A stretch of DNA of 64,000 bases from Bacteroidota bacterium (lineage in GTDB: Bacteria; Bacteroidota; Bacteroidia; UKL13-3), in the NCBI GenBank assembly GCA_037141455.1, contig JBAXCN010000003.1, positions 4,218-68,217 on the forward strand, written 5' to 3'. A model generated the notes under the pieces. The model had not been told where the DNA came from, searched no databases, and saw only the letters and a program-made list of their open reading frames with translations. Positions within the stretch are counted from its first letter, which is position 1; every line of letters starts with the position of its first letter. The translations under genes were made by a program, and so were the position numbers. Positions 1 to 64,000 of this stretch are shown here, piece after piece.

Positions 1-1010
1 GTTTCATAAATTTTACTTAGTTGCCTACATGTTTCAGAAAACACATTGTTAAAACTATTTTGTTTTGCTAGCCTATATGAAATTTCAGCAAAATAAGTAG
101 CACTATCTAATTTGTTTTTTTTAAAATAATAGCTCGATAAATTTAATGATGAAGTAATTTTATTTGGAATATCGTTGTTTATATTATCTAAATTGTGAGA
201 TTCTATTAAAAACGTAAATGATTTATCAAATTTATTTTGATCATAATAAATCATTCCTATATTATTTAAAACAGTTGATATATTTCTACGTTCATTATTT
301 TTTTTAAAAATTTCTAGCGCTACACTGTAATAGTATAATGCCTTAATAAATTCTTTTTTGTATTTGTAAATATTTCCTAAATTATTTGAAATTTTAGCTA
401 AATTCATTTCATCATTCAGATCTTTTACAATTTTATACGATTTTGTGTAATATAATTCTGCTTTTAAAGTGTCGTTTATATCTAAATAAAGTGAACCAAT
501 TTGGTTACAAGCTAGTGCAATTCTTTTTTGATTTCCTGCTTTTTCGCCTTTAGTTAAAGCACTCATATAATAGCGCATTGCCATAGTGAAATCATTTTGT
601 ATATAATACAAATTTCCCATGTTTTGGTAAGCCCATGCAATGGTGCTTAAATCGTTTGATTTTATTGCATAAGAAATTGCATACAAATAATTTATTTTAG
701 CATTTTTGTATTGTCCTTTTTCTCTGTCTAAATATCCAAAAATAATATAAGCACCTGCAAGTCCTTTTATATAACTTAGCCTATTTGATAAACTAAAAGC
801 TTGTTGCGCATAACTTTTTGCATTGGTAGTATCGTTTTGCTTTATAATATCAGCTAGAGCAATGTATATATCAACGCGTTTGTATTCTTTTGCAAATGGA
901 AGAATTTCTTCTAAACTGTCTTTTTCCGATTCAATCTGCGCATTTACTTTTATTGACAAAAAGCTAAATAACAGGCAAATAATTAATGTGAGGAGTAATG
1001 TATTTTTCAT
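1..1010 (-). CDS. TPR-repeat protein with signal peptide; its 3' end runs off the left edge of the window
   Basis: Absent from the ORF track because no stop lies in the window. The ATG is the complement of 1008-1010. My translation starts MKNTLLLTLIICLLFSFLSIKVNAQ and continues with repeated ~34-aa units (AWAYQNMGNLYYIQNDF, ISNNLGNIYKYKKEF, VLNNIGMIYYDQNKF) typical of TPR arrays. Confidence 0.6.
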   Translation of the reverse strand, partial: MKNTLLLTLIICLLFSFLSIKVNAQIESEKDSLEEILPFAKEYKRVDIYIALADIIKQNDTTNAKSYAQQAFSLSNRLSYIKGLAGAYIIFGYLDREKGQYKNAKINYLYAISYAIKSNDLSTIAWAYQNMGNLYYIQNDFTMAMRYYMSALTKGEKAGNQKRIALACNQIGSLYLDINDTLKAELYYTKSYKIVKDLNDEMNLAKISNNLGNIYKYKKEFIKALYYYSVALEIFKKNNERRNISTVLNNIGMIYYDQNKFDKSFTFLIESHNLDNINNDIPNKITSSLNLSSYYFKKNKLDSATYFAEISYRLAKQNSFNNVFSETCRQLSKIYE

Positions 1011-1137
1011 AAATAGGAGTGCATCAAATATATTAAAAAATATAGTTTTTTAAATAAAATTTAGTGTGCTATAATTACAGAGTTTAAAATAAACTATTAC
1101 AAAATATTGATTTTTTACACTTATTTTGGAGTCATAT

Positions 1138-2508
1138 ATGGCAAAAACATCAACTTCTTTTTTTTGTAAAAATTGTGGTGCTTCTTCAAGTAAATGGGTT
1201 GGAAAATGCAATAGTTGTGGCGAGTGGAATACTTATGTTGAAGAAGTAATTCACAAAGAAAAACTTGATTACAAAAGTACCTGGAAAGAAATGGGTAACG
1301 CACAAAGGGCATTAAAACCAGTTCCAATTAACCAAGTAGAACAAAAAAACGATGTGCGTTTAGCATTAAAAGATGGAGAATTTAGTAGGGTTTTAGGTGG
1401 TGGTTTGGTTCCTGGTTCGGTAATATTAATAGGAGGGGAGCCCGGTATTGGTAAATCAACTTTATTGCTTCAAATAGCATTGCAATTTAACAATTTAAAA
1501 GTACTTTATATAAGTGGTGAGGAAAGTGATACACAAATAAAAATGCGTGCAGAGCGATTGCCATTTACTAACGATAATTGTTATTTATATACTGAAACTT
1601 CAACCCAAAAAATTGGGAAAGCTTTTCAAGAATTACAACCCGATATTGTGATTGTTGATTCCATTCAAACTTTACAAAGTGAATTAATAGATGCTACGCC
1701 AGGAAGTATTTCGCAGGTAAAAGAAACTGCTGGCGACATGATTCGATTTGCAAAAGAAACAGGAACACCCGTTTTTTTAATTGGCCACATTACCAAAGAT
1801 GGAACCATTGCCGGACCAAAATTATTAGAACACATGGTGGATACTGTGTTACAATTTGAAGGCGACAGACATCACGTTTATAGAATTTTAAGAACTACCA
1901 AAAATCGTTTTGGAAGCACCAGTGAAATTGGAATTTATGAAATGCAAAATGGCGGATTAAGAGAGGTTTCAAATCCATCAGAAATATTGATAAGTCAGCG
2001 CGATGAAGCATTAAGTGGAGTAACTATTGCTGCTACCATAGAAGGCATGCGTCCATTGTTAATTGAAACCCAAGCATTGGTTAGCCAAGCTGTATATGGC
2101 ACTCCGCAGCGTAATAGTAATGGCTACGACACCAAAAGACTAAATATGCTTTTGGCAATTTTGGAAAAAAAATGTGGTTTACGAATGGGCATGCAAGATG
2201 TGTTTATAAATATTGCTGGTGGTTTGCGTGTTGAAGACCCAGGAATTGATTTAGCCATCGTAGCAGCTATTGTTTCAAGTTATGAAAACATTGCCATTGA
2301 TAGTAAAATATGTTTTGTAGGCGAAGTTGGTTTAAGTGGCGAAATTAGAGCTGTTAACCGAATAGAACAACGATTAAGTGAAGCTGAAAAATTAGGATTT
2401 ACTACTATTTATTTATCCAAGTTTAATAAATTGCCAAAGCAAAGCAGTGGCATAAAAATAATTCAAATAAGTAAAATAGATGAAATGTTGAGTTTTCTTT
2501 TTGGTTAA
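1138..2508 (+). CDS. radA: DNA repair protein RadA/Sms
   Basis: N-terminal C4 zinc finger (CKNCG...CNSCGEW), Walker A GEPGIGKST, KNRFG motif and a Lon-like C-terminal domain. The ORF track starts at TTG 1126; ATG 1138 (MAKTSTSFFC) is the more likely start. Confidence 0.92.
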   Translation: MAKTSTSFFCKNCGASSSKWVGKCNSCGEWNTYVEEVIHKEKLDYKSTWKEMGNAQRALKPVPINQVEQKNDVRLALKDGEFSRVLGGGLVPGSVILIGGEPGIGKSTLLLQIALQFNNLKVLYISGEESDTQIKMRAERLPFTNDNCYLYTETSTQKIGKAFQELQPDIVIVDSIQTLQSELIDATPGSISQVKETAGDMIRFAKETGTPVFLIGHITKDGTIAGPKLLEHMVDTVLQFEGDRHHVYRILRTTKNRFGSTSEIGIYEMQNGGLREVSNPSEILISQRDEALSGVTIAATIEGMRPLLIETQALVSQAVYGTPQRNSNGYDTKRLNMLLAILEKKCGLRMGMQDVFINIAGGLRVEDPGIDLAIVAAIVSSYENIAIDSKICFVGEVGLSGEIRAVNRIEQRLSEAEKLGFTTIYLSKFNKLPKQSSGIKIIQISKIDEMLSFLFG

Positions 2509-2534
2509 AAATTAATTGTTAAAATTAAAATGTT

Positions 2535-2957
2535 ATGGCAAAAAATAAGACAACTAAAACAGAAAAAGGTGTATTTGATTTTATAAACAAATTTGCTGAT
2601 TCGGAACAAAAACGAATAGATAGTTTAGAGCTATTAAATATAATGCAACAGGTTTCTGGTTATGAACCAAAAATGTGGGGACCATCAATAATTGGCTTTG
2701 GAAATTACCATTACAAATATGAAAGCGGCCACGAAGGTGATGCTCCGCTTATAGGCTTTTCACCGCGCAAAGCAGCTATTTCATTATATATATTTACAGG
2801 TTTAAGTGAGCATATGTATTTACTTGATAATTTTGGTAAATTTAAAATGGGAAAAGCTTGTATTTATATTAAAAAGTTATCAGATATTGATACAAATAGG
2901 TTAGAATTTATTATAACTGAAACCATTAAATATTTAAAAGAAAAATATCCAAAATAA
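2535..2957 (+). CDS. DUF1801 (YdhG-like) domain protein
   Basis: 140 aa. The pattern KMWGPSIIGFGNYHYKYESGHEGDAPLIGFSPRKAAISLY resembles the DUF1801 family. Assigned from memory only. Confidence 0.55.
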   Translation: MAKNKTTKTEKGVFDFINKFADSEQKRIDSLELLNIMQQVSGYEPKMWGPSIIGFGNYHYKYESGHEGDAPLIGFSPRKAAISLYIFTGLSEHMYLLDNFGKFKMGKACIYIKKLSDIDTNRLEFIITETIKYLKEKYPK

Positions 2958-3020
2958 TTAGCCTTAGCCGGTTCGGATTCTGCCCGTTGCTGGTGTTTTA
3001 GCGCAGCGGCACCAACAACA

Positions 3021-3060
3021 ATTCACCGCATTCGTTTGCATCTTGCGAGTGAATGTATTA
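3021..3060. repeat. Inverted partial copy of the GC-rich element that flanks parDE
   Basis: The reverse complement (CATTCACTCGCAAGATGCAAACGAATGCGGTGAAT) aligns with the 3' half of the copies at 3097 and 3798, sharing ACTCGCAAGATGC exactly with the 3798 copy. Confidence 0.45.
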
Positions 3061-3096
3061 ACAAGCCTCCGGCTCATTATTGTTTTTAAAATTTAA

Positions 3097-3160
3097 GTTA
3101 GGCGGGACGCCAAATAAACTCACACTCGCAACATGCGAGCAAGCGATTGGAATGTTTATT
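3097..3160 (+). repeat. GC-rich hairpin repeat, left copy flanking parDE
   Basis: GTTAGGCGGGACGCCAAATAAACTCACACTCGCAACATGCGAGC... The first 44 nt differ at 2 positions from 3798-3841. It contains the hairpins GGCG-GGA-CGCC and CTCGCA-ACA-TGCGAG. Confidence 0.75.
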
Positions 3161-3455
3161 CTTGGATTCTATTTTTTAAATCCATACTAGCATGAAGAAA
3201 TCTAATAATTTCTATTTCTTTTTCATTTAGAATTCTGTAAAAAATAACATGTTGGCCAGATAGGTAACCAAAAATATCTTTCTCAATTTCAATGTAATTC
3301 TTTCCTAAAATTTGATTTTCTGATAATTCTTTGCAGTCTTCAAGCAATTCAAAGTAATATTTGTCGGCTTGATTTTCGGACCAAACTTCATACGTATAAT
3401 CCCAAATTTCAGATAAATCTTGAACAGCTTTGTTTGTTAAATGATATTTAGTCAT
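3156..3455 (-). CDS. parE: Type II toxin, ParE/RelE family
   Basis: 99 aa. It overlaps the upstream antitoxin gene by 8 nt. The sequence (LTNKAVQDLSEIWDYT...HVIFYRI...IEIIRFLHASMD) is typical of ParE toxins. Confidence 0.85.
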   Translation of the reverse strand: MTKYHLTNKAVQDLSEIWDYTYEVWSENQADKYYFELLEDCKELSENQILGKNYIEIEKDIFGYLSGQHVIFYRILNEKEIEIIRFLHASMDLKNRIQE

Positions 3456-3696
3456 TTCTCTTTTTTGCTTTTAACAATTCAAGGTGTTTTTTAGGGTTAA
3501 AATTTTCAGCAATTCCGCTTTCAATGCCTTCATTGATTGCCTTTTTAAGTATGTGTATTTTATTCTCTTCTCCTTCTAATAACCTTAAACCAGCTCTAAT
3601 TACTTCGCTTGCATTTTTATACCTACCTTCCAACACCTTGTTGTCCACAAAATTTTCAAAATAATCTCCTAAAGAAACCGATGTATTTCGTCCCAT
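3448..3696 (-). CDS. parD: Type II antitoxin, ParD family (ribbon-helix-helix)
   Basis: 82 aa. The motif RYKNASEVIRAGLRLLE is characteristic of ParD-type antitoxins, and the gene lies immediately upstream of parE in the same operon. Confidence 0.85.
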   Translation of the reverse strand: MGRNTSVSLGDYFENFVDNKVLEGRYKNASEVIRAGLRLLEGEENKIHILKKAINEGIESGIAENFNPKKHLELLKAKKRND

Positions 3697-3726
3697 AATT
3701 TTAATTTTGTTTTTATTTTTTCAAAG

Positions 3727-3743
3727 TTACCAAAAATTGGTAA
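3727..3743. promoter_or_regulatory. Candidate parDE operator palindrome
   Basis: TTACCAA-AAA-TTGGTAA is a perfect 7-bp inverted repeat about 30 nt upstream of the parD start. Type II antitoxins commonly autoregulate through such palindromes. Confidence 0.4.
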
Positions 3744-3797
3744 TTTTCAAATAAAAGTTCCATTCTATTATTCGTTTATAAAACCCAATAAGCTTTT

Positions 3798-3857
3798 GTT
3801 AGGCGGGACGCCAAATAAACTCAAACTCGCAAGATGCGAGCGAGTGCGGAATTTATC
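3798..3857 (+). repeat. GC-rich hairpin repeat, right copy flanking parDE
   Basis: Same orientation as 3097-3160 and offset by 701 bp: GTTAGGCGGGACGCCAAATAAACTCAAACTCGCAAGATGCGAGC... Confidence 0.75.
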
Positions 3858-3922
3858 TATAGTAAAGAAATTTTTACATTAAATTTTAAAGGCAGTAATT
3901 AATTCTTATGTTTGCCTAGTTA

Positions 3923-4945
3923 ATGAACAGAAACCTCACAGATGGTATAAACTTACTTTCCAAATTAAATGGAAAACGAATTTTTAATGCCTTTAAATTA
4001 TACAGTAGTTATTATTTCTCAAAAACTTTAAAAAAACCTATTCAATGGGGAATGCCATTGAGTATGGAAATTGAACCAACTACCAGTTGCAATTTGCGCT
4101 GCCCTCAATGCCCTAGTGGGTTACGCGAATTTACACGCGATACTGGCATGTTGGACTTGAACCTATACAAAAAAATTTTAGATGAAATTCATCCAGAATT
4201 GGTGTGGTTAATTTTGTATTTTCAAGGGGAACCATTTTTAAATAAAAATTTTTTAGAATTTGTAAAATATGCTGCTACTAAAAATGTGTACACAGCTACC
4301 AGCAGCAACGCCCATTATTTTACCGATGAAATGGCAAAAGCTACTGTACAATCGGGGTTGGATAGGTTGATAATTTCGATAGATGGAACTAGCCAAGATA
4401 CTTATGGAAAATACAGAATAGGTGGTAAAATTGAGAAAGTAATTGAAGGCACACAAAATCTATTAAAATGGAAAAAGGAATTAGGTGTTAAAACGCCACA
4501 TATTATTTGGCAGTTTATTGCTTTTAAACACAATGAACACCAAATACCTGAAATAAAAAAATTAGCTAAAGAAATTGGGGTTGATGAATTGGGAATTAAA
4601 ACAGCTCAAATTTACGATTACCAGACAAGTGACGAGTTTATTCCAGAAAACGAAAAACTAAGCAGGTATTCGAAAACCGATGATGGTTATAAAATTAAAA
4701 ATAAATTATTGAACCAATGTTGGCGAATGTGGCGAGGCAGTGTAATAACTTGGGATGGTTTGGTAGTGCCTTGTTGTTTTGATAAAGATGCTACACATAG
4801 ATTTGGAAATGTAAGTAAACAAACCTTTAAAGAAGTTTGGAAAGGCGAGCAATACAATAATTTTAGAAACGCCATTTTAAAAAGCAGAAAAGAAATTGAT
4901 ATATGCACCAACTGCACCGAAGGTACTAAGGTTTGGAGTGAATAG
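3923..4945 (+). CDS. Radical SAM protein with C-terminal SPASM-type Cys cluster
   Basis: CNLRCPQC (CxxxCxxC) at the start of the core domain, and a C-terminal Cys-rich region (CWRMW...PCCFD...CTNC). Confidence 0.8.
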   Translation: MNRNLTDGINLLSKLNGKRIFNAFKLYSSYYFSKTLKKPIQWGMPLSMEIEPTTSCNLRCPQCPSGLREFTRDTGMLDLNLYKKILDEIHPELVWLILYFQGEPFLNKNFLEFVKYAATKNVYTATSSNAHYFTDEMAKATVQSGLDRLIISIDGTSQDTYGKYRIGGKIEKVIEGTQNLLKWKKELGVKTPHIIWQFIAFKHNEHQIPEIKKLAKEIGVDELGIKTAQIYDYQTSDEFIPENEKLSRYSKTDDGYKIKNKLLNQCWRMWRGSVITWDGLVVPCCFDKDATHRFGNVSKQTFKEVWKGEQYNNFRNAILKSRKEIDICTNCTEGTKVWSE

Positions 4946-5014
4946 CGGTTAGTTGATAGCAACGAATTCGTAGAGACGTTGCATGCAACGTCTTAAATTA
5001 TATAGCGGTTAGTT
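4942..5014. repeat. 47-bp insert carrying a perfect 20-bp palindrome, flanked by a 13-bp direct repeat
   Basis: ATAGCGGTTAGTT occurs at 4942-4954 and 5002-5014. The palindrome AGACGTTGCATGCAACGTCT lies at 4974-4993. The first repeat copy overlaps the TAG stop of the radical SAM gene. Confidence 0.65.
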
Positions 5015-5040
5015 TTTGGTTGAAATAAATTACCTAATTT

Positions 5041-5538
5041 TTAATCAATAATATAAACTGTAAAACCAATTGGTAATTGTCCAGGTTTTTTGGGTCTAAT
5101 ACCTTTCATGTTTGGGCCATCTAAATCGGTTATTGATAAATCAATTTCGGTAAAAGTTAAAATACTGCCTTTAGGTAATTTAAATACCGCTTCGTTAAAT
5201 TCTTTACCAAAAATATTTCCTTTTATAGCAAAAGTATTTTTTGTGCCAGCATCTGGCTCTTTTTGGGTTGAGTTGGTTAACAAAATAGAAAAACCTGTTA
5301 AACAATTCTTACGGGCCAAAGGTCCAATTTTAGGAGCTAGAACCAATCTGGGTGATCCTACTTTAAAAAAATTTCTACTTACTTCTATTTTTTTAAATAA
5401 ATCTATTTTTTCAATACCATTGTCTAAATACAAATAATAACCCGCCTTCATTTTGGTTAAAGTTGGGTGTTCCTTTACTTGCTGTGGAATTACTTTAAGG
5501 GTAAAAAAACTTAAAATGATTAATAAAGATGTTTTCAT
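5041..5538 (-). CDS. Hypothetical secreted protein
   Basis: 165-aa ORF with an N-terminal signal-like segment (MKTSLLIILSFFTLKVIPQ). No recognisable motif. The antisense ORF 5090..5437 is judged spurious. Confidence 0.5.
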   Translation of the reverse strand: MKTSLLIILSFFTLKVIPQQVKEHPTLTKMKAGYYLYLDNGIEKIDLFKKIEVSRNFFKVGSPRLVLAPKIGPLARKNCLTGFSILLTNSTQKEPDAGTKNTFAIKGNIFGKEFNEAVFKLPKGSILTFTEIDLSITDLDGPNMKGIRPKKPGQLPIGFTVYIID

Positions 5539-5597
5539 AGTTTAAAATGTAAAATTAAACATTTTTTAAAAATATAATAGTTAAAATTTTCTTATTT

Positions 5598-8054
5598 TTA
5601 AAATCCCATGTCCATATTTTCAATTGGCATATTTTGGTTCGGCTTTTTCTTAGTGAATGGATTTTCATTTCCACCAAAGCGATAGGTTAATGAAAAAGTT
5701 AAAACCCTGCTTTCTCTTTTACGCATTCCATCGTAAGTAAAACCTATACCATCTATTCTAATATTAAATTCTCTGTTATCAAAGACATCGGTAAGGTTTA
5801 AACCAGTTTGTAACTTACCTTTTAAAAAGTCTTTTCTTACTCCAATATCCATCCCATTCATCATACCATAAACAGTGTTTTGTCCATTTCGCATGGGTGC
5901 AGCATACATGCCATTTGCCTGAAAAAAGAATGATTTTGGCAAAGGTAAATTATAGGTAAATCGTACGTTCCAAGTGTTAATTGACGACTGTAAATCGCTT
6001 ACCACATTTGAACCATTTATTTCGTTTTTATACCAGTTTCCACTTAGCATTAAATTGCCTAATTTTTTAAAAGTATATCTTACTATTACTTCTACTCCTG
6101 TATTTTCTGACGAACTAAAATTAAAAAAAGTCAATAAAGATTGACCTGTACTTTGATCAATGGTTCTCAATCGTGAAATTAAATTACTGGTGTAGCGGTA
6201 GTATAATGTAGTACTAAAATTGAGTTTATTTAATTGTGTTAAATAGTTTAACTCGTAGCTTTGAATGTATTCAGGCTGAATGTTAGGGTTTCCTCGTCTA
6301 ATATTTACTGAATCGGCATAATCTGTAAAAGGATTTAAACTTTCAAAACCTGGGCGGTTTATTCGCCTACTAAAACTCGCTTGCAAATCTTGGTTTTTGG
6401 TTAAAGCGTATTTAATAAAACCACTTGGAAAAAAATTATAATAATTGTTATTAAACTTTTTGTTTACAGTTACCGAGTTACCATCAATATCAGTAATTTC
6501 ACTTCTTACACCAAATTGATAATCAAATTTATTGTATTTACTCGCAAAAGTTAAATAGCCTGCATAAACTACTTCATTGTAAATAAACTGATTGCTTATT
6601 AGTGAGTCTTTCCAAAATTCAGATGTACTAAAATTATACCTATTGCCAGTTTGGTTATTTTCTATATTTCTAATAGTAGTTTTTAAACCTGTTTCTATTT
6701 TGCCAAACTTTGATGGATTTATATAATCTACTTGAGTTATAAAATTGGTAAAATTTGAGTTATTAATATTGCGCTGTGCAACCAAGTCGAAATTTGGCGA
6801 ATTGGAGTTTTTATAATTTTCAATGGCTTCTTTTAAAGTAGAACTTATGTTTGCACTTGCCGTTAATTCTTTTTTTGAATTACTAAATGTTTTTTTATAA
6901 TCAGCAGTTGCATCAAAAGTTAAATTATAATCAGTCGAAAAATTATTTCTTTCAAATACGCTTGAAGGATTTAAAATACTATCGAAATAACTAAATTTAA
7001 TGGCATCGGGTTTGTTTGAAATATTGCTACTTATTCCAGATGAAAAACTGATTGTATTTTGGTTATTTATATAATAATCAATTCCAATTCTGCCAGTGTT
7101 AAAATCGTTTAAATTATAGCCATCATTAGTACTTTTAAACGAAAAACTGTTGCTGTCAAAATCATTGAATTGATCTCCTCTCCCAAAGCTATTTCTTCTT
7201 TCGTGCCTAAACGAATAATTTCCATATAAATTATATTTACTGGTTCGGTTGTTTATACCAAAGTTTAGTGAATATTTATCGTTTGTTCCAATAGTTGATT
7301 GTACATTTCCATTAAAACCTTTCATTTTATCTTTTTTAGTTTTAATATTTATAATTCCTGCCATTCCATCTGCATCGTATTTTGCTGAAGGATTTGTAAT
7401 TACTTCCACTTCACTTATTGCACCAGCTGGCAATTGCTGTAAAATGGCCTGCCTATTTGCCCCGCTTAATGTACTTGGTTTTCCGTCAATTAATACAGTT
7501 ACATTTTCACTTCCTCTCAAACTTATTTTTCCATCCAAATCTACATTTACCGAAGGAATATTTTGTAAAATATCGGTTGCTGAACCACCCACATTGGTTA
7601 TGTTTTTGCCTACTGCGTATGTTTTTTTATCAAGCTGATTTGAAAAATCATTTCTTTCTCCATTTATTTCAATAGTATTTAAATTTTTTAAATTAGGCAC
7701 CATTTTTAATTTACCCAAATCAACTACTAAATCTTTTGCTGTTAAATCGAAACTATTGGAATAAATTGTTTGGTAGCCAATAAAGCGAGCTTTTAACTTA
7801 TAGCTTCCAAAAGGCAAGTTTTCTAATTTTATTTCACCTTTTTTGGTGGTTGTTGTCCCAGTAATTAAGGTTGAGTCTTTTGCTTTTAATAATGAAACAG
7901 TAACATATTCAACTGGCTTGTTAGTTTTACTATCAATAAATGCAGCTAAAACAGTGGCTGGACCTACACTTGTATTAGGTTTAAAGGTGGGTTGCGCAAA
8001 ATTATTTTTTAATAAAATAAAAAGTAAAAAAGTAAAAAGGAGTGTTTTTTTCAA
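5598..8054 (-). CDS. TonB-dependent receptor / outer-membrane beta-barrel family protein
   Basis: Signal peptide, CarboxypepD_reg-like N-terminal domain (KPVEYVTVSLL...GSYKLKARFIGYQ), plug-like segment (LRGSENVTVLIDGKP), a long beta-rich region and a terminal F. Confidence 0.8.
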   Translation of the reverse strand: MKKTLLFTFLLFILLKNNFAQPTFKPNTSVGPATVLAAFIDSKTNKPVEYVTVSLLKAKDSTLITGTTTTKKGEIKLENLPFGSYKLKARFIGYQTIYSNSFDLTAKDLVVDLGKLKMVPNLKNLNTIEINGERNDFSNQLDKKTYAVGKNITNVGGSATDILQNIPSVNVDLDGKISLRGSENVTVLIDGKPSTLSGANRQAILQQLPAGAISEVEVITNPSAKYDADGMAGIINIKTKKDKMKGFNGNVQSTIGTNDKYSLNFGINNRTSKYNLYGNYSFRHERRNSFGRGDQFNDFDSNSFSFKSTNDGYNLNDFNTGRIGIDYYINNQNTISFSSGISSNISNKPDAIKFSYFDSILNPSSVFERNNFSTDYNLTFDATADYKKTFSNSKKELTASANISSTLKEAIENYKNSNSPNFDLVAQRNINNSNFTNFITQVDYINPSKFGKIETGLKTTIRNIENNQTGNRYNFSTSEFWKDSLISNQFIYNEVVYAGYLTFASKYNKFDYQFGVRSEITDIDGNSVTVNKKFNNNYYNFFPSGFIKYALTKNQDLQASFSRRINRPGFESLNPFTDYADSVNIRRGNPNIQPEYIQSYELNYLTQLNKLNFSTTLYYRYTSNLISRLRTIDQSTGQSLLTFFNFSSSENTGVEVIVRYTFKKLGNLMLSGNWYKNEINGSNVVSDLQSSINTWNVRFTYNLPLPKSFFFQANGMYAAPMRNGQNTVYGMMNGMDIGVRKDFLKGKLQTGLNLTDVFDNREFNIRIDGIGFTYDGMRKRESRVLTFSLTYRFGGNENPFTKKKPNQNMPIENMDMGF

Positions 8055-8076
8055 TGAAAGGTTTATTTTTAAAAAG

Positions 8077-8763
8077 CTAGTTATTGAAATTTTGTTTTAG
8101 CAAATAGTTGTTTTTTAATAAAGGGCAAACTTTATAACGTTCATCATGCGTATCTAAATATAAACTTTCAAGTACTTCATACACATTTTTAACACCAATT
8201 TTATCTGCCCATTCAAATGGTCCAAAAGGGTAATTAGTTCCAAGTTTCATGCTAATATCTATGTCGTTCATATTAGCAGTGCCTTCTTGCAAGGTAAAAC
8301 AAGCTTCGTTTATTATCATACAAACTACTCTTGGAGTTACCATTCCTACTCTATCGTTTACTATTTTAAATTCGCATTTCAAGGCATTCAATGTGTTTTC
8401 CAAAAGTATTAAATTAGCATTATTATAAATGCTTACTTCTATTAAACTACGGTTAATAAAAGTATCAATTGCGTTTATACCAAAAAGTGGAAATTGAATA
8501 TCAGTATTTGGTTCAAAAATCATTTGAGCTAAACTTTTTTTAACAGCACAAACAAAAACAGGTGTTTTTATTAAATTTTTATAATTTAACCATGAAGTTT
8601 TTATGTTATCATCAAAATTTAAATCAAAAATTACATCATAATTGCCATCATTTAAAATTATTTCTTTATTTTCGTCAATACAATCTATCTCATAATCAGG
8701 CAATGAAAGTTTTTGTTTCAATTCTTCTAATCTTTTGCTGTTTCCTTTTGCTAAAATTTTCAT
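8077..8763 (-). CDS. 3-hydroxyacyl-CoA dehydrogenase family protein with a degenerate N-terminal domain
   Basis: The C-terminal half (GMVTPRVVCMIINEACFTLQEGTA...DIDISMKLGTNYPFGPFEWAD) matches the 3HCDH family pattern. No GxGxxG motif is visible at the N-terminus. Confidence 0.6.
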   Translation of the reverse strand: MKILAKGNSKRLEELKQKLSLPDYEIDCIDENKEIILNDGNYDVIFDLNFDDNIKTSWLNYKNLIKTPVFVCAVKKSLAQMIFEPNTDIQFPLFGINAIDTFINRSLIEVSIYNNANLILLENTLNALKCEFKIVNDRVGMVTPRVVCMIINEACFTLQEGTANMNDIDISMKLGTNYPFGPFEWADKIGVKNVYEVLESLYLDTHDERYKVCPLLKNNYLLKQNFNN

Positions 8764-8807
8764 ATTCGCAGCAAATTAAACCCATCAAAATTAAAAAACA
8801 CACAAAA

Positions 8808-9188
8808 ATGGAAAAGAAAATAATAACAAGTCCAAATGCACCAGCACCTATTGGTCCTTACAGCCATTCAGTATTAATTGGCAACACATTATACATCAGT
8901 GGTCAAGTAGCCAAAGATGCTATTTCGGGCGAAATGGTTCAAAGCGATATAAAAGCTGAAACCGCCAAAGTAATGGAAAACTTAAAGGCAATACTTAACG
9001 CTGCCGATATGGATTTTTCGAACGCAGTAAAAGCCACTATTTATTGTACCAATTTAGCAGATTTTACTGCAATTAACGAAGTATATGGTACTTATTTTAC
9101 ATCCGATTTCCCTGCACGCGAAACAGTGCAAGTTGTTAAGTTACCATTAAATGCAAATGTAGAAATAAGCATAGTTGCTGTAAAATAA
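8808..9188 (+). CDS. ridA: RidA/YjgF family reactive-intermediate deaminase
   Basis: MEKKIITSPNAPAPIGPYSHSV...ARETVQV. The start was moved to ATG 8808 because the track ORF from 8562 overlaps the convergent gene. Confidence 0.85.
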   Translation: MEKKIITSPNAPAPIGPYSHSVLIGNTLYISGQVAKDAISGEMVQSDIKAETAKVMENLKAILNAADMDFSNAVKATIYCTNLADFTAINEVYGTYFTSDFPARETVQVVKLPLNANVEISIVAVK

Positions 9189-9787
9189 TGAACAAAAAAG
9201 TTAGTTATATAATATCGGCAGTTTTTCAGCCAATAATTATAAATTTTGTTATTATCCTTCTGATATTTAACTATTTTCCTTCTTTGGCTGCATTATCAAA
9301 AAACAAAATCATAACCATTATTGGCGTTATTGTGAGCCTTACTTTAATACTTCCTATTATTGTTGTAACAACTTTAAAGCTAACTAATCAAATAGAAAGC
9401 ATTCAATTAAAAAAATTAAAGGATAGAAAATGGCCGTTTTTATTTACTTGTATTGGTTATTTAATGAGTTTTTATTTATTAAATAAAGCAGGAGTATCGG
9501 TTATCATTTTAAAATATTTATTAGGTGGTTGTATAAGCATTATAACGCTAACTATAGTTAGTTTTTTTTGGCAAATAAGTGTGCATACAGCCAGTATGGG
9601 TACTTTGGTTAGCATATTAATAATAATAAATAATTATTTACAAATAGATTTAAGGTTAGGAATAGCTTTATGTATTAGTTTATCGGGTTTGGTAGCTAGT
9701 GCCAGGTACTTTAGCAATGCGCATGATATACCCCAATTAATTTGTGGTTTTTTGGTAGGGTTTATTCCTCTTTTAGTAATAATGTAA
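9188..9787 (+). CDS. Integral membrane protein, possibly PAP2-like
   Basis: About 6 hydrophobic segments. SVHTAS and ARYFSNAHD loosely resemble PAP2 motifs. TAATG overlap with the ridA stop. Confidence 0.45.
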   Translation: MNKKVSYIISAVFQPIIINFVIILLIFNYFPSLAALSKNKIITIIGVIVSLTLILPIIVVTTLKLTNQIESIQLKKLKDRKWPFLFTCIGYLMSFYLLNKAGVSVIILKYLLGGCISIITLTIVSFFWQISVHTASMGTLVSILIIINNYLQIDLRLGIALCISLSGLVASARYFSNAHDIPQLICGFLVGFIPLLVIM

Positions 9788-9799
9788 AAAAAAATAAAT

Positions 9800-10564
9800 A
9801 TGAGAAAAAAAATAATAGCAGGAAACTGGAAAATGAATAAAAGCTTTGACGAAAGCATGGCTTTAGTTTCGGAATTAAGTAATATGATTAAAGATGAATA
9901 CCACGGAAGTGCGGAAGTGGTAATTATTCCCCCAAGTTTATATATTAACTCGGTTAGCCGCATGGTTGCCGATTTTAACAACATAAGTTCAGGAGCGCAA
10001 AATTGTAGTAACCATGCAAGTGGAGCTTACACAGGCGAAATAAGTGCAACCATGATTAAAAGTTGTGGTGGAAAATATATAATTATTGGCCACAGCGAAC
10101 GCAGGCAATACTTTGGCGAAACCAACGATTGGTTAGCAAAAAAAATTGATGCAGTTTTAGCTGAAAACTTAAATCCAATTTATTGTGTAGGCGAAACTTT
10201 AGAAGAACGTGAATCTAATGTGCATTTTGATGTTTTAACTAAACAAGTAAGCGAAGGTTTGTTTCATTTAAATGCCGAACAAATGGCTGAAGTGGTAATA
10301 GCTTACGAACCAGTTTGGGCAATAGGAACAGGCAAAACTGCAAGCACTGCTCAAGCACAAGAAGTGCATGCTTTTATTAGAAACCTAGTAAAAGAAAAAT
10401 ACAGTAACGAAGTAGCCAATAATTTAACCATTCAGTATGGTGGAAGTGTAAAAGCCGAAAATGCTGTTGAGTTATTTTCAGCACCCGATATTGATGGTGC
10501 ATTGGTTGGTGGTGCTGCTTTGCAAAGCCGAAGTTTTGCTGATATTATTAAAGCAATGGCATAG
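9800..10564 (+). CDS. tpiA: Triosephosphate isomerase
   Basis: IAGNWKMN, GHSERR and AYEPVWAIGTGKTAS motifs. Confidence 0.96.
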   Translation: MRKKIIAGNWKMNKSFDESMALVSELSNMIKDEYHGSAEVVIIPPSLYINSVSRMVADFNNISSGAQNCSNHASGAYTGEISATMIKSCGGKYIIIGHSERRQYFGETNDWLAKKIDAVLAENLNPIYCVGETLEERESNVHFDVLTKQVSEGLFHLNAEQMAEVVIAYEPVWAIGTGKTASTAQAQEVHAFIRNLVKEKYSNEVANNLTIQYGGSVKAENAVELFSAPDIDGALVGGAALQSRSFADIIKAMA

Positions 10565-10633
10565 ATTTTTTAAGGGTTAGCATAAAATAATTGGCTGATT
10601 TTTAGCTTTTAATTTTATTATTAAAAAAATATT

Positions 10634-10662
10634 TTGTTTACAAATTATTAATCTTACATTTG
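10634..10662 (+). promoter_or_regulatory. Bacteroidota-type promoter for tRNA-Glu
   Basis: TTG at 10634-10636, an 18-nt spacer, then TACATTTG (TAnnTTTG) at 10655-10662, which is 14 nt before the tRNA 5' end. Confidence 0.5.
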
Positions 10663-10675
10663 CCAACCCAAAAAT

Positions 10676-10750
10676 GGCCCGTTCGTCTATCGGTTAGGAC
10701 AAATGGTTTTCATCCATTAAAGAGGGGTTCGACTCCCCTACGGGCTACCA
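10676..10750 (+). tRNA. tRNA-Glu (anticodon TTC), CCA encoded
   Basis: Manual fold: acceptor GGCCCGT/ACGGGCT, anticodon stem AATGG/CCATT with loop TTTTCAT, T-arm GGGGTTCGACTCCCC. It closely parallels the layout of E. coli tRNA-Glu. Confidence 0.9.
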
Positions 10751-10764
10751 ACGAAGGTAACAAA

Positions 10765-10797
10765 AGCCTTGAATATACTAATATTCAGGGCTTTTTT
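10765..10797 (+). terminator. Rho-independent terminator after tRNA-Glu
   Basis: 12-bp stem AGCCTTGAATAT/ATATTCAGGGCT (one G-U pair), loop ACTA, T-run. Confidence 0.8.
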
Positions 10798-10974
10798 GTT
10801 TTATTCCTTCAGCCAATGTTGGCTACCTTGCCAACATTATTAAAGGCTAGTATACTCGCAATGGAAGAACTTGTTATTTTAATTTAACTGAATTTGTAAA
10901 GTAAATCAGCTATTAGCTTTTTTGATATGCAGACTTAAGGGACTTAAAATGAGCTTTGAAAATATTATTATCTT

Positions 10975-12360
10975 TTAACTCAATAATTCAAAATCAACAC
11001 CAGCTATTTTCCAGTTATTTTGGTTTTTTACTAAATAAAAATGCATTGGTATTTTCTTCTTTACTTTTGCCCCTTCTTCTTTTTTTTCAATGTTACCTTC
11101 CAGTTTTATTTTGCTTTTAGTTTCGTTATAAAGCAAACTGGTTTTTTTGTAATTTCTAAACGATTCAACATTATTTATTAAAAGAAATAAATTGAATTTA
11201 TTTAATAACTCATCAATAGTTATAATTTCACCATTCAGTTTTATTTTTTTACCACAAATATTATTCAATATTTCTTTGCTTTCTTCTGGAATTAGTAACG
11301 AATGTATAAATTGTTTAGCCCTTGTTAATACTTCAAACTCAACGTTTGGATGAAAATCTTCATAAATAAAATGAATAATCATTCCCGGAAAATTTAAAGT
11401 TTGGGTTTCAATGGCAATTAACTCTTTTGTAATAAAATGATACATCACCTCATTGCTATATTCTGCTAAAAAATCGAGATGAATTGATTTTTTATTTAAT
11501 AATGTTAAAGCTTTATTCAACTCTTCTTTTAGTTGAGCAGGATTTAGTTTTTCTGTTTCTTTAAACTTTGGTTTTCCCAAGAGTTCAAATACAGATATTT
11601 TTTTCGATTCTTTGGCTAGTTTTTCAAATTCAATGATATTTTTTAAAAAAATATTTTCTATTTCAGTAGGAATTTCGTTATCGCTTCCATTCATTATTTG
11701 CCCGCCTAAAATATCTTCAATCTGAATTTTCATTAACTGATTTTCCATATGCAAACTCTCAGTTCGGCTTAATTTATTTACATCTGGAATTAATTTTATG
11801 ATATTATTACTTTTTAAATTTTCATAATTTCCAGTTGGGTCTTCGCCTATAAAATAATTTCCCCAATATAGCGATGGAGTAAAGTAGTTTGCTGGTTTAT
11901 TTCCATGAATATAATTCATTAAAATATTTTCTTCTTCATCAAAATCAATTTCGCTAATGCTTTCATAAGTATACATTCTCGAAATTATTTGATCTGTAAT
12001 GCTGTTCATAAAACCAAGCATTTTACGGCTATTGGTTTTGGTTATTTTGCAATTGTTAAAATGCAATAATTCTTCATTTAAAAAAGATTGGGGAAACGAA
12101 AATCGGGCTAACAAATTATTTAACCTTTCTTTAAATTCAGAAAATGTTTTATTTATGGTTTTACCCATAACTATTACAGTTATTAAACTTGGATAATGAA
12201 CATAAATTACAAAGCTTTTACCTTTAAACGAACTCGTTATAGTATTTGCATACCATTCGCTTAAAACAGAAATATTTTCTGATTTTAAATCAATAATTTC
12301 CGGTTTTATTCTTTGAGTATTGATTAGTTTTTGAGTTGCCCTCACAATTATCATTTTCAA
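10975..12360 (-). CDS. Hypothetical protein (461 aa)
   Basis: Long uninterrupted ORF with no signal peptide and no catalytic motif recognised. K/E-rich central linker. Confidence 0.6.
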   Translation of the reverse strand: MKMIIVRATQKLINTQRIKPEIIDLKSENISVLSEWYANTITSSFKGKSFVIYVHYPSLITVIVMGKTINKTFSEFKERLNNLLARFSFPQSFLNEELLHFNNCKITKTNSRKMLGFMNSITDQIISRMYTYESISEIDFDEEENILMNYIHGNKPANYFTPSLYWGNYFIGEDPTGNYENLKSNNIIKLIPDVNKLSRTESLHMENQLMKIQIEDILGGQIMNGSDNEIPTEIENIFLKNIIEFEKLAKESKKISVFELLGKPKFKETEKLNPAQLKEELNKALTLLNKKSIHLDFLAEYSNEVMYHFITKELIAIETQTLNFPGMIIHFIYEDFHPNVEFEVLTRAKQFIHSLLIPEESKEILNNICGKKIKLNGEIITIDELLNKFNLFLLINNVESFRNYKKTSLLYNETKSKIKLEGNIEKKEEGAKVKKKIPMHFYLVKNQNNWKIAGVDFELLS

Positions 12361-12482
12361 TTTTACATGTAGTAAACTGTAAAAGCAATTTTTTTTTTAT
12401 TTATTTGTTAATCATTTTTAAACATTAAACTATTTTTTAACAAATTGAGTTTAAATAAAAAATTTTACTTTTATTTGAATTT

Positions 12483-13739
12483 ATGAAATGGTTAGTTTTC
12501 AGTTTGTTTTTTTTAAACGCAGTTTTTTCTTTTAGTCAAAGCTTATTCGATAATGCAATTTTTGATAAAAAAGTACAAACAGTGCAACTTTTGATTGATG
12601 GAACAGACGATAGATACCCAATTATTTCATTAAATACTAACCAACAATTAAAGTTAAGTTTCGATGTTTTAGGAAACAATAATGAGTATTTTCAGTATAC
12701 CATTATTCATTGCGATCAAGCTTGGAATCAAACCAATATGCAGCAAAGTTTGTATATAAAAGGTATGACTTTTGATAATATTAATGATTTTAAATTTTCG
12801 ACAAATACTTATGTTAAATATGTGCATTACAATTTGTTATTGCCAAACGAAAACATTAAACCCACCATTGCAGGAAATTATATTTTAAAGGTTTATAGAA
12901 ACTTTGACGAAAATGATGTATTACTAACTAGGCGATTTATGGTTTTAAATAACCAAACCAAAATAGAGGCAACAGCTAAACCTGCTTCTTTAGCCGAGTA
13001 TAGATTTACCAAGCAAGAATTAAATTTTTCCATTGATTATAATGCAACAGCTATTCCAAATCCATTGCAGGATATAAAAGTAGTGATTTTGCAAAATTTT
13101 AGGTGGGACAATGCATTAAGAGGAATACAGCCTTTATTTGCGAGCAATGGTAAACTCGATTACAATTATTTTGATAAAACTTTATTTAATGGAAGCAATG
13201 AATTCAGGCTTTTTGATATCAGGAATTTAAGGCAGTTTAGTCAAAATGTAAGAACAAAATATTTTGATTCCGTTTACCACTGTATTTTAAATATGGACGA
13301 GCCAAGGGGAAGTAATCAATATGTTCAATTCCTAGATTATAACGGACGCAGAATTATAAATAACAAAGAAGGAATTAATACCGATATTGATGGAGATTAT
13401 GCTTTAGTTCAATTTCAATTAAGTGCTATTGCATATATACCTTCAACTACCGATGTATATGTTATTGGCGAGTTTACCGATTGGAAAATAAAACCCGAAT
13501 ACAAACTAACTTTTAATGCAAATAGAGCAAGATACGATTTAGAAATTCCTTTAAAACAAGGCCGATACGAATACATGTATACCCTGCTTGATAAAGAAAC
13601 TCAAATGAGTGATGAAAGTATTTTTGAAGGCAACCATGCCAATACTGAAAACGAATATTTAATTTTGGTTTATAACAGAAATTTGCAATTTAATTACGAT
13701 GAGTTAATTGGTACTACTTTGTTTAATTCAACCCGGTAA
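12483..13739 (+). CDS. DUF5103 / type IX secretion plug-like protein
   Basis: Signal peptide. The N-terminal pattern VQTVQLLIDG...PIISLNTNQQLKLSFDVLG...YQYTIIHCDQAW matches my recollection of the DUF5103 (T9SS plug) family. Confidence 0.55.
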   Translation: MKWLVFSLFFLNAVFSFSQSLFDNAIFDKKVQTVQLLIDGTDDRYPIISLNTNQQLKLSFDVLGNNNEYFQYTIIHCDQAWNQTNMQQSLYIKGMTFDNINDFKFSTNTYVKYVHYNLLLPNENIKPTIAGNYILKVYRNFDENDVLLTRRFMVLNNQTKIEATAKPASLAEYRFTKQELNFSIDYNATAIPNPLQDIKVVILQNFRWDNALRGIQPLFASNGKLDYNYFDKTLFNGSNEFRLFDIRNLRQFSQNVRTKYFDSVYHCILNMDEPRGSNQYVQFLDYNGRRIINNKEGINTDIDGDYALVQFQLSAIAYIPSTTDVYVIGEFTDWKIKPEYKLTFNANRARYDLEIPLKQGRYEYMYTLLDKETQMSDESIFEGNHANTENEYLILVYNRNLQFNYDELIGTTLFNSTR

Positions 13740-13813
13740 AATTTTTAAAAATAATATAACCAACCCATTATAAATTGTTTATAAAAAAATAATATCAGTT
13801 AACTAAGCAAACT

Positions 13814-13821
13814 TACTTTTG
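13814..13821 (+). promoter_or_regulatory. -7 box for recA
   Basis: TACTTTTG is an exact match to the Bacteroidota TAnnTTTG consensus, 22 nt upstream of the recA ATG. No well-spaced -33 TTG was found. Confidence 0.4.
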
Positions 13822-13843
13822 AAATAAAAAATAATATAAAACA

Positions 13844-14866
13844 ATGAGCGATAATAAAGAAAAATTGAAGGCCCTTCAATTAACAATGGATAAGTTAGAC
13901 AAGCAGTACGGTAAAGGAACTGTAATGCGCATGAGTGATAAATTAGTAGTTGCAGCCGAAGTAATATCAACTGGTTCGTTAAGTTTAGATATTGCTTTAG
14001 GAATTGGTGGCTTACCCGTAGGTAGAATTATTGAAATTTATGGCCCAGAAAGTTCAGGTAAAACCACTTTAAGTTTACATGCCATTGCTGAATGTCAGAA
14101 AAAAGGTGGCATTGCAGCTTTTGTTGATGCGGAACATGCTTTTGACAGAAGTTATGCTGAAAAGTTAGGAATTGATGTAGATAATTTAATTATTAGTCAG
14201 CCCGATGACGGAGAACAAGCATTAGAAATTGCCGATGCTTTAATTCGTTCTGGAGCAATAGATATTATTGTAATAGATTCGGTTGCTGCATTGGTTCCAA
14301 AGGCAGAAATAGAAGGCGAAATGGGTGAAAGCAAAATGGGTTTACAAGCCCGATTAATGAGCCAAGCTTTACGTAAATTAACTGGAACTATTAATAAAAC
14401 AGGCTGTGTTTGTATTTTCATTAACCAATTGCGCGAAAAAATTGGAGTAATGTTCGGCAATCCTGAAACTACTACTGGAGGAAATGCATTGAAATTTTAT
14501 GCATCGGTTCGTTTAGACATTAGAAGAATTGGTCAAATAAAAGAAGGAGTTGAAATTATTGGTAATAGAACAAAGGTTAAGGTGGCTAAAAACAAATTAT
14601 CGCCACCTTTCCGTACCGTAGAGTTCGATATTATTTATGGCGAAGGCATTAGCCGTTTAGGTGAAACCATTGATTTAGGAGTTGATTATGAAGTAATAAA
14701 AAAATCAGGATCATGGTTTAGTTATAACGATACTAAATTAGGGCAAGGGCGCGATTCAGTAAAACAAATTTTAACCGATAACCCTGAGTTAACAGCCGAA
14801 ATAGAAAGTAAAATATTTGAAAAAGCCAACTCTGGTGTAGTTAAAATTAAAGTTGCTGCTGAGTAA
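13844..14866 (+). CDS. recA: Recombinase RecA
   Basis: [16 protein letters not shown] Walker A, FVDAEHA and [27 protein letters not shown]. Confidence 0.98.
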
Positions 14867-14885
14867 ATAATTTTTATAAATTAAT

Positions 14886-14917
14886 AAAAAAACACGCTTT
14901 AGGGCGTGTTTTTTTTG
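14886..14917 (+). terminator. recA terminator
   Basis: AAAAAACACGC-TTTAGG-GCGTGTTTTTTTT. Confidence 0.85.
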
Positions 14918-14974
14918 CTCAAAATTCAATGTATTTTAATTCATTTACTTAGTAATTCACATTCAATAAATGTT

Positions 14975-15122
14975 TTTTAAATTGTTATTGATTAGTTGGG
15001 ATAAATGAATGGATTGATAAATAAAACCAACGAATATTTTTTGTTGTTTGACCCCGATGGGGTCACATGTTTATAATAAACTAAATCGCTCTAAAAATAT
15101 ACGACCCTATCGAGGTCGAACA
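14975..15122 (+). repeat. 148-bp structured element, copy 1
   Basis: Differs at 6 positions from copy 2. Contains the GC-rich hairpins TGACCCCGATGGGGTCA and CGACCCTATCGAGGTCG. Confidence 0.85.
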
Positions 15123-15188
15123 TTTTTATAAAGACCAAAGGAGTTTTTAAAATTGGACTTTATAATTTTTTTCAATTTTAAAAATTGA

Positions 15189-15336
15189 TTTTAAATTGTT
15201 ATGGAATAGTTGGGATAAATGAATGGATTGATAAATAAAACCAACGAATATTTTTTGTTGATTGACCCCGATGGGGTCACATATTTATAATCAACTAAAT
15301 CGCTCTAAAAATATACGACCCCATCGAGGTCGAACA
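15189..15336 (+). repeat. 148-bp structured element, copy 2
   Basis: Offset exactly 214 bp from copy 1 with no indels. Hairpins TGACCCCGATGGGGTCA and CGACCCCATCGAGGTCG, enclosed by GTTGATT/AATCAAC. Confidence 0.85.
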
Positions 15337-15437
15337 ACTAATAGCGGCCACTCATTTTCTTAAATATTACTTTATTTGATAATCGGTTATTGGTTTTAGA
15401 CAATTAAAATGTTTTTTCGTAAAACTATATAAATACT

Positions 15438-18209
15438 GTGAAAGTTAAAATTCCAATAATTATTTTTTTGTTATTCTGTTTTGTAAATGGTTTTTCTCAA
15501 AACAATTCTATTTCAGCAAGTGTAAATGACACTATGAACTTTAAATCAGTTAATAACTCAAGTGTTTCATTAATAAAATTTAACGATTCAATTTTAGTAG
15601 AACATATTTGGCTAAATGAGAAAGGTTTTTTTCAGTTTTTAAACATTCCTGCCGATACTTATTTAATACAAATTACCCGCCCCACTTTTGTTGATTATAC
15701 CGAAAAAATAATAATAAACGAAAATCAAAAAATTGATTTAGGAACTCTTTATATTATATCGAAAGCCAATTTATTAAAAGATGTAATTATAAAAGAAAAA
15801 ATGAATGCCATTCGCATTAAAGGCGACACCACCGAATTTTTAGTTGATAGTTTTTTGGTAAATAAAAACTCGAATGTAGAAGATTTACTAAAACGATTAC
15901 CTGGAATACAAGTAGATAAGGATGGGAAAATTACTGCTCAAGGCCAAGAAGTTAAAAAAGTTTTGGTTGATGGAGAGGAGTTTTTTGGCAACGACCCAAC
16001 TATAGCAACTAAAAATATTAGGGCCGATAATATTTCGACAGTGCAAGTTTTTGATAAAAAAAGTGAACAAGCAACTTTAACAGGAATTGATGATGGCGAA
16101 AAAAATAAAACTATTAATTTAACCCTAAAAGAAGATGCCAAAAAAGGCTATTTTGGTAAAATAAGTGCTTTGGAAGGTTTAGATGCCAACGAAAAAGCCA
16201 GGCTTGAGCGCGATGCCATGTTTAATTATTTTAGAAAGAAACTAAAAGTATCGGCTTATGCAGCTACTTCAAATACCAACAAAACAGGTTTAAGTTGGGA
16301 TGATAGAGAAACTTATACTGGTGGAATTGCTGGTAACATGGAAATGAGCGACAATGGAATGATGTTTTCTTATAACGATAACGAAGGCGATTTTTCGGGA
16401 GTTGGTATTCCTCAAACCACTTATTATGGGGGTTATTTTTCTAATAAATTCAATAATTTAAAACAATCGTTGAACGGAAACATTACCAGAAAAGAATTAG
16501 CTGTAAATGCCGAAGACAACAACTATACAAAATTTATCTTGCCCGATACGTTGTACTACAACAATCAATTAAATAGTATAAGAAATGCTAAGATTTTAAA
16601 TTCGGGTAATGCTAACTATGAGTACAATATTGACTCAACTTTATTATTAAAAGTAAAAATAAAAGGTTCGCAAAGTCAAAACAACAGCAACAACGATTTT
16701 GTAACGCAGAACTTAAACGAAAATGGAACATTAGTTAACGATAATGTTAGGAATTTGACCAATTTAAGCTCAAGTCAAGCGTTTAATTCATCAGTAAATT
16801 TAAATAAAAAATTTAAGCTAAAAGGGAGATCTTTGGCTTTAAATTTTGAAGGTATGGTTAATTCGAGCGTTTCTGAAGGTTTTCTACAATCAAATACCAA
16901 TTTTTATAATCCTGATAGTACCATTAATAACTCAAGTAATATTGATCAGAAAAAAACAAACGAAAGTTCACTCAACACAGTTAAAGCTTTTGTAAGTTAT
17001 ACTGAACCTCTTTCTAAAAAATGGTTTATTGTTACCGATTACGATATAGCAAATACAGTAAATAACTCAAAACGTTTTTCGTTCGATAAAAATTTAAACA
17101 ACGAATATTCAACATTGTTAGATACCTTAAGCAATAGTTTAAGGTATAATATATTAGCCAATAAAGGAGGTATTTCGTTAAAATACAATACCAAGAAATT
17201 GGTTTATTCATTAGGTGGCAAAGTGTCGTATACCGATTTACGACAGTATAATTTAATAAACAATGTAGAAATTGGTCAATACTTTTTTAACTTATTTCCT
17301 GCGGCAAATTTAATGTATAAAATAAAAAACACTTCTTCGCTTAGTGCTAATTATTCTGGTTATACCAACCAACCTTCATTGCAACAAATACAACCATTGT
17401 TTGATAATAGTAACCCGCTTGATATTTATTTAGGAAACCAAAACTTAGGACAAAGTTTTACTAATAGAATAAGTCTTACTTACAATAGTTACAAGCCTTT
17501 AACAGGAAGCAGCTTGTATGCAAATGTGTCGTTTAATGTTGTTAATAACGATTTTGCTTCGTTTGATAAAGTAGATGATTTTGGGAGGAAAATACACCAA
17601 ACTATAAATGTAGAGGGCAATTATTCAAGTAATTTTTATTCGTATTATTACTTTAAAATAAAAAAAATAAACTTAGGAGTTTCCAATAATATTTATGGAA
17701 ACATTTCTCGTAACAATAATTTTATAAATGGTTTTAGTAATACCAACAATAACCAAAGCTTAACTTACAGTTTAAACTTAGATTTTGAAAAAGAAGAAAA
17801 ATATGAAATATATGTAAGTAGCGAATTAACTTTTAATAACTCAACTTCTAGTTTAAGGCAAGATGTAAGAACACAATTTTGGATTCAAGAATACTCGCTA
17901 AGTGCTGAATTTTATTTACCCAAAAAGTTTGAAATTGGTGGAAATTGTACATTTAATATTCGCCAACGAACAAGCGATTTTGATAGAAACTTAAATACCA
18001 CTATATTTAATGCATACGTAAGTAAAAAACTATTTAAAAAAGATGCTTTGGAGATTAAACTTTCGGTAAATGATATTTTTAACCAAAATATTGGTTTTAA
18101 CAGAACAGCTACTAGCAATTACATAAACGAAAGAACTTACACAGTATTACAACGATACTTTTTATTTGGTGTTATTTGGAATTTTAGTAAAGGAGGAAAT
18201 AATGAATAA
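15438..18209 (+). CDS. Outer-membrane beta-barrel family protein (TonB-receptor-like, CarboxypepD_reg N-terminus)
   Basis: GTG start, signal peptide, CarboxypepD_reg-like segment (ADTYLIQITRPTFVDY), plug-like DLLKRLPGIQVDKDGKITAQG, and a long N/S/Y-rich barrel. Confidence 0.7.
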   Translation: MKVKIPIIIFLLFCFVNGFSQNNSISASVNDTMNFKSVNNSSVSLIKFNDSILVEHIWLNEKGFFQFLNIPADTYLIQITRPTFVDYTEKIIINENQKIDLGTLYIISKANLLKDVIIKEKMNAIRIKGDTTEFLVDSFLVNKNSNVEDLLKRLPGIQVDKDGKITAQGQEVKKVLVDGEEFFGNDPTIATKNIRADNISTVQVFDKKSEQATLTGIDDGEKNKTINLTLKEDAKKGYFGKISALEGLDANEKARLERDAMFNYFRKKLKVSAYAATSNTNKTGLSWDDRETYTGGIAGNMEMSDNGMMFSYNDNEGDFSGVGIPQTTYYGGYFSNKFNNLKQSLNGNITRKELAVNAEDNNYTKFILPDTLYYNNQLNSIRNAKILNSGNANYEYNIDSTLLLKVKIKGSQSQNNSNNDFVTQNLNENGTLVNDNVRNLTNLSSSQAFNSSVNLNKKFKLKGRSLALNFEGMVNSSVSEGFLQSNTNFYNPDSTINNSSNIDQKKTNESSLNTVKAFVSYTEPLSKKWFIVTDYDIANTVNNSKRFSFDKNLNNEYSTLLDTLSNSLRYNILANKGGISLKYNTKKLVYSLGGKVSYTDLRQYNLINNVEIGQYFFNLFPAANLMYKIKNTSSLSANYSGYTNQPSLQQIQPLFDNSNPLDIYLGNQNLGQSFTNRISLTYNSYKPLTGSSLYANVSFNVVNNDFASFDKVDDFGRKIHQTINVEGNYSSNFYSYYYFKIKKINLGVSNNIYGNISRNNNFINGFSNTNNNQSLTYSLNLDFEKEEKYEIYVSSELTFNNSTSSLRQDVRTQFWIQEYSLSAEFYLPKKFEIGGNCTFNIRQRTSDFDRNLNTTIFNAYVSKKLFKKDALEIKLSVNDIFNQNIGFNRTATSNYINERTYTVLQRYFLFGVIWNFSKGGNNE

Positions 18210-18963
18210 TCTTATTTTTCAATTAAAAAATTGGCTGTTTTTAACCGCTGTAGTTGTATTATTTATAACAAAAAGCAATGCGCAACAACTCATTCAGTCT
18301 GGAAAAATAACTTTTGAACGGAATGAAAACTTACATAAGTTAATTAACGATAAATCGAGTTGGAGCCAAGCCATGAAAAGCAAAATGCCTAAATACCGAA
18401 CCGATATTTTTCAACTTTCGTTCAATAAAAAAAGCAGTGCTTATAAATTAACTCAAGAAGATGAAAGCCCCTATGCCAATTGGTATTACAGGGTTGCTGC
18501 TCAAAACTCGGTTTTCACAAATATTGAAACCAATAAAATGATTGCCGATAAAATTGTGTATGAACGCAGTTACAGGGTGGAAGATTCGATTCCAAAAATG
18601 AAGTGGAAATTATTAGGCGAATACCGAAATATTGCTGGTTTTAATTGCCGAAAAGCTGCCACTATTCTTATGGATTCAATTTATATAATTGCATTTTATA
18701 CCGATGAAATACCAGTTAGTGCAGGTCCCGAATCGTTTCAAGGTTTACCCGGAATGATTTTAGGAATTGTTATTCCAAGGTTAAACATTACTTATTTTGC
18801 CACAAAGGTTGAAAATTTGGTTTTACCCGAAACAGAATTTATAACGCCAACCGCTCCTAAAAACAAAAAAACCAATATTTTAGAACTTAAAAAAGAAATT
18901 CTAAAAGACACCAAAGAATGGGGCGAGGACGGACCCAAAATTTATTGGAAAGTAATGTTATAA
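18202..18963 (+). CDS. GLPGLI family protein
   Basis: Signature FQGLPGMILGIVIP. Signal peptide after ATG 18202, with an 8-nt overlap onto the upstream barrel gene. Confidence 0.8.
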   Translation: MNNLIFQLKNWLFLTAVVVLFITKSNAQQLIQSGKITFERNENLHKLINDKSSWSQAMKSKMPKYRTDIFQLSFNKKSSAYKLTQEDESPYANWYYRVAAQNSVFTNIETNKMIADKIVYERSYRVEDSIPKMKWKLLGEYRNIAGFNCRKAATILMDSIYIIAFYTDEIPVSAGPESFQGLPGMILGIVIPRLNITYFATKVENLVLPETEFITPTAPKNKKTNILELKKEILKDTKEWGEDGPKIYWKVML

Positions 18964-19136
18964 TTAGTCGGCCCACAAATATTATATAAAGAATAATAAA
19001 ATCAACAAACTTGGTAAAAAATACTGCATAAAAATACTGCAAGAAAAGAGTTAAAAACAAAAGAATACTTGCAGAATTTTTAATGTTTGCAACCATTTTA
19101 TTTAAATTTTTAATAAAATAAAATAGAAATTGTAAG

Positions 19137-19303
19137 GACCACTATTCCATTAACTACGTGCGTAGGGTCGGCAAAAAGGCGGGCCAGCCCTGGCCTTGTG
19201 CGTGGAAGCTTTTTTTTGCCTTGTCCCGCTTTGCGGGATTGTTTCTTTTTCATTTAAGGAAAAAGAAAGAAGTAAAATTGAAGATGACTTTTTGAGGGTC
19301 GAC
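19137..19303. other. GC-rich multi-hairpin island in an AT-rich spacer
   Basis: Palindrome CTACGTGCGTAG, hairpins GGCCAGCCCTGGCC, TCCCGCTTTGCGGGA and TTTCTTTTTC-ATTTAAG-GAAAAAGAAA, plus possible GGCAAAAA/TTTTTGCC closing pairs. Confidence 0.35.
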
Positions 19304-19305
19304 TA

Positions 19306-19917
19306 TTAAATTGTTATAATATTTCTAAAAGTAAGGTTAATTCTTGGGTGCTTTACTTTTGTGGTAGTTGGCAGTTGGTGTAACCAATTGGTTTGCGTTT
19401 TATCTTTCATTATTAGTAAACTTCCACTTTCAAGTAATACCGAAACAGTAGTTTTTAGTGCTTTGTGTTTAAACATAAATTTTCGTTCTGCTCCAAATGA
19501 AACCGAAGCAATAACACCGTCTTTTTTTAAATCTTTTTCTCCATCGCTGTGCCAAGCCATGCCTTCGTTGCCATTGTGGTACAAATTTAAAAGACACGAG
19601 TTATAAGTTTCACCTGTAAGTTGCTCTATTTTGTTTTTTATAGCCAATAATTCTGCCGTCCATAAACTAGCGTGTTTGGTAATTTTAGAATAAGTATAGG
19701 TAAAATTAGTATCGCCATACCATGCTACTTTTCGTTTGGTTATAATTAATCTACCAAAAATTATTGCCTCATCGTTTTTCCAATCAATGTTTTGCAATAG
19801 TAAGTTATAAAATTCCGAAGCTTCATCTGTTGAAAATACTTTACCATGATAGGTTACCGTCCCATCAAATGGGAGTATATTTTCTTTTAAATTATTTTCA
19901 GTTGTAAATAAATCCAT
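19306..19917 (-). CDS. alkB: Alpha-ketoglutarate-dependent dioxygenase AlkB
   Basis: LLNLYHNGNEGMAWHSDGE (HxD), a distal H in WLHQLP, and RINLTFRNI. Confidence 0.85.
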   Translation of the reverse strand: MDLFTTENNLKENILPFDGTVTYHGKVFSTDEASEFYNLLLQNIDWKNDEAIIFGRLIITKRKVAWYGDTNFTYTYSKITKHASLWTAELLAIKNKIEQLTGETYNSCLLNLYHNGNEGMAWHSDGEKDLKKDGVIASVSFGAERKFMFKHKALKTTVSVLLESGSLLIMKDKTQTNWLHQLPTTTKVKHPRINLTFRNIITI

Positions 19918-20190
19918 TTAATACTTGTATTTATTGTTGTTTTAACAAAACTTAGAATGATTATGTTTTGGATACATATTTTGTTTTTATCTAACATAAA
20001 AAATAAAGTAGTTAAAAAATATGAGGCTTTCTCATTATTACATTCTCTTGTGTTTGGTCAAATTGAGCTAATAAAATATCTATCGGTAGAAATATACTAA
20101 ACCGTGATTATTAAGTACTCGTCCCTTAGCTATCAGAATTCGCTTCCAATGACGTTTTTGCTTAATCTTTTAATTATTAGTGAAATAAAA

Positions 20191-20243
20191 AACCACATAG
20201 ATACATAGATTGAAGGCTATGTGATCTATGTGCCTATGTGGTT
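20191..20243. repeat. Long imperfect hairpin rich in CATAG
   Basis: The arm AACCACATAGATACATAGAT pairs with ATCTATGTGCCTATGTGGTT (18/20) around a 13-nt loop, inside a 448-bp ORF-free spacer. Confidence 0.5.
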
Positions 20244-20365
20244 CAAGTTTTTAAGGCACATAGCATTACACGTTATATAATATTTATTTAAAAAATTATC
20301 CCTTTAACTAACTAGCATTTTAAATCATTTGATTCAGCCTAATTAATATTATTTCTTACTTATTA

Positions 20366-21550
20366 TTAGGCAACATTTTTTCCTAAATCAATAAAAGGTT
20401 TTTCAATAAATAAATAAGTTAAGTAAGATATTACTACAATAATGGGCGTTAAAATAACTATTACTAATGCAAATGTATTGGACGATAAATTTTGAAACTC
20501 ATTACCTACCAATATTATTTTAAAGGTTACAAATAGCACTATTCCATGCAAAAGATAGGTACTATAACTTATGGTGCCTAACAGTTTTAGAGATTGATTT
20601 TTTAACAGCCCAAACACATTATTGCCGCAGGCTATTAAAGTAAAAATAATGGCAATAATTGCTTTGCAAACCAAGTGATGGGCCGAGTTAAATAAACCAA
20701 TTGAAAAAACACCTAATACAACTACCACACTAACTGCCCAATGTTTAATATTAAATTTTACCATTTGGTATTTAAGTAAAAATGGAGCAATGCCACCTCC
20801 GGCAAACGACATAACATGTTTTATTGATATGCCATGAATGGAATAAAACCCCACTGCTATTATTAAACTAATGGCTACCATAAGCCAATGAGGTTTATTT
20901 TTTAATAAAACAAATCCTATTAAAGGCAAACATATATAAAAAAACCACTCATAAGGAAGCGACCAAACCACACGGGCAATGATGATGCTGGTGTCAGGGT
21001 ATTTGTTTATGCCAGGTATGGAATTGATGGTAAATAAAGCCCAATTGCCTATCGATTTTAATAAGTCTACCCAATTGGTATTTAAATTCCAATTACTTAA
21101 ATAAAATACCACGATTACTAATAACAACAAGGTAAAATAATAAATAGGAACGAGCCTAAAAATGCGGCCAATAAAAAATTGTTTCCAGCTAAATGGCACA
21201 CCTTCTTTTTGACGAATGAGTTTGCTAATAAATAAAAAACTGGTAATCATAAAAAAAAAGGAAACATTGGTTTCGCCAAGCTGCGCATACAAATTGGTAG
21301 GAGGCGTTTTCCATTCACCTGTTTGCAAGTATTGTTCCCACACTGCAGCATGATGAATAAATACCCCCAATGCCAAAAATCCCCTCAATCCATCAATGGT
21401 TTCGTAATTATTGGTAATAAAAAGGGCGTTGCTTTTGGGTTTTAATAAATAAGCTGTAGCAAACGCAACTGCATAAATAAGTAAACATAAAAACAACGGA
21501 TAGGTAAGCATATTTATTATGAAAGAAATACAATTTGGCTGAATTGCCAA
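20366..21550 (-). CDS. Acyltransferase family 3 (OafA-like) membrane protein
   Basis: DGLRGFLALGVFIHHA motif and about 10 hydrophobic segments. The start could instead be the internal Met at 21511. Confidence 0.75.
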   Translation of the reverse strand: MAIQPNCISFIINMLTYPLFLCLLIYAVAFATAYLLKPKSNALFITNNYETIDGLRGFLALGVFIHHAAVWEQYLQTGEWKTPPTNLYAQLGETNVSFFFMITSFLFISKLIRQKEGVPFSWKQFFIGRIFRLVPIYYFTLLLLVIVVFYLSNWNLNTNWVDLLKSIGNWALFTINSIPGINKYPDTSIIIARVVWSLPYEWFFYICLPLIGFVLLKNKPHWLMVAISLIIAVGFYSIHGISIKHVMSFAGGGIAPFLLKYQMVKFNIKHWAVSVVVVLGVFSIGLFNSAHHLVCKAIIAIIFTLIACGNNVFGLLKNQSLKLLGTISYSTYLLHGIVLFVTFKIILVGNEFQNLSSNTFALVIVILTPIIVVISYLTYLFIEKPFIDLGKNVA

Positions 21551-21681
21551 TTGGTTTCAAATAAAACAAAAAAGCAGCATAATAAATAGGAGAGGTTTGA
21601 ATGCAATTTAAAATATTTGCCTTCGTTCTGTTTTATCACCTCAATTTTTGAAATGGATAAATTAAACCAATTTTATTCCAT

Positions 21682-21711
21682 AAAAAAACACGCCCGAAAG
21701 CGTGTTTTTTT
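21682..21711. terminator. Bidirectional-looking terminator downstream of hppA
   Basis: AAAAAAACACGC-CCGAAA-GCGTGTTTTTTT. Confidence 0.8.
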
Positions 21712-21733
21712 GTTCTATAAATAGTTAAGTTAA

Positions 21734-24271
21734 TTACTTTTTATCGTGTCCATGTTCTTTGTCGTCATCACAACATTCCTTACCTTCTTTGTGAGCAGCT
21801 ACACAAGCTTTATCACAGCTTTTCATGCATTCTTCTTCGGTTTTGCAACCTTTATCGCAACCTTCCATACAACTACTTTCCTTTTCGCACATTGCCTTGC
21901 ATTTAGCCATATCAAATTTACCATCGGCACCATACATACTTTGGCACATTGTTTTTTGTTCTGGAGTACATTTCATGCTATCGCAATAAGCAGCGCATTC
22001 TTCTTTAGTCATGGTCATGCATTTGCTCATTTCGCAATTACCCATCATTTTACAATGATCCATATCCATTGAATCCATGGCGCAACATTCCATTTTTTGT
22101 CCATTCATTAATGCTAGTTTATCAGCTTTTAAGCCACCTTGAACTGCTATGTAAGGAGCAATTACTAATGAAACAATCGACATTAATTTTATTAAAATAT
22201 TCATTGATGGTCCTGAAGTGTCTTTGAAAGGATCTCCAACTGTATCGCCAGTTACCGAAGCTTTATGTGGCTCTGATTTTTTATAGAACATTTCACCATT
22301 GATCATAACACCTTTTTCAAACGATTTTTTTGCATTGTCCCAAGCACCACCGGCATTACTTTGGAAAATACCCATTAATACACCACTAACAGTAACACCA
22401 GCTAATAATCCGCCTAACATTTCAGCCGAACTAGCATCAGCAAACATGCCTTTAAAACCAAAACCAATAATAATTGGAGTTAATAAAGCAATTGCACCAG
22501 GCAACATCATTTCGCGGATAGATGCTTTGGTAGAAATAGCTACACATTTTTCATATTCGGGTTTGGCTTTGTATTCCATAATTCCTGGAATTTCGCGGAA
22601 CTGTCTGCGAACTTCTTGTACCATGTCCATGGCTGCTTTTCCTACTGCTTGTATACACAAAGCTGAAAATATAAAAGGAATCATACCACCAACAAATAAA
22701 GCTGCAAGCACTGGAGCTTTGTAAATATCAATTGCATCAATACCTGCCACACCAACAAAAGCAGCAAATAATGCCAACGAAGTTAAAGCAGCCGAGGCAA
22801 TTGCAAATCCTTTTCCTGAAGCAGCAGTAGTATTTCCTACAGCATCTAAATTATCGGTACGTTCACGCACTTCTGGAGGTAATTGGCTCATTTCTGCAAT
22901 ACCACCTGCATTATCTGCAATAGGTCCAAAAGCATCAATTGCTAATTGCATTGCAGTTGTTGCCATCATACCAGCAGCTGCAATAGCTACACCATATAAA
23001 CCAGCACAATAATATGAACCCATGATACCAGCAGCTAATGTTAATATAGGAATAACGGTTGATTTCATTCCAACTGATAAACCTCCAATAATATTAGTAG
23101 CATGTCCAGTTGCTGATTGTTGAATAATTGAGTTAACTGGACCTTTACCCATTGCGGTGTAATATTCAGTAACAATACTCATAATTGCACCAACAGCAGT
23201 TCCAACTAAAATAGCACCAAAAACACCATTTCTTGTGAATTCAACACCACGTAATGAAATAATTCCTTCAGGTAACATCCAATTTACTATAAAATAAGAG
23301 GCAACTACAGTTAAACCCATAGACGCCCAATTTCCTAAATTTAAAGCATTTTGAACATTCGACTTATCATCTTTAATGGTAACAAACCAAGTTCCTACTA
23401 TTGAAAACAATATACCTAATCCACAAATTACCATTGGTAACAATATTGGCGACATGCCACCAAAATTATCAGTAACTACTACTTCTTGGCCTAAAACCAT
23501 GGTAGCTAAAATAGTTGCTACATACGAACCAAATAAATCGGCACCCATACCAGCCACGTCACCTACGTTGTCACCAACGTTATCTGCAATAGTTGCAGGA
23601 TTTCTAACGTCATCTTCTGGAATACCAGCTTCAACTTTACCTACTAAATCAGCTCCAACATCGGCAGCTTTTGTATAAATACCACCACCAACACGAGCAA
23701 ATAATGCAATTGATTCAGCACCTAATGAAAAACCTGTCAAAACTTCAATGGCAGTTTTAACTGTGTTTTCTCCTAAATCGGCAAAAATGCTTAAGAAAAC
23801 AATGAATAAACCACCCAAACCTAATATTGCTAAACCAGCAACACCCAAGCCCATTACTGTTCCGCCAGTAAACGAAACTTTTAATGCTTGTTTTAAACTT
23901 GTGCGTGCAGCTTGTGTGGTTCTAACATTAGCTTTGGTAGCTACTTTCATACCAATGTAACCAGCAGTTGCCGAAAATACTGCACCTATAATAAAAGCAA
24001 TAGAAATAATCCAACTTCCGTGAACCTCTTTTCCATTAATTTCATGAATTGTTCCTGAATAAGCCAATAAAGCTGAAGCAAAAACAACAAAAATACTTAA
24101 CACTTTCCATTCGGCTTTTAAAAATGCCATGGCTCCATCGGCAATATAACCTGCCAATTCTTGCATGTTTTTATCACCTGCATCTTGCTTGTTTACCCAA
24201 GCGCTTTTAATAGCCATTACTATTAAACCAATTATTCCCAACGCGGGAATTAAATAAATTACATTTTCCAT
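21734..24271 (-). CDS. hppA: Membrane-bound ion-translocating pyrophosphatase with a Cys/Met-rich C-terminal extension
   Basis: [22 protein letters not shown] and [10 protein letters not shown] motifs. Residues 727-845 are a 119-aa tail with 19 Cys and 16 Met. Confidence 0.95.
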
Positions 24272-24401
24272 TCTTTATTTATATCTCTTTTTTAAAAATC
24301 GTGCGAAAATAGGTTTTATGAATTAAAACAACAACTTTACTATGTTTTACTATTATTACCTTTTTAAGTTAAAGGTTATCATAAAATTAATTATTATAAA
24401 A

Positions 24402-25205
24402 CTAAACCAATTCTGAAAACAATTTACTTAATTGGGGTTTGGCTTTATTAGAAGCAGCGATTATTTTTTCTAAACTTGCTGGTTTTAATGATTCTGAAAA
24501 TCCTAAATCAGTAATAACAGAAATGGCACAAACTGCTAATTTCATTTGTACTGCCACTATTACTTCAGGTATTGTACTCATTCCCACAGCATCTGCTCCC
24601 AACTTCCCAAGCATTTTATATTCAGCTTTAGTTTCTAAAGCTGGTCCTTGTACTGCTGCATAACAGCCTTGGTGTAACTTTATATTATTTGCATTAGCAA
24701 TATTTAAAGCCAAAGCCATTAAATTTTTGTTGTATGGTTCGCTCATATCCGGAAATCTATCTCCATACTCTCGATAATGTTTTCCCCTTAATGGCGATTC
24801 GTGCATTAAATTTAAATGGTCATTTAAAAGCATTAAATCACCTACATTATAATTGCGATTAATACCACCAGCAGCATTGCTTATAAGTAGTTTACTAATT
24901 CCTAAAAATTTTAAAACCCTTACAGGAAATGTAACTTCCTGCATATTGTAACCTTCGTAATAATGAAACCTACCTTGCAAAATTACGATTGGTTTTTTAT
25001 TTAAATAACCTAAAATTAACTTGCCTTCATGACTGGTAACGGAAGTAGTTGGAAAATTAGGAATGTCCTCGTAATCAATTATTTTTACAATATCACAATC
25101 GGCTACCAAACCACCTAAACCAGTTCCTAATATAATACCAGTTTCAGGTTTTAAACTGGTTTGCGATAAAATATAATTAGTAGCTTCGTGTATTTTGTTC
25201 AACAT
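24402..25205 (-). CDS. Purine nucleoside phosphorylase (PunA type)
   Basis: GTGLGGL, RFHYYEGY, SNAAGG and VQGPALETKAEYKMLGKLGADAVGMSTIPE. Confidence 0.9.
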   Translation of the reverse strand: MLNKIHEATNYILSQTSLKPETGIILGTGLGGLVADCDIVKIIDYEDIPNFPTTSVTSHEGKLILGYLNKKPIVILQGRFHYYEGYNMQEVTFPVRVLKFLGISKLLISNAAGGINRNYNVGDLMLLNDHLNLMHESPLRGKHYREYGDRFPDMSEPYNKNLMALALNIANANNIKLHQGCYAAVQGPALETKAEYKMLGKLGADAVGMSTIPEVIVAVQMKLAVCAISVITDLGFSESLKPASLEKIIAASNKAKPQLSKLFSELV

Positions 25206-26253
25206 AATTTAAAATGAATTGATTAAAAAGAGGTTTATCGTTATCGATAAATGCTACTTGTAATGGCAAGTAATATATAGGATAATTTTTTAACAGTTCT
25301 TTAAATTCATCTGTTTGTAAGCGCATTGCATCTTTTTCGGTACTTACTATTATTTTATTTTTCGAATCAAAGTGGTCAAATTCAATTAAAATCTTTTCAA
25401 TTTCATCATTCGAAAAATCATGATGATCGCCAAATTGCCATGCATTTATAATAGCATTACATGAATTTTCTAAATACTTTTCATAACTATTTGCATTTGC
25501 AATTCCACTAAAAATTAAAATGTCAGTTTGTTTTAACACTTCGTATCCAATTATCGATTCGTTGTAATAATGAACCAAATCATTGTATTTCTGATAACTG
25601 AAAAAAACTTGTTGGTGGGGCAAAGGTTTTATTTCGGCTTTAATTGTTTCCTTTTCTTCTAAAGTTAAATTTTCTTTACATTTAGTTACAATTATAATAT
25701 CAGCTCTTTTATATCCAGCTCGGTATTCACGCAATGTGCCAGCGGGTGTTAAAAAATCTTTGGTAAATAAATTGTTATAATCAGTTAACAATATATTTAA
25801 ACCTGCTTTTATAGCGCGGTGTTGAAAAGCATCATCTAGTAAAATTACTTCGGCATCCTCTGCATCAAAAAGTAAATTAGGCACGCCTATTACTCTGTTT
25901 TCGCTCACAGCTAAGTGTATTTCATCTTTAAACTTTTGTTTTATTTGCCTTGGCTCATCGCCAATTTCAGCAGCAGTACTTTCATTATTTGCAAAAAAAT
26001 AACCAATTGTTTTACGTTTGTATCCTCGGCTTAAAACTGCTACTTTGTGGGTAGGTTTAAGAAGTTTTATTAAATACTCAATATGAGGTGTTTTTCCTGT
26101 GCCACCAAAAGCTAAATTTCCTACATTTATAATGGGTAACTCAAACGATGTTTCCGTTAATAAACCTTTGGTATAGCACCAGTTTCTAAATAATAAAATA
26201 AGCCCATAAAGTAAAGCAAAAGGGGCGGCAATAATTCTTAATAAATATATCAT
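25177..26253 (-). CDS. lpxK: Tetraacyldisaccharide 4'-kinase
   Basis: GNLAFGGTGKTP P-loop, LSRGYKR, and size about 358 aa. Confidence 0.9.
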   Translation of the reverse strand: MIYLLRIIAAPFALLYGLILLFRNWCYTKGLLTETSFELPIINVGNLAFGGTGKTPHIEYLIKLLKPTHKVAVLSRGYKRKTIGYFFANNESTAAEIGDEPRQIKQKFKDEIHLAVSENRVIGVPNLLFDAEDAEVILLDDAFQHRAIKAGLNILLTDYNNLFTKDFLTPAGTLREYRAGYKRADIIIVTKCKENLTLEEKETIKAEIKPLPHQQVFFSYQKYNDLVHYYNESIIGYEVLKQTDILIFSGIANANSYEKYLENSCNAIINAWQFGDHHDFSNDEIEKILIEFDHFDSKNKIIVSTEKDAMRLQTDEFKELLKNYPIYYLPLQVAFIDNDKPLFNQFILNYVEQNTRSY

Positions 26254-26303
26254 ATTTAGCTTCGATATTAGCTAAATATTTAAAAATAAATAAAGTTTTA
26301 AAA

Positions 26304-26942
26304 TTAATTTTCTGGTTTTAAAATATTTAAATTAGGCTTTGCATAGGGAAAAGTAGCAATTAAATTGGCACTGTAATAGGTTTCTAAACCTTGTACAGTT
26401 ACACTTTTTGTTTTTCCTAAATCAATGAAATAATCTTCGGTTAAAAAGTCTTCATTTATAATTATTTCAACAACTCTACCAATTACCAAAATAGTATTAT
26501 TCGATTTTATTAAAATCTCCTCCTCTAGGGTTAAGCCAATTTTAACTAAACTTTCAGCCACATAAGGCGCTTTAATAATGTTGGAGTAATATTCAGTTAA
26601 TCCAGTTTTTTCAAACTCACTTTCATTTTCGTTAAATCGTGCAGCGGTTTGATGAGCTTGCTTATATATATTTGGGTTTACATGGTTTATTGTAAAACAA
26701 CCATTGTTTTTTATGTTTTCGTATGTATGTCGTTCCACGCTTGCCGGCCTTTGTATAAAACCCATCAATGGTGGATTAGCCCCTATGTGATTTACCGAAT
26801 TAAAAATAGCTAAATTAGATAAACCATTATTATTAAAAGTTCCAATTAAGTTAGCGGCCCTTAAACCCGATAGACAATTGATAAAATTAGTCCTTTTATT
26901 TTTATCTAGGTTTTCAATATCGTTGGTTAGTAATTGTAGCAT
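26304..26942 (-). CDS. Flavin reductase-like (FMN-binding split-barrel) protein
   Basis: Overall pattern only (CLSGLRAANLIGT..., GANPPLMGFIQRP). Assigned from memory. Confidence 0.55.
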   Translation of the reverse strand: MLQLLTNDIENLDKNKRTNFINCLSGLRAANLIGTFNNNGLSNLAIFNSVNHIGANPPLMGFIQRPASVERHTYENIKNNGCFTINHVNPNIYKQAHQTAARFNENESEFEKTGLTEYYSNIIKAPYVAESLVKIGLTLEEEILIKSNNTILVIGRVVEIIINEDFLTEDYFIDLGKTKSVTVQGLETYYSANLIATFPYAKPNLNILKPEN

Positions 26943-27011
26943 ATAGTTTTTATTAAAATTATAATATTTTTTTAAGCAAAATGTTTTAATATTTTTTATT
27001 TTATTGCGGTT

Positions 27012-27938
27012 GTGAAAGTTTTAATAATTGACGATGTACATGCTTTATTAATAAATGGGTTACAAAAACTTAACTATAATGTAACTTATTTACCTGCTAT
27101 AACTAGGCAAGAAATTCTGCAAATAATAGCTCCTTTTCAAGTTTTAGTTGTAAGAACCAAAACAAATATAGATGCTGAAATATTAAATGCTGCAAATAAT
27201 TTAAAAGTAATTGCACGCGCAGGAAGTGGGTTAGACAATATAGGCATAGAAATTGCCGAACAAAAAGGTATTTATTGTTTTAATGCTGGGCAAGCCAATG
27301 CCGATGCAGTTGGTGAGCACGCTTTAGGTATGCTGTTAAGTTTAATGCGTAATTTAAATAAAGCAGACAATGAAGTAAGAAACAAAATTTGGGACAGAGA
27401 AGGCAATAGGGGTTTTGAATTGAACGGAAAAACAGTTGGCATTATTGGTTTTGGAAATACTGGGAAAGCATTTGCAAAAAAACTGGCTGGTTTTGATGTT
27501 AAAATTTTGGCTTACGATAAATATTTAAAAAATTATTCGAACCAAAATGCAAACGAAGCCACTTTAGCACAAATTTTCGAGGAATCAGATATTTTATCGC
27601 TCCACATTCCGTTAACTGCCGAAACTCAAAATTGGATTGATCATTCATTTATCACCAAATTTAAAAAAAATATTTATTTAATAAATGTGTGCAGAGGAGG
27701 GGTATTAAATATGCCTCAAACCATTGATAATATTGATAGTGGTAAAATAATAGGTGCTTGTTTTGATGTACTAGAAAATGAAAAATTATTAAACTTAAGC
27801 AACCCACAGCAAAAAGATTTTGACTACCTTATAAATAAACAAAATGTAGTTTTATCACCGCATATTGCCGGTTGGACTTTTGAGAGCTATGAAAAAATTG
27901 CGCAAACCATACTTTCAAAATTAACTAACTTAAAATAA
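27012..27938 (+). CDS. D-isomer-specific 2-hydroxyacid dehydrogenase (PGDH-like)
   Basis: GIIGFGNTGKAF Rossmann motif, NVCRGG and SPHIAGWT. GTG start. Confidence 0.8.
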   Translation: MKVLIIDDVHALLINGLQKLNYNVTYLPAITRQEILQIIAPFQVLVVRTKTNIDAEILNAANNLKVIARAGSGLDNIGIEIAEQKGIYCFNAGQANADAVGEHALGMLLSLMRNLNKADNEVRNKIWDREGNRGFELNGKTVGIIGFGNTGKAFAKKLAGFDVKILAYDKYLKNYSNQNANEATLAQIFEESDILSLHIPLTAETQNWIDHSFITKFKKNIYLINVCRGGVLNMPQTIDNIDSGKIIGACFDVLENEKLLNLSNPQQKDFDYLINKQNVVLSPHIAGWTFESYEKIAQTILSKLTNLK

Positions 27939-28053
27939 GCACTATAAAATTACTTGAGCGGTTAAATGAAATGATGTTTGATTTATTAAATTAAAGTTAT
28001 TTAATTTACGCTCTTAAAATCAATCCAAATAATAATTTGTAACAAACATTTAC

Positions 28054-31000
28054 ATGAACAGGATATATTTATTATTAGCAGCCATAATTGGCTTTTCAAC
28101 TATGCTTCGTGCCCAATCTAATTTAGGGGTGCTTGATGGCAAGGTTACAGACGGTTTAACTAAAAAACCAGTAGAATTTGCAACAGTTACTATTGAAGGA
28201 GGGGGAGGAACAAAAAAATCGAAATTCACCGATAAAGATGGAGAATTTGAATTTACAGCCATTCCCGCTGGTCAATATACTATTTCAGTTTCATTTATTG
28301 GTTACCAAAAAGCCATTTTAGAAGATATTACTGTAAGAGGTGATAACAAAATTACTTCTCGAAATATTGTTTTAAGTAATGCGGTAGGGCCAACAATTGT
28401 AGTTAGAGATAAACAACAATTAATTGACAAAGACGATCCAAGTCAGAACAATTTTTCAAAACTTCAAAATAAACCAACACAGAATATAAACGCTATTGCA
28501 GGTATTTCTCGTGGGGTTGATTCAAGAGGTGGTACTCCAAATATTCGTGGAGCACGTGCTGAAAATACTGCTTATTATATTGATGGGGTTCGTGTTACAG
28601 GTATCAATTTACCTGCAAATGCCATTGAAAACTTAGAAGTAATTACCGGTGGAACTCCTGCATCTTATGGCGATTTTACTGGTGGTGCAATTAGTGCAAC
28701 TACAAAAGCGCCTACTAAGCAGTGGGTTCGTTTTATAGAATTCAGAAGTGCTTCTCCATTTTATGGTTATTTAGATAATTCGCATGCAAACGAATTTACT
28801 TCATTCGTTTCTGGCCCAATATTGTTAAGAGACAAAGGAAACAGAGACAGAGAAAAAGTTTTAGTAGGATTTACAAACTCAATTAGGGGTTCATATGCGT
28901 TAGATGGTGGCTTATCTGCTGTTGATATCTACAAAGTGAAAGATACTAAAATGAGAGAAATTGAAGCTAATCCTGTAAGGCCAAATGCATTAGGAACACT
29001 AGTACCTGCAGGTGAATTTTTAACCAAAGGTGATTTAGAAAAATTAGATAACCGTCAGAATGCTTCAGGTTATAGCGTAAATACAAGTGGAAACTTTAAC
29101 TATCAACCTAATAATAATATAAATGTAAAATTAGGTTACCAAGCATTGTTCTTTTCACAAAACAATTGGAACAGTTATAATTCACTTTTAAATTCTGCTA
29201 ATAATTCACAATCTCAAGGTTACAGATCGTTAGTTTATTTACAGTTTACTCAAATGTTTAATAAGAAAGAAGATACTGCCAGAGCTAGAATTGAAAATTC
29301 ATTAACAAAAGGAGCTAAAATTTCGGATGCTTATTATACCATTCGTGTTAGTTATGAAAGAAACTTTACTGAAACCTTTGACCCTACCCATGGAAAAGAG
29401 TTCTTTAATTATGGATATGTAGGAACTTTTAAAACTTTCAATGCACCTTCATATACCACAGTTAGAAAAGGATTTCAACAAAATCCTGATACCATTAATT
29501 TAGTAAATGGTGAAAAAATGTATTTAACTGGTTATGTGCGCCAAACTGGCTTTAGAGATTCTGCATTCACATTTACAAAAGCTAATTTTAATCCATTAAG
29601 AGGAAATTATACGCAAGCGTTTTTAAACTATTACGGAGGCGAAAGAAATTTTAATAATTTTAACTTTTTAAGAGGTTTAGGTGCTTTACAAAATGGTGAT
29701 GATCCAATATCTATTTACTCGGGAATGTGGGGTAATTTAGGTGATGTTCAATCAGGTTATTCAAAAAATTTATTCGAAAACTATATAGTTTACTTAGAAT
29801 CGAATGCAACTGTTGCACCAAGAAGAAATTTAAAAGCAAAACATAATTTACAATTTGGTTTAACTTACGAACAGCGTATTCAAAGAAATTATAGTTTAGG
29901 CGCAAGTGCTTTGTGGCAATTAATGCCTTTATTGGCTAATCGTCAGTTTGCTGGGCTTGATACAATTGGGTTTGCTAAATTTGATGCAAATGGTGTTTTT
30001 CAAGATACCATTACTTTTAATAGAAGAGTAAATAATGCTGATCAAACAGAATTTGATAAAAATTTAAGGAGCAAATTAATGCAAGAAGGAAAGACAGATA
30101 ACAATGGAAATCCTATTACTGGCCAAACCTTTTTAGATGTAAATTCATATTCGCCAGGTACATATAATTTAAATATGTTTAGCGCAAACGAATTATTAAA
30201 CAATGGAAACTCATTTGTTGGTTATTCTGGTTACGATCATTTAGGAAATACAGTATCAGGCAAACCAGGAATAAATGAGTTCTTTAAAAATAGAATATTA
30301 CCAGCTTATCAACCAATTTATTTTGCTGCATGGATGCAAGATAAGTTTCAGTTTAAGGATTTAATTTTACGTGTTGGTGTTCGTGTAGAAAGATTTGATG
30401 CAAACCAATTGGTATTGCGCGATCCATATTCAATGGTACCTATTTTAACAGCAGGCGAAATTAGAGCAGCTGGAGCTAACACTTTGAAAATTCAATCAGA
30501 TCAAATTGCAAGTGCAGTAAAAGATGATTGGAAAGTGTATATTAATACCGATAATTTTGATGCACAATCATATGGCGTTGCAGGTTATAGAGATGGAAAT
30601 AAATGGTATGACAAAAATGGCAATCCTGTATCTGATCCAGCAGCTATTCAACGCGCGGTTGGTACAAGTCAAAACGTTCCTTATGTGCAAGATCCTAAAA
30701 ATCCAAAAACACCAACTGAACAATCGTTTAAAGATTATGAGCCAGATTTGCAAGTGTTACCACGTATTTGGTTTTCGTTTCCAATTTCTACTTCTTCTCA
30801 GTTTTATGGTACTTATGATATTTTAACTCAAAGACCAGGAAGCAACGTGGCTCAAATAGATGATTATTTTTATTTATCAAATAGATTAACAGGTATAATT
30901 GCTAATCCAGATTTAAAAATGACTCAGGTGACAGATTACGAAATAGGTTTCCGTCAGCAAATAGGTAAAAATTCAGCAATAGGAATTATTGCATCTTACA

Positions 31001-31815
31001 GAGAAAATAGAAATCAAACTCAATTATTTAATTTTATTCAAGCGTGGCCTAATACTTATACTACAATTGGGAACATCGATTTTTCAACTGTAAAATCAGT
31101 AGGTTTAGAATACAAATTAATTGAGTTAGGAAACTTAAACATAGATGCGAATTACAATTTACAATTTGCCGATGGAACAGGTTCAAATACAGGTTCAAGT
31201 TCTGCGTTAATTCAAGCAGGTTTACCTAATAATAGAACTATTTTCCCTTTAGATTTTGATACACGCCATACTTTCAAAACAAGTTTTGATTTTCATTATA
31301 AAGATGGAAAAAAATATGATGGTCCAATTGTTTCAGGTAAAAAAATATTTGAAAATGCAGGTTTTAATTTTATTTTCTCAGCTTATTCAGGTCGTCCATT
31401 TACACAAGATTTAATTTCTACTCCATCAGGGGTTCAAAGCGGTGCAGCAACTAGAAGTCCTATTAAAGGTTCTCCAAATGGTGCAAATTTACCTGCTCAG
31501 TTTAATGTTGATTTAAACGTAGATAAAAACTTTACAATTAAAAACGAAAAAGCAGGAGCAAGGGTTAAAGAATATAGAATGCGTGTGTTTTTAACAGTGA
31601 CTAACTTATTGAATGCAGCAAATGTAACAGGAGTTTTTAGGTATACTGGTAGCGCTTACAATGATGGCTATTTAAGTTCACCTTTTGCTGCCGATCAAAT
31701 TAGAACTGCAACCAATGCACAGTCTTTTGTTGACTTATATAATACAAGGATGGTTAATCCTGATAGATTTTTATTACCAAGATTAACACGTATAGGATTT
31801 TCAGTTCAGTTTTAA
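28054..31815 (+). CDS. Very large TonB-dependent-receptor-like outer-membrane protein (1253 aa)
   Basis: Signal peptide, CarboxypepD_reg domain (GKVTDGLTKKPVEFATVTI...GQYTISVSFIGYQ), plug-like NIRGARAENTAYYIDGVRV...LEVITGGTPASYGDFTGGAIS, and a terminal ...IGFSVQF. Confidence 0.75.
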   Translation: MNRIYLLLAAIIGFSTMLRAQSNLGVLDGKVTDGLTKKPVEFATVTIEGGGGTKKSKFTDKDGEFEFTAIPAGQYTISVSFIGYQKAILEDITVRGDNKITSRNIVLSNAVGPTIVVRDKQQLIDKDDPSQNNFSKLQNKPTQNINAIAGISRGVDSRGGTPNIRGARAENTAYYIDGVRVTGINLPANAIENLEVITGGTPASYGDFTGGAISATTKAPTKQWVRFIEFRSASPFYGYLDNSHANEFTSFVSGPILLRDKGNRDREKVLVGFTNSIRGSYALDGGLSAVDIYKVKDTKMREIEANPVRPNALGTLVPAGEFLTKGDLEKLDNRQNASGYSVNTSGNFNYQPNNNINVKLGYQALFFSQNNWNSYNSLLNSANNSQSQGYRSLVYLQFTQMFNKKEDTARARIENSLTKGAKISDAYYTIRVSYERNFTETFDPTHGKEFFNYGYVGTFKTFNAPSYTTVRKGFQQNPDTINLVNGEKMYLTGYVRQTGFRDSAFTFTKANFNPLRGNYTQAFLNYYGGERNFNNFNFLRGLGALQNGDDPISIYSGMWGNLGDVQSGYSKNLFENYIVYLESNATVAPRRNLKAKHNLQFGLTYEQRIQRNYSLGASALWQLMPLLANRQFAGLDTIGFAKFDANGVFQDTITFNRRVNNADQTEFDKNLRSKLMQEGKTDNNGNPITGQTFLDVNSYSPGTYNLNMFSANELLNNGNSFVGYSGYDHLGNTVSGKPGINEFFKNRILPAYQPIYFAAWMQDKFQFKDLILRVGVRVERFDANQLVLRDPYSMVPILTAGEIRAAGANTLKIQSDQIASAVKDDWKVYINTDNFDAQSYGVAGYRDGNKWYDKNGNPVSDPAAIQRAVGTSQNVPYVQDPKNPKTPTEQSFKDYEPDLQVLPRIWFSFPISTSSQFYGTYDILTQRPGSNVAQIDDYFYLSNRLTGIIANPDLKMTQVTDYEIGFRQQIGKNSAIGIIASYRENRNQTQLFNFIQAWPNTYTTIGNIDFSTVKSVGLEYKLIELGNLNIDANYNLQFADGTGSNTGSSSALIQAGLPNNRTIFPLDFDTRHTFKTSFDFHYKDGKKYDGPIVSGKKIFENAGFNFIFSAYSGRPFTQDLISTPSGVQSGAATRSPIKGSPNGANLPAQFNVDLNVDKNFTIKNEKAGARVKEYRMRVFLTVTNLLNAANVTGVFRYTGSAYNDGYLSSPFAADQIRTATNAQSFVDLYNTRMVNPDRFLLPRLTRIGFSVQF

Positions 31816-31827
31816 TTAAATAATTTT

Positions 31828-34800
31828 ATGTTAAAGTTTAAATATATCAAAACAGCAACAATTGCTATAACCACATTAAGTTTATGCTTAAATGTGCAAG
31901 CACGTCAAAATGTTGGAAAAGGAAATATTGTTTTAAAAACCGGCAATAATATTCCAACAGTATCTAATCCATTATCAAAAATGGGTGCAGGTTGTTTACC
32001 TGCTACAGCTCAAAAAGAACTATCGGTAAATAATGTAAGAACCATTATTTTAAATGGTGGTGATATGTGGTGGAATTTAAGTAATGCTAGGTACGAAATT
32101 CCAAAAGTTCAAACAGGCCAAGTAGCTAAAAACTCATTGTTTTCTGGCGCTTTGTGGATTGGAGGTATTACCCAAGGAAATTTACGTTTAGCGGCTCAAA
32201 CTTATCGCCAAAATGGAAACGATTTTTATCCAGGACCTTTACAAATTGATGGTTCAGCAAGTATTACAGCAGCAAGATGTAAAGAATTTGATAGAATTTA
32301 TTCTGTTACACGTTCTCAAATTGCGCTTCAAATTGCAGATCAATATGGCGAAGCAATTCCAACAGATATAACCGATTGGCCAGGAAATGGAAAAACAGGT
32401 GAAGCCAAGTATTTAGCTCCTTTCTTTGACGTTGATAATGATGGAATTTATGATGCTTCAGCTGGAGATTACCCCACTTTTAATGATGGTGAAGCAGGTA
32501 TTAATTCTATTCCAGATCAAATGATGTTTGTTTGCTATAACGACAAAGGAAATATACATACCGAAACTCAAGGTTTACCATTAAATTTAGAATTTAGATT
32601 GCAAGCTTTTGGTTTTGCTACTAACGATGAAGTTAATAATATGACTTTTTATAAAACAACTATTATAAATAGAGGTACTGAAATAATTGATAGTTGTATT
32701 TTTGGTCAATGGGTTGATCCAGATTTAGGAAACTATACTGATGATTATGTGGAATGTGATGTACCAAGAAATTTAGGTATTTGCTACAATGGCGATGACA
32801 ATGATGAAGGAGTTTTAGGATATGGTTTGAATCCACCAAGTGTTGGGGTAAACTTTTTTGAAGGACCCTTAAACGAAAATGGAATTCAAATTGGACTATC
32901 TAAATTTGTATATTACGATAATAACCAATCTCAACAAGGAAATCCATCAAATCCAGCGCATTTTTGGAATTACTTAAATGGAAGATGGAAAGATGGACAG
33001 AATATAACTTATGGTGGAAATGGAAGAGGTGGATCTGATACTGCAAGTTATATGTTTCCTGGTTCAACCGACCCAGCTAAACGAACTGCGTGGACAGAAA
33101 GAATTGCTGGAAATACACCTGCTGATAGAAGATTTTTACAAACTGCTGGTCCATTTAAATTATTGCCTGGTGCGGTAAACAGAGTAACAATTGGAGTAGT
33201 TTGGGCAAGAGCAACTACAGGTGGTGCAACAGGTTCATTTAATTTATTAAAAGAAGCGAGTGATAAAGCTACCGTTTTATTTAAAAATAATTTTAAAATA
33301 TTAAGAGGCCCAGAGTTTGAAGACAATGCAGTTAAAGTAACGGAATTAAACAGAGAGCTAATTATTAACTTAGTTAACGTTGAAAAACCAGAAGCGTTTA
33401 AAGCAAAAGTTGCAGGTTTATGTATTGATTCAACTGATTATAAATTCCAAGGTTATCAAATTTATCAATTAAAAATTCCGTCAACTCCAAGTGATTTTTC
33501 AGATAGAGACCAAGCAAGATTAGTAGCACAATGCGATATACAAGATGGAATTGGTTTTATTGTTAATACCGTTAACGATGCTGATTTGGGAAGTGTTAAA
33601 AGAGTAATGGTTAATGGAGAAGACAAAGGAATTAGACATTCATTTCAAATAACACGAGATGCTTTCTCTATTGAATCTGATCAAACATTAGTAAATTACA
33701 AAAACTATCATTTTTTAATTGTGCCTTATGCTGCAGTAACAAATTGTGCAAATGAAGCTTTACAGTATTTATCTGGATCAAAACCAGTAATTGTTTCTGT
33801 TACTCCCCATTTACCATTTGGCCATCAACAAGGAACCCAATTAAATTCTGGTTTTAATAGCGGTCCATCTTTAACAAGAATTGAAGGAATTGGAAACGGT
33901 GGAAACTTTATTAACTTAACAAAAGAATCAATTGAAGAAGCGTTATCATCTCCTTATTATGCCAAAAAGCCTAAATATATTGAAGGGCAAGGTCCTGTTG
34001 GAATTAAAGTAATTAACCCTTTTAAAGTACCTTTGGCCAACTTTGTATTATTTATTAAGGATGCAGTTTCAAGCACTAGATTAAACGATTCATTGGCAAG
34101 AGCAAGTACAACTTGGTACATGATAAATAAAAATACCAATGATACTTTTGTAGGTAAAAGAAACTTAGTGTTAAGCAATGAACAGATTTTTGAAGAAATC
34201 GGTTTATCAGTTACTGTTTCTCAAGCTTATGCTCCCGGAGATCCACAAAACACTACTGATTTGTCAAATGGATTTATAGATGCTACCATTACTTTTGAAG
34301 ACCCTACTAACCGTTGGCTAAGTGGTGTTGCTGATGGTTCTATTTCGCTTCCAGCATTTAATTGGATAAGATCTGGAAATACTGGAACTCCTGAATTTAC
34401 TAATTTAACCGAACACGATTTTTTTAGATCAATAGGAGGAAATAAAGTAGCAATTGACCCAAGAAAACAATACAGCAACATGTTAGAAGCTACATGGGCT
34501 CCATTTGAACTAGCTGCAAAATCAGTTAGAAGCGGATCAACTCCACCTAGTTATGGTCCTGGAATAAGTTTAACACCAAATACGAATCAAATTTCAGAAG
34601 ATAATCCTTTATCATCTTTACAAGGAGTTGATGTGGTTTTTACAAGCGACAAATCGAAATGGACTCGTTGTATTGTTCTTGAAATGGGTGAAAATAAAGA
34701 TTTAAACATTGGAAGTGTTTCAAAAGGAAATATTAGAGCTTCTGCCTCAATTGATAAAGATGGCAAACCAGAAGCAGGTAGTTTTGGTTTAAGCTGGTTC

Positions 34801-35676
34801 CCTGGTTATGCAATAAACGTTGAAACAGGCGAAAGATTAAATATTGTTTTTGGCGAAGATTCATCTTTACCAGGTGAAAATGGCAATGATATGATTTGGA
34901 ATCCAACTAGAAATTTATTTGACTTAAACTCAAACGGTGCAATTCCAGCATTTGGAGGTAAGCACCATGTTTATATTATGGCTGCCAAAGATTTGAAAAT
35001 TGGAAACAATGTTTTGTACAGAGGTGTAAAATACGATGAAGGAAAATCATATAAGGAATTAATGGCTGTTAATTCTTCTTCTGAAGAGCCTAATACTTTG
35101 AAAAAACGTTATTTCTTATCTCAGTTTATGTGGGTTACCATTCCAACATTAAATTTTACATCTAACTTAAATTCAATGAAAGATGGGATAGTACCAAATA
35201 CTGCTACAGTTAAAATTAGAGTAAAACGCCCGTATGCTGTTTATACTACTAACATTGATACCCCACTTAGAAACGCTGGACAACCTCTTTATGAATTTAA
35301 TACAAATAGCATAGCACCAAGTATAAATGATAAAACTGCGGGCAATAAAGCGTTAGATATGGTAAATGTTACACCAAACCCTTATTATGCCTACAGTGGT
35401 TATGAAGATCCAGGAAATGCATTAGATAACAGAGTGAAAATTGTAAATACACCAAAAAAATGTGTTGTTTCAATATATACTCAAAGTGGATTTTTGGTAA
35501 GAAGAATTAATAAAGATGACGACACCAGAACATATATAGAATGGGATTTGAAAAATGATGCGAATGTGCCTGTTTCTAGTGGAGTTTATTTAATACACAT
35601 CAATGCTCCAGGAATTGGAGAAAGAATCATTAAATGGTTTGGTGTTATTCGTCCAGCAGATTTCGATTCATTTTAA
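31828..35676 (+). CDS. Large secreted/surface protein (1282 aa) with a T9SS-type C-terminal sorting-like domain
   Basis: Signal peptide. Starts 12 nt after the upstream stop. The last ~90 aa (VTPNPYYAY...VVSIYTQSGFLVRRI...WDLKNDANVPVSSGVYLIHINAPGIGERIIKWFGV) resemble T9SS CTD / FlgD-Ig-like domains. Confidence 0.6.
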   Translation: MLKFKYIKTATIAITTLSLCLNVQARQNVGKGNIVLKTGNNIPTVSNPLSKMGAGCLPATAQKELSVNNVRTIILNGGDMWWNLSNARYEIPKVQTGQVAKNSLFSGALWIGGITQGNLRLAAQTYRQNGNDFYPGPLQIDGSASITAARCKEFDRIYSVTRSQIALQIADQYGEAIPTDITDWPGNGKTGEAKYLAPFFDVDNDGIYDASAGDYPTFNDGEAGINSIPDQMMFVCYNDKGNIHTETQGLPLNLEFRLQAFGFATNDEVNNMTFYKTTIINRGTEIIDSCIFGQWVDPDLGNYTDDYVECDVPRNLGICYNGDDNDEGVLGYGLNPPSVGVNFFEGPLNENGIQIGLSKFVYYDNNQSQQGNPSNPAHFWNYLNGRWKDGQNITYGGNGRGGSDTASYMFPGSTDPAKRTAWTERIAGNTPADRRFLQTAGPFKLLPGAVNRVTIGVVWARATTGGATGSFNLLKEASDKATVLFKNNFKILRGPEFEDNAVKVTELNRELIINLVNVEKPEAFKAKVAGLCIDSTDYKFQGYQIYQLKIPSTPSDFSDRDQARLVAQCDIQDGIGFIVNTVNDADLGSVKRVMVNGEDKGIRHSFQITRDAFSIESDQTLVNYKNYHFLIVPYAAVTNCANEALQYLSGSKPVIVSVTPHLPFGHQQGTQLNSGFNSGPSLTRIEGIGNGGNFINLTKESIEEALSSPYYAKKPKYIEGQGPVGIKVINPFKVPLANFVLFIKDAVSSTRLNDSLARASTTWYMINKNTNDTFVGKRNLVLSNEQIFEEIGLSVTVSQAYAPGDPQNTTDLSNGFIDATITFEDPTNRWLSGVADGSISLPAFNWIRSGNTGTPEFTNLTEHDFFRSIGGNKVAIDPRKQYSNMLEATWAPFELAAKSVRSGSTPPSYGPGISLTPNTNQISEDNPLSSLQGVDVVFTSDKSKWTRCIVLEMGENKDLNIGSVSKGNIRASASIDKDGKPEAGSFGLSWFPGYAINVETGERLNIVFGEDSSLPGENGNDMIWNPTRNLFDLNSNGAIPAFGGKHHVYIMAAKDLKIGNNVLYRGVKYDEGKSYKELMAVNSSSEEPNTLKKRYFLSQFMWVTIPTLNFTSNLNSMKDGIVPNTATVKIRVKRPYAVYTTNIDTPLRNAGQPLYEFNTNSIAPSINDKTAGNKALDMVNVTPNPYYAYSGYEDPGNALDNRVKIVNTPKKCVVSIYTQSGFLVRRINKDDDTRTYIEWDLKNDANVPVSSGVYLIHINAPGIGERIIKWFGVIRPADFDSF

Positions 35677-35690
35677 TACATAAAAAAAGT

Positions 35691-35727
35691 AGAAGTTCAA
35701 TTGAAACATTATTTTAATTGAACTTCT
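35691..35727 (+). other. Perfect 12-bp-stem hairpin between the 1282-aa gene and the PorV-like gene
   Basis: AGAAGTTCAATT-13 nt-AATTGAACTTCT with only TT following. Possible attenuator or RNA-processing site. Confidence 0.4.
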
Positions 35728-35754
35728 TTATAAAAACATTTAAAAATTACTCAT

Positions 35755-36852
35755 ATGAAGAAGTATATTTTACAAACTTTAGTAGCCTTTATAGGAATAT
35801 TGGCAACAGCAAATGCAGGAAATCCTGATAGAGCGGGTGGAGCTGGCGCAACTCAGCTCTTAGTTAATCCTTATGTAAGAGGAGTAGGTTTAAGTAATTC
35901 TAATACAGCATCTGCTCGAGGCTTAGAGTCGTATTACCTAAATATTGGTGGTTTAGCTTATGTAAAGAAAACCGAAGTTCAAGCTTCTCAAACAAGGTAT
36001 TTAGTTGGAACCGATATTTATTTAAATAATTTTGGAATGGCGCAATCTCTTGGAGAAAACGGAAGTGGAGGAGTATTAGGAATGGCTTTTACTTATTGGG
36101 ACATGGGAAGTATTCCTATTACCACAACTGAAGCACCCGACAATACTTTAGGAACTTATACTACTCAAATTTTAAATTTAGGTTTGGCTTATTCTAAAAC
36201 CTTTTCAAATTCAATTACTGGTGGATTAATGATAAGATACGTAAGTGAAGGAACTGCTAGTGTAAATGCAAGTGGAATTACTTTAGATGCTGGAGTTCAA
36301 TATCAAACTGCATTGAATCCAAGTAAGAAAATTAAAAAACAAGATTTTAGATTTGGTATTGCTGTTCGTAATTTAGGTCCCGATTTGTCGTTTCTTGGTT
36401 CTGGATTGTCTATAAATTCAACAGTTACAGCAACTGGTGCAAGTCGTAAAACTTTATTTGGATCTCAACCTTTTAATATGCCTGCTTTAGCAAACATTGG
36501 TGTTGCATACGATTTTAGATTAGATAAAGGTGAGGAAACTTACGATCATCGTTTAACTGTATCTGGTAATTTTAACTACAACGCTTTTTCTTCAAACATT
36601 ACATCTTTTGGGGCTGAATATGGTTTTAAAAACATGTTCATGATAAGAACTGGTTACGCTCACCAAGAAAATAATTTCAACGATATTGATTACAAATCGC
36701 CCAGTTATGGTATAAGTTTTGGTACAGGTTTTAATTTACCTATAAGCGATGCTGGTACTGCATTATCAATTGATTATGCTTACCAACCAACTGTAATTTT
36801 TAGTGGCATTCACAGTATAGGATTTAAGCTTACATTAGGAAGTAAAGAATAA
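35755..36852 (+). CDS. PorV/PorQ-family-like outer-membrane barrel
   Basis: Signal peptide. NPDRAGGAGATQLLVNPYVRGVGLSNSNTA resembles the conserved N-terminal segment of PorV-family proteins. Alternating beta pattern. Confidence 0.5.
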   Translation: MKKYILQTLVAFIGILATANAGNPDRAGGAGATQLLVNPYVRGVGLSNSNTASARGLESYYLNIGGLAYVKKTEVQASQTRYLVGTDIYLNNFGMAQSLGENGSGGVLGMAFTYWDMGSIPITTTEAPDNTLGTYTTQILNLGLAYSKTFSNSITGGLMIRYVSEGTASVNASGITLDAGVQYQTALNPSKKIKKQDFRFGIAVRNLGPDLSFLGSGLSINSTVTATGASRKTLFGSQPFNMPALANIGVAYDFRLDKGEETYDHRLTVSGNFNYNAFSSNITSFGAEYGFKNMFMIRTGYAHQENNFNDIDYKSPSYGISFGTGFNLPISDAGTALSIDYAYQPTVIFSGIHSIGFKLTLGSKE

Positions 36853-36876
36853 AAAATTTATATTTGTTTATTGAAG

Positions 36877-36917
36877 AGAAACGTTCGGATTTATTAGTCC
36901 GAGCGTTTCTTTTTTTA
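36877..36917 (+). terminator. Terminator after the PorV-like gene
   Basis: AGAAACGTTCGGA-8 nt-TCCGAGCGTTTCT followed by a T-run. Confidence 0.75.
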
Positions 36918-36941
36918 GTTAAATTGAATTATAAAAATAAC

Positions 36942-37442
36942 ATGGCAAAAAAAACTTTACCTCCATCACAACCTTTAAATTACTTATCGAAAGAAGGTTT
37001 TGAAAGATTACAAAATGAACTTCATGATTTAAAGTTTGTAAAACGCCCTTTTATTTCAAAACAAATTGCTGATGCAAGAGATAAGGGAGATTTAAGCGAA
37101 AATGCTGAATACCATGCGGCCAAAGAAGATCAAGGTCATTTAGAAACCAAAATTTCTCAAGTTGAATCTTTGTTAGCTATAAGCAGAATTATTGATGAAA
37201 GTAAGTTAGACAATAGCAAAGTAATGCTTTTAAGCAAAGTTTTAGTATTGAATCACAATGTAAAAAAAGAGTTTACTTATACAATTGTATCAGAGAATGA
37301 AGCAGATTTTAAAATTGGTAAAATATCTGCAAAATCGCCAATAGGAGCGGGTTTACTTGGGAAAAAATTAGGTGAAATTGCTGAAATAGCTGCACCTGCT
37401 GGTACTATAAAGTTAGAAATTATAAATATTTCATTTAGTTAA
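36942..37442 (+). CDS. greA: Transcription elongation factor GreA
   Basis: DLSENAEYHAAKE motif. The start was moved to ATG 36942 because the track ORF start lies within the upstream terminator. Confidence 0.9.
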   Translation: MAKKTLPPSQPLNYLSKEGFERLQNELHDLKFVKRPFISKQIADARDKGDLSENAEYHAAKEDQGHLETKISQVESLLAISRIIDESKLDNSKVMLLSKVLVLNHNVKKEFTYTIVSENEADFKIGKISAKSPIGAGLLGKKLGEIAEIAAPAGTIKLEIINISFS

Positions 37443-37443
37443 A

Positions 37444-37836
37444 ATGGTAAGTATTTTTTCAAAAATTATAAAAGGAGAAATTCCTTGTTATAAAGTTGCT
37501 GAATCTGAAACTTGCTTTGCTTTTCTTGACATTAATCCATTGGCAAAAGGGCATGTATTAGTAGTTCCAAAATTTGAAGTTGATTATATTTTTGATTTAG
37601 ATGAGGAAACATATATTCAATTAAATTTATTCGCTAAAAAAGTAGCTATAGCTTTAAAAAAGGCTATTCCTTGCTCAAGAATTGGCGTTACAGTTATTGG
37701 TTTAGAAGTGCCACATGTTCACATACATTTAATACCAATTAATGAAGTGAGTGACATGAATTTTTCAAATAAAAAATTAGATTTTTCAAAGTTAGAATTG
37801 CAGGAAATTGCCAATTCTATAGCAGGATTTCTATAA
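37444..37836 (+). CDS. HIT family (HinT-like) protein
   Basis: HVHIHLIP histidine triad. Confidence 0.9.
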   Translation: MVSIFSKIIKGEIPCYKVAESETCFAFLDINPLAKGHVLVVPKFEVDYIFDLDEETYIQLNLFAKKVAIALKKAIPCSRIGVTVIGLEVPHVHIHLIPINEVSDMNFSNKKLDFSKLELQEIANSIAGFL

Positions 37837-37867
37837 TTTATAATAAATTTAATCAATAAAAAACCCC

Positions 37868-37908
37868 GATAACTTAATTTTAGTAATCGGGGTTTTTTAT
37901 TGAATCTT
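37868..37908. terminator. Bidirectional terminator between convergent genes
   Basis: AAAAACCCCGAT-15 nt-ATCGGGGTTTTTT. Confidence 0.8.
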
Positions 37909-40023
37909 TTACCTTCGTTGTGGCTGCGAACCTGGTCTAACTCTTTGACCTGGGCCTAGTTTTATTGGCTCAGTTGGGTCTTTAACTTTTACAGGAGGAT
38001 TATAATTGGTATCAATTACTTTTACAGTTGTTCTTCTATTTTGTTGGTGTTGGTCTTCCGTACACCTTTGGCCTTGCACTCTTTCATTCGGTCCTTCACA
38101 TGCACATTCTTTTAATTCTAATTCATTTTCACCATACCCTCTAGAAACCAATCGCATTGAATCAACACCATTCCTAATTAAATATCCAACACAAGAATCG
38201 GCCCTACGTTGAGATAATTTAATATTATAAAGTGAATCTGCTCTACAATCAGTATGAGAACCTAATTCAAATTTTAACATTGGATATTTATTCATAATTA
38301 ATACCAATGAGTCTAAAATTTCTGCAGAACGAGGTCTAATATCAGCACTGTCTAAGCCATAAAAAATACCTTTAACCGTAAAGGTTTCTAAGTCAATAGG
38401 TCTTAAATCTAAATCTTGAATTAAATCGGTAGATACCTCTAAACCCTTAGTTGTTTGAGAATATATTTTACTATCATAATAAAGCGCTTTTGAACCATAC
38501 AAATCATAATCAGTTCCGGCACGCAATGGAATTCTGTATGAACCAGCAGCATCAGTTCTAACTGTTAATTTAATAGTATCAGAACTATTTGTAAATTGTA
38601 TCACTGTGTTCTTTAATATTTCTCTAGTTTTAACATCGCGGGCAACACCACTTAAAGTAAATATTAATGGTGTTTTTGTGAATCTATAAATATCATCACT
38701 GCCTTTTCCATTTAATCTGTTTGAAGAGAAAAAACCTGTTTCTTTATCTTTTGAAACTATTATTGCAAAATCATCACCACCTGAATTAATTGGTGCTTTC
38801 ATGTTTATTGGGTCGCTCCAATCTACAGCTTGACCTTTTGCAAAATATATATCGTATCCACCCATTCCACAACGACCGTTTGATGCAAAATATAATGTAC
38901 CATCATCGTGTACAAAAGGGAAAGCTTCATCACCATCAGTATTTATACTTGGTCCTAAGTTTACTGGGTCGCCCCATGCATTTCCTCTTTTACTATAACT
39001 TACGCTATATAAATCCTTGCTAAGTATTGTTCCATCAGGATTTTCGGCACTCGATACAGCTTTCTCAATACTGCCAGGCATATTACTTGAAAAATATAAT
39101 GTTGTACCATCTTTACTTAAAAATGGATGGCCACAATCAAAAGAATCGGTGCTAAAAGGAAGTGGAACAGGTTCGCTCCATTCTGTTCCTGATAATTTTG
39201 ATTCGTAAATTCTGCAATGAGCACCTTTTCCATCATTTTTTTCACCATAGTTACATTTAGTAACATACATGGTTGTAAATTTAGCATCAAAACAAACTGA
39301 ACCATCATTCCATTTTCCGTTAATATTTTTTTTATCGGTTAACGCAGGCAAACTGTAGTTTTCAATAATGTCTTTATTTTTCTTGTTTAATTTTAATGTA
39401 GTCGTATATACATCACAAAATCCATTATTAAACCAACTATATTTATCTTTTCCTCTTACTCCAACTTCAAATCTATCGCTCGAAAACATCAATTGGTCTT
39501 TTCTGTAATACATTGGTGCAAAATCGCTCCATTTTGTGTTTAATTTAGCAACATTTTCAACCAAGTACCTAGTTTTTTCTGATTTCCATTTTTGTGCGCT
39601 AGTACTACCACAATCTTCTAAATCTATTTTAGGATCGGAGCCAACTGATTTTTTGTATTTATTGGCTTCAGTAATAGATTCAACATATTTTTCTGAAAAC
39701 TTCAAGGCCTGAATCTGACGAAATTTTGCTTCTGCGTTGGTTGGATCTTGCTGAACTGCCTTGGTGTACCAACTTTCAGCAGCTGTCCAATTGTTCGATA
39801 AACGATAACACTCCGCTGCATAAAATGCAGTTTCTTTTTTTATCTCTTTATTTTTAGTTGTTCCATAAACTTTTTTATAAACATCAGCGGCAGCTGCATA
39901 TTCAAATTCTTTAAATTTCTTTCGGGCATCACTAATATTTCCTCCACCACCTTTACAAGCAAAAAACAGTAAAGATATTGTTAAAACAATTCCAGTAAAT
40001 TTTATCAAGTAATTTTTTTTCAT
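37909..40023 (-). CDS. OmpA-family protein with TPR, TolB-like beta-propeller repeats and CarboxypepD_reg-like segment
   Basis: C-terminal OmpA-like domain (FELGSHTDCRADSLYNIKLSQRRADS...SRGYGE) and repeated PD40-like units (YFSSN..., YFASN..., FFSSNR). ATG 40023 is preferred over TTG 40029. Confidence 0.85.
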   Translation of the reverse strand: MKKNYLIKFTGIVLTISLLFFACKGGGGNISDARKKFKEFEYAAAADVYKKVYGTTKNKEIKKETAFYAAECYRLSNNWTAAESWYTKAVQQDPTNAEAKFRQIQALKFSEKYVESITEANKYKKSVGSDPKIDLEDCGSTSAQKWKSEKTRYLVENVAKLNTKWSDFAPMYYRKDQLMFSSDRFEVGVRGKDKYSWFNNGFCDVYTTTLKLNKKNKDIIENYSLPALTDKKNINGKWNDGSVCFDAKFTTMYVTKCNYGEKNDGKGAHCRIYESKLSGTEWSEPVPLPFSTDSFDCGHPFLSKDGTTLYFSSNMPGSIEKAVSSAENPDGTILSKDLYSVSYSKRGNAWGDPVNLGPSINTDGDEAFPFVHDDGTLYFASNGRCGMGGYDIYFAKGQAVDWSDPINMKAPINSGGDDFAIIVSKDKETGFFSSNRLNGKGSDDIYRFTKTPLIFTLSGVARDVKTREILKNTVIQFTNSSDTIKLTVRTDAAGSYRIPLRAGTDYDLYGSKALYYDSKIYSQTTKGLEVSTDLIQDLDLRPIDLETFTVKGIFYGLDSADIRPRSAEILDSLVLIMNKYPMLKFELGSHTDCRADSLYNIKLSQRRADSCVGYLIRNGVDSMRLVSRGYGENELELKECACEGPNERVQGQRCTEDQHQQNRRTTVKVIDTNYNPPVKVKDPTEPIKLGPGQRVRPGSQPQRR

Positions 40024-40141
40024 GTGCAAATTTTTGAGTTTAAATAGAACAAACGCAATTTTATGTTTTTTAGCTTATTAAACAATGTTTTTTTTTGGTA
40101 TTTTATTTTTTTTAAATGCCTAAATATGAATACATTTAAAT

Positions 40142-40180
40142 AAAAAAAACCAATCAATGTAAATTTGATTGGTTTTTTTT
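40142..40180. terminator. Terminator downstream of glnN
   Basis: AACCAATCAA-TGTAAAT-TTGATTGGTT flanked by A- and T-runs. Confidence 0.8.
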
Positions 40181-40200
40181 AAAGCATTTTTTTCTAAATT

Positions 40201-42390
40201 TTATTTAATAAATAACATTTCGCGGTATTTAGGTAATTGCCATAAAGTATCGTCAACTATAAACTCTAACGAATCGCTGGCTCCACGAACATTATCGAAC
40301 AAAGGTTTTACTTTGTGGCAAAATGCCAATGCTGCTTTATGTGTATTAGCAGCATGGTGGGCTTTTTCAGTTTCTGATATTATTTTATCTACATTATCAC
40401 TAATAGTTTTAATGTACTTCGATATAGATTCAATTGTTTTTAATTGAGTTTCGTAACTGGTTTTATTTAAACCTGCTCCTTTTAATGCTTGTACATTTAT
40501 CGCTAATTTACTTTGGTATTCAACTGCTGCAGGTATTACATGCGAAGTTGCAAGTTGTGACAATGTTTTTGCTTCAATATCAATTTTTTTAACATACAAT
40601 TCTTGCATAATTTCATAGCGCGCTTCTAATTCAATTTTACTAAAAATATTATTTCTTGTAAATAAGTCAGCCGATTCTTTAGTTATGTAAGCATTTAAAG
40701 CTTCTGGTGTTGTTTTTACATTTGATAAACCGCGTTTTTCAGCTTCTTTTACCCACTCATCGCTATATCCATTGCCTTCAAATAATATATTTTTTGAAGT
40801 TTTATAATATGTTTTTAATACAGATAAAATTGCTTCTTCTTTCTTTTTACCTTTTTTAATTAAAGCGTCAACTTCAGTTTTAAATTTATTTAATTGGTCA
40901 GCCATTACTGTGTTTAACACAATCATTGCATTGGCGCAATTCGCACTGGAACCAACAGCTCTAAATTCAAATTTATTTCCAGTAAACGCAAATGGTGAAG
41001 TTCTATTTCTATCAGTATTGTCTAATAAAATATCGGGTATTTTTATTACATCTATGGCTTGGTTATCGGTTTTATTAACTTTAGCACTCGACTTATCGTT
41101 TAAAATTGAATCTAAAACATTAGTCATTTGGCTACCAATAAAAATACTCATAATTGCCGGTGGCGCTTCGTTAGCACCTAAACGATGATCGTTGCTAGCA
41201 GTTGCAATAGAAGCACGCAATAAATCTGCATTATCGTTTACAGCTTTAATTACATTTACAAAAAATGTAAGAAATTGTAAGTTTGTTTCAGGATTTTTTG
41301 TAGGTGCCAATAAGTTAACTCCAGTATTGGTTATTAAACTCCAGTTATTGTGTTTTCCACTTCCGTTAACTCCAGCAAATGGTTTTTCGTGTAATAATAC
41401 TTTTAATCCATGGCGCTGACTAACTTTTTCCATCAAATCCATTAACAATTGGTTATGGTCAACTGCTAAATTTGCTTCTTCAAAGTTAGGTGCACACTCA
41501 AATTGACCGGGTGCTACCTCGTTATGACGGGTTTTTAATGGTATTCCTAATTTATATGCTTCAGTTTCATAATCAACCATAAAATCGTGAACTCTTGGAG
41601 GAATTGAACCAAAGTAATGGTCTTCTAATTGTTGTCCTTTTTCTGGTGCATGTCCTAATAAAGTTCTTCCACTTAGCATTAAATCAGGACGAGCATAAAA
41701 CATTGCCTCATCAATTAAAAAGTATTCTTGCTCAATGCCTAAACTTGCTGATGCTTTTGTTATATTTTTATCAAAATAATTTGCACAAACTGCTACAACC
41801 GATTTTTCAACAGCATGTAATGCTTTTAATAATGGTGCTTTAAAATCTAAAGCCTCACCGGTGTATGAAACAAAAATTGTAGGAATACACAATGTTTTTC
41901 CATTGCTTTCTTCCATAATAAATGCTGGTGATGAAGGATCCCAAGCGGTATAACCTCTTGCTTCAAAAGTATTTCTTATACCTCCATTTGGAAAACTACT
42001 TGCATCTGGCTCTTGCTGAACCAATGCGCCACCCGAAAATTTTTCCATTGATCTACCTTCTTCAGTTGGCTCAAAAAAAGCATCATGCTTTTCGGCAGTA
42101 GCTCCTGTTAATGGTTGAAACCAATGGGTGTAATGCGAAACTCCTCTGCTCATAGCCCAGTTTTTCATTCCTGAAGCTACTGCATCAGCATGGCCACGAT
42201 CAATTTTCTCACCCATTTTTACAGCCCTTGAAACTGCTTCATAAGCTTCTTTGCTTAAAAAATTCTTCATAGCACTGTCGTTAAAAACATTGCTGTTGTA
42301 AAATTCTGATATTTTATCGGAAGGGGCTTTGGTAATAACTGGATTTCTGCTTAAAGCAGTTTTTAAAGCATTAAAACGTAAAGTTGGCAT
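40201..42390 (-). CDS. glnN: Glutamine synthetase type III
   Basis: 729 aa, the characteristic GSIII length. Contains HNEVAPGQFE and NGSGKHNNWS motifs. Confidence 0.9.
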   Translation of the reverse strand: MPTLRFNALKTALSRNPVITKAPSDKISEFYNSNVFNDSAMKNFLSKEAYEAVSRAVKMGEKIDRGHADAVASGMKNWAMSRGVSHYTHWFQPLTGATAEKHDAFFEPTEEGRSMEKFSGGALVQQEPDASSFPNGGIRNTFEARGYTAWDPSSPAFIMEESNGKTLCIPTIFVSYTGEALDFKAPLLKALHAVEKSVVAVCANYFDKNITKASASLGIEQEYFLIDEAMFYARPDLMLSGRTLLGHAPEKGQQLEDHYFGSIPPRVHDFMVDYETEAYKLGIPLKTRHNEVAPGQFECAPNFEEANLAVDHNQLLMDLMEKVSQRHGLKVLLHEKPFAGVNGSGKHNNWSLITNTGVNLLAPTKNPETNLQFLTFFVNVIKAVNDNADLLRASIATASNDHRLGANEAPPAIMSIFIGSQMTNVLDSILNDKSSAKVNKTDNQAIDVIKIPDILLDNTDRNRTSPFAFTGNKFEFRAVGSSANCANAMIVLNTVMADQLNKFKTEVDALIKKGKKKEEAILSVLKTYYKTSKNILFEGNGYSDEWVKEAEKRGLSNVKTTPEALNAYITKESADLFTRNNIFSKIELEARYEIMQELYVKKIDIEAKTLSQLATSHVIPAAVEYQSKLAINVQALKGAGLNKTSYETQLKTIESISKYIKTISDNVDKIISETEKAHHAANTHKAALAFCHKVKPLFDNVRGASDSLEFIVDDTLWQLPKYREMLFIK

Positions 42391-42487
42391 TTTTTTGTAA
42401 ATTTTTGGTGCGAAAATAATGTTTAACAGAATAGTAGCCTATTTATTTTGCAAATTTGTTTAACATTTTATCAATAATCAATAAAAT

Positions 42488-43189
42488 TTATTTTTTTGGA
42501 CCCTTTGGTTGTAAAGGTCTAATTTCTAAATTAACCGTATGAAAATTATCAGGTGTTTGTAAAGCATAAACAATATTAGCAGCCACATCTTCGGGCATTA
42601 ACATGTAATCGTGGGGTTTTACACCAGGGCTATTTCTGAAAAAATCGGTTTTGGTTGAACCGGGATAAATGCAAGTAACTTTTATTTTAAAATCTCTTAC
42701 TTCTCTAAATAACGATTCACTTAAACCCTTTACTGCCCATTTGCTAGCACAATAACCTGCCACCTGCGGCATTCCTTCTAAAGCAGCTGTTGAAGCAATA
42801 TTTATAATATGTCCGCTTTCTTTTTCTTTCATTTTTGGCAATGCCATTTTACAGCAATAAAATATGCCGTTAACATTGGTTTCTTGCATTTCGTGAAATT
42901 GTTCTACAGGCATATCTTCCAAAAAACCAAAATAGCCTAAGCCTGCATTGTTTATCAAAATATCTATTGTTTGGTTGCTTGCAGCAAAAATCTGTGAAAA
43001 AGCATTTTGCACCGATTCGAAACTGCGAACATCGCAATTGATAAAAGTATAATTTGGATCTGAAATATCGTTAATGTTTCGACCAAGGCCAAATACTTTA
43101 ACTTCATTTGCCAATAATTGCAGGCAAACAGCTTTGCCAATTCCTTTGCTAACACCAGTAACTACGGCTATTTTATTTTGTAAATTCAT
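42488..43189 (-). CDS. SDR family oxidoreductase
   Basis: TGVSKGIGKA, NNAG and YCASKWAV. ATG 43189 is preferred over TTG 43213. Confidence 0.85.
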   Translation of the reverse strand: MNLQNKIAVVTGVSKGIGKAVCLQLLANEVKVFGLGRNINDISDPNYTFINCDVRSFESVQNAFSQIFAASNQTIDILINNAGLGYFGFLEDMPVEQFHEMQETNVNGIFYCCKMALPKMKEKESGHIINIASTAALEGMPQVAGYCASKWAVKGLSESLFREVRDFKIKVTCIYPGSTKTDFFRNSPGVKPHDYMLMPEDVAANIVYALQTPDNFHTVNLEIRPLQPKGPKK

Positions 43190-43377
43190 TTTTTTAGGAT
43201 TAAAAGATTGCAAGATTACAAAAATTATAAGATTGTAAGGATAATTTATAATTTGAAAAATATGAATGCGAAATGGTTTTTAGCCATTTTATTTTACTAA
43301 ATTGTAAATGATTATAAAATACAAATGTGGTATTTGTAAAGTGTAATAATAGTATAATGTAAAAGGCATTTGTGGTA

Positions 43378-43965
43378 TTATTTCAAATTACTTATTGAGT
43401 CTATTATTTTTTTAGCTCCTTCTACATCCTCTCCTTCTATGTATGAATCGCCATTTTCAAGTCCACTTTTTAAGTCTTTAAATAATTTTTTTATTTGAGA
43501 CTTTTCATAATTTTTAAACTCAACGCTATCTTCATTGTTTAATGTTCTACCGAATTTTGATAACCAAACATTCCAATTTAAGGTTGAACCTCCACCATTA
43601 GAATTGCTTCTTACATTTTCAATGCTAGTAATTTTAAACCCATTATTTAAAATAAAATAGCCTGAAAATTCTTTGGTAATGCTGTCTTTGTCTAAAATTT
43701 TGTGAGTATGCTTAATAATATAAACTTCACTATTAGGAATTTTCCCCTCTTTATTTTGTTCTATGGAAGTTGTAAATTCCTCAAAAGAAATTGATTGATA
43801 ACTCTTTGGATAAAATGCATATTTTTTTATCCAAGAGCCTATACTTCCCTCAATTTCTTTTTTTATTTCATTACTTTTCTGAATTTCTTCATCTGTTGAT
43901 ATATGATAACCACAACCAAAACAATTAAGTAATAGCACAAAGAGGAAAAGATATTTAATTCTCAT
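43378..43965 (-). CDS. Hypothetical lipoprotein
   Basis: MRIKYLFLFVLLLNCFGCG signal with a Cys. No other motif recognised. Confidence 0.5.
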   Translation of the reverse strand: MRIKYLFLFVLLLNCFGCGYHISTDEEIQKSNEIKKEIEGSIGSWIKKYAFYPKSYQSISFEEFTTSIEQNKEGKIPNSEVYIIKHTHKILDKDSITKEFSGYFILNNGFKITSIENVRSNSNGGGSTLNWNVWLSKFGRTLNNEDSVEFKNYEKSQIKKLFKDLKSGLENGDSYIEGEDVEGAKKIIDSISNLK

Positions 43966-44139
43966 TCGTTTTAAATTTAGGGGCAAAATAATAGAAAATT
44001 ACGTTTAAGAATGTTACTTTAAAAACAAATTTTATATCCTCCAATAATTTTTAGTTATTATTGCAGGCTTAAAAAAATTACTTTAAGCTAATTATTAGCT
44101 ATTTATAGGAGTTAATAGTTATTTAAAAATAAAAATATT

Positions 44140-45321
44140 TTGAAAAACATTACTATAGGGCAATTTAAAATGATTGCCAAAACACAACAAGGCTTAGAAC
44201 CTTTATTAGAAAAAGAATTACAAGAACTAGGAGCAACTAATACCCAACGTTTAAAAAGAGCCGTTAGTTTTGATGGTGATAAACGATTGATGTATAAAGT
44301 GAACTTACATTCACGATTATCGTTAAAAATTTTATTGCCTTTTTACAGTTTCAAAGCTAAAAACGACCGTGAATTGTACGATGCCATTGGCACTATTGAT
44401 TGGAGCACTTTTATGAGTATTGATGGTTCGTTGGCTATTGATGGTTTGCTTCGTTCCGATTTTTTTAATCACTCCCAATACATTGCCTTAAAGGCAAAAG
44501 ATGCCATAGTTGACCAATTTAGAACTAAATTTAACAAACGCCCAAATGTTGATATTGTTAATCCAGACTTACGTTTGAACTTACATATTTTTCAAGATAG
44601 TGCAACACTTTCTTTAGATTCGAGTAACGATTCGTTACACCGCAGGGGCTACCGCGAAGATGCAAACAAAGCACCGTTAAATGAAGTAACTGCTGCTGCC
44701 ATTGTAAAAATGACAGGTTGGAATGGATCAGAACCTTTAATGGATGGCATGTGCGGAAGTGGAACAATACTAATAGAAGCAGCCATGATTGCTAAAAATA
44801 TTCCAGCTAATTATTTACGCAAGCGTTTTGGCTTTCAGTCGTGGTTAGATTATGACCACAAGCTATGGCAGGAAGTTAAAGAAGAAGGAAAAGCAGGAAT
44901 AAAAAACATTAAATTAACTATAAATTGTTCTGATATTTCGTGGGATACGCTAGAAATTGCAAAATCAAACGTAGATAAAGCTGGATTAACTGGAGTTATA
45001 AAATTAGATAAAACACCTTTTGAAAATTTGAAACCCAATGCAGAAAGAGGATGTTTAATTATGAATCCGCCTTATGGCGAGCGCTTGGCATTAGAAGAAG
45101 CTGCTGAGTTTTATAAAATGATTGGGGATAAATTCAAAAAAGATTTTTCAGGTTGGCAAGCTTGGGTTTTATCATCGAATCAAGAAGCAATGAAAAGCAT
45201 TAGGTTAAAAACTTCTCAACGGTTATTGGTATTTAATGGTCCACTAGAATGTAAGTTTCATCAGTACGAAATGTACCAAGGTACCAAACGTATTTTTGAC
45301 AAAGAAGTTAAAGCTGAATAA
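44140..45321 (+). CDS. THUMP-domain class I SAM-dependent RNA methyltransferase (RlmL/UPF0020-like)
   Basis: DGMCGSGT SAM motif and NPPYGERL catalytic motif. The start is ambiguous between TTG 44140 and ATG 44170. Confidence 0.8.
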   Translation: MKNITIGQFKMIAKTQQGLEPLLEKELQELGATNTQRLKRAVSFDGDKRLMYKVNLHSRLSLKILLPFYSFKAKNDRELYDAIGTIDWSTFMSIDGSLAIDGLLRSDFFNHSQYIALKAKDAIVDQFRTKFNKRPNVDIVNPDLRLNLHIFQDSATLSLDSSNDSLHRRGYREDANKAPLNEVTAAAIVKMTGWNGSEPLMDGMCGSGTILIEAAMIAKNIPANYLRKRFGFQSWLDYDHKLWQEVKEEGKAGIKNIKLTINCSDISWDTLEIAKSNVDKAGLTGVIKLDKTPFENLKPNAERGCLIMNPPYGERLALEEAAEFYKMIGDKFKKDFSGWQAWVLSSNQEAMKSIRLKTSQRLLVFNGPLECKFHQYEMYQGTKRIFDKEVKAE

Positions 45322-45322
45322 A

Positions 45323-46639
45323 TTATTTCATAATCATATTTAACCAAACTGCTTGCCAAGGTTGCCACTCTGGAGTATTAGTTAGGTTTGAGTTGTGCCA
45401 AATACTGATGAAGTTTCCGCCTACTTTTTTTACCTCCTCTTTTAAGTTTTCAATTACTAAAATGGCTTCATTTGGAGTTAAGTTTTCTGCATTTTTTAAA
45501 GTTACATCCATTACGCAGGGTGAAAATATTTCGAGATTTTGGGTTTTGTTTTCTATTAAATTGAAAAACTGAAACCCTTTGCAAGTACTTGCTCTAAAGC
45601 CAATTTTATTGGCATAAGCCATGCTGTAATCTTGTAAAATATTATTTTCTACCAAATGATTATAGCTGTGTGGCAATTTAAATTTTAAAAAATGAAACCT
45701 GCTTGAAATAACATTGTTATTTGTAATTTTCTCTAATTTCTTTTTTTCGGAACTAAGTATTTTATTACTAGAACTGGCATGGTACGAAGGATGAATACCT
45801 ACAGGATACTTAGCACTTATTTGTTCAATTAAATTTTGATAAGTAATATTTTCAGGATGAAGGTTTTTATCGTGACTGCTTTCGCTTTCTGCCAATAGGA
45901 AAAAGAAATGAGATGGTTTATTGCCCAATGATTCAAAAATAAAATCATAGGTATCATACTCGTCTTTTAAGGTTTTACTAAATTGATTTTTTAACTCTTT
46001 AAAATCAAAACGAAAAAAGTTCCCTAAAGCTTTTTTATAAAATCGGTATCGTGTTAATCCTTTATATTTGAATGCAAAATCTATATCAAACGTGTTTAGT
46101 TCGTTATAATTGCTTAATAAAAACTGAATTTCATTGTATTCATTATGAATAATTTTACCCAATTCCAAAGCCCAAATATCAACCAATGGAATTTTTAAAA
46201 ATCCGTTTTTATAAGCTAAGCTTTCTTCTACTTTATACCTGTTGTGCATATCGAAACTGGGATTATTGTGTTCCTCGTACCGACTAAATAAATAAAACGA
46301 AGCGCTAAAAATATCGAAAGGTAAATGTTGTTTTGGAGGTTCTATAAATTTATCTGCATCAAATTTTTGATTAAAAAATGTATATCCAAATCGAGAGTTT
46401 TTTTCAACTGAAATCGATATTTTTTTAATATTCTCTTCAAATAATAGTGTGTTGGCTGGAATATTTATGCAGTTTTCAAAAATAGTAGTTGAGTAATTTA
46501 TTTTGGGCATTTTAGAACGCATAAAATAATCAAAACTATCAGTTAAAGTATAAGTTATTCCTAGTCTTTTTAATAATATTTCATTAAAAATGTAAAGCAA
46601 TCGTGGTGCTTTTTCATCGGCTACAAATATTAAAATCAT
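45323..46639 (-). CDS. Hypothetical protein, possibly polysaccharide-deacetylase-like
   Basis: VGIHPSYHAS...SRFHFLKF...DYSMAYANKIGFRAST resembles CE4-superfamily-like hypothetical proteins of Bacteroidota. Assigned from memory only. Confidence 0.45.
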   Translation of the reverse strand: MILIFVADEKAPRLLYIFNEILLKRLGITYTLTDSFDYFMRSKMPKINYSTTIFENCINIPANTLLFEENIKKISISVEKNSRFGYTFFNQKFDADKFIEPPKQHLPFDIFSASFYLFSRYEEHNNPSFDMHNRYKVEESLAYKNGFLKIPLVDIWALELGKIIHNEYNEIQFLLSNYNELNTFDIDFAFKYKGLTRYRFYKKALGNFFRFDFKELKNQFSKTLKDEYDTYDFIFESLGNKPSHFFFLLAESESSHDKNLHPENITYQNLIEQISAKYPVGIHPSYHASSSNKILSSEKKKLEKITNNNVISSRFHFLKFKLPHSYNHLVENNILQDYSMAYANKIGFRASTCKGFQFFNLIENKTQNLEIFSPCVMDVTLKNAENLTPNEAILVIENLKEEVKKVGGNFISIWHNSNLTNTPEWQPWQAVWLNMIMK

Positions 46640-46732
46640 ACTTTATACTTTTTTACCAAAACTAATAATTTTATTAAATTATAAAAAATGAATATTACAT
46701 AATGAAATTAATAATAATATTTTTGCAAAGCA

Positions 46733-47302
46733 ATGAAAAAGGCAAAAGCATACGATAAAGATATTTTTTGTTTAGAAGGAGATTGGAACAGAAATTTATT
46801 GAAACAAAATAGTGTAAAGGCAGCGCTTGATTTTTTAAAAGAAAATAGAAACATAGAATATATACACAGGCACTGTGGAACCAAAGAAAACCTAGCTTTT
46901 TATTTAGATGAATGGAAGCTAAAAAGGTATTCGAAATACAGTATTGGTTACTTTGCTTTTCATGGCAAGCCAGGAAATATACTAATTGGAAAAGAACCAG
47001 TTAGTTTAGATGAATTGGCCGAAATGCTAGGTGATAGTTGTAAAAATAAAATTTTACATTTCGGGGCTTGCCATGTAATGGATACTGATTTAAGAATACT
47101 TAAAAGATTTTTAAAGAAAACAAATGCGTTGTGTATTTGTGGTTTTCAGAAAGAAATAAAATTTATTGAAAGTTCGGCTTTCGATATTTTATTACTCGAT
47201 ATGTTTCAGGAGTTTTTAGATGTAAGCAGGGTAGAAGCGCATATTAAAATGTATTATAAAACCTTTGCTCAAAAATTAGCATTTAAACTCATTCATTTAT
47301 AG
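46733..47302 (+). CDS. Hypothetical protein with a caspase/CHAT-like His...Cys pattern
   Basis: 189 aa with no signal peptide. YFAFHGKPG and ILHFGACHV are spaced about 36 aa apart. Confidence 0.5.
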   Translation: MKKAKAYDKDIFCLEGDWNRNLLKQNSVKAALDFLKENRNIEYIHRHCGTKENLAFYLDEWKLKRYSKYSIGYFAFHGKPGNILIGKEPVSLDELAEMLGDSCKNKILHFGACHVMDTDLRILKRFLKKTNALCICGFQKEIKFIESSAFDILLLDMFQEFLDVSRVEAHIKMYYKTFAQKLAFKLIHL

Positions 47303-47920
47303 TTTTTCAAAGTTTTTTAATTCCTCTAAAAACCATTTATCAATTGGTTTTTTTGTCCAAATACTTTTAATACCCAATGTTTCTGCAGCTTTATGGTGCA
47401 TCAAAGTATCATCAATAAAAATAGTTTCATTTGGCGTTAAATTATTTTCTTCCAAAATTATTTTCCATGCTGCTAAATCAGGTTTTCTAAGCCCAATTTG
47501 ATGTGAATAATAAATTTTATTAAATAGGTTTTCCCAGCTTTCAGTTGGATGGTCTTTTTCAAAAATATTTGCAAATTCTTGTATATGAAGTTCATTTGTA
47601 TTACTTAAAACAAATATTTTATATTTCGTTTTTAAGTATTTTAATATTTCAATACGTTCAATAGGCACATTCAAAATCATGTTGTTCCAAGCCTTTTCTA
47701 TTTCTAGTTCGCTGGCATTGCCTTTTAGTTCAGCTTTTAAGGTTTGTATAAATGTTTCAGTATCTACTTTCCCAATTTCATAATGTTTAAAAATTGGAAG
47801 TTTATCGTTAATGATATCTAAATCAAGGTTTAACCTTTTAAAACTTCTTATGGTTCTTTCTTGGTCAAGATTTAAAATTACACCACCTAAATCGAAAATA
47901 ATTGCCTTATACTTTAACAT
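47297..47920 (-). CDS. HAD family hydrolase
   Basis: IIFDLGGVI motif I, SNTN motif II and FIDD motif IV. Confidence 0.8.
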   Translation of the reverse strand: MLKYKAIIFDLGGVILNLDQERTIRSFKRLNLDLDIINDKLPIFKHYEIGKVDTETFIQTLKAELKGNASELEIEKAWNNMILNVPIERIEILKYLKTKYKIFVLSNTNELHIQEFANIFEKDHPTESWENLFNKIYYSHQIGLRKPDLAAWKIILEENNLTPNETIFIDDTLMHHKAAETLGIKSIWTKKPIDKWFLEELKNFEKL

Positions 47921-48105
47921 GTTTTTTCCTTCAACATTACATTTTTTTTAAATTTTAAAAGAATTTTTAAATAATATTTCTTATAAAATTCTAGTTTACA
48001 ATACTCAAACTGACAATATTAAAGTTTTTATAAAAATATTTGCTTGTAAAAATCAAAAAACCTACTTTCGCACTCCTTTAAAAATAAGAATATTGTTTTT
48101 AAATA

Positions 48106-48179
48106 GGGCCTATAGCTCATTCGGTTAGAGCAACTGACTCATAATCAGTAGGTGCCTGGTTCGATTCCAGGTGGGCCCA
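48106..48179 (+). tRNA. tRNA with CAT anticodon (Met, or Ile2 if lysidine-modified)
   Basis: Manual fold: acceptor GGGCCTA/TGGGCCC, anticodon stem ACTGA/TCAGT with loop CTCATAA, T-arm CCTGGTTCGATTCCAGG. No encoded CCA. Confidence 0.85.
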
Positions 48180-48180
48180 C

Positions 48181-48211
48181 AAAAGGTTGTCTTAAAAAGA
48201 CAACCTTTTTT
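48181..48211 (+). terminator. Terminator after tRNA-CAT
   Basis: AAGGTTGTCT-TAAAA-AGACAACCTT followed by a T-run. Confidence 0.85.
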
Positions 48212-48397
48212 AGTTTTTATAGGGTATATTTTATTAATGTTTTTAAAATAAATATAAAATACATGAGCAATATAAATCGGAATATTTTCCAATGAATAAA
48301 TATTAAAAAAACAATTTCTTTAAAATACAAAAACCAAATAGGAACATAGAAAACAAAGTTTTTGTTCTTATTTATTTATTTTGCCTAAAAATTTTAA

Positions 48398-49060
48398 ATG
48401 TCCAGTCACCACATAGTTCGCGATGAGCAAGAACCCGCATTAATTATTGCCAATGGGCAAAGTTGTAGTTTTGAGTTGCTAGGGCAACTGCTCGAATGGA
48501 GTCCAGTAGTTATGGTGCTTGATGGAGCCATTCATAGAGTGCTTGAATTAGGAATTAAAATTGACATTGTTTTAGGCGATTTTGATAAAGTTGAAAATTG
48601 GGATGAATTATTAGCCAATCAACAACCGGTAACTGTGGTTCATACTCCCGACCAAAACAAAACCGATTTAGAAAAAGGACTTGATTACTTAATTGCAAAA
48701 GGCCACAAAGCGGTAAACATTGTTTGGGCTTCTGGCAAAAGAGCCGACCACCACATCAATAATTTAAGTTCAATTGCCAAATACAAAGACCAAATTACCA
48801 TCGTTTTGCTCGATGACCATTCAAAAGTTTTTAATTTACCCAATCAATTTACCAAATGGTATCCTGCTAATTATAATATTTCATTAATTCCACTTGGAAG
48901 TGTTTTTGGTTTAACCACCAATGGTTTAATGTACAATTTATTGAATGAAGATTTGCATTTGGGTGAAAGAACCAGTAGTAGCAATAAAACTGAAGGGGAT
49001 GGATTGGTATCAATTTCATTTGCCAAGGGAAATTTGTTATTGATGGAATGCATTGATTAA
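48398..49060 (+). CDS. Thiamine diphosphokinase
   Basis: VLGDFDK, NKTDLEKGL and GKRADHHINN resemble TPK motifs. Confidence 0.65.
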   Translation: MSSHHIVRDEQEPALIIANGQSCSFELLGQLLEWSPVVMVLDGAIHRVLELGIKIDIVLGDFDKVENWDELLANQQPVTVVHTPDQNKTDLEKGLDYLIAKGHKAVNIVWASGKRADHHINNLSSIAKYKDQITIVLLDDHSKVFNLPNQFTKWYPANYNISLIPLGSVFGLTTNGLMYNLLNEDLHLGERTSSSNKTEGDGLVSISFAKGNLLLMECID

Positions 49061-49143
49061 AATTTGAATTTAAAAATTAAAAAAAATTTTATTTAGAAAT
49101 AATCTAAACAACCAATACATTTGCCAAAAAAAATTTAACAATA

Positions 49144-49932
49144 ATGAATTTAGTAAATACTGATTTATTCAACACCGAATCTATAGCAAAAATGCGAGAG
49201 GAGTTTAACCAAGCAAAGCCTTATCGCCATTTAGTTATTGATAATTTTTTAAATGCTGAAACTGCCGAGTTTATGTTTAACCATTTTCCAAAGGAAGATG
49301 TGTTTAACAAAAAATATAAAGGGGTAAATGAGTTTAAAGCCGAGGGTTCAAACTTTGAAGATTTTCCTGAAGTATTTACCCAAATGCGCCAAGAATTACA
49401 TAGCAAAGAATGGTGCGAGATAATGAGTAAAATTACTGGAATTGATGCATTATTTTCGGTTGAAGATGCTTTAGGTGGCGGTTTGCACCAAGGTGGTAAT
49501 GGAAGCTTTTTAGATATCCATATCGATTTTAATATTCATGCGGATAGAGGCATTCATAGACGCATCAATTTATTGATATTTTTTAATAAAGATTGGAAAG
49601 AAGAATATGGCGGACATACCGAACTTTGGAATGCCGATATGACCAACTTAGACAAAAAAGTATTTCCTTCCATGAACCGTTGTTTAATATTTGAAACCAA
49701 CGAAATAAGTTACCACGGTTACGATAAAATAAAATTGCCTGATGGCATTACACGCAAATCGTTTTATGCTTATTACTACACCGAACTAAGAGGCGATGCT
49801 GCCAAATACCACGATACGGTTTTTAAAGCCCGCCCAACAGATAGCGCTGCTAAAAAAGCATTAACACCTATAAAAGAAGGTGCTAAAAACTTTATAAAAC
49901 GCCAACTACGTAAATTTGGAATTACATTTTAA
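49144..49932 (+). CDS. 2OG-Fe(II) oxygenase family protein
   Basis: LDIHIDF (HxD), a distal H in YHGYD, and R/K in the C-terminal strand. Confidence 0.65.
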   Translation: MNLVNTDLFNTESIAKMREEFNQAKPYRHLVIDNFLNAETAEFMFNHFPKEDVFNKKYKGVNEFKAEGSNFEDFPEVFTQMRQELHSKEWCEIMSKITGIDALFSVEDALGGGLHQGGNGSFLDIHIDFNIHADRGIHRRINLLIFFNKDWKEEYGGHTELWNADMTNLDKKVFPSMNRCLIFETNEISYHGYDKIKLPDGITRKSFYAYYYTELRGDAAKYHDTVFKARPTDSAAKKALTPIKEGAKNFIKRQLRKFGITF

Positions 49933-49940
49933 CCATACTA

Positions 49941-49965
49941 AAAAAGCTCCAATTGGAGCTTTTTT
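49941..49965 (+). terminator. Terminator
   Basis: AAAAAGCTCC-AATT-GGAGCTTTTTT. Confidence 0.8.
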
Positions 49966-50007
49966 AACGTAAAATATTTTATTAAAATATAATAAATTAA
50001 GTCAATT

Positions 50008-52449
50008 TTATTCCTTAATAATTTTTATGCTTTTATCTAACGAACCTTCCATATTTAACAGGTAAAAACCATTCGGTAAATCAGCTAAATTTAGCATAGT
50101 TTCATTGGTATTTAATTTACCAGACAAAACTATTTGGCCAACAATATTACTTATGGTAAACTGTTTGTTTGTTAAATTTAATTTACTAATAATTACAATT
50201 GTATTTTTTGTTGGATTAGGATAAACCATTAAACTATTGTTTAAGTTAAACTCATCAATTCCAACTGATGTTATTGAAGTATTTAGTTCCGTTGAATCAG
50301 TACAATTATAATCGTTATAAACTTTAAGTTTTACTTTTCCGTTTCCAACAGTTGGCCAAATTACATTGATACTATTTGTTCCTTGTCCGTTTTGAATAAT
50401 TCCATTCATAACAGTCCAATTGTAATCAACGTTAGATTGATTTGCAATATTGTAATTATAAGGCAAGTTCAATGAAGTTGGTGATACATTGCCATTAATA
50501 TTTCCAATTACAGGGTTTTGCAAAACAACTAAATTGATATTGTTTGAAGTATCAGTACAAACATTATTTGAAACAGTAGCTTTATAAATTCCTGTATTCG
50601 ATGTTTCAATAAATGGTAAGCTTTGATTTGCTATTATTTGATTATTTAAAAACCAATTATAATTTAAATTACTATTTGTATTGTTCAACGAAATAATTGC
50701 TTTACTTCCATTGCAAATACTATCATTATTAGTATTTATTATTGGTAAAGTATATCCTTCAACTATATTTAAATTAATTGGAGCTGATTCTGCATTTACA
50801 TCTGAACTAGATACTAAACGAATTTTGTAGTTTTTGTTTAACAATAAACCACTTGGTAATGTTGATTGAATAATACCAGTATTTGAAGATGAATTGATAT
50901 TACCAATACTTACAGGGTTTGAAAAAAGACCATCTTCGTTCGATAATTGAATGGTATATACATTATTGGATAACAAAGCAATGCTATTATTTGTAAAATT
51001 AACATTAAAAAAGTTAGTTTTATGGTTACAAAATGAATTTTGTGAAATATTATTGATAGCTAGTTTTGGAGCTTCCACTTTTATATTTAATCCTTTTGCA
51101 AAGCCACTAACTAATGGGCAAGTTCTATCGTTTCCGTTAAATATAATTGAATGTGGAATTGATCTAATAGCCGATAATGGAGGAGTCCAACAAAACTTCA
51201 TACTATCAGCTTTCGGTCCATTTAAATGGCGTTGATTTAAAATATAGTTTTTGGTAAATGTTGCATTACTTAAAGTATTATCTAAATTGCTTACCATACT
51301 TAAATCTGTAGTGTCTGACGAAGAAGTATTAAACGAAATTGTTTGCTGGTCTTCGGCAACAATATCAATACAAAAAGGAACTCCAGCATACGCAGTAAAA
51401 TTTTGATTTCCATTTTGATTAACACCATTTTTATATGTTTTTAAAATTGGAATTTTATTGCTTTCGCATGTAGAGGCTTGCAAAAATGTTTGTCTTCTAT
51501 TTCGTCCAATATTTGTCCAAGTTCCATTTATTAATCTCCATTCAGTGACATCAATTACAAAATGAGCACCAAATGTTGCAGTAGGTCTGAATTGTACATC
51601 ACCTGTTTGTGCGTTTATTCTTAATCCTGCTGGGTAAGCAGCATTGGCATTTGGTGAGCCAAAATAAGGAAATGGATTGCTTGGTGAATATCCGATTGCG
51701 TAATCTATATTTCTAATTAATCCTTGATTGTAAGTTTCTGCTGAACCAAATGCATAACTCAATGAGTCTCCATCTGGGTCAATTGCACCTAAGTTATAAG
51801 CAAAATCAGTTCCTATACAAATATCAAACTTTGGTTCAACAGTAAATTTTGGAGACGAATTGCAAATTGCCAAACACCTGTCAATAACAGCATAATTGTA
51901 AAGTTCAGAAGAAATTTGTGTTGTAACTCCATTTGCATTATATATTGTAGAATTAATTCTTACTTTACAACAGCCTGAGGGTATACTACTTAAATCTAAT
52001 GTGGCTTCATAATTATACACTTCAACACCAATATCAAAAGTACCTGCTGTGCGCGTATTACAATTGGTACAGGTGCTTTTTACATTTGGGCATGTTTGAA
52101 CAATATCAATTCCGCTGGTGCCTGAAACTGCATTTGCAGTATAACTACCATAATTTATTCCTTCAAAACCTGATGAAAGCCCAACAACCTTAATTTGTGA
52201 TGGGAAAATACAATTTAATACATTTCCATTTGGAATTGTGTTTCTACAACCTTGACACATTTCTATACCTTCGCAACCTTTATATACTTTAAGGTAAACT
52301 TTATAAACCCCAGGTGTACTTGTACATTCGTATCTCAATTCTTGACCAATTACCCCGTGTGCTGATAAGTTATTAAAAAATAAAATAAACAAACTTAAAG
52401 TAATAAATACTTTTAAAATAATATTGGACTTGTTAGTAATTGTTTTCAT
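50008..52449 (-). CDS. T9SS cargo protein with type-A C-terminal sorting domain
   Basis: Signal peptide and a Cys-rich N-terminal region. C-terminus MVYPNPTKNTIVI...NGFYLLNMEG...IKIIKE. Confidence 0.75.
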   Translation of the reverse strand: MKTITNKSNIILKVFITLSLFILFFNNLSAHGVIGQELRYECTSTPGVYKVYLKVYKGCEGIEMCQGCRNTIPNGNVLNCIFPSQIKVVGLSSGFEGINYGSYTANAVSGTSGIDIVQTCPNVKSTCTNCNTRTAGTFDIGVEVYNYEATLDLSSIPSGCCKVRINSTIYNANGVTTQISSELYNYAVIDRCLAICNSSPKFTVEPKFDICIGTDFAYNLGAIDPDGDSLSYAFGSAETYNQGLIRNIDYAIGYSPSNPFPYFGSPNANAAYPAGLRINAQTGDVQFRPTATFGAHFVIDVTEWRLINGTWTNIGRNRRQTFLQASTCESNKIPILKTYKNGVNQNGNQNFTAYAGVPFCIDIVAEDQQTISFNTSSSDTTDLSMVSNLDNTLSNATFTKNYILNQRHLNGPKADSMKFCWTPPLSAIRSIPHSIIFNGNDRTCPLVSGFAKGLNIKVEAPKLAINNISQNSFCNHKTNFFNVNFTNNSIALLSNNVYTIQLSNEDGLFSNPVSIGNINSSSNTGIIQSTLPSGLLLNKNYKIRLVSSSDVNAESAPINLNIVEGYTLPIINTNNDSICNGSKAIISLNNTNSNLNYNWFLNNQIIANQSLPFIETSNTGIYKATVSNNVCTDTSNNINLVVLQNPVIGNINGNVSPTSLNLPYNYNIANQSNVDYNWTVMNGIIQNGQGTNSINVIWPTVGNGKVKLKVYNDYNCTDSTELNTSITSVGIDEFNLNNSLMVYPNPTKNTIVIISKLNLTNKQFTISNIVGQIVLSGKLNTNETMLNLADLPNGFYLLNMEGSLDKSIKIIKE

Positions 52450-52577
52450 GTTTTTAAAATTATTTTATTCAAAAATATACTTACAACTTTTAATACCTAA
52501 CAATTACTCTCCAAAATCGAAATTTTAAGAATAAATTATCTTAATTTTAAGAAAATTACGTGCGAACCGAAATAAAA

Positions 52578-52901
52578 CTAACCTTCTTTTTTAGCCTCAA
52601 AACCTTGTTTGCCATTTAAAATATCAAAAAATAACCAAAAATCCGAAGCTAGACTATACAAAGGATATTGGAATGTGGCGGGTTTATTTTTTTCAAAAAA
52701 GAAATGTCCAACCCAAGCAAAACCATAACCAACTAAAGGGCAAATAAGAAGGAGTGAAATTTTATGAAAAATAAAAGAACCAAAAAACACAAAAAAGAAC
52801 AAACTAGTTCCCACAAAATGCAATATTCTGCTTGTGGTATTTTGGTGTTGGCTTAAGTAAAAAGGGTAAAACTCTTTTAATGAAGTATATTTTTTTTCCA
52901 T
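52578..52901 (-). CDS. DUF962 / Mpo1-like membrane protein
   Basis: FYLSQHQNTTSRILHFVGT pattern and 2-3 TM segments. Start moved to MEKKYTSL. Confidence 0.65.
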   Translation of the reverse strand: MEKKYTSLKEFYPFYLSQHQNTTSRILHFVGTSLFFFVFFGSFIFHKISLLLICPLVGYGFAWVGHFFFEKNKPATFQYPLYSLASDFWLFFDILNGKQGFEAKKEG

Positions 52902-53035
52902 GCTGAATTGATTTAACAATAGTAAATATATTAAACACATTTTTAAGATAAAAGTTAATAATTAAAAAATTGGTTTTGAATATTAATACTAAAACTTAAA
53001 TTGCTCCTCAAAATAACACATAAAAATTTAAAAAA

Positions 53036-53416
53036 ATGAATTTTCCAGAAAACTTAAAATACACAAAAGACCACGAGTGGATTAGAATAGAAGGTAATGT
53101 AGCATTTATTGGTATTACCGATTTTGCTCAGAAAGAACTAGGCGATATTGTATATGTTGATATTCCAAGTAAAGGAAAAACAATAACCAAAGATGGCGTT
53201 TTTGGTACAGTGGAAGCTGTAAAAACAGTATCTGATTTATTTATGCCTCTTTCAGGCGAAGTGTTGGAGTTAAACGCAGAATTAGATGCAGCACCAGAAA
53301 ATGTAAATAACGATTGTTACGGAAATGGTTGGATGATTAAATCAACCATAACAAACGAAAGTGAAATAGCTGATTTATTAGATTCAGCTGCTTACAAGAC
53401 TTTAATTAATGCTTAA
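53036..53416 (+). CDS. gcvH: Glycine cleavage system protein H
   Basis: HEWIR and the lipoyl-lysine context [10 protein letters not shown]. Confidence 0.95.
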
Positions 53417-54458
53417 TAATTTAAAAATAAATACAAATGCCTTATTTAGCCAATTGCTAAATAAGGCATTTTTGTTTGCAGTAATTTTAGTTTTTAGTTC
53501 TCAAATTATTTATTGCCAAACGAACAATTTTTTAAAAAACAATTTTACATTTTCCATTAATACCCAATCGTTATCCAACATAAAAGGGAACGATTCAGCA
53601 ATAAATAACTTTAGATTCAGCAATATTTTAGTTGCATACAAACATGGCATTTATTCAAAAAGCAGTTACACCAACAGTAATATAAAACTTACTCATATTA
53701 CCTTATCGCCATCATTAAGAATTGGCAATGCCACCTTTTTTAAAAATAATTTAAATAGGGTTTTGGTAAATTTTAGATTAGGATTAAATGGGCTTTTTAT
53801 AACTTCAAACAAAAATTCATTTTTAGTAAACACAAGTGTTTTTGCAAATGAAGATGAATTTACTTTTCAGGATGCATTGATGCGTTACTCAGGTATTTTT
53901 ATTTATAACAGAAAAGTAAATCAAAAATTTTCATACAATATTGGAACTACTTTTACCTATTTATTTGGAGAGCCATTATTGTTACCCGTTTTGGGTTTTA
54001 GTTTAAAAACCTCATCCAATTCGCACTTAAATGCTATTTTACCATTAAATATAAATTGGAGAAAAAACTCAAAAATAAATAAACTTTCTTATGGCTTTTC
54101 TTTAGGTGCAAATGGAGGTATAAATAGATTTCAAAATAAATTGAGTGTTGATACTACCAATACCATACTCATTTTAAGAAGACGATCGCTTCAGTTTATT
54201 TCCGACTTAAGAATAAAAAATAAAACAAACACCATTATATTTCAGTTGGGTTTTAATACCAACCAAAAAGTAAGTTTTACTAACCAAAACGACAATGCTG
54301 TGGTAAACAATTTTGTTTTTAACGGAAGCAACAGTTTATATGCAAATATTACCTTTTTGTGGTTTTTAAAACAAAAAAGTAAACGTGAAAAAAATGAAAA
54401 TGACTACAATACAATTACCGAAGACGAGGTAATTGACAACAGTTGGCTAGATTTTTAG
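53409..54458 (+). CDS. Hypothetical outer-membrane-like protein
   Basis: Hydrophobic signal-like segment followed by an N/S/F-rich alternating beta pattern. 8-nt overlap with gcvH. Confidence 0.45.
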
Positions 54459-54768
54459 GATTTAAAACAAAAATTTAATTATTCACACCAATCCAGTTTG
54501 AAAGGATTCGAGAATTAAACACACTAATTTAAAGCATTGCTTTTAGAATAAATAAAAGTGAATTAGTACTTTTAGAAAAGCCTCTTTTCATTTAACTGCA
54601 TCCATTTGAATTATTTCAAAATCGGTGGCTTTTAAGGTTTTTAGTATTACAATGTTATAACAAACTATAATAAGCTTAAATGTAACTTAATTATATGGCT
54701 TCAGGTGGAGTTTTTCCAATCCACCTTTTTATCTAATGTTGTGGGCCCTCGTTAATGTAAATAAAATG

Positions 54769-54801
54769 ATAATTGCTGGCGAGGACTCCTGCAATGTCGA
54801 A
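54769..54801 (+). repeat. 33-bp hairpin repeat, left copy
   Basis: ATAATTGCTGGCGAGGACTCCTGCAATGTCGAA, 28/33 identical to 55220-55252. Confidence 0.6.
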
Positions 54802-54905
54802 GTGGTCTAACTGCACCAGAAAATAATAATGTGTCTAACTGCTTTAGTTTATTTGAAATAATAAAACTTATCCAAAGATTGGTATCTATAATAAGTTTCA
54901 ACGGC

Positions 54906-55121
54906 TTATTTTTTTGCATATCGCTTGGCTCTTACTTCATCTACTATTTTGGTAATTTCATCCAAGCTTGGAGCTGTCAAAGAATTACTTCGCATTTTTT
55001 TAAGGTATGCTTTTAGTTTAGAAACAGGTTCGTTACTTATCTTAATTAAGTTTAAGTCTTGCATACCTTTTATAAGTTGTAAGGCTTTAGGGTTAAGTAT
55101 TTCAATTTTTATTGCTTCCAT
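54906..55121 (-). CDS. Small conserved hypothetical protein (71 aa), antitoxin-like
   Basis: MEAIKIEILNPKALQLIKGMQDLNLIKI...PSLDEITKIVDEVRAKRY. I recall this N-terminal pattern from small Bacteroidota proteins, but no function is known to me. Confidence 0.5.
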   Translation of the reverse strand: MEAIKIEILNPKALQLIKGMQDLNLIKISNEPVSKLKAYLKKMRSNSLTAPSLDEITKIVDEVRAKRYAKK

Positions 55122-55219
55122 TTGTCAAATGTAATAAAATTATTAAAGGGAAAATAATTTTACCCGATTTAGGCGTCCTCGCCATCTTCAATGAATGATA
55201 ATAGAAGGTGAAATAAATA

Positions 55220-55252
55220 ATAATTGCAGGTGTGGACGCCTGCAATGACGAA
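55220..55252 (+). repeat. 33-bp hairpin repeat, right copy
   Basis: ATAATTGCAGGTGTGGACGCCTGCAATGACGAA. The internal stem ATTGCAGGTG/CGCCTGCAAT is 10 bp with one G-U pair. Confidence 0.6.
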
Positions 55253-55289
55253 ATTGATTCTCTAAAACATATGCCTTAGTTATATTTCG

Positions 55290-56297
55290 TTACTTAAAAT
55301 CGTCAATTAATTTTAACACTTTTCCAAAATTATAATGTTGCACCAACATTAAGCTTTTGTCGTTATTAAAAAAAGCCCAATAACGCTCGGTATCAAAGGC
55401 AAGTTCTTTACCTGTTGTTTCATCAACTATGTTCTTGGTATGCTTATCAATTGCTTTGTTATACATTTTTAAATGGTGCTCTTTTCCGTTTAAATCCACT
55501 ATTTTTAAGCTAGCAATAATATTGGTTTTTAATACACTGTCAATTAAATTTTTACTTTGGTTTTCATTGTATCCATCAAAGTTTAAGTTTTTAAAAGAGG
55601 CAATATAAAATTTAAGAAATTGCTTATCGGTTATTGGTTTTGGTTGCTGGTTTAAATATAATATTTGTGGGTTTTGTAAATTGGTATTATCAATAAAAAA
55701 TCCTTTTGTATCGTTGGTATATTTAACTTCTATGCTTTTAATTTGATTGGGTAAAAAATTAAATACCGTTCTATCTCTCCATACTAAGCTATCGCTAATA
55801 AAACGTGGAGTTAAAAACCCAAAGAAACCCGGAATGTGCACTGCATAAGGTTTGCTTGAACCTTCTATAAGCATATAAGTTCCATTTTGTTCCTGCGTGC
55901 CTGAGCCCACGTAAAATGTTTTAAATAGTTCACCATTTTTGTAAAACTGGGCTTTAATTCCTAAAGTTGCCAAATCGCCCACAGCGGTATTGTGTTCGCT
56001 TGCTGGCACTGGGCGTAATACTTTCATGTTTTTAACGGTGTAAAGCAATAACTCAACTTTACTAAAATCGGCTAATTTATTTTTATTAATAATCCAATTT
56101 TTTGATCCAATTTTATCCAACTCAATGGTTTTACCTTGCCTATCTGCAATAAATATTTTATCAATATGAGCGGTATCGTCTATGCTAAAATCGGCAATGT
56201 CTTTGTAGTTTATACCCAAAGGCTTTTTATTTAAAAAATAATACGTTAAAGCGGCTATAGTAAGCAATACTAAAGCAATTAGTGTTTTTTTATTCAT
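55290..56297 (-). CDS. DUF4340-like protein downstream of gldG
   Basis: N-terminal TM anchor. Position and size are typical of the DUF4340 partners of GldG-type ABC systems. Assigned from memory. Confidence 0.5.
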   Translation of the reverse strand: MNKKTLIALVLLTIAALTYYFLNKKPLGINYKDIADFSIDDTAHIDKIFIADRQGKTIELDKIGSKNWIINKNKLADFSKVELLLYTVKNMKVLRPVPASEHNTAVGDLATLGIKAQFYKNGELFKTFYVGSGTQEQNGTYMLIEGSSKPYAVHIPGFFGFLTPRFISDSLVWRDRTVFNFLPNQIKSIEVKYTNDTKGFFIDNTNLQNPQILYLNQQPKPITDKQFLKFYIASFKNLNFDGYNENQSKNLIDSVLKTNIIASLKIVDLNGKEHHLKMYNKAIDKHTKNIVDETTGKELAFDTERYWAFFNNDKSLMLVQHYNFGKVLKLIDDFK

Positions 56298-56303
56298 TTG
56301 TAA

Positions 56304-57983
56304 CTAGGCGTATTTTCTTTTTCTATAAAAATTATTTGCTATGGCAAAAATTAAAATTAAAATTATTGGTAAGCCAATATTTATAAATTGCCAAAATAGC
56401 TTTTCTCTTTTTATTTTGGCTTTATCGAGCAAACGTAAGGTTACTTCTTTGCTACGTACTTCTATTATTCCACTGTCGTCACATAAATAATCAACGCAGT
56501 TTAATAGAAACCTTTTATTGCCAAATTGTTGGTTTGCATAACGGTCGTAACCCAAAGGAAAAACTTGTCCTTTACTTTGGCTATACTGATTTCTAATTAC
56601 ATCTCCATCCGATATAATTATCATTTTATTATTTTCAACTTTAGGTTTAAAATCTAATTCCGGATTTTTAGTTTTATCGAAAATAAATTCAAAGCTCGAT
56701 GAAAATTCACCTTCCAATAATATGGCCATTGTTTTATTTCCACCGGTTCTAAAAAGGTTTTCATCAGGTTCTAACCTTGCCAATTCAATATCTACCCTGG
56801 CTGGAGCAGGAACTACTCGCGAGTAAGGAGAGGAAGCCAACAAAATGGTTTTCTTTATTTTTTTACTAGGAATGGTGTCAATGCTCGATGCAAATTGAAA
56901 CCAAATAGGATCAACCCCTCGAACAATTGGGTGCGAACTGGTTGGCGGAACAACAGGAAAATACATCCAAGGCAACAGCTTTTGCTCAGGTGTACCGTTT
57001 TTCATACCACTTAAAACGGGTATAGAATTACACATTAAATCTTGCACAATATTATTGTTAATTCTTACCCCAAACTTGTAAAATAAATCTTCAATTCCTA
57101 AGTTATAACTAATGGAATAATACTGTGGCGAATTGCGCAAACTATCCATATCGGCCAATTGCGATTCTACTAGCCAAATAATTTTACCTCCATGCATAAC
57201 ATATTGGTCGAGTTTAAATTTATCAAAATCGGAAAATGGCAAAGTAGGTTTTGGCACTATTACACCTGTATATTCAAACAAGGTATTTGGCGGAATTACC
57301 GATAAATCAATGTCATCAATTTCATAATATTGCTTCAGTTCTGCTTTCCCATCTATAATATTCCATTTTTCAAGCTCTCCGTTTCCTTTTAAAAATGCCA
57401 ATCGCTTTACTTCTGTTTGAGTTACTTTTCTCAAAGCATTAGCTATTTCGTACTCCAGTTGTTCTATTGAAGTATTTATAACAGCTTCGGGTGCTTGCCC
57501 AAACTGACTTTTTAATAAATTAATCGGAATTTTTCTGTCGCCATAATACAAAACTGCTCCAGGCACAATTATTTTTTGACTAAAACCATCTTCTTTTTTT
57601 AATTGAATGTTGGTAGCCTGTAAACCTAAATCGCTTAACTCCTGCAGTATTTCGTTGCTTTGCTTTGCAGTAGTATTGGTTAATGGATCAATAAACTCGT
57701 ACTGTATATTGTTGTTCGAATAAATTTTAAATTCGTCTAACATTTCTTTAGTAGCCTTTTGCAAACGCTTGAAACCAGCAGGAAAATCTCCTTCTAAATA
57801 TACTTTAACTAAAATACCTTCTTTTACTTTTGCAGCTAATTTTTTGCTTGGTTCTGCTAGGGTATATCGTTTTTCTTTAGTTAAATCTATCCTAAAAAAA
57901 TAATTACTTAAAATGGCATTTAACAAAATAATTATTACAATGGCAATTATTAACTGCAAATACGATTGATTCTTTTTGTTCAT
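56304..57983 (-). CDS. gldG: GldG-type ABC transporter auxiliary component
   Basis: 559 aa with N- and C-terminal TM anchors around a large external domain. Immediately downstream of the gldF-like permease. Confidence 0.75.
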   Translation of the reverse strand: MNKKNQSYLQLIIAIVIIILLNAILSNYFFRIDLTKEKRYTLAEPSKKLAAKVKEGILVKVYLEGDFPAGFKRLQKATKEMLDEFKIYSNNNIQYEFIDPLTNTTAKQSNEILQELSDLGLQATNIQLKKEDGFSQKIIVPGAVLYYGDRKIPINLLKSQFGQAPEAVINTSIEQLEYEIANALRKVTQTEVKRLAFLKGNGELEKWNIIDGKAELKQYYEIDDIDLSVIPPNTLFEYTGVIVPKPTLPFSDFDKFKLDQYVMHGGKIIWLVESQLADMDSLRNSPQYYSISYNLGIEDLFYKFGVRINNNIVQDLMCNSIPVLSGMKNGTPEQKLLPWMYFPVVPPTSSHPIVRGVDPIWFQFASSIDTIPSKKIKKTILLASSPYSRVVPAPARVDIELARLEPDENLFRTGGNKTMAILLEGEFSSSFEFIFDKTKNPELDFKPKVENNKMIIISDGDVIRNQYSQSKGQVFPLGYDRYANQQFGNKRFLLNCVDYLCDDSGIIEVRSKEVTLRLLDKAKIKREKLFWQFINIGLPIILILIFAIANNFYRKRKYA

Positions 57984-58001
57984 ATCAGTTATAATTACAA
58001 A

Positions 58002-58730
58002 TTAAAATTTACGTGAGCTAAAAACAGTTTTTGTGGCATAAATAAACACAACAATAAAACTTATAAAATACAATACATCTCGGCTATCAATTACCCCTCT
58101 ACTTATACTTTGGTAATGTGCATTAATGCCCAGGCCAGCTACTAAACTATCCCAAGAACCAAAAAGTTTAAAATCGGCAATGAGTTCGAATAAATTATAG
58201 AACAGATAACATAAAATCATACTGAGAATAAACGATACAATTTGGTTATCGGTAATTACCGATGAAAATAAACCTATGCTTACAAAACAACTAGCTAAAA
58301 AGAACAATCCAATATATGAACCCCAAGTTGCCCCAACGTCAATATTTCCGGCTGGTGCACCTAGCTTATATACCGTATAAAAATAAATTAAACTTGGTAT
58401 TAAAGCAAACAAAACTAATATAACACCTGCAAAATATTTGGCTAAAATTATGTTTAAATCGCTTACTGGTTTGGTGGTTAGTATTTCTATGGTTCCATTC
58501 TTTTTTTCTTCACTAAAAGTACGCATGGTAATAGCAGATATAAGGAATAAAAATAACCAAGGTGCCAAAGTAAAAAGTGTATCTAAATTAGCATAATTCA
58601 TGTCGAATACATTGTTATCGGGCAGCACCCACATAAACAATCCTGTTGCTATTAAAAACACTATAATTACCACATAGGCTATTAATGAGCTAAGAAAACT
58701 GCGTATTTCTTTTTGAAGTATTGAGTACAT
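58002..58730 (-). CDS. gldF: GldF-type ABC-2 permease
   Basis: 242 aa with about 6 TM segments and gene order with gldG. Confidence 0.75.
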   Translation of the reverse strand: MYSILQKEIRSFLSSLIAYVVIIVFLIATGLFMWVLPDNNVFDMNYANLDTLFTLAPWLFLFLISAITMRTFSEEKKNGTIEILTTKPVSDLNIILAKYFAGVILVLFALIPSLIYFYTVYKLGAPAGNIDVGATWGSYIGLFFLASCFVSIGLFSSVITDNQIVSFILSMILCYLFYNLFELIADFKLFGSWDSLVAGLGINAHYQSISRGVIDSRDVLYFISFIVVFIYATKTVFSSRKF

Positions 58731-58784
58731 TTATTTGATAGTTTTAAGTGCTAGGTTTTAAGTTGTTAGTTTAAAAATTTGTGT

Positions 58785-59588
58785 TTAAAAAATAAATTTT
58801 ATTCCGAACATTTGGCTTCTACTATTTACAGTTTCTGGAACTCCTAATGCTTGATTTCTAATATTTAATTGAATACCAAAGTTAGATTTTGTTAAAACAC
58901 CTAAACCCAATTCGAAGTAAAAATTACTTTTCAAATTATAAATATCATAATCAATTTTATCGTTTTTACTATTTTTATAACTTCCGCTTATGGGTATTGT
59001 AAAACCATAATCGAAGTTTAAGAAAATAAACTTTTCTAAATAAAAATTATTATTTAAAAAAACTGGCATTTGAATAACTTCAATATTTGAACCTCCTTTA
59101 TTTATATATTCTATACCCGAACCTATACCAAAATCAAATTTTCGGTATTGGTTTAGTACAAATGCATATTGAGCTGAAAATAAATATAAATTACCCGAAA
59201 ACGAAAATCCAATTTTAGGATTTGCATTAAATGCTAGTTGTTTTAATTTTATAATAGAATCTGTTTTTATATACCATTCATTTGCTTCTTCTTCAGCTAA
59301 AATATAATTTTGATTTTGACATATTTTATTTATTTCTTTTTCTCTTTTTTCTAAAAGCAAAAAAGTTTTTTCTAATAACTTATCTATTGAATCAGGTACA
59401 ATTGCATCAAAATTAGAATCATTAGCGCCATATTTTTTATAAATATTTTTCACAACACTTTGCAACGCAATATATGTTGAATCGTATTTAAGCATATTTG
59501 CTTTCATACTATTTTGGGCATTAACATTTAATATGCCAACTACAAAAAATAATACAATTACTATATTTATAATTTTAAATTTCTTCAT
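58785..59588 (-). CDS. Hypothetical outer-membrane beta-barrel-like protein inserted between gldA and gldF
   Basis: Signal peptide, helical K/E-rich N-terminal half, beta-rich C-terminal half ending ...FGIKFIF. Confidence 0.5.
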   Translation of the reverse strand: MKKFKIINIVIVLFFVVGILNVNAQNSMKANMLKYDSTYIALQSVVKNIYKKYGANDSNFDAIVPDSIDKLLEKTFLLLEKREKEINKICQNQNYILAEEEANEWYIKTDSIIKLKQLAFNANPKIGFSFSGNLYLFSAQYAFVLNQYRKFDFGIGSGIEYINKGGSNIEVIQMPVFLNNNFYLEKFIFLNFDYGFTIPISGSYKNSKNDKIDYDIYNLKSNFYFELGLGVLTKSNFGIQLNIRNQALGVPETVNSRSQMFGIKFIF

Positions 59589-59604
59589 AATTCAACAATT
59601 ACAA

Positions 59605-60504
59605 TTACCTCGTTAACCTTTGAAATACTTCTTCCAACGAGCTTTCTTCTAAATTCATACTTAATACCAACCAATTATTTTCGGCCGCTTTTTGTGCAAT
59701 TTTTTCTCTTATGTCTGCTTTCGCGGTAATTGTAAAACCTTCTTTTGTAGCAACTATATTTAAGTTTTTATCGATGGTTTTGAGGTTTTCAATAGTTGGA
59801 CTATTTTTAAATTGAACCGAAATAATATATTCTTTGCTAAACGACTGTTGTAAATTTTCAATTTTATCGTCAGCTACAATTTTACCTTTATTTATAATCA
59901 CAACTCTGCTGCACATGGCCTCTACTTCTTGCATTATATGACTCGACAGAATTACCGTTTTATCTTTTCCTATATCTTTTATTAAATTTCTAATTTCTGT
60001 AACTTGGTTTGGATCCAAACCACTGGTTGGTTCATCTAAAATTAATACACTTGGGTTATGAATCATTGCTGCTGCTAAGCCAACCCGCTGTTTGTATCCT
60101 TTGCTTAACTGATTAATTTTCTTTTTGCGTTCCAAACTCAAACCTGTTTTAGAAATCATTTCTTCTGCAGCTTGATTTGCTCCCTCTTTTATTCCGTAGC
60201 TATTGGCAATAAATAGCAAATATTCCTTTATATACATATCGGTATAAAGGGGATTTAATTCGGGTAAATAACCTACTTCTTTTCTAATATGTATGCTGTT
60301 TTCGTTTATTTCAGTTTCATTTATAAATGCTTTTCCACTTGTTGCTGGAATATAACCAGTTAATATTTTCATGGTGGTAGATTTTCCCGCACCATTTGGT
60401 CCTAAAAATCCTAATATTTCGCCTTTTTGCGCTTCAAAACTAATGCTGTTTAAAGCTTTTTGGCTGCCATATATTTTGGTTAAGTTTTCTACTTTTATCG
60501 ACAT
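59605..60504 (-). CDS. gldA: GldA-type ABC transporter ATP-binding protein
   Basis: GPNGAGKST Walker A, LSKGYKQRV signature and LILDEPTSGLD Walker B. Confidence 0.8.
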   Translation of the reverse strand: MSIKVENLTKIYGSQKALNSISFEAQKGEILGFLGPNGAGKSTTMKILTGYIPATSGKAFINETEINENSIHIRKEVGYLPELNPLYTDMYIKEYLLFIANSYGIKEGANQAAEEMISKTGLSLERKKKINQLSKGYKQRVGLAAAMIHNPSVLILDEPTSGLDPNQVTEIRNLIKDIGKDKTVILSSHIMQEVEAMCSRVVIINKGKIVADDKIENLQQSFSKEYIISVQFKNSPTIENLKTIDKNLNIVATKEGFTITAKADIREKIAQKAAENNWLVLSMNLEESSLEEVFQRLTR

Positions 60505-60560
60505 GTTTGCGTATTACAAAGGTCAGCGAAAATAAGAAAAAGGTTGGTTTCATTTACAAT

Positions 60561-60597
60561 AAAAAAAGCCTCTTATTTTTAAAAAGAGGCTTTTTTT
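60561..60597. terminator. Terminator downstream of the PfkB kinase gene
   Basis: AAAAAAAGCCTCTT-9 nt-AAGAGGCTTTTTTT. Confidence 0.8.
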
Positions 60598-60621
60598 AAG
60601 TTATATTAATAAAAAAAATTA

Positions 60622-61536
60622 CTAAATAGTAAAACTCGAAAGTTTTTTAAACTCTGCTACGCGTGCATTTAATTCAGTATCGGTTAAATCAACCAATCGC
60701 TCAGTTCCAAATTTTTCAACACAAAAGCTAGCCATAGCCGAACCATAAATTACAGCATTTTTCATGTTGTCAAAACTTAAATCGTTTGTTTTGGCTAAAT
60801 AACCAATAAAACCTCCAGCAAAAGTATCACCCGCTCCAGTTGGGTCAAAAACTTCTTCTAAAGGCAATGCAGGTGCATAAAACATTTCTTTGCCATGAAA
60901 TAACAAAGCGCCATGTTCCCCTTTTTTAATAATTAAAAATTTAGGACCCATAGTTTGTATTTTAGCCGCAGCTTTTACCAACGAATATTCTCCAGAAAGT
61001 TGACGAGCTTCTTCATCGTTTATGGTTAATACATCTACCATTTTTAAAGTTTCCTTTAAATCGTCCATTGCTATTTCCATCCAAAAATTCATTGTGTCAA
61101 GTACAATTAATTTAGGGCGGTTGGTTAAACGTTCAATTACCGTTTGTTGAATTTTGGGAGTTAAATTTCCTAACATTAAATACTCGCAGTTTTGGTAACT
61201 AGCAGGAATTATTGGATCAAAATTACCCAATACATTTAATTCAGTAACTAAAGTATCGCGGCTATTCATATCGTTGTGGTATTTACCACTCCAAAAAAAC
61301 GATTTTTCACCAGCTTTAACTTGCAAACCTTCAGTGTTTACACCATTTACATTTAAATGATTGACAAACTCTTGAGGGAAATCATCGCCTACAACGGCAA
61401 CTAAATTTACACTTTTTGTAAAATACGAAGAACACAACGCAATGTAAGAAGCAGCACCTCCTACAATTTTATCTGTCTTTCCAAATGGGGTTTCTATGGC
61501 ATCAAAAGCAACCGAACCAACAACTAATAAACTCAT
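60622..61536 (-). CDS. PfkB-family carbohydrate/nucleoside kinase
   Basis: DPTGAGDTFAGGF motif and GAxxN-type N-terminal motif. Confidence 0.85.
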   Translation of the reverse strand: MSLLVVGSVAFDAIETPFGKTDKIVGGAASYIALCSSYFTKSVNLVAVVGDDFPQEFVNHLNVNGVNTEGLQVKAGEKSFFWSGKYHNDMNSRDTLVTELNVLGNFDPIIPASYQNCEYLMLGNLTPKIQQTVIERLTNRPKLIVLDTMNFWMEIAMDDLKETLKMVDVLTINDEEARQLSGEYSLVKAAAKIQTMGPKFLIIKKGEHGALLFHGKEMFYAPALPLEEVFDPTGAGDTFAGGFIGYLAKTNDLSFDNMKNAVIYGSAMASFCVEKFGTERLVDLTDTELNARVAEFKKLSSFTI

Positions 61537-61654
61537 AAATAATATATTAAACTTTTTTTAATTTTTTTTCGGTGCAAATATTGTATTTTTAATTATCAAT
61601 TCCTATCATTGCACCCTCGTTAAAGGAAAATAATTTAACGAAACATGGTAACAT

Positions 61655-61728
61655 TCCTTGGTAGCTCAGCTGGTTAGAGCACATGACTGTTAATCATGGG
61701 GTCGCTGGTTCGAGTCCAGCCCAGGGAG
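61655..61728 (+). tRNA. tRNA-Asn (anticodon GTT)
   Basis: Manual fold: acceptor TCCTTGG/CCAGGGA, anticodon stem CATGA/TCATG with loop CTGTTAA, T-arm GCTGGTTCGAGTCCAGC. Confidence 0.9.
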
Positions 61729-61763
61729 CAAAAGCCAATCGTAAATTACGGTTGGCTTTTTTT
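61724..61763 (+). repeat. 40-bp direct repeat, copy 1 (tRNA-Asn 3' end plus its terminator)
   Basis: GGGAGCAAAAGCCAATCGTAAATTACGGTTGGCTTTTTTT, identical to 62538-62577. It contains the terminator hairpin GCCAATCGTA/TACGGTTGGC. Confidence 0.95.
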
Positions 61764-61783
61764 GTTTATAGAATTATTTTTTT

Positions 61784-61800
61784 GTTTTCTATTAGAAAAC
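61784..61800. promoter_or_regulatory. Candidate higBA operator palindrome
   Basis: GTTTTCT-ATT-AGAAAAC, 16 nt upstream of the higB start. Confidence 0.35.
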
Positions 61801-61815
61801 ATTTAATTTTGAAAA

Positions 61816-62127
61816 GTGTTCAATATCATCACCAGAAGAACTTTATTAGCTTATGCCGAAAAATATCCATTAGCTGCTAATGCGCTGTATGAGTGGTATT
61901 ATGAATTGGTAAAATCGGATTTTGAAAACTTCAACGTCTTAAAATTTGTTTATGGTTCTGCTAGTTTGGCCGGAGATGATAGGATTGTTTTCAATATTAT
62001 GGGAAATAAGTTTAGGCTTGTGGTTCGTATTGTTTTTGAATATAAAGCCATACAAATTAAGTGGTTTGGAACACACAAGGAATACGATAAAATAAATGTA
62101 TCAACTATTCAAAATAAAATAAAATAA
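61816..62127 (+). CDS. higB: Type II toxin HigB (mRNA interferase)
   Basis: 103 aa, GTG start. The pattern ...DFENFNVLKFVYGSASLAGDDRIVFNIMGNKFRLVVRIVFEYKAIQIKWFGTHKEYDKI is typical of the HigB family. Confidence 0.85.
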   Translation: MFNIITRRTLLAYAEKYPLAANALYEWYYELVKSDFENFNVLKFVYGSASLAGDDRIVFNIMGNKFRLVVRIVFEYKAIQIKWFGTHKEYDKINVSTIQNKIK

Positions 62128-62483
62128 TGGAACTATCTGTAATAAAAAATAAAACTCAATACGAAGCATACCTGAAATGGGTAGATGAAATGTTTGATAA
62201 AAAGATATTACCAAATTCAACAAATGGAAAAAAAATTGAAGTGGCTTTGTTACTTATTAAACAATATGAAGATGCTCATTTCTCTATCCCTTATCCTGAC
62301 CCTCTTGAAACTATCAAACTAAAAATGACTGAGCTTGGATTAAAAAACAAAGACTTGGTTGGTAAATTTGGTAGTAAGGGTTATGTCTCCTCTCTGTTAA
62401 GTGGTAGAAAACCATTAACACTTGAATTGGCAAGACTTTTTCATCAGGAATTACACATTCCCGCTGAAGTTTTTTTTGCTTAA
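62127..62483 (+). CDS. higA: HigA-type antitoxin with C-terminal HTH
   Basis: TAATG overlap with higB. C-terminal HTH-like LGLKNKDLVGKFGSKGYVSSLLSGRKPLTLELARLF. Confidence 0.8.
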   Translation: MELSVIKNKTQYEAYLKWVDEMFDKKILPNSTNGKKIEVALLLIKQYEDAHFSIPYPDPLETIKLKMTELGLKNKDLVGKFGSKGYVSSLLSGRKPLTLELARLFHQELHIPAEVFFA

Positions 62484-62498
62484 ATTGAATAATTCATA

Positions 62499-62537
62499 CT
62501 CAATTGACTCGTTTTGCTTGCATCTTTTGTCAATGAG
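62499..62537 (+). other. Bulged hairpin abutting the right-hand repeat copy
   Basis: CTCAATTGAC-20 nt-GTCAATGAG (9 bp with one bulged A), ending exactly where the 40-bp repeat begins. Confidence 0.4.
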
Positions 62538-62577
62538 GGGAGCAAAAGCCAATCGTAAATTACGGTTGGCTTTTTTT
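62538..62577 (+). repeat. 40-bp direct repeat, copy 2
   Basis: Identical to 61724-61763 and offset by 814 bp. Confidence 0.95.
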
Positions 62578-62699
62578 ATAAATGTTTAACTTTTACATTA
62601 TTCTCTAAAATTAGATATTTTATATTGGATCGACTGATAATACCGAAAGCATATCTGTATTAGTCCAATCACGCCTTGCATGATGTCCTAAACAGCTAT

Positions 62700-62960
62700 T
62701 GCATCGGCATTGTACCAACAAAATTTGGTCTAAAATACAAATAACTTTTGTATAATTTTGATTTTAGAATTATTCAGCATAACTCAGCTTTATATTAAGT
62801 TGTGTTCACATCTAATGGGATTCCTTGGGATTTATTTCTTTAAATTGAATATAATAACAATGCTCAAGCTTATCATATTGAAAAGCAAATCAAAAAAAAG
62901 AAGTCGGAAATTTATTCAAAATTTTTAACCGAATTTATATCGAGAATCCATACTTGTTTA
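62700..62960 (+). pseudogene. Decayed GIY-YIG (UPF0213-like) nuclease gene
   Basis: One frame reads ...LLYNFDFRIIQHNSALY*VVFTSNGIPWDLFL*IEYNNNAQAYHIEKQIKKKKSEIYSKFL. This matches the family pattern R..QHN...T...PW.L.Y.E.....A...E..IKK but carries in-frame stops at 62742, 62796 and 62841. Confidence 0.45.
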
Positions 62961-63167
62961 TTCTTTTACTTCACTTAATCCTCAATCTTAAGCAGCAGTT
63001 GATCTTTAAGATTATTTCCAAACTCATAGTGTGTTTATTCGAAAATCGTTGAATAATGTCTCGACTCCGTTCGACATGACCCGTGTCTTTGCTCGACATG
63101 ACCTATGACTCTACTTAAAATGTACGATAATTCTACTTGGATGATTTACAAATAAACACAGTGCCAT

Positions 63168-63220
63168 AAAACAGAAAGTGGCCATCTTTTTGAGACAGCC
63201 ACTTTCTGTTTTATTTTTTT
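63168..63220. terminator. Terminator downstream of mdh
   Basis: AACAGAAAGTGGC-15 nt-GCCACTTTCTGTT flanked by A- and T-runs. Confidence 0.75.
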
Positions 63221-63231
63221 AAAACTAAGTA

Positions 63232-64000
63232 TTACAAAACACCAATTTCACTTAAAACAGTATTCATCGCTCTAACTGCATCTGCACTTTTTGCAAATTC
63301 AGTTTTTTCACCATCTGTTAAGTGGTAATCAACTATTGTTTCCCATCCGTTTTTGCCTATAGTAACTGGAACACCTAAGCAAATATCTTTTTGGCCATAG
63401 TCGCCATCTAAATAAACACAACAAGGCATTACACGTTTTTGGTCACGAACAATGCTTTCAACCAATAATGCACTTGCAGCACCTGGTGCATACCAAGCCG
63501 AAGTTCCTAATAATTTGGTTAAAGTAGCACCACCCACCATAGTTGCATCGCTAATTTCTTTTAATTGTTCGGCACTTAAAGTATTTGAAACAGGCACACC
63601 GTTTAAAGTTGCCAATCGAGTTAAAGGAATCATGGTGGTATCTCCATGTCCACCAATTACAGTTCCTTGTATATCGGCAGTAGGTTGGTTTAAAGCCAAA
63701 CCTAAATAGCCTTTAAAACGAGCGCTATCTAATAAACCACCCATACCAATAATTCTGTTTTTTGGTAAGCCAGTCGATTTTAAAGCCAAGTATGTCATGG
63801 TATCCATAGGGTTTGATACTACAACTATAATTGCATTGGGCGAATGTTTTAATACATTTTCAGCAACAGTTTTTACTATATTGGCATTGGTGCCAATTAA
63901 TTCTTCACGCGTCATACCTGGTTTACGTGGAATACCAGAGGTTATTACTACTACATCCGAATTGGCTGTTTTGCTGTAATCGTTGGTAGTTCCGCTTATG
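63232..64000 (-). CDS. mdh: Malate dehydrogenase (LDH-like family); 5' end lies outside the window
   Basis: ITSGIPRKPGMTREEL, VVSNPMD and GGHGDTMIP motifs. The reading frame stays open to position 64000, upstream of the track's internal Met. Confidence 0.9.
   Translation of the reverse strand, partial: ISGTTNDYSKTANSDVVVITSGIPRKPGMTREELIGTNANIVKTVAENVLKHSPNAIIVVVSNPMDTMTYLALKSTGLPKNRIIGMGGLLDSARFKGYLGLALNQPTADIQGTVIGGHGDTTMIPLTRLATLNGVPVSNTLSAEQLKEISDATMVGGATLTKLLGTSAWYAPGAASALLVESIVRDQKRVMPCCVYLDGDYGQKDICLGVPVTIGKNGWETIVDYHLTDGEKTEFAKSADAVRAMNTVLSEIGVL

Follow-up and report, generated by a model that had tools for sequence, protein, structure and literature searches.

We analyzed a 64,000-nt stretch of DNA (the window; all coordinates are positions in it) from genome G000, together with relatives of which G018 is the closest. 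A parDE toxin-antitoxin (TA) module and several short repeats lie between a DUF1801 gene and a radical-SAM/SPASM gene, in the following order:

2535–2957, + strand: DUF1801 gene, left neighbor (PF08818, E=1.9e-11; 93% identical in G018)
2958–2974, + strand: left edge of the block, a fragment of another small palindromic repeat (TTAGCCGGTTCGGATT...)
2975–3020, + strand: unit of a second putative REP family, 'repB' (GCTGGTGTTTTAGCGCAGCGGCACCAACAAC), with 12 genomic copies
3026–3096, + strand: left half of a putative REPIN, with a terminal inverted repeat, an AGCC-TCC-GGCT hairpin and an AT-rich spacer; it aligns with four other full genomic copies
3097–3160, + strand: right half of the putative REPIN, which is also the left direct copy (elR1), with a GGCG-GGA-CGCC hairpin, a spacer and a CTCGCA-ACA-TGCGAG hairpin
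3156–3455, − strand: parE toxin gene (PF05016, E=1e-16)
3448–3696, − strand: parD antitoxin gene (PF03693, E=9e-24; TIGR02606, 86.5 bits)
3697–3797, − strand: predicted parDE promoter/operator region, with the palindrome TTACCAAAAATTGGTAA at ~3726–3742 inside inverted repeat I7 (3716–3754)
3798–3857, + strand: lone putative REP half-unit; this right direct copy (elR2) is also the right edge of the block
3923–4945, + strand: radical-SAM/SPASM gene, right neighbor (PF04055, PF13186)

The initial annotation had described a 701-bp unit with parD and parE as its sole genes, and the PF05016 and PF03693 matches, both nearly full-length, bear this out. The two genes overlap by 8 nt, and the locus has what is expected of a type II ParD/ParE system: adjacent antitoxin and toxin genes, matches to the respective families and an upstream palindromic operator. 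The palindrome TTACCAAAAATTGGTAA is kept in all relatives of the module, the promoter/operator region is 89–94% identical in G006, G007 and G016, and parE DNA is 92–95% identical in these three genomes and G015. Judged by its sequence, parDE is an accessory TA module with its own predicted operator.

Two same-orientation copies of a repeat bracket the module, as had been proposed. The copies (3097–3143 and 3798–3844) share 94% identity over 47 nt at a spacing of 701 bp, and if a 2-nt indel is allowed, the similarity extends to ~3160 and 3857 (~60 nt). The window contains the first 26 nt at exactly two places (0 expected from 100 shuffles). The two short hairpins claimed for the element, GGCG-GGA-CGCC and CTCGCA-N3-TGCGAG, were both found, and its G+C content (25/47, 53%) is indeed conspicuous against the genome value of 30.7%. 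With only two copies, a tandem or CRISPR-like array was unsupported. The parE stop codon (3156–3158) was correctly placed in the tail of the left copy. On the parDE strand, both copies resemble terminators (3 sites versus 0.5 expected in a consensus scan), and elR1 forms a hairpin (3141–3123) with a T-rich tail shortly past this stop; on the evidence of the consensus scan, this hairpin and tail probably terminate or stabilize the parDE transcript.

A further stretch at 3021–3060 had been regarded as a partial inverted copy. The inverted sequence is real, but it does not count as a third copy. A ~125-nt element (~3026–3150) with 24-nt terminal inverted repeats has elR1 as its right half, and the stretch in question is its left terminal repeat. 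This left arm pairs better with the distal direct copy (88% over 25 nt, 3825–3849) than with the proximal one (14 nt). The consensus of the element folds into a long imperfect hairpin of 37 pairs, in which the left half pairs with the right half, and the fold is more stable than those of shuffled sequences (z = -3.1 and -3.4). Compensatory stem changes, such as CTCGCA/TGCGAG to CTAGCA/TGCTAG, recur in many genomes. The G000 inventory comprises five doublets (full copies) and one singlet (half-copy), all intergenic, and elR2 is the only half-unit without a left partner. The four other full copies neighbor rpe, dut, a UDG-family gene and a fatty-acid hydroxylase gene, with no TA genes beside any of them. 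These neighbors rule out a TA-specific association of the repeat. The idea that it defines a TA cassette was upheld only in part; the repeat belongs to a REP/REPIN-type family linked to a transposase.

This link emerged from the genus-wide comparison. A distribution scan, in which a reversed control pattern gave 0 matches, detected 2–22 half-units per genome in 19 of 19 genus genomes and hardly any in 16 further genera of the same taxonomic family; the repeat family is confined to the genus. In G008 and G018, the left and right halves directly enclose the gene for a 176-aa REP-associated tyrosine transposase (RAYT; 108 and 106 bits on NF047646, respectively; cut-off 80), and the left half adjoins the 3' end of this gene. 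Because this arrangement is present in two relatives, the repeat can be assigned to a REP/REPIN family, even though G000 itself lacks a RAYT flanked by cognate inverted REPs. Cognate RAYT genes (at least 79% identity) were present in 6/19 genus genomes, mostly the REP-richer ones; the one in G001, which is among these six, is a pseudogene. None was found in G000, G006, G007, G015 or G016, three of which are 65–88% complete. The nearest homolog in G000 is only 65–66% identical, frameshifted, carries NQIH as its HUH motif and is flanked by a different repeat. Tandem REP clusters or amplification were observed at G018:C11 and G008:C22, and in G008 a RAYT-linked tandem triplication comprises a REP and adjacent DNA with a 105-nt period.

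The transposase carries the motifs NHIH, WQ and YIH(M/N)NP (YIHNNP in G018, YIHMNP in G008). Together with the 176-aa length, these fit subclass 2.6 of TnpA-REP, an assignment made by motifs and length rather than by phylogeny. This subclass occurs mostly in Bacteroidetes, has a mean length of 179 aa and motifs of the NH[LIV]H, WQ and YIH[QN]NP-like kind, and its genes have atypical secondary structures on their flanks, further copies of which occur elsewhere in the genome (Quentin et al. 2018, PMC6006769). A GTAG or CGTC tag at the palindrome foot, which defines the proteobacterial REP super-families, is absent from our consensus; since atypical structures are described for subclass 2.6, the missing tag is no bar to membership there. 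The same paper gives no sequence-level account of the present repeat family and no TA association. The doublet itself has the form of a REPIN, with two inverted units that make one long hairpin, and the copies are dispersed extragenic palindromes; against the REP reading, their number is low for a REP family. A MITE would have terminal inverted repeats that match a DDE-type insertion sequence, and short target-site duplications. The element does have terminal inverted repeats, the halves enclose a gene for a Y1 RAYT and not for a DDE transposase, and in an unsystematic look target duplication was not obvious at the five copies.

The left edge of the block contains other repeats. The TTAGCCGGTTCGGATT motif opens a repeat cluster downstream of radA in G016 and G015 and is absent from G018. 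As for repB, four tandem copies lie upstream of a RAYT-like remnant (C35:22875-23177) and one more on its other side, and copies of 94–96% identity occur in many genus members.

Comparison with relatives outlines the history of the block. In G018, the site consists of the DUF1801 gene, 66 nt and the radical-SAM gene (95% identical), with neither REPs nor parDE. In three other species (G006, G007, G016), the order REP-parE-parD-REP stands upstream of the same radical-SAM gene (77–80% identical), and the junctions ...AAATTTAA/GTTAGGCG and AGCTTT(T)/GTTAGGCG are kept in these three and G000. The similarity of G000 to the three species ends at the outer end of elR2. Third-codon identity is 84–92% in parDE versus 51–59% in the adjacent radical-SAM gene, and housekeeping DNA elsewhere in the window is 70–90% identical to these genomes. 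Since the parDE value lies far above that of its neighbor, the block has a clear signature of horizontal exchange across species. A ~240-nt composite repeat block is found as direct copies on either side of the same parDE in G015, a sign that the process may be recurrent, and G002 has the module without these REPs. The ten REP copies that flank parDE in five species are all near the consensus, so that pairwise comparison mostly cannot separate orthology from concerted evolution; the right-hand G007 and G016 copies are orthologous.

The initial annotation had implied that the repeats delimit a TA cassette and had proposed comparing relatives for a single repeat copy left at an empty site. No such allele was found in 18 genus genomes and four metagenome assemblies: empty sites have no repeat at all, and G018 lacks the whole block. 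'Skip' joints in metagenome contigs proved to be other REPIN copies; for example, the spacer TTGAAAATGTAAATAAAAAG belongs to contig C47. A wider search of genome and metagenome contigs encoding close ParE relatives detected no REP-bracketed parDE at other loci; parDE comes with the REP in just the four genus members described above. Thus, the two outcomes that the annotation itself had named as unfavorable, a REP-type repeat unrelated to TA genes and no single-copy empty site, are largely what we observed. Part of the proposal does stand, given the junctions conserved in four species, the horizontal signature and the absence of the block from G018.

Taken together, we consider the following explanation probable. 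The double-hairpin element would be a REP unit, and two inverted units would form the ~125-nt REPIN, a non-autonomous selfish DNA whose spread would depend on a Bacteroidota-type RAYT (HUH/Y1). Relatives hold the RAYT gene between the halves, and the five doublets and one singlet of G000, which has no intact cognate RAYT, would be relics. Membership of a REP/REPIN family implies that the same-orientation units are ordinary REP members and not a TA-specific device. The accessory, horizontally acquired parDE would sit inside a small cluster of REP-type repeats (2958–3857) inserted between the DUF1801 and radical-SAM genes. The order REP, parE, parD, REP presumably arose once, is common to four species and would have moved horizontally as a block, during which the terminal REPs probably provided portable sites of homology or recombination. 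The bracket may have originated either by one REP-mediated duplication or by two separate REP insertions. Counter to this explanation, the derived bases that the two copies share (GTTA, AAAT) and the preference of the left arm for the distal copy are a hint of one particular duplication or insertion event, and not of random REP accumulation. As the cognate RAYT is absent from all five genomes with a bracketed parDE, REP activity there would be historical at best.

A more dynamic version, in which REP-parDE-REP is a translocatable cassette, appears rather unlikely to us. Here, a circle with parDE and one REP would be released when a RAYT cuts two same-orientation REPs at an equivalent position, or when RecA recombines the two. 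Insertion of this circle into any REP or REPIN would restore the direct-repeat bracket, while the addictive TA would hold the deletion-prone structure in place. The interspecies block of high identity does bear the transfer signature and stops precisely where the right REP ends on its outer side, the preference of the left arm for the distal REP is expected if elR1 and parDE had entered a pre-existing REPIN, and the direct repeats in G015 and the RAYT-linked triplication in G008 point the same way. Moreover, the TnpA-REP of E. coli cuts DNA a long way from its REP and carries out strand transfer in vitro, and an excised-circle model has been published (PMC3333891). However, the unit was found at one kind of locus only, upstream of the radical-SAM gene and never by another REP copy, neither a single-REP allele nor a circle junction was found, a cognate RAYT is present in 0/5 carrier genomes, and the module of G002 lacks these REPs. 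That the REPs and RAYT of the genus replace the attC/IntI role that is seen for the same parDE family in Flavobacterium, with excision as a one-REP circle and re-insertion by HUH chemistry or REP-REP recombination, is distinctly doubtful; if true, REPs would be carriers of cargo genes, beyond selfish hairpins.

That the repeats represent degenerate attC sites of an integron, with parDE as a cassette moved by an IntI-type integrase, is extremely improbable, even though GTTAGGC fits the attC core consensus GTTRRRY. Further support for this possibility comes from the wider parDE family, in which direct repeats flank the module far more often than in controls, so that this part of the initial proposal stands; integron-type attC sites are responsible there, and the window fails their hallmark. 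Among 127 related parDE loci, about two dozen have a cassette start (GTTAACTGTA), ~89 nt ahead of the parD start codon, that is reverse-complementary to a box 3–4 nt past the parE stop, and both co-vary. In one Flavobacterium genome, at least 173 attC-like repeats lie on the same strand beside an IntI-like recombinase, with this parDE as one cassette. In the window, by contrast, the conserved part is on the wrong side of G/TT, and GTTAGGC sits at its inner end and is missing from other members of the repeat family, which have AATGGCG or AAGGGCG in place of GTTAGGCG. There is no GCCTAA box before position 3798, and start and end share no inverted match longer than 7 nt, which is part of the REP stem and does not exceed the control. 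In G000, the best integron integrase match (TIGR02249) reached 103.7 bits, where the cut-off is 265, scanning the assembly by k-mers revealed no repeat array and no k-mer above 15 copies, and in relatives the two REP halves flank a RAYT gene and not cassettes. Both hallmarks, an attC bounded by R'' (RYYYAAC) and R' (GTTRRRY) whose R'' complements the start of its own cassette, and IntI with an array, are thus lacking, and attC membership of the window was rejected. A dedicated cis-regulatory or small RNA of parDE, either a 3' UTR structure or an antisense regulator, is also highly improbable. The structure is stable, directly 3' of parE and terminator-like on the coding strand in both copies; yet 4/5 full copies in G000 and most in relatives are unrelated to parDE, and the RAYT association explains the conservation. 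An Rfam scan of 2800–4000 gave chance-level matches only (best 21.3 bits versus a gathering score of 99; all E ≥ 0.42). A metatranscriptome contig is identical to 3358–3627, across the parD/parE junction, and leaves the element uncovered.

With the REP/REPIN explanation retained, the closest known counterparts are the REPIN-RAYT systems of Pseudomonas and the REP/BIME elements of E. coli with TnpA-REP ('REPtron'). Shared features are short extragenic imperfect palindromes, inverted doublets forming a long hairpin, singlets, a Y1/HUH gene flanked by two inverted units (G008, G018), lineage specificity, and clusters with tandem amplification. Unlike those systems, ours has 2–22 half-units instead of hundreds, two small hairpins per unit instead of one long stem, no GTAG tag, and a RAYT that is absent or decayed in many genus members, including G000. 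Integron cassettes, such as those of Vibrio VCR arrays, which often include TA cassettes, likewise place ~125-nt imperfect palindromes of equal orientation to the left and right of a TA module with its own promoter, and relatives of the same parDE are true cassettes elsewhere; the window differs in having no R''/R' geometry, G/TT crossover signature, array or IntI integrase. The pdif modules of Acinetobacter plasmids, some of them TA modules, are small units that lie between recombination sites and contain no mobility gene, but pdif sites are 28-bp XerC/D sites, inverted and on plasmids, whereas the present repeats are ~60-nt REP units, direct and chromosomal. The locus also resembles ccdO157 in the E. 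coli folA-apaH spacer, a chromosomal TA in a hypervariable intergenic spot whose presence varies between relatives (Mine et al. 2009, reviewed in PMC3184786). According to that review, this spacer holds a REP in about half of the strains; its passage on ccdO157, which belongs to another TA family and phylum, mentions no direct-repeat bracket.

In many Flavobacterium-type genomes, the same parDE family constitutes a true integron-style cassette. IntegronFinder 2.0 reported only one complete integron in Bacteroidetes, and these cassettes, including the array of at least 173 repeats, may be the more valuable lead. The present locus adds a sequence-defined REP/REPIN family and its cognate RAYT for an uncultured freshwater Bacteroidia genus, in a phylum for whose RAYT-linked repeats the only description to date is "atypical secondary structures". 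The locus further provides a clean case of a REP-bounded TA block that crossed species borders, which makes the carrying of cargo by REPs testable.

The direct repeat around parDE spans 47 nt (3097-3143 and 3798-3844; 94% identity, start-to-start spacing 701), and its similarity extends to about 3160 and 3857 when a 2-nt indel is allowed. Its 26-nt head GTTAGGCGGGACGCCAAATAAACTCA occurs exactly twice in the window and in none of 100 shuffles, which confirms the repeat reported in the initial annotation. Also as described there, the copies enclose only parE and parD, and the double-hairpin element is GC-rich. Both genes are on the minus strand and overlap by 8 nt; the element has approximately 53% G+C vs. 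30.7% for the 3.2-Mb, 174-contig genome. The genes of the locus are as follows:

2535-2957, DUF1801 gene, neighbour of the parDE block
3156-3455, minus strand, parE (PF05016, E=1e-16)
3448-3696, minus strand, parD (PF03693, E=9e-24; TIGR02606)
3923-4945, radical-SAM/SPASM gene, neighbour of the parDE block

A palindromic operator-like sequence lies upstream of parD, within an inverted repeat at 3716-3754. One metatranscriptome contig is identical to window 3358-3627; therefore, parDE is probably transcribed as a single unit in nature, with DNA carry-over remaining a caveat.

A genome-wide search revealed that the left direct copy and the inverted partial copy, previously taken as a separate third copy, are the two halves of one element of ~125 nt with 24-nt terminal inverted repeats (consensus GCATTCGCTCGCATCTTGCGAGTG ... 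CACTCGCAAGATGCGAGCGAATGC). Both halves share the same plan, namely a 4-bp hairpin (AGCC-TCY-GGCT in the left half, GGCG-GGA-CGCC in the right half), an AT-rich spacer, and the 6-bp hairpin CTCGCA-AGA-TGCGAG. Compensatory stem variants are found in the genus (e.g., CTAGCA/TGCTAG, CTTGCA/TGCAAG, and CTCACA/TGTGAG), and the whole element is predicted to fold into a long imperfect hairpin (z = -3.1 and -3.4 vs. shuffles). The Rfam search proposed earlier detected no family similar to the element. Five full copies were identified in this genome (C, contig):

window ~3026-3150
C2:81200-81330
C47:3311-3438
C12:26146-26268
C24:7258-7376

Only at 3798-3857 does a half-unit stand alone. The remaining four full copies are flanked by housekeeping genes, namely rpe, dut, a UDG-family gene, and a fatty-acid hydroxylase gene; one copy also adjoins a CdiI-like gene, and none of the four is linked to toxin-antitoxin (TA) genes. 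From these neighbours, the idea of a TA-specific repeat was rejected: the family has no linkage to TA genes.

We searched for the 19-nt core of the half-unit with up to two mismatches, using the reversed pattern as a control. Each of the 19 genus genomes contained it (2 to 22 half-units), and in 16 further genera of the family it was nearly missing; the control gave no hits. In two relatives, G008 (C22) and G018 (C11), a 176-aa ORF lies exactly between the left and right halves. It matches the NCBIfam model of REP-associated tyrosine transposases (RAYTs; NF047646, 108 and 106 bits, respectively, cut-off 80), also exceeds the threshold for Pfam Y1_Tnp, and has the motifs SNHIH, HFWQ, and YIH(M/N)NP, which, together with its length, fit TnpA-REP subclass 2.6 (Quentin et al. 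2018, PMC6006769). Therefore, the double-hairpin element is a REPIN whose halves are REPs, and the family has a RAYT. Cognate RAYTs (≥79% identity) were found in G008, G018 (two copies), G010, G002, and G013, and as a pseudogene in G001; they are absent from the window's own genome, G006, G007, G015, and G016. The nearest homologue in the window's genome (C1:77404-77930, 65-66% identity) is frameshifted, has NQIH as its HUH motif, and is flanked by a repeat different from the window REP. Five other RAYT-like genes of this genome are each flanked by their own distinct REP family:

C23:37267-37818
C35:1280-1831
C67:7572-8078
C112:6156-6683
C35:22875-23177

One of these families, repB, is represented at window 2975-3020. 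This RAYT/REP set is unusually rich for a 3.2-Mb genome, which also contains two IS200-type TnpA genes (C106 and C118). In G008, the DNA directly upstream of the intact RAYT gene is present as three tandem copies (period 105 nt; C22; fetched locus L021, 1780-2120) that each include the right REP half, the RAYT promoter, and the first codons (ATGAGTGAA), resembling the RAYT-driven tandem amplification proposed for BIMEs.

The parDE site was compared among members of the genus:

most members: radical-SAM gene with radA or a recJ-like gene directly upstream, no repeats
G018 (closest relative, housekeeping DNA 88-93% identical): radA, DUF1801, 66 nt, radical-SAM gene
G006, G007, and G016: REP, parE, parD, promoter, REP, radical-SAM gene

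Relative to G018, window 2958 to ~3855 is an insertion. Its junctions (...AAATTTAA|GTTAGGCG and AGCTTT(T)|GTTAGGCG) are common to the window's genome, G006, G007, and G016, and the similarity to these three is lost past the outer edge of the right REP; in neither G007 nor G016 is the left REP accompanied by a left half. The REP-parDE-REP bracket has a single origin. With the window's genome as reference, third-codon-position identity is 84-92% for parD and parE (G006, G007, G015, and G016) vs. 51-59% for the adjacent radical-SAM gene (G006, G007, and G016; 85.6% in G018). As judged from these identities, the difference shows that the parDE/REP block crossed species borders by horizontal transfer, much more recently than the species diverged. 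In G015, parDE (94-95% identical) is enclosed by a composite block of ~240 nt that occurs in direct copies on its two sides (repB, partial left half, repB, linker, right half), and G002 has a parDE copy (86-89% identical) at a different site, where these repeats are absent. The single-repeat "empty" allele anticipated by the initial annotation was found in none of the genus genomes or metagenome contigs compared. Apparent 'skip' joints in metagenome contigs were rejected as such an allele because their spacers belong to other REPIN copies. One metagenome contig spans window 2146-4331 colinearly.

Because GTTAGGC in the window equals the attC core consensus, we considered whether the repeats are integron attC sites and parDE a cassette. 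However, relative to G|TT the conservation falls on the wrong side, GTTAGGC is missing from the other members of the REPIN family, no complementary box precedes position 3798, and the genome has neither an IntI integrase at cut-off nor a repeat array in its assembly; on all these grounds this explanation fails for the window and was rejected. The wider family (about 125 loci encoding relatives of the window ParE) presents a different picture. Direct repeats of ≥35 nt surround parDE in 20 of the 90 loci with full flanks, and inverted repeats in one (shifted controls, 0-4 of ~80); the repeats fall into ~20 unrelated sequence groups. In about two dozen of 127 loci (L039-L149), an R'-like box GTTAACTGTA located ~89 nt before the parD start and an R''-like box TACAGTTAAC 3-4 nt past the parE stop are reverse complements and pair with each other. 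These boxes co-vary between loci (GTTACCAGTA/TACTGGTAAC, GTTGGCAGTA/TACTGCCAAC, and GTTGGCTGTT/AACAGCCAAC), the hallmark of integron R'/R''. In many genomes (Flavobacterium, Chitinophagales-type, and other Bacteroidota), the parDE family takes the form of an integron-style cassette, which gives the general direct-repeat enrichment a cause of known type. The window lineage has the same module without integron machinery, bounded by REPs instead.

On the Flavobacterium MAG chromosome G138, an attC-like repeat of ~150 nt gives at least 173 matches, and all of those listed are on the same strand. Most are in C1:1,938,796-2,054,764, with a second cluster at 2,678,422-2,682,869. In the stretches fetched (L059, L179-L181), they are spaced ~0.2-3.5 kb apart, with mostly small same-strand ORFs between them, and the parDE family is one cassette of the array. 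In the cassettes examined, the first bases are the reverse complement of the box opening the cassette's own downstream repeat (crossover ACG|TT), and an IntI-like tyrosine recombinase of 582 aa immediately precedes the array (TIGR02249, 218.7 bits, short of the cut-off of 265). The array has the appearance of a very large sedentary integron, in a phylum (Bacteroidetes) for which a single complete integron was reported with IntegronFinder 2.0. In F. gillisiae (L172, G135:C8:81206-83477), 285-nt repeats alternate with MNT/HepT and parDE (repeat, MNT/HepT, repeat, parDE, repeat), ~6 kb from an IntI-like 347-aa recombinase, and more copies of the repeat occur elsewhere in the genome; read in antisense, its first ~80 nt are similar to the 3' end of a group II intron (RF00029, 32.1 bits, gathering score 40).

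Several other repeat-flanked loci were observed. In Flavobacterium sp. ZS1P14 (L038, G142:C16:91708-114910), parDE is enclosed by a 134-nt direct repeat made up of a tRNA 3' end and a terminator; 6-7 copies on the same strand are spread over 23 kb, suggesting that insertions occurred serially at a single tRNA gene. On MAG contig CAMDXE010000062.1 (L104), a REPIN-like palindromic element of 171 nt is present in direct orientation on both sides of a distant parDE (56% ParE identity), and the arms of this element (CTTGCATCTTGCAAG and AGCCTCTGGC) resemble the window REP design. The higBA locus (window 61655-62577), likened to parDE in the initial annotation, indeed has a TA pair, higB (PF09907) and higA, bracketed by a 40-nt perfect direct repeat (61724-61763 and 62538-62577) composed of the last bases of tRNA-Asn (61655-61729) and a terminator-like palindrome. 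The layout is the same in G006, and repeat-flanked higBA occurs at other loci in G016 and G007. In G007, the spacer and repeat also follow unrelated genes; therefore, this repeat too is a multi-copy palindromic element. At the radical-SAM stop codon (4942-5014), a 47-bp insert with a 13-bp duplication (ATAGCGGTTAGTT) carries the palindrome AGACGTTGCATGCAACGTCT, whose 18-mer occurs 8 times in the genome (variant ACGTTTAATTAAACGTCT, 15 times); this is another small mobile palindrome family. At 14961-15336, the window has a direct repeat of 162 nt (93% identity, 214-nt period).

Both REP copies at parDE, each a hairpin followed by the tail TGAGTTTATT, have terminator-like scores on the parDE strand (3 sites vs. 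0.5 expected). A probable role of the downstream REP is to terminate or stabilise the parDE transcript, and the REPs at the block ends probably supplied homology or breakpoints for exchange. Three features, namely the derived bases GTTA and AAAT shared by both copies, a left arm that pairs better with the distal copy, and the other direct-repeat arrangement around parDE in G015, hint that the bracket arose by one REP-mediated duplication or insertion rather than two separate REP insertions. It is also mechanistically plausible that a circle with one REP was freed by RAYT or RecA, by analogy with the distant cleavage, strand transfer, and excised-circle model for E. coli TnpA-REP in vitro (PMC3333891), but the other insertion sites, single-REP allele, and resident RAYT that such a cassette predicts are all missing. 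That REPs act as carriers of cargo genes is improbable. The interpretation in the initial annotation is supported in part. The element in the window adds a well-defined new member to the REP/REPIN-RAYT kind, and the bracket around parDE is an arrangement that has been conserved and exchanged by horizontal transfer; cargo-carrying REPs and the Flavobacterium cassette arrays are leads worth following.

Follow-up and report, generated by a model that had tools for sequence, protein, structure and literature searches.

A predicted higBA operon in a strain-variable slot behind tRNA-Asn in a Bacteroidota bacterium

The higBA operon and its surroundings

The window analyzed here is a stretch of 64,000 nucleotides from an uncultured Bacteroidota bacterium of fresh water. 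Behind an intact tRNA-Asn gene it carries a two-gene operon, higB and higA, that lies in the 774 bp between two copies of a direct repeat (Table 1). The repeat, GGGAGCAAAAGCCAATCGTAAATTACGGTTGGCTTTTTTT, is 40 bp long and occurs exactly twice in the window with 0 mismatches; 100 shuffles of the sequence put the chance expectation for a 40-mer repeat at none. Each copy comprises the final 5-6 nt of tRNA-Asn and a strong terminator hairpin (-17.5 kcal/mol, z = -5.5). Beginning 5-6 nt inside the gene, the direct repeats take in the 3′ end of the tRNA, a trait shared with integrase-made islands and CIMEs. The sequence-only reading that preceded this work had described a perfect repeat around higBA, and both copies were located as described. 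The same structure is found in independent ENA, JGI and NCBI assemblies (L001, L002, L007), and it is not an assembly artefact.

Table 1. Features around tRNA-Asn, with positions in the window
Feature	Position	Strand	Remarks
pfkB-family sugar kinase gene	60622-61536	-	PF00294, E = 5e-36; conserved left neighbor of tRNA-Asn
tRNA-Asn(GTT)	61655-61729	+	intact; ARAGORN; Rfam tRNA model 61655-61728, 68.7 bits
Repeat copy 1	61724-61763	+	tRNA tip GGGAGC and native terminator A (hairpin 61730-61760)
Left flank of slot	61764-61783	+	degraded; leader and start remnant of the apparently replaced GIY-YIG gene; L007 reads GTTTATAGAAATTATATGTTTTGT
Putative higBA promoter/operator	61781-61811	+	TTTG, palindrome GTTTTCTATTAGAAAAC (61784-61800), TAATTTTG (61804-61811)
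higB toxin gene	61816-62127	+	103 aa, GTG start; PF09907, E = 5e-25, 88 bits (cut-off 27)
higA antitoxin gene	62127-62483	+	118 aa; start codon overlaps higB stop by 1 nt
Conserved cassette end motif	62491-62543	+	..TTCATACTCAATTGACTCGTTTTGCTTGCATCTTTTGTCAATGAGGGGAGC; about 55 nt, finishing in AGGGGAGC; candidate pseudo-tRNA-Asn without T-arm
Repeat copy 2	62538-62577	+	GGGAGC and terminator A; predicted end of the higBA transcription unit; right breakpoint of L010 exactly at 62538
GIY-YIG pseudogene	62582-62930	+	older resident cassette; stop at codon 9, frameshifts
22-nt tandem repeat	63071-63114	+	TCGACATGACC...; copy number strain-variable, at least 6 units in L013/L015
Terminator hairpin of convergent mdh	63166-63214		inverted repeat; mdh runs leftward and ends at 63232

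The operon is predicted to encode a type II toxin-antitoxin system of the HigBA kind, as judged from its toxin family, toxin-first overlapping genes, helix-turn-helix (HTH) antitoxin and upstream palindrome. HigB matches the E. coli HigB structures 5ifg and 5ycl over its full length (E = 2e-8), and the length of the gene is unchanged in L098, L099, L101 and L109. HigA matches E. coli HigA (5ifg_B) in the HTH region, residues 55-109 (E = 2e-3). Pfam and NCBIfam searches with the higA product gave no match; among its 1782 homologues the named ones, including the closest database relatives, are called HigA, and support for the assignment by homology is moderate. These matches and the gene order bear out the earlier identification of the pair as higBA. 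The promoter/operator block is kept upstream of higB in 10 of the 10 lineages compared, with minor base changes in some copies of its palindrome, which is perfect over 17 bp in the window, while the sequence farther upstream differs. We take this block to be readable as a Bacteroidetes -33/-7 promoter, and the palindrome fits a putative operator for the autoregulation typical of type II modules. HigA would then repress the operon at the palindrome, and HigB, acting as an mRNA interferase, would make the cassette hard to lose. Repeat copy 1 would terminate the tRNA transcript and copy 2 that of higBA.

Of the 80 loci fetched from related species, about 50 preserve the order of pfkB and tRNA-Asn. 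Neither duplications nor cassettes were found at the other tRNAs of the window (tRNA-Glu, tRNA-Met). To the right, the sequence-only reading had suggested that the decayed DNA at 62578-63231 may be more of a deleted island of which higBA is the last remnant. It consists instead of a GIY-YIG pseudogene, the 22-nt repeats and the terminator of mdh, whose product has the Pfam domains Ldh_1_N and Ldh_1_C, and the pseudogene, an older resident, is also present in strain L010, which has no higBA, so that it does not represent the remainder of a higBA island. A tblastn search with the GIY-YIG protein of L010 matched the pseudogene with 51% identity over 51 aa at 62754-62906; its 5′ end is better preserved in L015.

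Contents of the slot in strains and relatives

What lies between the two repeat copies differs within the species. Identity between the window and L010 amounts to 98.8% over 56713-61792 and to 99.1% over 62538-64000. Between these flanks the window has 745 bp of higBA and L010 has 302 bp, consisting of an intact 94-aa GIY-YIG gene (PF01541) and a tRNA-like remnant, set between the same two repeat copies. The module that had been read as inserted behind the tRNA does vary within the species, since L010 holds the GIY-YIG gene in its place. The strictly empty site looked for in the same connection did not appear: the pattern CAGCCCAGGGAGC-N25-45-ATAAATGTTTAAC had 0 matches in JGI metagenomes, and a second scan, with the tRNA end and terminator, returned only the locus of the sister species. 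The DNA between the tRNA terminator and the second "tRNA tip plus terminator" is a slot, whose contents across strains are higBA, an intact GIY-YIG gene or tandem cassettes. A GIY-YIG pseudogene here and an intact gene in the slot of L010, beside a conserved tRNA, are features of a GIY-YIG homing locus.

Further alleles add to this picture. In L015 and L013 the left side has terminator A and the right side a different one, B, which in L014 is the terminator of the tRNA; in L013, L014 and L015 identity drops at the tRNA from about 98-100% to about 78-94%, marking a recombination breakpoint. A diverged end motif and a degenerate terminator precede higBA in L004 and L005, a sign of a tandem array. 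L101 has the order tRNA, lipoprotein-like cassette, higBA cassette and GIY-type remnant; the AGGGGAGC motif closes both of its cassettes and GGGAGC closes the remnant, and a hairpin comes after each of these ends. Strains L003, L006 and L011 have diverged repeat copies and a premature stop codon in higB, and a 596-nt contig, L008, reads higA, 40-mer, higB. The two 40-bp copies could supply the homology for allele exchange, tandem duplication or deletion. That the region is one cassette of an array behind tRNA-Asn, an array with no recombinase of its own and formed in the way proposed below, we judge to be about as likely as not.

The terminator within the repeat is that of tRNA-Asn itself, because the sister species (L107/L108) has the identical 40-mer once, behind the same tRNA-Asn, and lacks higBA. 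The tRNA-adjacent copy is identical there at 40 of 40 positions, against only 84.6% identity in the pfkB region, and other strains have diverged copies; the perfect identity of the repeats, once read as suggesting a recent event or ongoing gene conversion, is therefore no proof of recency. At the left junction of the slot, ATGTTTTGT, the first 9 nt of the GIY-YIG open reading frame, is kept (alignment of the window, L007, L010 and L120). Since the left junction keeps this start, the duplication of the tRNA end most likely predates the arrival of higBA. The same 9-nt remnant suggests the direction of the replacement, namely that higBA took the place of GIY-YIG.

GIY-YIG genes and duplicated tRNA ends go together more widely. 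Where loci had been fetched independently of higBA and GIY-YIG, 7 of 7 GIY-YIG matches (six pfkB-centered species loci and strain L010) are no more than 1 kb downstream of tRNA-Asn. An extra copy of the tRNA end or of the terminator occurs in 4 of 6 loci with GIY-YIG and in 4 of 44 without (p = 0.004). In L097, L034, L115 and L117 the duplicate agrees with the tRNA end and terminator of the host itself. Such duplications accompany GIY-YIG genes in many Bacteroidota, where small GIY-YIG genes adjoin tRNA-Asn or tRNA-Leu and are flanked by partial tRNA copies with the palindrome CCCGATAGCTATCGGG. In the literature we found no description of this arrangement of GIY-YIG gene, tRNA and palindrome in Bacteroidota. 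The 40-bp repeat marks the edges of a slot that an earlier small GIY-YIG nuclease gene probably created.

By the comparisons that follow, the higBA cassette moves between lineages. L098 and the window share 71.5% nucleotide identity in pfkB, as against 85% in higB, 86% in higA and 84% in the end motif; for L023 the values are 75% in pfkB and 88% in higB. These identities suggest a higBA phylogeny at odds with the species tree. The cassette lies downstream of tRNA-Asn in 6 of 8 lineages, one of which (L109) has it in a different chromosomal neighborhood, and in L098 and L015 it has unrelated terminators on its two sides. It travels with its own promoter/operator block and the end motif of about 55 nt, and as a unit it is more conserved across lineages than the neighboring pfkB. 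With the whole cassette as query, a plasmid collection gave only a 49-bp match, inside an Empedobacter higB, and a phage collection gave nothing.

The end motif (search form GCATNTTTNGTCNNNNAGGGGAG) follows higBA in L003, L004, L013/L015, L098 and L101, where it also follows an unrelated open reading frame of about 190 aa. All complete cassette or remnant ends examined finish in GGGAGC (GGGAGT in L013/L015) and then a hairpin; the higBA of L099 and L109 is without such an end. The bulged hairpin at 62499-62537, earlier described as ending exactly at the second repeat copy, is not significant: its z is -1.6, and 13 of 200 shuffled sequences fold equally well. Related cassettes have no conserved or covarying hairpin in the motif and its folding energy is not unusual; the conservation lies in the sequence, not in the structure. 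Similarity of the motif to the host tRNA-Asn is not significant (p = 0.2-0.9; re-test p = 0.06-0.5). A collinear similarity to Pedobacter-type tRNA-Asn is borderline, at p = 0.007-0.03 (p = 0.008-0.03 for 4 of 6 variants) in 18 tests, uncorrected. The motif may be a decayed tRNA-Asn that lost its T-arm. It had 0 matches in IMG/VR viral contigs, and Rfam holds no family for the motif, the palindrome or the tRNA remnants, only true tRNAs having scored.

Origin of the slot and alternative explanations

A tRNA 3′ end duplicated at both junctions had been called the classical attL/attR scar of integrase-mediated insertion. For an insertion of higBA itself this does not hold: the same copies bracket a GIY-YIG gene in L010, the start of a GIY-YIG gene is kept at the left junction, and in L098 and L015 the two sides of the cassette have terminators unrelated to each other. 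The accompanying observation that no recombinase lies beside higBA stands and extends further. No integrase is found in the insert, the ten integrase-sized open reading frames of the window are all housekeeping genes by Pfam, and to the right L001 and L002 extend into mdh and a 4424-aa protein with no integrase. A crude motif screen for the tyrosine-recombinase box HxLRH[ST] found no open reading frame with it in about 115 related tRNA-Asn loci (about 1.1 Mb). Among 69 downstream open reading frames of the relatives, Phage_integrase has fewer than two members, as judged from the best 25 of 102 families.

We favor recombination at the tRNA tip, possibly stimulated by a nuclease, over a decayed integrase island. 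A small GIY-YIG element would first have duplicated the 3′ part of the tRNA and its terminator, as seen at tRNA-Asn and tRNA-Leu across Bacteroidota. The higBA operon, acquired horizontally, would then have taken the place of the body of this GIY-YIG gene, joining on the right at the tRNA-tip GGGAGC and terminator and on the left through a TTTTGT microhomology inside the GIY-YIG start. Host recombination (recA lies in the window) would have carried this out, possibly helped by breaks that a GIY-YIG nuclease made in trans. A precedent exists in phages, where the GIY-YIG nuclease SegB is associated with tRNAs and causes segmental amplification by way of tRNA/segB microhomology (PMC13096335).

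Several observations weigh against this slot model. The GIY-YIG copy at the locus is a pseudogene in this strain, and no empty site turned up. The left terminator varies between lineages as well, so that a conserved second arm is absent from both sides of the cassette. The sharp, recurrent GGGAGC junction and an end motif common to unrelated cargo resemble a dedicated recombination site more closely than ordinary homologous recombination, and 6-7 bp are too few for RecA. No simple model accounts fully for the variable cassette arms. In its most general form the model would give Bacteroidota an undescribed, integrase-free route of cassette addition at tRNAs: elements of about 94 aa with a GIY-YIG domain insert beside tRNA-Asn or tRNA-Leu, duplicate part of the host tRNA and the terminator and mark the dead copy with the CCCGATAGCTATCGGG palindrome, making landing pads where AGGGGAGC-ended cargo such as higBA or a lipoprotein gene is captured, swapped and spread. 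This generalization we regard as conceivable though somewhat doubtful.

Less likely still is a decayed integrative island of the CIME type. An integrase-bearing island would have entered tRNA-Asn at its 3′ end, with GGGAGC as the site of crossover; the integrase and cargo would have been lost through deletions that started on the tRNA side, and the addictive higBA beside attR would have survived, with the 55-nt motif as the attR arm and repeated integration as the source of the arrays. The repeat does take in the tRNA tip, and in size a GGGAGC core would match the overlap region of a tyrosine recombinase. A one-sided deletion series would give a conserved right end and a variable left boundary, and this is what is seen, the left boundary lying at 20 nt here, at about 100 nt in L098 and L023 and at about 45-200 nt in L099 and L101. 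The tandem arrays and the same end motif on an unrelated cassette also agree with such an origin, for which the concept of CIMEs and their accretion is established (PMC5704250). Against it stand the results of the recombinase screens of related loci given above, the absence of the end motif from IMG/VR and of the cassette from the plasmid and phage collections, and the GIY-YIG evidence from the left junction and L010. The identity of the copies moreover runs 34 bp past the tRNA, into a clade-native terminator.

The first option of the sequence-only reading was an active minimal cassette, an 814-bp unit that excises as a circle and re-inserts at "GGGAGC plus hairpin" with a recombinase supplied in trans, like integron cassettes or single-strand systems that recognize hairpins. 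We consider this improbable. A circle or a tandem duplicate would have the order higA, 40-mer, higB that L008 shows, but this contig could be a mis-join across the 40-bp repeat or a simple unequal-crossover duplicate. The cassette ends are nearly uniform, apart from the exceptions in L013/L015, L099 and L109, and higBA is known as integron cargo, according to the account cited in PMC2654758; however, the end motif is without conserved hairpin or covariation, the other half of the would-be circle junction differs between lineages, the operon has its own promoter and an intI-like gene was not seen. The broken higB and diverged repeats of some strains point to decay, not activity.

Two specific element classes were tried and rejected. 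As an integron gene cassette the region lacks an attC-like structure, conserved hairpin, covariation and intI, and higBA has its own promoter-like block. As a non-autonomous element of the IS200/IS605 type it has a left-end sequence and terminator that vary among lineages and a right hairpin that is not conserved.

An old vertical arrangement, in which higBA sits between tandem tRNA-Asn copies, the downstream one decayed and the 3′ ends and terminators kept identical by gene conversion with no mobility, is similarly hard to credit: relatives often have tRNA-Asn as a tandem pair (among them L037, L038, L045-L048, L057, L060), L030 has cargo genes between two intact copies and the end motif is weakly tRNA-like, but higBA is patchily distributed, being absent from the sister species and from a 99%-identical strain, it is closer across lineages than pfkB, the end motif is nearer another lineage's tRNA-Asn than the host's own, similarity leaps from weak to 100% exactly at GGGAGC, and other lineages have unrelated terminators on the two sides.

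Relation to known systems

Toxin-antitoxin modules are known to move, and the entry route of a lone, recombinase-less operon of about 0.8 kb is rarely traceable. Here one species shows the same slot with different contents, and the boundaries of that slot are tied to the tRNA-end duplications that accompany small GIY-YIG genes. A direct repeat of a tRNA end does not by itself prove integrase-mediated insertion. If the nuclease makes breaks, the locus would be the chromosomal parallel to SegB and its tRNA in phages and an integrase-free route to small variable or defense hot spots at tRNA genes.

The operon resembles HigB-HigA of E. coli K-12 (5ifg, 5ycl) in toxin family, toxin-first order and HTH antitoxin. 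It differs in its low similarity (E = 2e-8 and 2e-3) and in the length of the antitoxin, 118 aa as against 138 aa, and is known here from sequence.

CIMEs are decayed integrative elements that keep attL and attR, have lost the integrase and often lie in tandem at tRNA 3′ ends (PMC5704250). The locus is like them in being small, with direct repeats that include the tRNA end, no integrase, tandem accretion by the target gene and a stabilizing toxin-antitoxin module as surviving cargo. It is unlike them in that about 115 loci yielded no related integrase-bearing parent at this site, the repeat reaches 34 bp into a clade-native terminator, a conspecific strain has a GIY-YIG gene within the same repeats and the left cassette boundary is not conserved.

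In the higBA cassettes of the Vibrio cholerae superintegron, as far as they are described where cited in PMC2654758, the operon is likewise one small cassette of an array, with a conserved 3′ element and unrelated cargo that has the same type of end. Relative to that description, our locus has no intI, attI or attC-like imperfect palindrome; it has its own promoter, and its array is anchored at a tRNA with a terminator ending each cassette.

The free-standing GIY-YIG homing endonucleases of the SegB type in phages T4 and T6 (PMC2330249, PMC13096335) resemble it in several ways: the GIY-YIG gene adjoins a tRNA, the 3′ end of that gene is tRNA-like, units of tRNA part plus nuclease are amplified in tandem (L034), presence/absence alleles have sharp edges and neighboring DNA is co-converted. 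The bacterial proteins differ from them in being about 94 aa long, a catalytic domain without a DNA-binding domain, in being chromosomal in Bacteroidota and in being known from sequence alone. The pseudo-tRNA copies here carry a conserved palindrome, and higBA is cargo of the slot, not the nuclease gene.

The 40-bp repeat and its surroundings

The repeated 40-mer, GGGAGCAAAAGCCAATCGTAAATTACGGTTGGCTTTTTTT, is made up of the last 5-6 nt of tRNA-Asn(GTT) and a strong terminator hairpin, terminator A (-17.5 kcal/mol, z = -5.5). It occurs only twice in the window, where chance predicts no such occurrence, and its copies, one at the tRNA and one behind a higB-higA operon, match without a mismatch. 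Because related contigs from independent ENA, JGI and NCBI assemblies (L001, L002, L007) share the arrangement, it is real and not an assembly artefact. The observation made in the sequence-only reading, a perfect repeat bracketing higBA at tRNA-Asn, is therefore confirmed, and its interpretation is partly supported. The bulged hairpin that it placed at 62499-62537 does not fold significantly (z = -1.6) and is absent as a conserved feature from related cassettes. The conserved box TAATTTTG stops 4 nt short of the higB start (GTG here, ATG elsewhere), a spacing from which the higB mRNA may be leaderless or nearly so.

Coordinates of features in the window and in related contigs (L numbers)
Feature	Position	Remarks
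tRNA-Asn(GTT)	61655-61729	ARAGORN; Rfam concordant
40-mer, copy 1	61724-61763
40-mer, copy 2	62538-62577
Perfect 17-bp palindrome	61784-61800	within promoter-like block
TAATTTTG box to higB start codon	61804-61818
higB	61816-62127	between repeat copies; PF09907, E = 5e-25; E. coli HigB structures, E = 2e-8
higA	62127-62483	between repeat copies; E. coli HigA, E = 2e-3; relatives named HigA
GIY-YIG pseudogene	62582-~62930
22-nt repeat, 2 copies	63071-63114	unit TCGACATGACC...
higB with premature stop	L003:2197-2505; L006:209-517; L011
596-nt metagenome contig	L008:1-596
Imperialibacter tRNA-Asn locus with second copy	L109:2136-2400	degenerate
Imperialibacter single tRNA-Asn copy	L110:950-1060
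GIY-YIG/partial-tRNA loci	L115:1800-2400; L117:1630-2350; L120:1930-2370; L010:2585-3027; L025; L051
GIY-YIG/partial-tRNA loci	L097 about 4610-5087; L034 about 4900-5739	reverse strand

The DNA comes from an uncultured freshwater member of the Bacteroidota whose PfkB is 91% identical to that of the best species representative. A pfkB-family kinase gene and gliding-type ABC transporter genes lie left of tRNA-Asn, and about 50 of 80 loci retrieved from related species keep pfkB and tRNA-Asn in this order. To the right of higBA follow the GIY-YIG pseudogene, the 22-nt tandem repeats, the mdh terminator and mdh, and in contigs reaching beyond the window a 4424-aa protein comes after mdh. The 22-nt repeat between pseudogene and mdh is hypervariable, with at least six tandem copies in L013/L015 (reverse strand, upstream of mdh); elements resembling it (CTCGAC.. 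or CCTGAGCG..GAAGG) precede other tRNA-end remnants (L025, L040, L078). Elsewhere, genes for AbiEii, TIR, SEFIR and N6-methylase proteins occupy the 6 kb downstream of tRNA-Asn in other species (L020-L093), and a 3.8 kb cargo lies between two intact tRNA-Asn copies in L030. In general, the flank of tRNA-Asn is a hot spot for variable or defence genes.

No integrase is found nearby, as the sequence-only reading had stated. None is present in contigs extending past the right end of the window or among its ten integrase-sized ORFs, which are all housekeeping genes, one of them recA. A motif screen of about 115 loci found no ORF with the tyrosine-recombinase HxLRH[ST] box, and Phage_integrase has fewer than two members among 69 downstream ORFs, judged from the best 25 of 102 families. 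With the search covering this range, we regard a decayed integrase island or CIME as an unlikely origin of the locus; the sharp GGGAGC junction and shared end motif described below nevertheless look site-specific and count against the recombinase-free model that we prefer.

Alleles and junctions of the slot

The DNA between the repeat copies, here called the slot, was compared in contigs whose PfkB or HigA protein is identical to that of the window. Two perfect 40-mers flank higBA in allele a (window, L001, L002/L009, L007). Allele b (L003, L006, L011) has one difference in each 40-mer. In allele c (L013, L015) higBA is 95-97% identical; terminator A stands to its left, and to its right GGGAGT is joined to another terminator, B. 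Allele d (L014) lacks higBA: identity to the window ends with the tRNA, at 61733, and directly behind it come terminator B and a GyrI-like gene. Allele f (L004 and L005, two samples) is a tandem array, since ahead of higBA it has a further, diverged higBA end motif together with a degenerate terminator. Within allele b the cassette is decaying: a GAA to TAA change truncates higB to 74 aa and leaves higA intact, and the same strains have diverged repeat copies.

The most informative allele is e (L010), which also lacks higBA and shares 98.8% identity with the window across 56713-61792 and 99.1% across 62538-64000. Where the window has a 745-bp higBA segment, L010 has 302 bp with an intact 94-aa GIY-YIG gene, followed by GCTGGTTCGA, CCCCGATAGCTATCGGGG, CAGCCCAGGGAGC and the terminator. 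At the left junction the terminator, GTTTATAGAAATTAT and ATGTTTTGT are common to the window, L007 and L010; beyond this point the window and L007 enter the higBA promoter and L010 continues into the remainder of the GIY-YIG ORF. ATGTTTTGT is the GIY-YIG start, and the unrelated GIY-YIG gene of L120 opens identically. At the right junction the alleles part immediately upstream of GGGAGC. We infer that the GIY-YIG unit, with its duplication of tRNA end and terminator, held the slot earlier than higBA, which would have replaced the gene body, the direction being read from 9 nt. On that order of events the repeat would be the edge of the slot and not, as had been proposed, the scar of higBA insertion.

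The sister species L107/L108 (PfkB 92% aa identical) has the identical tRNA and a single, identical 40-mer, beyond which a decayed GIY-YIG gene is present and the neighbours differ. A pattern scan of JGI metagenomes recovered no strictly empty site. L008 runs from higA through the end motif, the 40-mer and left-flank sequence to the higB start; it could be the junction of a tandem duplicate or of an excised circle, or a mis-join across the 40-bp repeat. An actively excising mini-cassette seems to us improbable.

Perfect repeat identity had been taken as a sign of a recent event, a view not upheld here. The tRNA-adjacent 40-mer matches at 40/40 positions in a species with 84.6% identity in the pfkB region, and therefore evolves slowly or undergoes exchange; strains that diverge by ~1% should differ at less than one position in 40 bp; and diverged copies are present in other strains. 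We likewise give little chance to an old tandem arrangement of tRNAs that gene conversion has kept alike.

higBA and GIY-YIG units beside tRNAs

Upstream of higB, only a TTTG-palindrome-TAnnTTTG block is common to ten lineages, with differing sequence farther upstream. Downstream of higA, a ~55-nt end motif terminating in AGGGGAGC is kept in the window, L003, L004, L013/L015, L098 and L101; the terminator after it varies between lineages, and in L101 a similar motif closes an unrelated ~190-aa lipoprotein-like cassette. No covarying structure was found in the end motif. A Pedobacter-type tRNA-Asn aligns collinearly with it over the D and anticodon arms; the significance is borderline (p = 0.007-0.03, uncorrected), and the motif possibly derives from a pseudo-tRNA minus its T-arm.

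Between the window and L098, nucleotide identity is 71.5% for pfkB (77% aa), 85% for higB, 86% for higA and 84% for the end motif; against L023 it is 75% for pfkB and 88% for higB. Because higBA exceeds pfkB in cross-lineage identity and is missing from the sister species and a conspecific strain, these comparisons indicate acquisition by horizontal transfer. Linkage to tRNA-Asn holds in 6 of the 8 higBA lineages examined, including Imperialibacter (L109-L111), where the chromosomal neighbourhood is another one. There, ~80 bp after tRNA-Asn and upstream of higBA, L109 has a degenerate second copy with the same terminator, and the related contig L110 has a single copy, a further tRNA-end duplication that varies between relatives.

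In many Bacteroidota a tRNA is followed by a ~94-aa GIY-YIG gene (order reversed in L120), with partial tRNA copies on its flanks, where the conserved palindrome CCCGATAGCTATCGGG or a variant takes the place of a loop or stem; (C)CCGATAGCTATCGG(G) substitutes for the D-loop, anticodon arm or T-loop. These units come with duplicates of the tRNA end and terminator that belong to the host itself. Examples occur at tRNA-Asn (L097, L051, L034 with two tandem units, L025, L099, L117, L120) and tRNA-Leu (L115). All 7 GIY-YIG matches in loci fetched blind to higBA and GIY-YIG (six pfkB-centred species loci and strain L010) are found downstream of tRNA-Asn, no farther than 1 kb away. Among loci with GIY-YIG, 4/6 contain an additional copy of the tRNA end or terminator, versus 4/44 of those without (p = 0.004). 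Rfam and literature searches returned no family and no paper describing this arrangement, and the unit may be an undescribed selfish element.

A proposed recombinase-free slot and its precedents

The best-supported reading, which we judge about as probable as all else together, is one slot of a tRNA-anchored cassette array without its own recombinase, with GIY-YIG-derived repeats and higBA as acquired cargo. The 40-bp repeats would stem from a duplication, associated with GIY-YIG, that copied the tRNA tip with its native terminator; horizontally acquired higBA would then have joined on the right at GGGAGC/terminator and on the left at a TTTTGT microhomology, through host recombination perhaps stimulated by breaks made by the putative nuclease. 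Copies 1 and 2 would now serve as terminators for the tRNA and higBA, respectively, and both as homologous sequence through which DNA is exchanged, duplicated or lost; the predicted addiction module HigBA would resist such loss. Between the window and L013, L014 and L015, identity drops from ~98-100% left of tRNA-Asn to ~78-94% right of it, through mdh; the drop falls exactly at the tRNA, consistent with breaks or crossovers there, and tRNA-Asn thus appears to mark a recombination breakpoint between diverged lineages. A weakness of the slot model is that 6-7 bp are insufficient for RecA-mediated recombination.

The toxin-antitoxin module per se is ordinary, and its setting is a new form of known tRNA-linked islets; the system of GIY-YIG gene, pseudo-tRNA and palindrome may be the more novel item. 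The nearest precedent for GIY-YIG genes beside tRNAs in Bacteroidota is phage SegB, a tRNA-gene-associated GIY-YIG nuclease that co-converts adjoining DNA and drives segmental amplification via microhomology that the 3' end of segB shares with a tRNA gene (PMC13096335).
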